Shown piece by piece: positions 1 through 32,000 of a DNA stretch of 32,000 nt; position 1 is the stretch's first letter; every line of letters begins with the position of its first letter. Source of the DNA: Candidatus Johnevansia muelleri. Lineage in GTDB: Bacteria; Pseudomonadota; Gammaproteobacteria; Johnevansiales; Johnevansiaceae. The notes beneath the pieces were generated by a model, which worked only from the letters and a program-made list of their open reading frames with translations, searched no databases and was not told the origin of the DNA. The translations under genes were made by a program, and so were the position numbers. The stretch covers positions 90,001 through 122,000 of the forward strand of contig LM655252.1 of assembly GCA_000953435.1 (NCBI GenBank), given 5' to 3'.

Positions 1-698
<698 letters not shown>

Positions 699-721
699 TT
701 ATTTTATTTATTAGGAAAATT

Positions 722-3700
722 ATGAATATATTTAAAAATGCTAATAATAAATTAAAAATTAATTTTGAAAAGACTAAAAAATTTCAAAAACAACTGGAAT
801 CTTTTAATTATATTAAAATTTCTCTTGCATCTCCAAAGATTATAGAATCTTGGTCTTTTGGTGAAATTAAAACTTCAGATACTATTAACTATCGTACACT
901 AAAACCTGAACACGATGGTCTTTTTTGTACAAAAATTTTTGGTCCAGTTGTAGACTATGAGTGTTGGTGTGGCAAATATAATCACAAAATGTTTCCAACT
1001 GTAATTTGTGAAAAATGTAATGTTGAAATTATAAAAGCAAAATCCCGTCGGGAACGTATGGGTCACATTAATTTATTTACTCCAGTTGCTCATATTTGGT
1101 TTATTAAATCGCAGCCTAATATGTTAAGTTTGTTATTAAATATGTCTATTTTTAATATAGAGCGTGTAATTTATTACGAATCTTTTATTGTTTTAAATCC
1201 AGGTATTACCCCCCTTCAAAAGGGCCAATTACTTACTAATAATCAATATTCCGAAGCACGTAAAGAGTTTAATGATGAATTTGAGGCTGATATGGGCGCT
1301 AAGGCTATAAAAAAATTACTTATTGATATTAACATAGATATGGAAATTTTTTATTTAAAAAAATATGAAAGTAATTTAAAAAATTATAATAAATTAAAAG
1401 TATTACAAGCATTTAAGGAATCTGGAAATAATCCAGATTGGATGATATTAGATGTAATACCAGTATTACCTCCAGATTTACGACCTTTATTACCATTAGA
1501 AGGGGGACGTTTTGCTAATTCTGATATTAATGATTTATATCGTAATATAATTCACCGTAATAATAGATTAAAAAAATTATTTAATATTCAATCTCCTGAT
1601 ATTATTATCAAAAATGAGAAACGCATGCTACAAGAGGCAGTTGACGCATTAATTGATAATGGTCGTAATGGTAGAATGGTTACTAATAATAAGCGTCCTT
1701 TAAAATCTATTGCTAACTTAATTAAAGGAAAACAAGGTAGGTTTAGACAAAATTTACTTGGTAAACGCGTTGATTATTCTGGTAGGACAGTTATTACTGT
1801 AGGTCCCAAGTTACGTTTATATCAGTGTGGTTTACCTAAAAAAATGGCTTTAGAACTTTTTAAACCTTTTGTTTTTTCAATATTACAAAGTTATGAAAAA
1901 GCTCTTACTATACAAAGTGCAAAAAAAAGTTTTAAACTTGAATCTAAAGAAGTTTGGGATGCTTTAAAAACTGTTATTAAAGACCATCCAATAATTTTAA
2001 ATAGAGCTCCTACATTACATAGGTTGGGGATACAAGCTTTTGAGCCTGTATTAATAGAAGAAAAGGCAATAAAATTACATCCTTTAGTTTGTTCAGCTTA
2101 TAATGCTGATTTTGACGGAGATCAGATGGCTGTACATATTCCACTAACATTAGAAGCACAACTTGAAGCAAGAACGTTACTGATGTCTAGCAATAATTTA
2201 TTATCTCCAGCTAATGGAACTCCAATTATTGTTCCATCTCAAGATATTGTTTTGGGTTTATATTACATGACTCATATAAAAATTCATGCTAAAGGTGAAG
2301 GATTAATTTTTTCAAATATTGATGAAATTGAAAGCGCATTAAATACAAAAAAAATTGATTTACATGCTATTATAAAAGTTAGAATTTGTGAATGGAGGCG
2401 TAATAAGAACACAGGTGTTTTAAGGAAAAAGTGTTCTATTTATCAAACTACAGTTGGTAGAGCTTTGTTGTTTCGATTATTACCGCATGGAATAGAATTT
2501 GAATTAGTTAATAAACCGTTGAAAAAAAAAGCTATATCAAAACTTATTAATGCAGTATATAGACGTTCAGGTATTAAAGAAACTGTTATAATTTCAGATA
2601 AACTTATGGAAATTGGATTTAATTTAGCAACTTTTTCTGGTACAACTATTGGAGTGGATGATTTAATTATACCTAATTCTAAAAAATCAACAATTGATTA
2701 TGCAGAAAATACAATTAAAAATCTTAACTTACAATTTAATAAAGGTTTAATAACTGAAAATGAAAAATATAATAAAACTATTGATGTTTGGTTAAAAACT
2801 AATGAAACCATTGCTAAGAACATGATGGGAGGCATTTCTAAAGAAATTTTTATTAATAAAGAAGGAATAAATATTCAACAATATTCATTCCAAAATATTT
2901 TTATTATTGCTGATTCAGGTGCACGGGGCTCTGAAACACAAATTCGTCAAATTGCTGGAATGCGAGGTTTAATGGCTAAACCAGACGGTTCAATTATTGA
3001 AACTCCTATAAAAGCAAATTTTAGAGAAGGATTGACTGTACTTGAGTATTTTATATCAACACATGGTGCACGTAAAGGATTAGCAGATACTGCATTAAAA
3101 ACAGCAAATTCTGGTTATTTAACTAGGCGTCTTGTTGACGTATCCCAAGATGTAGTTATTACTGAAATTAATTGCGGGTCTCAATCAGGGTTAAGTATGG
3201 AATCAATAATTGACGGTAGTAATGTTCTTGTTTCTCTTTCAGATAGAGTTTTAGGTAGAGTTTTATCTCGTGATATAGTAGATTCATATAATAATGTATT
3301 AATAATAAAAAATACGTTAATAGATGAAACGTTGTGTAAAAAAATTGATTATCTTAAAATAAGGAAAATTTGGGTACGTAGCATTCTTACTTGCAACACA
3401 ATGTATGGTGCATGTGCTATGTGTTATGGGCGTGATTTAGCCAGGGGATCTTTGGTAAATGTTGGTGAACCAGTTGGTGTTATAGCAGCTCAATCAATTG
3501 GTGAACCAGGAACCCAATTGACAATGCGTACTTTTCATTTTGGGGGAGCTGTATCACGTTCTTTGATTATAGATTCAATTACTGTAAAATATGGTGGAAT
3601 AGTTAAATTTAATAATATTAAATTAATATACGGGGTAACTAATATATTAGTTTCTAGATATAGTTCCATATCAATATTAGATGAAGAATTTAATTTAGAA

Positions 3701-4828
3701 ATTGAATATTATAAAGTACCTTACGGGGCAGAAATTTTTGTGAATGATGCAGAACATATTGATTCAGGAAGAATTATCGCAAAATGGGATCCTTATATGC
3801 ATCCTATAATTACTGAATTTTCAGGTAAAGTTAAATTTGTAAATATGGAAGAGGGTGTGACAATATCAAGTATTGTTTATGAAAACACTATATCTATAAG
3901 AATTCTATACGAAAAAAATAGACCATATTTAGGATCTTATAAGCAGCCAAGGATTATATTGCTAGATAAAAATGATAATCCCGTGATGTATTATAAATCT
4001 AATATACCAGTTCAATATATATTACCTGGAGGTGCTATTGTATTAGTAATTAATGGCTTATATATTAATTCAGGATATATATTAGCACGTATTCCCATAG
4101 ACTTATCTGTTAATAAAGATATTACTGGGGGTTTAACCCGTGTGGCAAATATATTTGAGGCACGTAGACCACAAAATGCAGCTATTTTAGCTGAAATGTC
4201 AGGTACTGTTACTTTTGGAAATGAAATAAAAGGTAAGCGTAATTTAATAATAACCCCAGATAAAGGTGACCCGTATGAAAGTTTACTACCTATATCGCGT
4301 AATCTAAATGTATTAGAAGGAGAAATAGTAAAAAAAGGAGAAATAATTTCAGATGGATTACTTGATCCTCACGATATTTTACGTTTATTAGGTATTTCAG
4401 AATTATCTAAACATATTACAAATGAAATCCAAGAGGTATATAGATTACAAGGTGTAAGTATTAATGATAAACATATAGAAGTTATTATACGTCAAATGTT
4501 GAGTAAAGTAGAAATTATTGATCCAGGAGATAGCGAATTTTTAAAAGGTGAAAAAATTGAATTTTTAAAAGTTATAAAAAAAAATCTTATACTTAAAAAA
4601 AACAACATGTTACCTATAAAATATAATAGAATTATATTGGGGATTACAAAAGCTTCTCTTATAACAGAATCATTTATATCTGCGGCTTCCTTTCAAGAAA
4701 CAACAAGAATATTAATTGATGCTGCACTTGCTGGTAAGTGTGATTATTTAAAAGGATTAAAGGAGAATGTTATAGTAGGAAGATTAATTCCTGCTGGTAC
4801 AGGTCTTATGACTCACCAAAAATTTTAA
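722..4828 (+). CDS. rpoC: DNA-directed RNA polymerase beta' subunit
   Basis: ORF of 1368 aa with the N-terminal Zn-binding CWCGKY...CEKC, the catalytic [12 protein letters not shown] motif and conserved [24 protein letters not shown] lies upstream. Confidence 0.97.
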
Positions 4829-4842
4829 ATAATGGAGGCATA

Positions 4843-5214
4843 ATGACTACAATTAACCAACTTGTACGTATACCACGTAAAAAACCTATTAATAAGAGTG
4901 ATGTTCCCGCTCTTAAATCATGTCCACAAAAAAGAGGAGTGTGTATTAGAGTTTATACAACTACTCCAAAAAAACCCAATTCAGCATTACGTAAAGTATG
5001 TAGGGTTAGACTAAAAAATGGTTTTGAAGTAACTTCCTATATTGGTGGAGAAGGCCATAACCTTCAAGAACACTCGAGTGTATTAATTCGTGGGGGTAGG
5101 GTAAAAGATTTACCAGGTGTACGTTATCATACAATTCGTGGCGTTCTTGATACTTTAGGAGTTAAAAACAGAAAACGTGGACGTTCCAAATATGGTACAA
5201 AATCTAAATCATAA
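4843..5214 (+). CDS. rpsL: 30S ribosomal protein S12
   Basis: 123 aa. MTTINQLVR...[18 protein letters not shown]...[13 protein letters not shown] is a typical S12 sequence, in the str operon position. Confidence 0.97.
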
Positions 5215-5248
5215 TTACATATTAATTTAAATATATTTAGGGGTAAAA

Positions 5249-5719
5249 ATGTCTAGACGTCGTAGAAAATATACTCGTGAAATTTTACATGATCCCAAAT
5301 TTCAAAATTTACGTATATCTAAATTTATAAATCATTTAATGATTGATGGAAAAAAATCTGTTGCACAAAAAATAATTTACAGCGTAATTACTAAATTAGA
5401 GGGTTATAATAATATAGCACCATTAAATCTTTTTGAAAAATCAATAGATACTATTAAACCATTTTTGGAAGTTAAATCACGGAAGGTAGGTGGTGCTACC
5501 TATCAAATCCCAGTTGAAGTACATCCAGAAAGAAGTGAAACATTAGCAATGCGTTGGATAATTGAATCTGCTAGGTCACGTTTTGAAAAAAAAATGGTAA
5601 ATCGACTTTATAATGAAATTATAGATATTTTAGAAAATAAAGGAAATGCTATAAAAAAACGTGACTCGGCTCATCGTATGGCTGAAGCTAATAAAGCATT
5701 TTCACATGTTCGATTTTAA
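5249..5719 (+). CDS. rpsG: 30S ribosomal protein S7
   Basis: 156 aa. MSRRRR...EVKSRKVGGATYQIPVEV...HRMAEANKAFSHVRF matches S7 end to end. Confidence 0.97.
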   Translation: MSRRRRKYTREILHDPKFQNLRISKFINHLMIDGKKSVAQKIIYSVITKLEGYNNIAPLNLFEKSIDTIKPFLEVKSRKVGGATYQIPVEVHPERSETLAMRWIIESARSRFEKKMVNRLYNEIIDILENKGNAIKKRDSAHRMAEANKAFSHVRF

Positions 5720-5749
5720 TTAAAATTTAATTTTTTGAGATTCACTATC

Positions 5750-7858
5750 GTGACACGTAAAACGTATATTAATCTTTATCGCAATATTGGTATTGTTGCT
5801 CATGTAGATGCTGGTAAAACAACTACTACTGAAAGAGTGCTTTTTTATACTGGTATTTCACATAAAATGGGTGAAGTGCATGATGGTACTGCTACTACTG
5901 ATTGGATGGAGCAAGAGCAGGAGCGTGGTATTACTATTACTTCAGCTGCTGTTACAACTTTTTGGAAAGGAATGAATCAGCAATTTGATAATCATCGTAT
6001 TAATATTATAGATACTCCAGGTCATGTTGATTTTACAATTGAAGTTGAACGATCTTTGCGTGTACTTGACGGTGCTGTGGTAGTATTATGTGGTTCTTCA
6101 GGGGTACAGCCACAAACTGAAACAGTTTGGAAACAAGCTAATAAATATGAAGTTCCACGTATTATTTTCGTAAATAAAATGGATCGATTGGGGGCTGATT
6201 TATTTCGTGTAGTAAAACAGATTAAAGACCGTCTAAAATGTAATGCTGTACTGATTCAAATAAATTGGGGAATAGAAGATAACTTTAAAGGCATTATTGA
6301 TTTAATTGAAATGAAGGCTATTTCTTGGAATGATGAAAATAAAGGCATGACTTATAAATTAAGTACTATTCCAGATTATTTATATAATTTGGCTTCTATA
6401 TATAGAGATAATATGATAGAAGCTGCTGCAGAAGCCTCTGAAACATTGATGGAAAAATATATCGAAACAGGTGAGCTAACTAAAGAAGAAATTAAATATG
6501 GATTACGGAAACGTACACTAAATAATGAAATTGTTTTAATAACATGTGGATCAGCTTTTAAAAATAAAGGAGTACAATCTGTTCTTGATGCTATAATAGA
6601 ATATTTACCTTCTCCATTCGAGGTAAAGGCTATAGAAGGAGAAGGAGAGGATAGTATAATAGAAAAACGTGAAGCAAAAGATGATGCACCATTTGCAGCC
6701 CTGGCATTTAAAATAGCTAATGATTCTTTTGTAGGTAATTTGACTTTTATTAGGGTTTATTCTGGTATATTAAAATTAGGTGATAGTGTTTATAACTCTA
6801 CTAAAAAAAAAAAAGAGCGTATTAGCAGGCTTGTTCAAATGCATGCTAATTACAGAGAAGAAATAAAAGAAATATTTGCTGGAGATATTGCTGCATGTGT
6901 TGGGCTTAAAAATACAACAACTGGAGATACACTATGTGCTATTGATGCAAAAATAATTTTAGAAAAAATGGATTTCCCTAATCCTGTTATTTCTGTTGCA
7001 GTTGAACCTAAATCGAAAGCTGATCAAGAAAAAATGATAAATGCTTTAAATAAACTTGCTAAAGAAGATCCTTCTTTTAAAGTTAAAATTGAAAAAGAAA
7101 CAGGTCAAACAATTATTTCTGGTATGGGGGAGCTTCATCTAGACATTATTGTTGATAGAATGTTAAGAGAATTTCAAGTAGAAGCAAATATAGGTAAACC
7201 CCAAGTTGCTTATAGAGAAACTATCAAAGAAGTTGTTGAACAAGAAGGTAAATTTATACGTCAGTCTGGAGGGAGAGGCCAATTTGGTCATGTTTGGTTA
7301 CGTATAGAGCCATTAACAGAAAAAGATAAAAATGGAAATGAAGAAATGATTTTTAAATTTCAGTCCAAAATTGTTGGGGGGGTAGTTCCTAAAGAATATA
7401 TTCCAGCTATTGAAAAAGGGGCTTTTGAAAGATTGCAAACTGGCATTATTGCTGGTTATCCTATGATTAATGTAAAAGTTACATTGTTTGATGGTTCATA
7501 TCATGATGTTGATTCAAACGAAAATGCTTTTAAGATTGCGTCTTCTATAGCAATTAAAGAAGGTGCTAAGAGGGCAGGTGCTATTTTACTTGAGCCAATT
7601 ATGCTAGTAGAAGTTATAACTCCAGATAATTTTATGGGGGATGTAATGGGCGATTTAACACGTCGTCGGGGGTTGGTTCAGGGCATAGAGGATTCTCCAT
7701 CTGGTATTATTATACGCGCTATGGTACCATTAGGTGAAATGTTTGGTTATGCTACTGATTTGCGTTCACAAACTCAAGGTCGTGCAAGTTATTCAATGGA
7801 GTTTGCCAAATATAATGAAGCACCATATAGTGTTGTTGAATCACTAATTAAAAATTAA
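5750..7858 (+). CDS. fusA: Elongation factor G
   Basis: G-domain [20 protein letters not shown] and NKMD motifs. The GTG at 5750 gives an N-terminus (V)[14 protein letters not shown] colinear with E. coli MARTTPIARYRNIGI. The ORF-track TTG at 5735 would add 5 unsupported codons. Confidence 0.93.
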
Positions 7859-7964
7859 TTAGTAGTTCAACTAATGATATCATCATAATCTTTAAAACAT
7901 AAGTTTGGGTACTATATGTACCAATACTGTTAAAAATTAATTATTAGTTTAAAGGATGATAAAA

Positions 7965-9158
7965 GTGGCTAAAGAAATATATAATCGTAATCTTCCTAAC
8001 ATCAGTGTTGGGACTATAGGTCATGTAGACCATGGTAAAACTACATTAACTGCAGCATTAACTCGTGTTGCGTCTGAAGCTTTTGGTGGCGAATTGCGGC
8101 CATTTGAATCTATTGATAATGCTCCTGAAGAACGCGAACGTGGTATCACTATTTCAACAGCGCATGTTGAATATCGTTCTAAAATACGGCATTATGCTCA
8201 TATTGACTGTCCAGGACATGCTGATTATGTAAAAAATATGATTACTGGCGCTGCGCAGATGGATGGTGCCATTTTAGTTTGTTCTGCTGCTGATGGTCCT
8301 ATGCCGCAAACACGTGAACATATTTTGTTATCTAGACAGGTTGGAGTTCCCTATATTGTTGTATTTTTGAATAAGGCAGATATGGTGGATGATAAAGAGT
8401 TACTTGAATTAGTTGAAATAGAAGTACGTGAACTTTTAAATAATTATGATTTTCCAGGAGATAATACTCCAGTAATAATAGGATCTGCATTAATGGCTCT
8501 AGAAGGTAGAGATGAAAATGGTATGGGTACTACAGCTGTATCTAATTTGATTAAGGCTTTAGATAATTATATTCCAGAACCCAAAAGGTTGATTGATAAA
8601 CCATTTCTTATGCCTATTGAAGATGTATTTTCAATATCTGGTAGGGGTACAGTGGTTACCGGGAGAATAGAGCGAGGTATAGTAAAAAATGGTGATGAAG
8701 TTGAAATAGTTGGAATTAAAGATACATGTAAAACAACTGTTACCGGAGTTGAAATGTTCAGAAAATTATTAGATGAAGGTAGAGCGGGTGAAAATATTGG
8801 AGCATTATTACGGGGTATAAAACGTGAGGAAGTTATGCGTGGGCAAATTCTTGCTAAGCCTGGGTCAATTACTCCCCATCTTAAATTTGAAGCAGAAGTT
8901 TATGTTCTTTCAAAAGAAGAAGGAGGTCGTCATACTCCATTTTTTAAAGGTTATCGGCCACAGTTTTATTTCCGTACTACTGATGTAACTGGTATATGCG
9001 AGTTTCCGAAAGGTGTTGAAATGGTTCTTCCTGGTGATAATGTTAAAATGGTAATTTCATTAATTGCTCCAATTGCAATGGAAGAAGGCTTACGGTTTGC
9101 TATTCGTGAAGGTGGTAAAACCGTTGGTGCTGGTTTAGTACTTAATATAATACAGTAA
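7965..9158 (+). CDS. tuf: Elongation factor Tu
   Basis: [18 protein letters not shown] and NKADMV motifs. The GTG at 7965 gives (V)[20 protein letters not shown], the same length as E. coli [21 protein letters not shown]. The AAGGA SD overlaps the alternative ATG at 7956, so it is better spaced for 7965. Confidence 0.93.
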
Positions 9159-9177
9159 GCATTTATAGGGTTTTAAA

Positions 9178-9486
9178 TTGCAAAATAAAAAATTAAAAAT
9201 TAGATTAAAATCATTTGACTATCATAGAATTGATAATTTTGCTAAAGTAATAATTAATGAAATTAAATCTACTGGTGCTAAAATTAGTGGACCAATTCCG
9301 CTGCCTACTAATATAAAAAAATATACTGTGCTTATTTCACCACATGTAAATAAAGATGCAAGAGATCAGTATGAAATACGCACACATAATCGTATTTTAT
9401 ATATTTTATCACCTACAATAAAAACAATAGATATTTTACTTAAGATGGATATACATATTGGCGTATATTTACAAGTGAATATTTAA
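9178..9486 (+). CDS. rpsJ: 30S ribosomal protein S10 (TTG start)
   Basis: 102 aa. (M)QNKKLKIRLKSFDY...SPHVNKDARDQYEIRTH matches S10. The TTG start is preceded by AGGG 7 nt upstream. Confidence 0.95.
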   Translation: MQNKKLKIRLKSFDYHRIDNFAKVIINEIKSTGAKISGPIPLPTNIKKYTVLISPHVNKDARDQYEIRTHNRILYILSPTIKTIDILLKMDIHIGVYLQVNI

Positions 9487-9488
9487 AA

Positions 9489-9497
9489 GGGGGGGGG
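9489..9497 (+). promoter_or_regulatory. G9 homopolymer acting as the presumed Shine-Dalgarno element directly abutting the rplC ATG
   Basis: The sequence AAAAGGGGGGGGGATG lies between the rpsJ stop (9484-9486) and the rplC start (9498). Confidence 0.6.
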
Positions 9498-10139
9498 ATG
9501 ATTGGTTTAGTGGGTAAAAAACAAGGAATGACTCGCATATTTAAAAAAAATGGTATTTATGTCCCTGTAACTGTTATTGCTATTGAATATAATAGAATTA
9601 TAAAAATAAAAACATTAATGTCTGATGGATATAGTGCTATACAAGTTACAATTGGTTCATGTAAATTTAAGCATTTATCCAAAGCTATATTAGGTAAAGT
9701 TAAAGGTATTGAATTAGGTAGATCAATTTTAGAATTTAATATTAATGAACATGATATAAATAATTTTAATGTAGGTGATAATATTACTGCATCTATTTTT
9801 AAAATAGGTGAAAAATTAGATGTAACTGGAATATCTAAAGGAAAAGGATTTCAAGGTGTAGTTAAAAGATGGAATTTTCGTACACAAGATATGACTCATG
9901 GAAACTCATTGTCTCATAGAGCACCTGGTTCTATTGGTCAGTGTCAAACTCCTGGGCGTGTTTTTAAAGGTAAAAAAATGTCTGGTCACATGGGGAATAA
10001 ACGTATAACGATACAGAATCTTGAAATAATCGATATTGATAGTAATATAATTCTTATAAAAGGAGCAATTCCAGGTGCTCAAGGTAACAATATAATTGTT
10101 CGTAGAACTATTAAAAATAGCAAAGTAAAGGCGCGTTAA
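9498..10139 (+). CDS. rplC: 50S ribosomal protein L3
   Basis: MIGLVGKKQGMTRIF...KGKGFQGVVKRWNFRTQDMTHGNSLSHRAPGSIGQCQTPGRVFKGKKM is a near-textbook L3 sequence. Confidence 0.97.
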   Translation: MIGLVGKKQGMTRIFKKNGIYVPVTVIAIEYNRIIKIKTLMSDGYSAIQVTIGSCKFKHLSKAILGKVKGIELGRSILEFNINEHDINNFNVGDNITASIFKIGEKLDVTGISKGKGFQGVVKRWNFRTQDMTHGNSLSHRAPGSIGQCQTPGRVFKGKKMSGHMGNKRITIQNLEIIDIDSNIILIKGAIPGAQGNNIIVRRTIKNSKVKAR

Positions 10140-10759
10140 TGAAACTTACTAGTATAGACATTAATTCTGATTTTTTTGAAATATATAGTTTAATTTTATC
10201 CAAATCATTTAATAAACCTATGATTCATCAATTAATTACTGCTTATCTATCTAATAATAGACAAGGCAGCAGCGCCCAAAAAAATAGATCTGATGTACGT
10301 GGTGGTGGTAAAAAACCTTGGAGGCAAAAAGGGTCCGGAAGAGCACGTGTAGGCACTATTTGTTCTCCGCTTTGGAGGTCGGGTGGAGTTACATTTGCCG
10401 CTAGGCAACAAGACCATTCAAAAAAAATGAATAGTAATATGTATCGTGCTACCATTTTTTCTATTTTTTATGAATTGATTCATCAAAATAGGTTGATTTT
10501 AATAAATAATTTTAATATTGACCTACACCAAACTAAACAGTTTTTTATAAATTTACAATATATTAAAAGTTTAATTAAAATTTATAAGGTTTTAATTATA
10601 ACAGAATTCATAGAACGAAATATCATTTTTGCTACGCGGAATATTTATAATTTGTCTATTATAGATTTATTATCAGTTAATCCTGTTACTTTAATTAAAT
10701 TTGATAAAGTGCTTATAACATTACAGACATGGCGTAAGTTAGAGGAATATTTTATATGA
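10139..10759 (+). CDS. rplD: 50S ribosomal protein L4
   Basis: 206 aa. RGGGKKPWRQKGSGRARVGTICSPLWRSGGVTFAAR is the L4 signature. The TAATG junction overlaps rplC by 1 nt. TGA stop. Confidence 0.95.
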   Translation: MKLTSIDINSDFFEIYSLILSKSFNKPMIHQLITAYLSNNRQGSSAQKNRSDVRGGGKKPWRQKGSGRARVGTICSPLWRSGGVTFAARQQDHSKKMNSNMYRATIFSIFYELIHQNRLILINNFNIDLHQTKQFFINLQYIKSLIKIYKVLIITEFIERNIIFATRNIYNLSIIDLLSVNPVTLIKFDKVLITLQTWRKLEEYFI

Positions 10760-11043
10760 AGCAAGAAATCATTTTCAAAGCATTATTAGGAACACATCTT
10801 AGTACAAAAACTAATGATTTTATTAAATATAATAAATATGTCTTTAAAGTAAATAAAAATTTATCAAAATATGAAATAAAAAAATCGGTTGAAATACTTT
10901 TTAAAACTAAAGTAAAAAAATTAAATGTGCTAAATATACATAAAAAAAATAGAAGTCGCTTTCATAATAATATAAGTAAACGATATAGCAAAGCTTATAT
11001 TACTTTAGCTCAAGGTAAAATATTACAATATTACAATATTTAA
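10756..11043 (+). CDS. rplW: 50S ribosomal protein L23
   Basis: 95 aa, with the operon position and length of L23, a KYEIKKSVEILF core and a KAYITL tail. The ATGA junction overlaps rplD. Confidence 0.88.
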   Translation: MKQEIIFKALLGTHLSTKTNDFIKYNKYVFKVNKNLSKYEIKKSVEILFKTKVKKLNVLNIHKKNRSRFHNNISKRYSKAYITLAQGKILQYYNI

Positions 11044-11052
11044 AGAGTGTTT

Positions 11053-11880
11053 ATGATAATTGTAAAAACTAAACCTACATCTCCAGGTCGTAGACACTTG
11101 GTAAAGATTATAAAACAGGGATTATATAATGGTCGCCCTAATGAATTATTAATAGAACGTCAAACTAGTAGTGGGGGTCGAAATAATAACGGTAGGATTA
11201 CTACCCGACATATGGGTGGGAGGCATCGTAGGCACTATCGCTTAATTGATTTTAAGCGTAATAAATATAATGTTCCAGCAATTGTAGAAAGAGTAGAATA
11301 TGATCCCAATCGTAGTGCACATATTGCTATGCTGAAATATATAGATGGTGAACGTAGGTATATAATTGCACCTAAAAATGTTTATATAGGAGATAAACTG
11401 GAATCTGGGAATAATTCTGCTATACGCAATGGTAATAATTTACAATTACGCAATATTCCAATTGGAACAATTATTCATTGTATTGAACTTAAACCTGGGA
11501 AAGGTGCACAACTAATTCGGAGTGCAGGTACTAGTGCTCAATTAATTGCTCATACAGATAATTATGCAACTGTACGTTTATGCTCTGGTGAAGTACGTCT
11601 AATTTTATTAGAATGTCGTGCAACAATTGGAGAAATAGGACACTCAGAACATAATCTACGCAAATTAGGTAAAGCTGGTGCAAAACGATGGAAAGGTTTA
11701 CGGCCTACTGTTCGGGGCGTTGCTATGAATCCTATTGATCATCCACATGGTGGTGGTGAAGGACGTACAAGTGGAGGACGTCATCCAGTTACTCCTTGGG
11801 GGGTACCTACTAAAGGTTATAAGACTCGTAAAAATAAATGTACGGATAAGTTAATTATCCGACGCATTAATATTAAATAA
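11053..11880 (+). CDS. rplB: 50S ribosomal protein L2
   Basis: [15 protein letters not shown]...[13 protein letters not shown]...[14 protein letters not shown]. The ATG at 11053 aligns with E. coli [14 protein letters not shown]. The GTG at 11047 in the ORF track is a possible alternative. Confidence 0.94.
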
Positions 11881-11900
11881 CATATTTTAAGGGGGATGCT

Positions 11901-12554
11901 GTGATACGTTCAATTAAAAAAGGTCCTTTTGTTGACCTTCATCTTTTAAATAAAGTTAATACTGTTATTAAAACTAATGAGCGTAAACCAATTAAAACTT
12001 GGTCACGCAGATCAATTATAATACCTATTATGGTAGGAATTACTATAGCTATACACAATGGTAGACAGCATATTCCAATATATATAACTGAAAACATGGT
12101 TGGGCATAAACTTGGTGAATTTTCTCCTACTCGTACATTTAATAGCCATACAGCGGATAAAAAACCTCAAAGTCAAAAATCAGATGATAAAACCCCTCAA
12201 CCTCCAAAATCAGATGATAAAAAACCTCAACCTCCAAAATCAGATGATAAAAAACCTCAACCTCCAAAATCAGATGATAAAAAACCTCAAACTCCAAAAT
12301 CAGATGATAAAAAACCTCAACCTCCAAAATCAGATGATAAAAAAACTAAACCTCAAAAATCAGATGATAAAAAACATAAAAAATCAGATGATAAAACAAT
12401 TAAACCTCAAAAATCAGATGATAAAAAACATAAAAAATCAGATGATAAAAAAACTCAACCTCCAAAATCAGATGATAAAAAACCTAAAAATCCAAAATCA
12501 GATTATAAAAAAACTAAACCTCAAAAATCATATGATAAAAAAAATAAAAAATAA
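11901..12554 (+). CDS. rpsS: 30S ribosomal protein S19 with a C-terminal tandem-repeat extension of about 130 aa
   Basis: GTG start. Residues 1-88, (M)[15 protein letters not shown]...[37 protein letters not shown], cover full-length S19 (E. coli is 92 aa). The frame then continues through 13 [10 protein letters not shown]-like units to TAA at 12552. Confidence 0.9.
12177..12551 (+). repeat. Head-to-tail tandem repeat inside rpsS: 13 units (30 nt, two of 24 nt, last 27 nt), consensus AAATCAGATGATAAAAAACCTCAACCTCCA
   Basis: Units start at 12177, 12207, 12237, 12267, 12297, 12327, 12357, 12381, 12411, 12435, 12465, 12495 and 12525. Units 2, 3 and 5 are identical and unit 4 differs by 1 nt. The 3' units are more diverged. 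Confidence 0.95.
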
Positions 12555-12576
12555 TATATTAATTAGGAAAATGTAA

Positions 12577-12954
12577 ATGGAAGAATTAGCTTCTGTTAAA
12601 TTATATAACGCTCGTATATCTACTCAAAAGGCTCGTTTGTTAGCAGATAAAGTACGTGGAAAATTAGTATATGATGCATTAAATATTCTTTCTTTTTATA
12701 ATAAAAAAGCAGCAATAATTATTAAAAAAATTCTTAAATATGCTATTTATAATGTAGAAACTAAAAACATAAATATCGATATACTTTATATTTCAACAAT
12801 ATACATTAATAGAAGCGTTTTTATTAAACGTAGCTATGCTCGTGCTAAGGGTCGTACAGATCGATTAATGAAGCCTAGCTGTAATATTATTGTTAAATTA
12901 AGACTAATTAAGGACCAATTATATGGGTCAAAAAGTCAATCCTATTGGAATTAG
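12577..12954 (+). CDS. rplV: 50S ribosomal protein L22 (C-terminus runs 32 nt into rpsC)
   Basis: 125 aa. [17 protein letters not shown]...[22 protein letters not shown] matches L22. About 14 extra residues follow the usual end. Confidence 0.92.
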
Positions 12955-13615
12955 ACTAGGTATTATTAAAGATCATATGTCTATATGGTTTGCAGACAGA
13001 AAAAATTATACTAATAAACTTAAGATAGATTTACAAATTAGATATTTTTTAGAAAAAATATTAAAAGACGCATATATTAGTAATATTAAAATAATGCATA
13101 ATCAAAATAATATGGTTTATGTTACTATATATACTGATAATCCAGGCATTATAATAGGAAAACAAGGAGAAGATATAGATTATATCCGTAATGATTTAAT
13201 GTTATTAACAGGCGTTAATGTATTTATTAATATTGAAGAAATACCACATCCTGAAATAGACGCTAAAATTATTGCACAAAATATTGCAAATCAACTAGAC
13301 AGACGTATTCTGTTTCGCCGTGTAATTAAACGGTCAATTCAAACCGCTATGCGTTTAGGTATTAAAGGTATAAAAATTCAATTATCTGGACGTTTAGGAG
13401 GGTCTGAAATTGCACGGACAGAATGGCAGAGAGAAGGTCGTGTTCCACTTCATACTTTACGTGCTGATATTGACTACGCTCAAAATGAATCTTATACTAA
13501 TTATGGTGTTATAGGAATAAAAGTTTGGGTTTTTAAAAATGAAATTTTTGGAGGAATTGAGGAAGTGCGGCTAAAAAATAATACAATTAAAGTTAATGTA
13601 AATGGAGATAATTAG
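12923..13615 (+). CDS. rpsC: 30S ribosomal protein S3
   Basis: [14 protein letters not shown]...[37 protein letters not shown] is an S3 signature. Confidence 0.97.
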
Positions 13616-14026
13616 ATGTTACAACCAAAACGTACTAAATTTAGGAAACAACAAAAAGGACGTAATAGGGGGATTGCACATCGTGGTAACAATATTAATT
13701 TTGGAGAATTTGGTCTTAAAGCGATAACTCATGGTCGTCTAACTGCACGTCAGATTGAAGCAGGTAGACGTGCTATTACACATCATGTAAAGAGAATTGG
13801 TAAACTTTGGGTTCGATCATTTCCAGATAAACCTATTTCTAAAAAACCTATGGAAGTTCGTATGGGAAAAGGAAAAGGTTCAGTAGAATACTGGGTTGAT
13901 AATATTAAACCGGGGAGAGTGCTTTATGAAATTGAAGGAGTATCAGAAATATTAGCACGTGAAGCATTTAAACTGGCGGCCCACAAAATGCCTATATCCA
14001 CTACATTTATTAATAGGGTGATATGA
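13616..14026 (+). CDS. rplP: 50S ribosomal protein L16
   Basis: [19 protein letters not shown]...[15 protein letters not shown] stop at the conserved C-terminus. Confidence 0.97.
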
Positions 14027-14208
14027 GTAAAAATAAAAATTTTTGTAAAGAATCAAAATCTTTACTTAAAGAAAAGTTATTATATTTTTTAGGAGAGCAA
14101 TTTAAATTACGCATTAAAAAAAATATTGGAAAATTAAATAATGTCCATCTATTAAATAATATGCGTATAAATATTGCTAGAATAAAAACTTTGATTAGAG
14201 AAAAATAG
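14023..14208 (+). CDS. rpmC: 50S ribosomal protein L29
   Basis: 61 aa with an L29-like LGEQFKLR...[16 protein letters not shown]. The ATGA junction overlaps rplP, and the operon position fits. Confidence 0.9.
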
Positions 14209-14217
14209 GTAAATTAT

Positions 14218-14478
14218 ATGATCTATCTTCATAAGCCTAGCACACTTACTGGTAAAGTAATTAGTGACAAAATGGAAAAATCTATTGTTGTTCTGATAGA
14301 GCGTATTAAGCGTCATCCAATTTATGGTAAATATATTAAAAGATATACAAAGTTACATGTTCATGATGATAAAAATAATGCTAAATTTGGAGATACTGTA
14401 TCTATTTTAGAATGCGGGCCTATATCAAAAAAGAAATCATGGACACTCCTAAAAATAATAAAGAAAGCAGAAAATTGA
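14218..14478 (+). CDS. rpsQ: 30S ribosomal protein S17
   Basis: [39 protein letters not shown]...KKKSWTL matches S17. Confidence 0.96.
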
Positions 14479-14493
14479 TTTAAAGGGATAATA

Positions 14494-14865
14494 ATGATTC
14501 AAAATCAAACAACATTAGATGTTGCAGATAATAGTGGTGCACGTAAAGTTCAGTGCATTAAAGTTCTTGGAGGATCTAATCGACGTTATGCAAATATTGG
14601 TGATATAATTAAAGTAACGGTAAAAGAAGCTATCCCTAGAGGTCGTGTAAAGAAAGGACAAGTTATAAAAGCTTTAATTGTACGTACTCGTAATGGAATT
14701 CGTCGTTATGATGGATCTTTAATTAAATTTGATAGAAATGCAGCAGTATTAATTAATAATACTAGTGAGCAGCCAATTGGAACACGTGTTTTTGGCCCAG
14801 TTACTCGTGAACTTCGCAATGAAAAATTTATGAAAATAATTTCATTAGCTAATGAAGTTTTATAA
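14494..14865 (+). CDS. rplN: 50S ribosomal protein L14
   Basis: [28 protein letters not shown]...FGPVTRELR matches L14. Confidence 0.97.
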
Positions 14866-14877
14866 AATGTTAATTAT

Positions 14878-15168
14878 ATGCTAAAACGTAAAGATAATAT
14901 TAGAATAATATCTGGAAAAGAAAAGGGAAATACAGGATTTGTAAAAGATGTTATTAAAAATTGTAAAATTATTGTTAAAGGTTTTCATATTGTAAAGCGA
15001 AATATAAAAAAATCAAATTTTAATGGAAAATCACAGCCAGGTCATCAGATATACTGCGAAGCTCCAATACATCATTCTAATTTAGCTATAAATAAATCAG
15101 AATCCCAAAAATCAGAATCCAAATATAATTTATATTTAAAAATAAAGTATAAACTGCGTATAAAGTAA
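14878..15168 (+). CDS. rplX: 50S ribosomal protein L24
   Basis: 96 aa with a KOW-like [15 protein letters not shown] segment, in the position between rplN and rplE. Confidence 0.88.
15094..15123 (+). repeat. Two-copy 15-nt tandem duplication in the rplX 3' region ([10 protein letters not shown])
   Basis: AAATCAGAATCCCAA is followed directly by AAATCAGAATCCAAA, with 1 mismatch, in frame. Confidence 0.8.
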
Positions 15169-15172
15169 ATAT

Positions 15173-15709
15173 ATGAAAAAGATTTTGTTTAAAAAACTAT
15201 ATAAAAATACATTAATAAAAAATAAGCAAAATTGTGGTTACATAAATGTTATGCAGGTACAAAAAATTACTAAGGTAACTTTAAATATGGGTTTAGGTAA
15301 GACTGATAATAAATTAATTGAAACTTCTATATCTGACATGAAATTAATTTCTGGACAAAAACCAATTCTTACTAAATGTAGAAAGTCAATTGCTGATTTT
15401 AAGATAAGGCAAGGATGGCCAATTGGTATAAAAGTTACATTACGAAATAGTCGTATGTGGGAATTTATTTATCGTTTAATCAATATTGTTTTGCCTAGAA
15501 TAAGAGATTTTCGTGGACTTAATAAAAAATCATTTGATGGTAGAGGAAATTATAGCATAGGTATTATAGAACAAATTATTTTTCCAGAAATAGAGTATGA
15601 TAAATTAGATAAAATTCGTGGATTAAATATTACACTTACTACTAATGCTAATAATGATAATGAAGGATATGCAATTTTAAGTGCATTAAATTTTCCATTT
15701 ATTAAATAA
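15173..15709 (+). CDS. rplE: 50S ribosomal protein L5
   Basis: [17 protein letters not shown]...[27 protein letters not shown]...[24 protein letters not shown] matches L5. Confidence 0.96.
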
Positions 15710-15720
15710 AGGTTATAATT

Positions 15721-16023
15721 ATGGCAAAAAAAAGTATGATTGAACGTGAATTAAAGCGTGAGAGGTTAATAAAAAAATATGCAGATATGAGATCTAAACT
15801 TAAAAAAATAATTAAAAGCAGCACATCTAATGATGAACGTTTAAATGCCCAAAAGAAATTACAAAGTTTACCACGCAACTCTAGTCCTGTACGTAAGCGC
15901 AATCGGTGTTATATTACTGGTAGATCTAAGGGTTATTATAGTCATTTTGGTTTGTGTAGGAACAAGCTTAGAGAAATAGCAATGCGTGGTGAGATACCAG
16001 GACTTACTAAATCTAGTTGGTAA
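15721..16023 (+). CDS. rpsN: 30S ribosomal protein S14
   Basis: 100 aa. [13 protein letters not shown]...[14 protein letters not shown]...[13 protein letters not shown] matches S14. Confidence 0.96.
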
Positions 16024-16056
16024 TAATAATTTTAGGCTATTTTGTGGAGTAAATAA

Positions 16057-16440
16057 ATGAGCATACAGGATCCTATAGCGGATATGTTAACTCGTATTCG
16101 TAATTCGCAAAAAGCGTATAGAGAAATAGTTTTTATTCCTTATTCTAAGATTAAAGGAAAAATAGCTAGTATTTTAAAGGAAGAAGGTTATATTTATAAT
16201 TATATTATTGAAGGTAAAAAATTATATATATATATAAAATATTTTAAAGGTAAACCAGTTATAGAAAATTTAAAAATAATTTCTAAGCAATCTTTGCGGA
16301 TATATAAAAGAAAACATGAAATTATTAAAGTAGCAAATGGTTTAGGTACAGCAATAATTTCAACTTCTAAAGGCATTATGACAGATCGTGCTGCAAGAAA
16401 AATAGGTATAGGTGGTGAAATAATCTGTACTATCTTTTAG
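16057..16440 (+). CDS. rpsH: 30S ribosomal protein S8
   Basis: [20 protein letters not shown]...[30 protein letters not shown] matches S8. Confidence 0.96.
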
Positions 16441-16447
16441 AGTAAAA

Positions 16448-16981
16448 ATGATGTCTAGGATTGCAAAAAAACCCATTAATATTCCAAAGGATATTGAAGT
16501 AACAATAAATAAAGAACAAATAATTGTTAAAGGTAATAAAGGTGAGCTTAAAATTAAAATTAAGAATGACGTATTTGTAAGTAAAAATAACAATAAATTG
16601 ATTTTTAATACTAGTAGTTCATCTAAAAATTGGGCAATCGTAGGCACAACTCGTGCTTTAGTAAATAATATGATTATTGGTGTATCTAATGGATTTAGTC
16701 GTTCTCTTGAAATTATTGGTGTTGGCTACCGTGTTAATGTTTGCAATGGAATTATAAATTTAAACATTGGTTTTTCACACGCAATAGAATATAAGTTACC
16801 TAAAGGTATTACTGCCGAAACACCTAGTAATACTACCATTGTGCTAAATGGTGCAAATAATCAAAAACTTGGACAAGTTGCTTCAGAGATTCGAGGTTTA
16901 CGGTCGCCTGATCCTTATAAAGGAAAAGGTATTCGTTATATGAATGAAATTATACGTTGCAAAGAAGCTAAGAAAAAATAA
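16448..16981 (+). CDS. rplF: 50S ribosomal protein L6
   Basis: (M)MSRIAKKPINIP...GVGYRV...GFSHAIEYKLP...DPYKGKGIRYMNE. The second ATG at 16451 is an equally good start. Confidence 0.95.
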   Translation: MMSRIAKKPINIPKDIEVTINKEQIIVKGNKGELKIKIKNDVFVSKNNNKLIFNTSSSSKNWAIVGTTRALVNNMIIGVSNGFSRSLEIIGVGYRVNVCNGIINLNIGFSHAIEYKLPKGITAETPSNTTIVLNGANNQKLGQVASEIRGLRSPDPYKGKGIRYMNEIIRCKEAKKK

Positions 16982-16993
16982 TTGGAATTAATT

Positions 16994-17344
16994 ATGCATA
17001 TTAAAAAAACAAATCGTATTAACAGGGCTAAACGTATTAGAGCGAATATTAGTATTTTGGGCATTAATCGTCTTTGTATAAATCGCAATTCACGGCATAT
17101 ATATGCGCATATTACTTCTTATAGCAATATATTAATTAGTGCTTCTACGTTAGAATATTTATTTAAAAAAGAAAATATTTATACTGGAAATATAGAATCT
17201 GCTAAAAAAATAGGCTTTATTTTAGCTAGTAGAGCTAAAAAATCAGGTATTAGTTCAGTAGCATTTGACAGATCTGGATATAAATATCATGGCCGTATTA
17301 AGGCCTTAGCTAATGCTGCACGTAAAGGTGGATTGCAATTTTAA
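16994..17344 (+). CDS. rplR: 50S ribosomal protein L18
   Basis: RHIYAHI...[26 protein letters not shown] matches L18. The ATG at 16994 gives the E. coli-like length (116 aa). The TTG at 16982 in the ORF track is an alternative. Confidence 0.93.
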
Positions 17345-17355
17345 AGGTTTTTATA

Positions 17356-17856
17356 ATGTTAAATAAAGATAATGATGATTATAAAGATAAACTGTTACGA
17401 ATAAATCGCGTTACTAAAGTAGTTAAGGGTGGAAGAATTTTTGGTTTTACTGCATTAACTGTTGTTGGTGATTGCAAGGGTAAAGTTGGTTTCGGTAATG
17501 GTAAAGCACGTGAAGTACCTGTTGCAATTAAAAAAGCAATGGATAAAGCACGTAAAAATATAATAAATATTAATTTAAAAAATGGTACACTATATTATCC
17601 AATTTATTCAAATTACGGAGCATCTAAAATATTCATGCAACCAGCATCTGAAGGAACAGGTATAATTGCAGGAGGTGCTATGCGTGCTGTACTTGAATTA
17701 TTAGGTGTGCGTAACGTTCTAGCAAAATGCTATGGTTCAACAAATTCTATTAATGTTGTGCGTGCAACTATTAAAGGACTTATTTCTATGCGGTCTCCTT
17801 TATATATTGCTAATAAGCGGGGTATTCCCATATCTAATTTTTTAGATGTAAGTTAA
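17356..17856 (+). CDS. rpsE: 30S ribosomal protein S5
   Basis: [24 protein letters not shown]...[26 protein letters not shown] matches S5. Confidence 0.97.
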
Positions 17857-17857
17857 A

Positions 17858-17982
17858 GTTATTAAAATAACACAAATTTGAATTACTATTGTAAAAAAAA
17901 ATATAGGTTTTTAATTATTATTATGATTAATCATACTGTTAATTTAAAATATACTAATGCTATTAAATTTTATCATAAGTAG
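17858..17982 (+). pseudogene. rpmD: Degraded 50S ribosomal protein L30 gene (no start codon, premature stop, frameshift and internal deletion)
   Basis: Frame 1 at 17858-17881 reads VIKITQI-stop (E. coli L30 has TIKITQT). A shifted frame at 17923-17982 reads MINHTVNLKYTNAIKFYHK-stop (E. coli has RIGHTVEREDTPAIRGM). It sits in the canonical rpsE-rplO slot. Confidence 0.7.
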
Positions 17983-17991
17983 TAATAATAT

Positions 17992-18423
17992 ATGAAAATG
18001 AATACATTACATCCCTTAAAATATGCTAAAAATATAAAAACACGTGTTGGACGTGGTATAGGTTCTGGATTGGGAAAAACTGCTGGACGGGGTCATAAAG
18101 GTTTTAAATCTCGTTCTGGTGGTAAAATAAACTTGGGATTTGAAGGTGGGCAAATGCCAATACAGCGTCGTATACCAAAATTTGGATTTATTTCTTTTAA
18201 AAACAGAAGATTTGAAGAAGTTAGAATTTCAGATATTATGAAATCTAAATGTAATATTATTAATATAGAAAAACTAAAAAAAATTAATATTATAAAAAAT
18301 AATAAAAAATTAATAAAGATAATTTACTCTAAAAGTATAGAAAAATCTGTTATAACTAGTGGTATAAAATTAACTAAAGGTGCACGTATTGCTATAGAAA
18401 AATTTGGTGGTAAGGTAAAATAA
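17992..18423 (+). CDS. rplO: 50S ribosomal protein L15
   Basis: MKMNTLHP...RVGRGIGSGLGKTAGRGHKGFKSRSGG...FEGGQMPIQRRIPKFGF matches L15. Confidence 0.96.
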   Translation: MKMNTLHPLKYAKNIKTRVGRGIGSGLGKTAGRGHKGFKSRSGGKINLGFEGGQMPIQRRIPKFGFISFKNRRFEEVRISDIMKSKCNIINIEKLKKINIIKNNKKLIKIIYSKSIEKSVITSGIKLTKGARIAIEKFGGKVK

Positions 18424-18545
18424 TGGATAATTAGTTAATAAGTGGATTTATAAATGTATGCACGCGTATGGGATTCTTTTTATATTAATAATGTTATTAC
18501 AATAATAACGCCGTTATTTATAATAATTTTACATATACATTTTTG

Positions 18546-18569
18546 TAACTACAATACTTATTGTAGTTA
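18546..18569 (+). other. Perfect 10-bp inverted repeat (hairpin, 4-nt loop) in the rplO-rpmJ spacer
   Basis: TAACTACAAT-ACTT-ATTGTAGTTA. Flanking TG and TA could extend the stem with a G-U and an A-U pair. No T-tract follows. Confidence 0.6.
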
Positions 18570-18657
18570 TAGTTATAATATATTAAATCCAATAACATTT
18601 AATATCGCATAGATATAAAATGTAATTTTATAAAATTGTATTTTTGGGGAGTATATT

Positions 18658-18771
18658 ATAAAAATTAGAGCTTCTATTAAAAGAATGTGTCGTAAATGTA
18701 AAATAATAAGCAGATATGGTATATTGCGTGTTATATGTACAGACCCCAAGCATAAGCAAAGGCAGGGTTAA
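18658..18771 (+). CDS. rpmJ: 50S ribosomal protein L36, apparent non-canonical ATA start (ATT at 18655 is an alternative); absent from the ORF track
   Basis: Translation (M)[36 protein letters not shown]-stop matches E. coli [46 protein letters not shown] (18646-18651) lies 6 nt upstream. There is no in-frame ATG, GTG or TTG after the stop at 18631. Confidence 0.88.
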
Positions 18772-18804
18772 TTTAAAATATAATTAATATAACTGGAGTA
18801 AAAT

Positions 18805-19161
18805 ATGGCTCGTATTGCAGGTGTAAATATTTCAGATAATAAACAGGCTGTTTTTTCACTTACTTCTATTTATGGAATAGGATATACTATTTCTAGTAAA
18901 ATTTGTAATGCTGTTGGAATTGAATACAGTGCAAAAATTGGAAATCTTAATTATAATCAGATAAATGCCCTACGTAAAGAAATTAGTAAATATATAATAG
19001 AAGGCGATCTTCGTCGTGAAATTACAAAAAATATAAAGCGACTAATTGATTTAAAGTGCTATAGGGGAATACGACATCGTCGTAAACTGCCATTACGTGG
19101 TCAGCGTACAAAAACTAATGCTCGTACCTGTAAGTTTCAAAGAAAATTTATTAATAAATAA
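18805..19161 (+). CDS. rpsM: 30S ribosomal protein S13
   Basis: MARIAGVNI...IEGDLRREI...[26 protein letters not shown] matches S13. Confidence 0.97.
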
Positions 19162-19178
19162 TTCTTAGGAATCTTAAA

Positions 19179-19562
19179 ATGTTTATTATAAAAAAAAAAT
19201 TAAAGAGATCTCTTATTGTATTAAATGCAATTGCACATATTCATGCTTCTTTTAATAATACGATTGTTACAATTACAGATAAAAATGGTAATACACTGTC
19301 GTGGGCTACAGCTGGGGGGGCAGGATTTCGTGGTTCTAAAAAAAGTACACCATTTGCAGCACAAATAGCCAGTGAACGTGCAGCTTACCTGGCTCATAAA
19401 TATGGAATAAAAAATATTGATATTTTAGTGAATGGTCCTGGCCCAGGTAGAGAATATGCTATACGAGCATTACATGTAGCTGGTTTTAATATTCAAAGTA
19501 TTAAAGATGTAACACCTCTTCCTCATAATGGCTGTAGACCACCTAAAAAACGTCGTGTATAA
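19179..19562 (+). CDS. rpsK: 30S ribosomal protein S11
   Basis: [44 protein letters not shown]...[16 protein letters not shown] matches S11. Confidence 0.97.
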
Positions 19563-19579
19563 TATAAGGATATTAATTT

Positions 19580-20194
19580 ATGGCACGTTATATAGGACCT
19601 AAATGTAAACTTTCTCGTAGAGAAGGTACTGATCTTTTTTTGAAAAGTTTTAATTCTGATTATACTGAAAAATGTAACTTCGAAACAGTCCCAGGTCAGC
19701 ATGTAAATATACGTCCCCAAAAATCTGAGTATTTCAATCAACTACGTGAAAAGCAAAAACTTCGTCGTATTTACGGTATATTGGAAAAACAGTTTCGCAA
19801 TTATTATAAAAAAGCTGCTATAAAAAAAGGTGCAACTGGGGAACTTTTACTTCAGCTACTTGAAACACGATTAGATAATGTAGTTTACCGTATTGGTTTT
19901 GGTGTAACAAGAGCTGAATCGCGTCAATTAGTTAGCCATAAAGCTATAGCTGTTAATGGCAAGACTGTTAATATTGCATCTTTTAATGTTTCTGTAGGTG
20001 ATATCATCACAGTTAACAAAAAAGCAAAAAATCAAGAACGTATTAAAAAATCAATTGCTAAGAAGTCAGAATTTGTTAATTGGATTAAATTAGATTACAA
20101 AAATTTGTCAGGTAAAATTCAATCTTTACCTTATAGAAAGGATCTAGATTATGAGATTAATGAAAATATTATCGTTGAGTTATACTCAAAATAA
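19580..20194 (+). CDS. rpsD: 30S ribosomal protein S4
   Basis: [23 protein letters not shown]...[16 protein letters not shown]...[15 protein letters not shown] matches S4. Confidence 0.97.
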
Positions 20195-20230
20195 ATATTA
20201 TAAAAGTTCATATATATGGGAGATTATTTT

Positions 20231-21205
20231 ATGATTAAATACCCTATTAATTTAATATTTCCCAAAGAAATTAAAATTATAAATCTTAAAAATAATCATT
20301 ATCAAATAATAATTGAACCATTTGAACGTGGATTTGGTCATACTATTGGTAACGCTATACGTCGTATTCTTATATCTTCTATTCCAGGATCTGCTATTGT
20401 GTCTACAAAAATTGAAGGAGTTGAACATGAATTTTCTTCAATATCTGGCGTTCAAGAAGATGTTATGAATATTCTTCTTAATCTTAAAGAAATTGCTATA
20501 AAAATGTATGGTGATGAAGAATCAGAAATAATAATATATAAAGAAGGTCCTAATATTCTTACGGCTAATGATATCATTATTCCTAAAAATATTGAAATTA
20601 TAAATAAGGAACATATTATAGCTCACATAAATGATGGTGGAAAAATTAATATTAATATGTTAGTAAAGCAAGGTAAGGGATATGACCCAGCATATACACG
20701 CATTGAAAAAAGTAATAAGGGTGAAATAAAATTAGATGCTTCATTTAGTCCAATTATTAGGGTATATTATTATATTGAATCTTATAATTTACCAAATAAT
20801 ACTGAGAAGCTAATAATAGAATTAGAAACAAATGGTACTATTAGTGCTGAAGAAGCTATGCAATACTCTGCAATTATCTTACAAAAACAATTAGATGTTA
20901 TTGTTAATTTGACTAAATCAGATAATTCATTTAAAAAGGTAGAAAATGATGAGAGAAAAGATATTTTGTTGCAACCTATAGAATATATTAAGAAGCTTAA
21001 TCGTAAACAGATTAATTTACTTAAATCAGAAAATATTTATTATATTGGAGATATAGTTCAAAGAAATGAAAAAAATTTGCTTAATATTCGACAATTTGGT
21101 ATAAAATCATTAAAAAATATAAAAATTTTTATTGAATCACATGGATTAAAACTAGGGATGGAAATTAAAACTTTAAAATCAATATTATTTAATAATATAA
21201 ATTAA
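20231..21205 (+). CDS. rpoA: DNA-directed RNA polymerase alpha subunit
   Basis: EPFERGFGHTIGNAIRRILISSIPG and LIIELETNGTISAEEA match RpoA. The ATG at 20231 lies 7 nt after SD GGGAGA (20218-20223). The ATG at 20216 in the ORF track overlaps that SD. Confidence 0.93.
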   Translation: MIKYPINLIFPKEIKIINLKNNHYQIIIEPFERGFGHTIGNAIRRILISSIPGSAIVSTKIEGVEHEFSSISGVQEDVMNILLNLKEIAIKMYGDEESEIIIYKEGPNILTANDIIIPKNIEIINKEHIIAHINDGGKININMLVKQGKGYDPAYTRIEKSNKGEIKLDASFSPIIRVYYYIESYNLPNNTEKLIIELETNGTISAEEAMQYSAIILQKQLDVIVNLTKSDNSFKKVENDERKDILLQPIEYIKKLNRKQINLLKSENIYYIGDIVQRNEKNLLNIRQFGIKSLKNIKIFIESHGLKLGMEIKTLKSILFNNIN

Positions 21206-21214
21206 AGGAAACTT

Positions 21215-21592
21215 ATGCGTCATTGTAAGATAGGTAGACATTTAAATAGAAATGCATCACATCGTGATGCAATGTTTAAAAATATGTGTGTTTCATTAAT
21301 TAAATCAGAGATAATTAAAACTACTCTACCAAAAGCAAAGGAACTAAGGCAATATATTGAGCCCATAATTACTTTATCTAAAAAAGATAGTATATCTAAT
21401 CGTAGATTAGCATTTAGTCGTACTAACTCGAGTACTGCAGTATATAAACTTTTTAATAATATTGGTATACGCTACTTTAATAGACCAGGAGGATATGTCA
21501 GGGTTTTAAAGTGTGGATTTCGTAAAGGTGATAACGCACCTATGGCCTTAATTGAGCTAGTTGATCGTAATGTTTTAATAAATAAGGATTAA
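21215..21592 (+). CDS. rplQ: 50S ribosomal protein L17
   Basis: [24 protein letters not shown]...[27 protein letters not shown] matches L17. Confidence 0.96.
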
Positions 21593-21596
21593 TATT

Positions 21597-22040
21597 ATGG
21601 TTATAGGAATTAACAAGGTTATTTTAATAGGATATATTGGTAATGACCCAAAAATACGTTATCTTCCATCTGGAAATACTGTATGCAATATTAGTATTGC
21701 AACAAAAAATCGATGGAAGACCCCAAATGGACAACGTCAAGAACGTACTGATTGGCATTCTGTAGTTATATTCAATAAGTTATCCGAAATTGTACAGCAG
21801 TACGTTAAAAAAGGATCACTCCTTTATATAGAAGGTTATCTTAAAACTAAAAAATGGCAATCTTCAGATGGTAAAAATCGTTACTCTACAGATATAATAG
21901 CAAATGAAATTCAAATTTTAATTTTTAAGGAGACTAATACGCCAGAGCCGACTCCAGTTAAAATAAATAATAATGAAAAATATAAATTAAATAATATTAA
22001 TACCAATTATGATGATTTCGACGATGAAATTACATTTTAA
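21597..22040 (+). CDS. ssb: Single-stranded DNA-binding protein
   Basis: The OB-fold N-terminus INKVILIGYIGNDPKIRYLPSGNTVCNISIAT...TDWHSVVIF and the acidic tail DDFDDEITF are typical of bacterial SSB. Confidence 0.93.
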   Translation: MVIGINKVILIGYIGNDPKIRYLPSGNTVCNISIATKNRWKTPNGQRQERTDWHSVVIFNKLSEIVQQYVKKGSLLYIEGYLKTKKWQSSDGKNRYSTDIIANEIQILIFKETNTPEPTPVKINNNEKYKLNNINTNYDDFDDEITF

Positions 22041-22070
22041 AAATAAAAATTATTTAGATATTACTTTTAT

Positions 22071-23567
22071 ATGATAATACGTACTCGTATAGCTCCTTCA
22101 CCAACAGGTGATCCTCATGTGGGTACTGCGTATATTGCATTATTTAACTATTGCTTTGCTCAATATTATGATGGTGAATTTATCTTACGTGTTGAAGATA
22201 CGGATAAAGATCGATCAACATATGAATCAGAAATAATGATTTTGGATTCATTACGTTGGTTAGGGATTACATGGAGTGAAGGACCAGATATTGGTGGAAT
22301 TTATGGTCCTTATCGACAAAGTGACCGTTTACATATTTATCATAAATATGTAAATAAACTTATTTTATATGGTTTGGCATTTAAATGTTATCGTACTTTT
22401 AAAGAGTTAAATGAAATTAAAAAAAAAAAAACAGTACTTAAAGTAAAAGATTTAAAACTTAATAATGAAGAATATAATCGTCGTGAACTGGAGAATTATC
22501 CATACGTTATTAGAATGGTTGTACCCAATGAAGGTATATGTATAATTCAAGATTTATTACGTGGAAACATTAATATTGATTGGACACAAATAGATGCACA
22601 AATTTTGATTAAATCTAATGGTATGCCTACTTATCATTTTGCAAATGTAATTGATGATCATATTATGAAAATTACTCATGTATTACGTGGAGAAGAATGG
22701 ATAAATTCAGCTCCTAAACACCAGCTTATTTATAAATACTTTGGTTGGAAAATGCCCATTTTATGTCATATGCCATTATTGCGTAATACTGATAAATCAA
22801 AGCTTTCTAAACGTAAAAACCCTACTTCTATTAATTATTATAGAAGAATGGGTTATTTACCACAAGCTTTAATAAACTACTTAGGACATATGGGTTGGTC
22901 TATGTCAAATGGGATTGAAAAATTCAATATTAAAGATATGACTGATAATTTTGATATACATAGAATTTCTTTAGGTGGTCCTGTATTTGATGTTGAAAAA
23001 TTAACTTGGCTTAATAGTAAATATATACGTGAAGATTTTGATGATCGCGCTTTAATAAAAGAAATATGTAAATGGTCTTTTAATGAAGCATATATTTATA
23101 ATATATTACCTAAAATACGACCACGTATACATATATTATCTGATATTATACATATCGCGGGACATTTTTTCTATGGTTTACCTAAATTAGAATTAAAATC
23201 ATTTAATGAAGTTAATATAGAATATTCTAAACAAATCACAATTATTCAATTTTTTATATGGAAATTAGAAATAATAAAAATTTGGAAAAAAGAAGAAATT
23301 TTTTTTTCCGTTAAATCGATTTCAGAATATTTTAAAATTAAATTAAAAATATTATTATGTCCAATTTTTATTGCAATTACTGGATCATTGATATCAACAT
23401 CTGTAATAGATAGTATTTTAATAATTGGTTATGACATAACTATTGCACGTTTAAGTAATGCTATTAAAATAATGGGTAATATTTCAATAAATAAATATAA
23501 AAAATTTAAAACAGAATTTAATTCTGTTTTTTTTAAACAACTTAATATTTGGGAGAATAATTATTAA
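22071..23567 (+). CDS. gltX: Glutamyl-tRNA synthetase
   Basis: Class I aaRS features: [16 protein letters not shown] (HIGH-type motif), [19 protein letters not shown] and KLSKRK (KMSKS-type motif). Confidence 0.93.
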
Positions 23568-23946
23568 TAAAAATATCGTAAATCTAAATATAACAACAAT
23601 AAATTTTCCATTACCTTCCATTGTTTCTATTATTCATAGAATTACTGGATTTATTTTATTTATAGGGATTATTTTTTTATTTGTGTCATTTAAGATATCA
23701 CTTTCTTCAGAAGAAGGATTTAATATAGTTAAACATGTATTAATAAGTAATTATTTGTTAGCTAAGTTTATTGTTTGGGGACTATTATCAACATTTTTTA
23801 TTCATTTAATTGGTGGCATAAGACATATAGCAATGGATTTACATTTATTTGATAATCTAAAATCTGGAAGTTACACATCTATAGTTATATTAATTATAAA
23901 TTTGTTTATTATTATATTATTATGGAGAATTATATGGAAAATATAA
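23563..23946 (+). CDS. sdhC: Succinate dehydrogenase cytochrome b556 subunit, apparent ATT start overlapping the gltX stop
   Basis: The frame is open from 23491. [28 protein letters not shown] aligns with E. coli KKQRPVNLDLQTIRFPITAIASILHRVSG, all upstream of the ORF-track GTG at 23683. SD GGGAGA (23551-23556) lies 6 nt before ATT 23563. The heme-ligand context GGIRHIAMD is present. Confidence 0.8.
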
Positions 23947-24281
23947 ATTATATTTATTGTTGGATAATACAAAGAATATCAGCTATTATTTTAACTATAT
24001 ATACTATATTTATAATAATATATATTCTATATCATCCTAATTTGGATTATACAACGTGGTCTCTTTTATTTTATAACTTTTTTATGCGTATGTTCACTAT
24101 TTTAGCCATAATTTCAGGTGTGGCACATACATGGATTGGATTGTTTACTATAATAACAGATTATATAAAATGTAGTTATATAAGGTTATGTATGAATATT
24201 TTAATAATAATTTATTTATTTTTGTTTTTATGTGGTTATATAGAAGTTGTTTATGGAGTCTTTTTATGCAACAGCAAATGA
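23922..24281 (+). CDS. sdhD: Succinate dehydrogenase hydrophobic membrane anchor subunit
   Basis: 119 aa and hydrophobic. [13 protein letters not shown]...[18 protein letters not shown] parallels E. coli SdhD (ATAIVLTLYII...LIHAWIGMWQVLTDYVK). The start could also be the ATG at 23934. Confidence 0.88.
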
Positions 24282-26041
24282 TATTTGACGTAATTGTTAT
24301 TGGCGGAGGTGGTGCGGGACTTAGAACTGCCCTTGAACTTACTAAATCTGGAATAAATACCGCTGTTATTTCTAAGGTATTTCCGACACGGTCTCATACA
24401 GTATCGGCACAGGGCGGTATAACATGTGCTATAGGAAGCGCTGATTCAGCAGATGACTGGCGGTGGCATATGTATGATACAGTAAAAGGATCTGATTACA
24501 TTGGTGATCAAGATGCAATAGAATACATGTGTAAAGAAGGACCTAGTGCAATTTTTGAATTAGAGCATATGGGCTTGCCATTTTCTAGATTCCCCAATGG
24601 ACGTATATATCAACGTCCATTTGGTGGACAATCAAAAAATTATGGTAAAGGAGGGCAAGCTGCACGAACTTGTGCAGCAGCAGATAGAACTGGTCATGCA
24701 TTGCTTCATACACTTTATCAGAATAATTTAAAGAATAATACCATATTTTTAGATGAATGGTATGTTATTAATTTAGTAAAGAATGCTCATAATGACGTAG
24801 TAGGTGTAAGTGCAATATGTATAAAATCTGGACAAACATTTTTTATAAAATCAAAGGCAACAGTATTAGCAACAGGCGGGGCTGGTAGAATTTATGCTTC
24901 TACAACTAATGCTTTAATAAACACTGGAGATGGAATAGGTATGGTATTGCGTGCAGGATTTCCAGTTCAAGACATGGAAATGTGGCAATTTCATCCTACA
25001 GGCATTTATGACGCAGGTGTACTTGTAACTGAAGGATGTAGGGGAGAAGGAGGTTATTTAATTAATAAATATGGTGATCGATTTATGGAACGCTATGCAC
25101 CAACAGCTAAAGACCTTGCTGGCCGCGATGTAGTTGCTCGTTCTATTGTACTAGAGGTTCTTGAAGGACGTGGATGTGGAGAAAAAGGAGATCATGTATT
25201 ATTAAAAATAGATCACCTTGGAGAAGATATATTGATGAAACGTTTACCAGGTATTATAGAGCTATCAAAAACCTTTGCGCATGTTAACCCATTAAAAGAA
25301 GCTATTCCTGTTATACCTACCTGTCATTATATGATGGGAGGTATTCCAACGAATATTCATGGTCAGGCGCTATTTATTGATATTAATGGAACTGAGAAAC
25401 CAATTAATGGTCTTTATGCTTGTGGGGAAGTAGCTTGTGTCTCAGTGCATGGTAGTAATCGTTTAGGTGGTAATTCATTACTAGATCTCGTTGTTTTTGG
25501 TAAATCAGTTGGAATATTTATTAAAAATTATCTTAAAGAATGTGAAGGGATTGAAAGAGTTGAAGCAACAAAATATGATATAGAAAATTCATTAATAAAT
25601 ATTAAACGTTGGAATAACTCTAAATTAGGGGGAGAATCTTTTTATACACTTAAAGGTGAGCTTCAGCAGATTATGCAAAATAACTTTGGAGTTTTTCGTA
25701 AAGAAGATAACATGAACAAGGGTTTAGAGGAACTTTCAAAATTACGTAAACGTATTTCCAATGCTTATTTAGCTGACAAATCTCATATTTTCAATATTTC
25801 TAGGATTGAAGCATTAGAACTTGATAACTTAATTGAAGTTTCTGAAGCTACAGCAATTTCGGCTATTGGTAGACGTGAAAGTAGAGGGGCACATTCACGG
25901 GAAGATTATCCTACTCGAGATGATAAAAATTGGATGAAACATTCGATATATCATCCAATTGGAAAAATTTTAACTCAACGTGAAGTTAATTTTGCACCTA
26001 AAAAAATAAAAGTTTTTAAACCCCAAATTCGCAATTATTAA
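24266..26041 (+). CDS. sdhA: Succinate dehydrogenase flavoprotein subunit
   Basis: [20 protein letters not shown] (FAD fold), SHTVSAQGG (covalent FAD His context), RGEGG and [11 protein letters not shown] match SdhA. The start at 24266 follows GGAG. The ORF-track start at 24188 lies inside sdhD and is unsupported. Confidence 0.95.
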
Positions 26042-26050
26042 GGAGGTAAT

Positions 26051-26776
26051 ATGTATAAGATTAATGTATCTATTTATCGTTACAATCCAGAATTTCATAA
26101 GGCACCTTATATGCAATACTACGAAGTAGAAACATATGGCCGTGACTTAATGGTCTTGAATGTTCTGCAGTTAATACACCAAAAACAAGATAGTACGTTA
26201 TCATTTCGTAGTAGTTGTAGAGAAGGTGTATGCGGGTCTGATGGCATGAATATAAATGGTAAAAATGGCCTAAGTTGTATTACTCCAATATCTCAATTAA
26301 TTAAGAATAATACTAATATGCTTATTTTACGGCCGTTGCCTGGCTTACCAGTAATTAGAGATTTAATTGTTGATATGACATTATTTTATAAACAATATAA
26401 ACGCGTTAAACCATATTTACAACCAGACAAGGAGGTGCCCACTCCTGCTATAGAGCGGTTACAATCACCTAAGGACCGTGATAAACTTGATGGTTTGTAT
26501 GAATGCATATTATGTGCATGTTGTTCTACATCTTGTCCATCTTTTTGGTGGAATCCAGAAAAGTTTATTGGACCTGCGGGGTTGCTACAAGCATATAGGT
26601 TTCTAGTTGATAGTCGCGATGCAGCTACCTCTAAACGTCTTGATAATCTTAAAGATCCATTTAGTGTTTTTCGCTGCAGAGGTATTATGAATTGCGTAAA
26701 TGTTTGCCCCAAATTATTAAACCCCACTAGAGTGATAGGAAAAATTAGGAGTATGTTGTTATCAAATACTATTTAG
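26051..26776 (+). CDS. sdhB: Succinate dehydrogenase iron-sulfur subunit
   Basis: Three Fe-S cluster motifs: SCREGVCGSDGMNINGKNGLSC, CILCACCSTSCP and CRGIMNCVNVCP. Confidence 0.96.
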   Translation: MYKINVSIYRYNPEFHKAPYMQYYEVETYGRDLMVLNVLQLIHQKQDSTLSFRSSCREGVCGSDGMNINGKNGLSCITPISQLIKNNTNMLILRPLPGLPVIRDLIVDMTLFYKQYKRVKPYLQPDKEVPTPAIERLQSPKDRDKLDGLYECILCACCSTSCPSFWWNPEKFIGPAGLLQAYRFLVDSRDAATSKRLDNLKDPFSVFRCRGIMNCVNVCPKLLNPTRVIGKIRSMLLSNTI

Positions 26777-26818
26777 TTAATATATTTAATATTTTTTTTA
26801 TATACAGGACAATTAAAT

Positions 26819-29560
26819 ATGCAAAACAGTATGTTGAGCACATCTCATATTAACGTAGTAAATGCACAATATATAGAAAATATATATGAACAATACCTTA
26901 ATAATGTTCTAGTTTCAGAAGATTGGAAAAATTATTTCAATTCATTAATTAATTACAATTTTAATAAAAATTTAAATGTAAATTTTAATAAAATAAACAA
27001 GAAGACATATATTTTAAAAATTATTGATATATATAGATACCATGGTAATAACAAATCTAATATTGATCCATTGGGATTAAGTCCACTAGGTTATATGCCA
27101 GAAATTAATCTTTCTTTTTATGATCTTAACAACGAAGATATACAAATGGTATTTAAAATATGCGAATTATTTATTATAAATGATAATATTAAAACATCTA
27201 TAGATGAACTTCATTTAGCGTTAAATAAAACTTATTGCTCATCAATAGGCTATGAATTCATGCATATTGTAAATATTGAAGAAAAAATTTGGCTTCAAGA
27301 ACGTTTTGAGGATATACATTATAATAAAAAATTTAATAAAAAGCAACAACGCAATATTATTAAAAGACTTATTGCTGCAGAATGTTTAGAAAATTATCTA
27401 GATAAGAAATATCCTGGAACAAAACGTTTTGGTATAGAGGGTGGAGACTCATTTATTCCCATGTTTGATGAAATAATTAATAGATCAGGTAAGCATGGTA
27501 TTAAAGAAATAGTAATTTGTATGGCTCATCGGGGACGTATAAATATTTTAATTAACGTTCTAGGTAAGAATCCATCAGAATTAATTAATGAGTTTGAAGG
27601 AAATAATAGTATATCTGCGGGGTCAGGTGATGTAAAATATCATCAAGGTTTCAGTTCAAATGTAATGACTTTATATGGAAAATTACATTTAACACTTGCG
27701 TTTAACCCTTCTCATTTAGAAATAATATCTCCTGTTGTTGCAGGATCAGCGCGTGCTCTTCAAGATATGCGTAATGATAATAATGGAGATGAGGTTATAG
27801 CCATTTGTGTGCATGGTGATGCTGCTTTCTCTGGTCAAGGAGTAGTACTTGAAACATTGCAAATGTCGCAGACAAGTGCTTTTAAAATAGGGGGAACAGT
27901 ACATATCATAATTAATAACCAAATAGGTTTTACTACAGATCCACAAGATGCTAGATCGTCATATTATTGTACTGATGTAGCAAAAACTATTCAATCGCCT
28001 ATTTTTCATGTTAATGGAGATGATCCTGAATCAGTTATATATGTTGTACAAAAAGCTTTAGATTATAGACAGAAATTCAAAAAAGATGTATTTATAGATT
28101 TTGTTTGTTATCGTAGACATGGTCATAATGAAGCTGATGAACCATCAATTACTCAACCCATAATGTATAATATAATTAAAAATCATAAAAATACGCGTGA
28201 AATTTATGCAAATTATTTAATTATAAAAGGTATAGTTTCTAGTGACGAAATAAAAACTTTTTTTTTAAAATATCGAAATTGTTTAGATAATGGTAGCAAT
28301 GTAGCTAATAAAATATTAATAAAACAAGATAAAAAAAATAACTGGTATTCATATAGTGATCGTAAAATAATAACAAATTATGATACATCTTTTGATATTG
28401 TACGTCTTCGTGAACTTTCAATAAAAATGTGTGAAGTTTCTAAAAAAATTGAAATGCAACGCCAAGTAAATAACATTTATGAATCTCGTAAAAATATGAT
28501 TGCAGGTGATGTAGCATTGAACTGGGGATTCGCTGAAATGTTAGCATATGCTACACTATTAGATGAAGGTTATTCAGTTCGCATAACTGGTCAAGATTCT
28601 AGAAGGGGGACATTTTCTCATCGTCATGCTGTTATTCATAATCAAAAAGATGGTGTAGTTTGGATACCTATGCAACATATAAAATATGATCAACCGCCAT
28701 TTTATATTTATGATTCTTTGCTTTCCGAAGAAGCTGTTCTTGCATTTGAATATGGCTATGCAACTACAAACCCCAAAATGCTAGTAGTTTGGGAAGCCCA
28801 GTTTGGGGATTTTGCAAATGGAGCACAAGTTGTAATTGATCAATTTATATCATCTGGTGAATCAAAATGGGGACGTTTATGTTGCTTGACAATTATTCTA
28901 CCTCATGGATATGAAGGTCAGGGACCTGAACATTCTTCGGCACGTATTGAAAGATTTTTGCAGCTTTCTGCTGAACAAAATATTCAAGTATGTGTACCAA
29001 CTACTCCCGCACAAATGTTTCATTTGCTTCGTAGACAAATTATCTATAAAATTATGAAACCACTTATTATTATGCAGACCAAAAGTCTTTTACGGAATCA
29101 TAATGCAACTTCAAACTTTAAAGATCTTGCTTTTGGTAGTTTCCAAAAAGTAATATTGGATAATAGTTATATACATGAAAAAATAAATCGTGTTATTTTA
29201 GTTTACGGAAAATTGTATTATGATCTAAGTGCCTATAGAGATAAAAATAACTTTGATGATACCGCTATATTAAGAATTGAACAGCTTTATCCATTCCCTG
29301 AAGAAAATATTATTGAAAAACTTTATTTGTTTACGAATGCTGAAAAGCTGGTATGGTGTCAAGATGAACCCCAAAACCAAGGAGCATGGTATCAAATACA
29401 ACATTACCTACATAAAATTATAGAAAAACGTAAAAAATTAGGTTTTAGTGCAATGAAGATTCATTTATCTTGTAGACCAGCTTCTGCTGCAACAGCATCA
29501 GGATATATGTCTGTTCATATAGAACAACAAAATTTATTGGTATATAATGCATTTAAGTAA
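26819..29560 (+). CDS. sucA: 2-oxoglutarate dehydrogenase E1 component
   Basis: 913 aa. GTKRFGIEGGDS, MAHRGRINIL, HGDAAFSGQGVV, YRRHGHNEADEPS, GQDSRRGTFSHRHAV and WEAQFGDFANGAQ match SucA. Confidence 0.96.
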   Translation: MQNSMLSTSHINVVNAQYIENIYEQYLNNVLVSEDWKNYFNSLINYNFNKNLNVNFNKINKKTYILKIIDIYRYHGNNKSNIDPLGLSPLGYMPEINLSFYDLNNEDIQMVFKICELFIINDNIKTSIDELHLALNKTYCSSIGYEFMHIVNIEEKIWLQERFEDIHYNKKFNKKQQRNIIKRLIAAECLENYLDKKYPGTKRFGIEGGDSFIPMFDEIINRSGKHGIKEIVICMAHRGRINILINVLGKNPSELINEFEGNNSISAGSGDVKYHQGFSSNVMTLYGKLHLTLAFNPSHLEIISPVVAGSARALQDMRNDNNGDEVIAICVHGDAAFSGQGVVLETLQMSQTSAFKIGGTVHIIINNQIGFTTDPQDARSSYYCTDVAKTIQSPIFHVNGDDPESVIYVVQKALDYRQKFKKDVFIDFVCYRRHGHNEADEPSITQPIMYNIIKNHKNTREIYANYLIIKGIVSSDEIKTFFLKYRNCLDNGSNVANKILIKQDKKNNWYSYSDRKIITNYDTSFDIVRLRELSIKMCEVSKKIEMQRQVNNIYESRKNMIAGDVALNWGFAEMLAYATLLDEGYSVRITGQDSRRGTFSHRHAVIHNQKDGVVWIPMQHIKYDQPPFYIYDSLLSEEAVLAFEYGYATTNPKMLVVWEAQFGDFANGAQVVIDQFISSGESKWGRLCCLTIILPHGYEGQGPEHSSARIERFLQLSAEQNIQVCVPTTPAQMFHLLRRQIIYKIMKPLIIMQTKSLLRNHNATSNFKDLAFGSFQKVILDNSYIHEKINRVILVYGKLYYDLSAYRDKNNFDDTAILRIEQLYPFPEENIIEKLYLFTNAEKLVWCQDEPQNQGAWYQIQHYLHKIIEKRKKLGFSAMKIHLSCRPASAATASGYMSVHIEQQNLLVYNAFK

Positions 29561-29576
29561 AAATTAAGGAATTAAA

Positions 29577-30743
29577 ATGGGACCATATATTTCTGCAAAT
29601 TATGTAACAAATAAAATTCATGAAATAAAAGCTCCTACTTTCCCCGAATCAGTTGTAGAAGGGGTAGTTTCAAGGTTACATAAACAGCAAGGTGACACAG
29701 TGAATAGGGATGATTTAATTGTAGATATTGAAACTGATAAAGTTGTCCTTGAAGTTGTTGCACCTGCTGATGGTATTATTATTAAAATTTTTACCCATAC
29801 TGGTGCTAAAATTAAATCTGAAGAGGTTATAGCTTTTTTAGAAGAAAATTGTGATGCTAAATCTCAATATATTGATAAAATAGTTACACCATCTGCACGG
29901 AAAATTGTATCTGAACATAATACTATTGATATTAAGAATATTAATGGTACAGGTAAGGGTGGGCGTATTATTAAAGAAGATGTTCAACGTGCATTAACAT
30001 ATGATGAAATAAATTATAAAGTTAATAATGAAAAATTGATTTCCAAATTTATTCGTACTGAAAGACGAGTGCCTATGAGTATAATTAGACAAACTATTGC
30101 AAATCGTTTAGTACAAGTTCAGAAAACTGCTGCTATATTGACGACTTATAATGAAGTGGACATGAGTATAATTATAGCAATTCGTAAAAAGTATAAAAAT
30201 ATATATCAATATATTAATAATGCAAATTTAGGATTTATGGGTTTCTTTGTTAAAGCTTGTACTGAAGCATTAAAACTATTTCCAGATGTTAATTCTTATA
30301 TTGATGGGAATGAAATTGTTTATCATGATTATCAAGACATTAGTGTAGCTGTTTCTACCCCCAGAGGATTAGTTGTACCAGTGTTAAGAAATACTAATAA
30401 AATGAATATTACTGAAATAGAAAAAAATATTGCAGAATTCATTAATCGTGGTACATATGGAACACTGAATATAGAAGAGATGACTGGAGGTACATTTACC
30501 ATTACTAATGGTGGAATTTTTGGTTCTATGTTTTCTACTCCAATATTGAATCCTCCTCAGACTGCAATACTTGGTATGCATAACATTAAAGATCGACCAA
30601 TTGCTATTAATGGACAAGTTGTTATACGTCCTATGATGTATTTAGCATTGTCTTACGATCATCGTATGATCGATGGTAAAGATGCGGTAAAGTTTATAGT
30701 TACAGTAAAAAAATTTATAGAAGACCCATATCTGTTTTTTTAA
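29577..30743 (+). CDS. sucB: 2-oxoglutarate dehydrogenase E2 (dihydrolipoyllysine-residue succinyltransferase)
   Basis: Contains a lipoyl domain ([10 protein letters not shown]), an E3-binding domain (SPSARK-like TPSARKIV...[13 protein letters not shown]) and the catalytic motif [10 protein letters not shown]. Confidence 0.95.
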
Positions 30744-30753
30744 TTTATACTAC

Positions 30754-30777
30754 ACTCTTAAAAAAGAGTTTGTTTTT
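30754..30777 (+). terminator. Candidate rho-independent terminator after sucB
   Basis: ACTCTT-AAAA-AAGAGT (6-bp stem) is followed by TTGTTTTT. The stem is short and AT-rich, so the call is tentative. Confidence 0.4.
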
Positions 30778-30812
30778 AAAATTCATATCAAAAATTAATA
30801 TGGAAATATTTA

Positions 30813-32000
30813 ATGTCCGATAAATATGATGTTATAATCATAGGTACAGGACCTGGGGGGTATGTCGCTGGAATACGCGCAGCGCAGTTGGGTTTAAAAA
30901 CTGCTTGCATTGAAAAATGGGTTAACATTGATGGGAATATTGTTTACGGTGGAACGTGTCTTAATGTTGGTTGTATACCTTCTAAAGCTCTACTTGAAAT
31001 TTCATATAATTTCGTAAATGCAATAGAAAAATTTGAATTAATTGGTATCAATGTTAGTAATATTACTATTGATATTATAAAAATGATTAATAGTAAAAAT
31101 AAAACTGTTGCTACAATTAATAGAGGAATTAGCGCTATTTTAAAAAATAACAATATTACAGTAATAGAAGGTATTGGTAAGGTATTATCTAGTAATAAAG
31201 TAGAAGTTACTGGTAAAAATTGTATAAAAAATATTTTAAATACTGATAACATTATTATTGCCACAGGATCAGTACCTATAGAAACATCTGTAGCACCAGT
31301 AAACGGTGATACTATTGTTGATTCATCAGGAGCATTAAATTTTACAGCAGTGCCTGATCATCTTGGGATTATAGGTGCAGGTGCTATAGGGATAGAAATA
31401 GGTTCAGTATGGAACCGTCTTGGTAGCAAGGTTACAATCTTAGAATCGGAAAGTAAATTTCTACATACTGTGGATGAAGATTTATCTAAAGAAGCATATA
31501 AATTATTTACTAAGCAGGGAATTGACATACAATTGGGTGCTATAGTTATTTCTAGTAAAATTAATGATAAAAAGATACAAGTTATATATACAAAAGATAA
31601 TAGCATTAAAACAATTGTATTTGACAAGTTAATTGTTTCTATTGGCCGTCGTCCTTGTATAGATAATATCTTATATTCAAGCGCTGGAGTAGTAATAGAC
31701 GAAAAAAAATTCATACAAGTTAATGAACATTGTAAGACTAATGTATCAGGAATTTACGCAATAGGTGATGTAGTAAGAGGGCCTATGCTGGCGCATAAAG
31801 CCTCAGAAGAGGGTGTAATGGTAGCTAATATCATTGCCGGGCACAAATCAGAAATCAACTATAACACTATTCCTAATGTGATTTATACATATCCTGAAAT
31901 AGCATGGGTTGGAAAAAATGAGCAGAATATTAAAACTTTAGGTATAGAGTATAAAATAGGTACTTTTCCTTTCTATTCTTGTGGTCGGTCTATGGCAACT
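30813..32000 (+). CDS. lpdA: Dihydrolipoyl dehydrogenase (E3), 5' part; the frame stays open to the window end
   Basis: Hand translation gives MSDKYDVIIIGTGPGGYVAGIRAAQLGL...GGTCLNVGCIPSKALL (redox-active disulfide), LGIIGAGAIGIEIGSVW and IYAIGDVVRGPMLAHKASEEG. There is no stop in 396 codons. It is missing from the ORF track only because no stop falls inside the window. Confidence 0.94.
   Translation, partial: MSDKYDVIIIGTGPGGYVAGIRAAQLGLKTACIEKWVNIDGNIVYGGTCLNVGCIPSKALLEISYNFVNAIEKFELIGINVSNITIDIIKMINSKNKTVATINRGISAILKNNNITVIEGIGKVLSSNKVEVTGKNCIKNILNTDNIIIATGSVPIETSVAPVNGDTIVDSSGALNFTAVPDHLGIIGAGAIGIEIGSVWNRLGSKVTILESESKFLHTVDEDLSKEAYKLFTKQGIDIQLGAIVISSKINDKKIQVIYTKDNSIKTIVFDKLIVSIGRRPCIDNILYSSAGVVIDEKKFIQVNEHCKTNVSGIYAIGDVVRGPMLAHKASEEGVMVANIIAGHKSEINYNTIPNVIYTYPEIAWVGKNEQNIKTLGIEYKIGTFPFYSCGRSMAT

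What the first reader, a model, noticed from the sequence alone, without database searches (positions are those of the whole stretch)
12156..12554. Ribosomal protein S19 carries a recently expanded, in-frame tandem-repeat tail of about 130 aa ([10 protein letters not shown] x13)
Bacterial S19 is about 90 aa (E. coli is 92 aa, ending GHAADKKAKKK). Here the conserved core ends at NSHTADKK. The frame then runs through 13 contiguous units (eleven of 30 nt, two of 24 nt, a last one of 27 nt) to TAA at 12552, giving 217 aa. Units 2, 3 and 5 are identical at the nucleotide level and unit 4 differs by one base, while distal units are diverged. This implies recent replication slippage or unequal recombination seeded on the native ADKK tail. 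Every unit length is a multiple of three, so the frame is never broken in this essential gene. The product would be a Lys/Asp/Pro/Gln-rich tail, presumably disordered, on a 30S head protein that lies near the subunit interface. It recalls the extensions on organellar ribosomal proteins. I do not recognise this as a described feature. It could be tolerated junk under relaxed selection or a gained function.
Basis: partly seen in the sequence, partly recalled or inferred. Interest (0 to 1): 0.7.

Follow-up and report, generated by a model that had tools for sequence, protein, structure and literature searches.

The report
Repeat-expanded tail on ribosomal protein S19
In the moss-bug endosymbiont Candidatus Johnevansia (Evansia) muelleri, the essential ribosomal protein S19 carries a 126-residue in-frame tandem-repeat insertion in its flexible Lys-rich C-terminal tail; it is most likely a tolerated by-product of repeat slippage in an AT-rich reduced genome, unusually long but of an ordinary kind.

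Summary
rpsS (11901-12554, GTG start) encodes 217 aa. An intact S19 core of 88 aa is followed by 13 head-to-tail units: 11 of 30 nt and 2 of 24 nt, at 12165-12542, 378 nt in all. A native-like end, NKK-stop, follows. Deleting the array leaves a canonical 91-aa S19.

The window is the published genome of Ca. Johnevansia (Evansia) muelleri Xc1. The genome paper mentions eight tandem repeats of 100-330 bp but never links one to S19.

Units 2, 3 and 5 are identical. Distal units differ by 1-8 bases, almost all C>A next to A-runs, and form a 54-60-nt higher-order repeat. The array is therefore layered: an older part and a recent burst.

No similar tail was found in 5.8 billion protein clusters. In 151 independent rplB-rpsS loci, S19 extends at most 16 residues past the core; here it extends 129.

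The tail has one hydrophobic residue, 53% charged residues and 17% Pro, so it is almost certainly disordered.

Evidence that selection keeps it open is weak (P about 0.04-0.3), and a stop inside it would not harm the core.

Best reading: a slippage or unequal-recombination insertion that is tolerated because the native uS19 tail is already flexible. Function cannot be excluded. No sister genome exists for comparison.

The parts
11890..11897 (+). Shine-Dalgarno-like AAGGGGGA upstream of the rpsS GTG start
   Evidence: Read directly from the sequence. It lies 3 nt upstream of the GTG at 11901.
11901..12164 (+). rpsS conserved core, 88 codons ([10 protein letters not shown]...NSHTADKK)
   Evidence: Pfam PF00203 covers residues 3-83 at 121.6 bits. 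It aligns with residues 1-89/90 of solved uS19 chains. All 37 invariant columns of a 19-sequence alignment are kept. It lies between rplB and rplV.
12147..12176 (+). Seed copy (unit 0), [10 protein letters not shown]: the native tail that resembles the repeat unit
   Evidence: 22 of 30 positions are identical to the consensus unit, and GATAAAAAACCTCAA is identical throughout.
12165..12542 (+). In-frame tandem array: 13 units (11 of 30 nt, 2 of 24 nt), 378 nt, 126 codons, consensus [10 protein letters not shown]
   Evidence: TRF score 515. Unit table, pattern search, alignment.
12207..12326 (+). Young, homogenised block: units 2-5, three identical and one with a single C>A
12327..12551 (+). Older, diverged block with a 54-60-nt higher-order repeat, [[10 protein letters not shown]][KSDDKK(H/N)K], seen as units 6+7, 8+9 and 12+13
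   Evidence: Alignment A2. Differences from the consensus are listed.
12543..12554 (+). Native-like Lys-rich terminus NKK plus TAA stop
   Evidence: Joined to ...ADKK it gives a 91-aa S19, like the solved chains of 91-92 aa.
12555..12576 (+). 22-nt spacer with AGGA upstream of the rplV ATG at 12577
   Evidence: The L22 product is identical to CDZ16367.1.

Best explanation
The array is a coding minisatellite. A 30-nt segment of the Lys-rich C-terminal tail of uS19, bounded on both sides by the short direct repeat GATAAAAAA, was duplicated by replication slippage. It was then amplified and partly homogenised by slippage or unequal recombination. The result is 126 extra codons inserted between ...ADKK and NKK-stop.

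Because no stop precedes the array, it is translated. This adds about 15 kDa of proline-rich, strongly charged (net +21), intrinsically disordered chain to a 10-kDa protein of the 30S head. I think the tail has no specific function. It is tolerated because the native uS19 C-terminus is already a flexible Lys-rich tail that makes no fixed contacts, and because drift is strong in this vertically inherited, 357-kb endosymbiont. The older units are decaying under the genome's GC-to-AT pressure.

Shown here: the anatomy, the intact core, the layered ages, the uniqueness of the tail and its disorder-type composition. Inferred: the slippage origin, expression of the full-length protein, its incorporation into ribosomes and its neutrality.
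For: - Identity of the window. It is Ca. Johnevansia (Evansia) muelleri Xc1: EF-G is 100% identical to the NCBI record on a 357,498-bp contig, and L22, S3, L16, L14 and L3 match CDZ16367, 68, 69, 72 and 62 exactly.
- Anatomy. The array measures exactly 11 x 30 + 2 x 24 = 378 nt. Removing it leaves a 91-aa S19 ending ADKKNKK, against 91-92 aa in solved structures. The seed copy matches at 22 of 30 positions.
- Layered history. Units 2, 3 and 5 are identical. Distal units carry 1-8 differences and form a higher-order repeat.
- Neutral-looking decay. Of 33 differences from the consensus, 25 are C>A and 2 are G>T, and every C>A extends an adjacent A-run. They convert Pro and Gln codons to Thr, Lys, Asn, His and Gln codons.
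- No clear signal of selection on the reading frame. The +1 frame is equally open. Under the observed C>A spectrum, the chance of hitting no stop is (7/8)^k, which is 0.30 to 0.035 for 9-25 events.
- Disorder. Hydropathy is 0.19, 53% of residues are charged, 17% are Pro and 1 of 129 is hydrophobic. The AlphaFold2 model shows coil, and no Pfam family matches the tail.
- Tolerance is plausible. The Lys-rich C-tails of uS13 and uS19 are invisible in the 2-A E. coli 70S map (PMC7550191). Eleven of 52 M. pneumoniae ribosomal proteins have extensions, mostly disordered, and such extensions are common in bacteria (PMC9534751). S19 proteins with 30-45-aa Ala/Pro/Gly-rich tails exist in metagenomes, for example P0016, P0046 and P0101.
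- Genome context. The genome paper reports eight tandem repeats of 100-330 bp and a complete homologous-recombination set.
Against: - The array has persisted long enough for distal units to diverge by about 10-17%, yet no truncating mutation has fixed. This is despite 13 TCA, 11 CAA and about 45 AAA codons that are each one step from a stop, and 15 A-tracts of 6-8 nt that are prone to indels. That is mildly suggestive of constraint.
- The first 18 nt of the unit (KSDDKK) are far better conserved than the last 12 (5 against 28 differences). GC content explains this only in part.
- A 129-residue chain with net charge +21 that emerges at the subunit interface near the tRNA path might be expected to be costly, which argues against simple neutrality.
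- Nothing here shows that the protein is made at full length.
Confidence: 0.6

Rival explanations
1. The tail is a selected, functional appendage of the symbiont ribosome. It might act as an electrostatic or entropic bristle that binds rRNA, tRNA or mRNA, keeps ribosomes soluble, tethers them, or compensates for components this genome has lost.
For: - The frame has stayed open across about 129 codons although the distal units have diverged.
- The KSDDKK half of the unit is much better conserved than the PQPP half.
- The core is fully intact, so the gene is in use.
- Disrupting ribosomal-protein extensions in M. pneumoniae affects fitness (PMC9534751).
Against: - The substitutions are what mutation pressure alone predicts: C>A next to A-runs, with no synonymous differences to compare.
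- A non-coding frame is equally open.
- The stop-avoidance probability is only 0.04-0.3.
- No homologous tail exists among 5.8 billion protein clusters or in 151 other rplB-rpsS loci.
- Identical adjacent units indicate ongoing copy-number change rather than a fixed structure.
Confidence: 0.15
2. The peptide itself is neutral, but the reading frame is kept open for the sake of the operon. Translating ribosomes must reach the end of rpsS, 22 nt before rplV. This keeps rplV, rpsC, rplP and the genes beyond them translationally coupled and protects the mRNA from polarity. The array would then behave as a translated spacer.
For: - The whole array lies inside the ORF, and the stop sits 22 nt from the rplV start.
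- All genes of this 32-kb cluster are on one strand with very short spacers.
- This would explain an open frame without constraint on the amino-acid sequence.
Against: - rplV has its own AGGA 7 nt upstream of the ATG, so independent initiation is possible.
- Coupling and polarity have not been measured in this organism.
- The statistical case that the frame is under any constraint is weak.
Confidence: 0.1
3. Most mature S19 lacks the long tail. RNA-polymerase or ribosomal slippage at one of the 15 A6-A8 tracts shifts reading into the -1 frame. That frame holds a TGA in every unit, so the products would be of near-normal length. Alternatively, the tail is removed by proteolysis.
For: - One extra A in the first tract gives a 95-aa S19 ending ...[11 protein letters not shown].
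- The -1 frame has 33 stops across the array.
- Slippage at poly(A) tracts is documented in insect endosymbionts. This is from my own knowledge (Tamas et al. 2008 PNAS) and was not retrieved here.
Against: - The tracts are only 6-8 nt long, shorter than those at which slippage is known to be frequent.
- Tracts of A6 or longer are common throughout the window (124 of them), so nothing marks this site out.
- There are no data on the protein.
Confidence: 0.1
4. The copy number, or the open frame, is an assembly or sequencing artefact.
For: - The assembly used 454 reads, which are error-prone in homopolymers, and the array holds 15 A-tracts.
- Tandem repeats are classic sites of assembly collapse or expansion.
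Against: - The longest exact internal repeat is only 66 nt, so any read longer than about 100 nt is anchored by unit-specific variants.
- Coverage was 253x with 454 and 557x with Illumina, and homopolymers were polished with Illumina reads.
- The authors annotated rpsS as CEM_098 and listed no pseudogenes.
Confidence: 0.04

Closest known systems
Terminal sequence extensions of bacterial ribosomal proteins (M. pneumoniae S6, L22, L23, L29 and others; Xue et al. 2022, PMC9534751)
   Same: An otherwise canonical ribosomal protein carries more than 20 extra residues at one terminus. [quoted passage not shown]
   Different: S19 was not mentioned in that paper's main text (0 occurrences); I did not see its list of 11. 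Those extensions are not described there as tandem repeats. This one is a 13-unit minisatellite with identical neighbouring copies, and at 126-129 residues it is longer than the core protein.
S19 proteins with short low-complexity C-terminal tails in proteobacterial metagenomes (P0016, P0019, P0046, P0099, P0101; 119-135 aa) and P0351 (132 aa, ...SSDKPAPEKSADDKPKEESKEKKK)
   Same: The extension begins at the same point, just after ...H(S/T)xDKK. The tails are low in complexity, Pro-rich and hydrophilic.
   Different: Those tails are 30-45 residues long, mostly Ala/Pro/Gly-rich as expected for GC-rich genomes, and not periodic. None shares the [10 protein letters not shown] unit.
[quoted passage not shown]
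   Same: It belongs to the same Halomonadaceae-derived symbiont clade. The Evansia genome paper itself compares its eight tandem repeats with those of Portiera.
   Different: The Portiera repeats are mostly 7-bp microsatellites, concentrated in expanded intergenic regions, and go with the loss of replication and repair genes. This one has a 30-bp unit, lies inside an essential gene in a 94%-coding genome, and sits in a genome with a complete recombination set.
Low-complexity Lys/Asn-rich inserts in housekeeping proteins of AT-rich genomes such as Plasmodium falciparum (from my own knowledge, not retrieved here)
   Same: Slippage in AT-rich DNA produces hydrophilic repeats. These are tolerated as disordered loops or tails in conserved proteins.
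   Different: That is a eukaryotic, genome-wide phenomenon. Here a single bacterial ribosomal protein is affected. Of about 20 ribosomal-protein genes in the window, only rpsS is markedly lengthened; L22 is about 15 residues longer.
Insect Futsch/MAP1B-like repeat protein P0246 (4,903 aa, KPDEKxPSPV decamers)
   Same: It has a 10-residue period and the pattern K-x-D-(D/E)-K-x-P-x-P-x. It matched the tail in 23 stretches.
   Different: It is a eukaryotic cytoskeletal protein. Identity is about 41% within biased composition, and none of KSDDKK, SDDKK, DDKKP, KKPQPP or PQPP occurs in it, only KSDD twice. I read the resemblance as convergent.

Membership tests
uS19 / Ribosomal_S19 (PF00203) | Domain match above the curated cut-off | tested here: met
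   121.6 bits against a cut-off of 27, covering residues 3-83 of the protein and positions 1-81 of the 81-position profile.
uS19 / Ribosomal_S19 (PF00203) | Conserved residues and full-length alignment with solved bacterial uS19 | tested here: met
   All 37 invariant columns of alignment A1 are retained. Residues 1-89/90 align with chains 7unr_s and 11bq_S at E about 1e-39 to 1e-40.
uS19 / Ribosomal_S19 (PF00203) | Position in the S10 operon between rplB and rplV | tested here: met
   Gene order is L2 11047-11880, S19 11901-12554, L22 12577-12954. The L22 product is identical to CDZ16367.1.
Disordered terminal extension of a bacterial ribosomal protein | More than 20 residues beyond the E. coli terminus | tested here: met
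   217 aa against 91-92 aa. In 151 other rplB-rpsS loci S19 extends -1 to 16 residues past the core, median 4; here it extends 129.
Disordered terminal extension of a bacterial ribosomal protein | Predicted intrinsic disorder | tested here: met
   Hydropathy is 0.19 against a boundary of 0.47, 53% of residues are charged, 17% are Pro and 1 of 129 is hydrophobic. The AlphaFold2 model gives all coil at pLDDT 40-59, but the model is poor overall (mean 54).
Disordered terminal extension of a bacterial ribosomal protein | The extension is present in the mature ribosome | not testable with these tools
   This needs proteomics or cryo-EM of Johnevansia ribosomes.
Coding minisatellite from slipped-strand or unequal-recombination expansion | Head-to-tail direct repeats with a unit length divisible by three | tested here: met
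   11 units of 30 nt and 2 of 24 nt, contiguous.
Coding minisatellite from slipped-strand or unequal-recombination expansion | Identical neighbouring copies together with diverged copies or a higher-order structure | tested here: met
   Units 2, 3 and 5 are identical. Units 6+7, 8+9 and 12+13 form a super-unit.
Coding minisatellite from slipped-strand or unequal-recombination expansion | Copy-number polymorphism among strains or individuals | not testable with these tools
   No second Johnevansia genome was found. The next EF-G is 82% identical, from Halotalea. The best L2 relatives are 69-73% identical in the genome and metagenome scans.
Portiera-BT-type microsatellite instability | Short units (7 bp) concentrated in expanded intergenic DNA | tested here: not met
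   The unit is 30 nt and lies wholly inside a CDS. Portiera features are from PMC3673631.
Portiera-BT-type microsatellite instability | Loss of replication, recombination and repair genes | tested here: inconclusive
   The genome paper says the homologous-recombination machinery is complete, but holA, holB and dnaX are missing. The window holds none of these genes.
Poly(A)-tract slippage rescue or recoding | A long A-tract (about 9 nt or more) at which a frame change gives the functional product | tested here: not met
   The tracts in the array are 6-8 nt, and the zero frame already gives an intact core.
Organelle-type ribosomal-protein extension compensating for rRNA loss | Matching reduction of the neighbouring rRNA elements | not tested

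The most novel reading that the evidence does not exclude
The tail is a selected, length-tunable appendage of an organelle-like symbiont ribosome. Slippage in the array changes copy number over generations. Slippage at its 15 A-tracts truncates individual molecules. Together these set a mixture of S19 isoforms that modulates tRNA traffic, subunit joining or ribosome localisation inside the bacteriocyte.
Probability: 0.08. Interest if true: 0.6.

Novelty: new member of a known kind. Interest (0 to 1): 0.3.

Why it matters
If the full-length protein is made and assembled, this is a natural experiment. It would show that the 30S head can carry a disordered chain larger than uS19 itself, emerging at the subunit interface beside the tRNA path. 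That would bear on how much ribosomes of drifting, organelle-like symbionts can tolerate, and on how ribosomal-protein extensions begin. It is also a caution for annotation pipelines and for the length filters used in ribosomal-protein phylogenomics. It does not open a long-standing question, and the sequence has been public since 2014.

Tried and rejected
- Relatives carrying the tail. The full S19 search found no [10 protein letters not shown] tail; its top 14 hits, the ones that outscored ordinary S19s, were S19s with a duplicated core from short contigs, which I take to be assembly chimeras. The tail-only search found nothing. In the representative-library search, the only tail-like hit was an insect Futsch/MAP1B-like protein, and the long S19 entries were mostly frameshifted S19-L22 read-throughs from GC-rich contigs.\n- Other strains or species. 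Exact look-ups of S19, L2, EF-Tu and EF-G in the contig collection all returned 'not on record'. The genome and metagenome scans with L2 gave at best 69-73% identity to free-living Gammaproteobacteria. So neither polymorphism nor conservation could be tested. I could not retrieve the Portiera or Carsonella S19 sequences.\n- An early guess of a betaproteobacterial or Azoamicus-like symbiont was dropped once EF-G matched Ca. Johnevansia muelleri at 100%.\n- RNA- or DNA-level function. There are no Rfam families or tRNAs in the window. The array folds weakly, at -34.6 kcal/mol over 441 nt, with only periodic short pairings. Promoter-like sites were no more frequent than in shuffles, and the four terminator-like sites all lie outside the array.\n- The overlapping ORFs 12100-12576 (+) and 12139-12327 (-) are by-products of a repeat unit that lacks stops in those frames.\n- A dN/dS-type test was abandoned. 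There are no synonymous differences among units, and third positions are already A or T.

Full report
**What is there.** The window is an AT-rich stretch (GC 0.24-0.34) with every gene on the + strand. The order is the end of rpoB, rpoC, rpsL, rpsG, fusA, tuf, the S10, spc and alpha ribosomal-protein operons, then ssb, gltX, sdhCDAB and sucAB. rpsS runs from a GTG at 11901, with AAGGGGGA just upstream, to a TAA at 12552-12554 and encodes 217 aa.

Tandem Repeats Finder reports one outstanding array, at 12156-12542, with period 30, 13.3 copies and score 515. The best unrelated array in the window scores 91. The consensus unit AAATCAGATGATAAAAAACCTCAACCTCCA, allowing up to 3 mismatches, occurs eight times. 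All eight are inside the array, and none appeared in 100 shuffles.

**The gene is a real S19.** Pfam Ribosomal_S19 covers residues 3-83 at 121.6 bits against a cut-off of 27. Nothing in Pfam matches the tail. The first 89-90 residues align end to end with solved uS19 chains of 91-92 aa. All 37 invariant columns of a 19-sequence alignment are kept.

**Anatomy of the array.**
- In the KSDD phase there are 13 units from 12177: ten of 30 nt, two of 24 nt and a last one of 27 nt. A seed copy, [10 protein letters not shown] (12147-12176), precedes them and matches the consensus at 22 of 30 positions.
- In the phase that starts at 12165, the array is exactly 11 x 30 + 2 x 24 = 378 nt. GATAAAAAA lies immediately before the array and closes 12 of the 13 units, including the last; unit 1 ends GATAAAACC. 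NKK-stop follows.
- Removing the array gives a 91-aa S19 ending ...HTADKKNKK, which is the canonical length.
- Units 2, 3 and 5 are identical, and unit 4 differs by one base.
- Units 6+7, 8+9 and 12+13 are copies of a 54-60-nt super-unit. The array was therefore built in at least two phases.
- Of 33 differences from the consensus, 25 are C>A, 2 are G>T and only 1 is C>T. Every C>A extends a neighbouring A-run. None of the differences is synonymous.

**Where it comes from.** EF-G is 100% identical to the protein of Candidatus Johnevansia (formerly Evansia) muelleri, on a 357,498-bp contig. L22, S3, L16, L14 and L3 are exact matches to CDZ16367, 68, 69, 72 and 62. The host is the moss bug Xenophyes cascus.

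The genome paper (PMC4122945) describes 253x 454 and 557x Illumina coverage with homopolymer polishing. [quoted passage not shown] It also reports a complete homologous-recombination set. It lists rpsS as CEM_098 in an orthologue table but says nothing about its length. This array is presumably one of the eight repeats; that is my inference.

**How unusual it is.**
- No protein among 5.8 billion clusters shares the tail.
- In 151 rplB-rpsS loci fetched through L2, and so unbiased with respect to S19, the protein extends -1 to 16 residues past core position 88, with a median of 4. Here it extends 129.
- Genuine S19 tails do exist, but they are 30-45 residues long and not periodic.
- The longer S19 entries are frameshifted fusions.
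- The single strong match to the tail is an insect Futsch/MAP1B-like protein with KPDEKxPSPV decamers. I read that as convergent composition.

**Is it an artefact?** Probably not. The longest exact internal repeat is 66 nt, so reads longer than about 100 nt are anchored by unit-specific variants, and coverage was deep.

**What the product would be.** The tail is 129 residues: K45, D24, P22, S14 and Q11. It has one hydrophobic residue, 53% charged residues and a net charge of +21. Normalised hydropathy is 0.19 against a disorder boundary of 0.47. The tail adds 14.9 kDa to a 10.1-kDa core. The AlphaFold2 model shows the tail as coil at pLDDT 40-59, although the model is poor overall.

In E. coli the Lys-rich C-tails of uS13 and uS19 leave the 30S head near the tRNAs and are invisible at 2 A resolution (PMC7550191). 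The insertion therefore sits in a segment that is already flexible.

**Selection or drift?**
- The +1 frame is as open as the coding frame, while the -1 frame has 33 stops.
- Under the observed C>A spectrum, one C position in eight gives a stop. The chance of seeing no stop is therefore 0.30 for 9 events and 0.035 for 25 events.
- There is only one clearly independent non-unit indel, the 6-nt deletion shared by units 7 and 9.
- Because the array lies after the whole core, a stop or frameshift within it would not inactivate S19.
- Two things hint mildly at constraint. The tail has stayed open despite many codons that are one step from a stop. The KSDDKK half of the unit is better conserved than the PQPP half (5 against 28 differences).
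- An alternative source of constraint is translational coupling to rplV, 22 nt downstream.

**Verdict.** This is a coding minisatellite inserted in the native tail of uS19. It arose by slippage between GATAAAAAA repeats and was amplified by slippage or unequal recombination. It is translated into a disordered tail that is most likely tolerated rather than useful (confidence about 0.6). Functional, operon-level, slippage-truncated and artefact readings remain possible in decreasing order.

It belongs with the known disordered extensions of bacterial ribosomal proteins (PMC9534751). It differs from the intergenic 7-bp repeats of Portiera (PMC3673631). No sister genome is available, so conservation and polymorphism remain untested.

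Noticed in passing
window 12165-12551: Differences among repeat units are almost all C>A on the coding strand (25 of 33), and each extends an adjacent A-run. Only one C>T is seen. This looks like a context-dependent mutation process, or oxidative G>T on the template strand, rather than the usual transition bias.
   Followed up: partly
window 12100-12576 (+) and 12139-12327 (-): Two overlapping ORFs of 158 aa and 62 aa run through the array. They exist only because the repeat unit lacks stops in those frames. The +1-frame ORF ends exactly at the rplV ATG.
   Followed up: yes
window 12577-12954: L22 is 125 aa, with about 15 extra C-terminal residues. Its 3' end overlaps the rpsC start by 32 nt (12923-12954). 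The product is identical to the annotated CDZ16367.1.
   Followed up: partly
window 17857-17991 and 18424-18684: There is no rpmD (L30) between rpsE and rplO, and no secY between rplO and rpmJ. An rpmJ-like ORF lies at 18685-18771 ([28 protein letters not shown]) and probably has an upstream non-ATG start. The genome paper lists ftsY, ffh and secE as the Sec-pathway proteins retained.
   Followed up: partly
proteins P0001-P0014: The top-scoring S19 hits are 143-168-aa proteins with the S19 core duplicated in tandem. Almost all come from short ENA contigs of 0.5-3 kb, so they are probably assembly chimeras.
   Followed up: no
protein P0246: A 4,903-aa insect Futsch/MAP1B-like protein made of KPDEKxPSPV decamers matched the S19 tail in 23 stretches (E 1e-47). 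The period and the K-x-D-(D/E)-K-x-P-x-P pattern are the same. I judged this convergent low complexity.
   Followed up: partly
protein collection: The 217-aa S19 is absent from the protein collection, although its neighbours CDZ16362-16372 are present and rpsS is annotated as CEM_098. EF-Tu as read from the first ATG is also absent, which may reflect a different annotated start.
   Followed up: partly
window 16170-16254 and 18256-18346: Small AT-rich tandem duplications (periods of 25-36 nt, about 2.4 copies) lie inside rpsH and the 3' part of rplO. They do not lengthen the proteins: S8 is 127 aa and L15 is 143 aa.
   Followed up: no
proteins P0016, P0019, P0046, P0099, P0101, P0351: There is a sizeable set of metagenomic S19 proteins with 30-45-residue low-complexity C-terminal tails. 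Most are Ala/Pro/Gly-rich, and one is Lys/Asp/Ser/Pro-rich. The S19 C-terminus seems to be a recurrent site of extension.
   Followed up: partly
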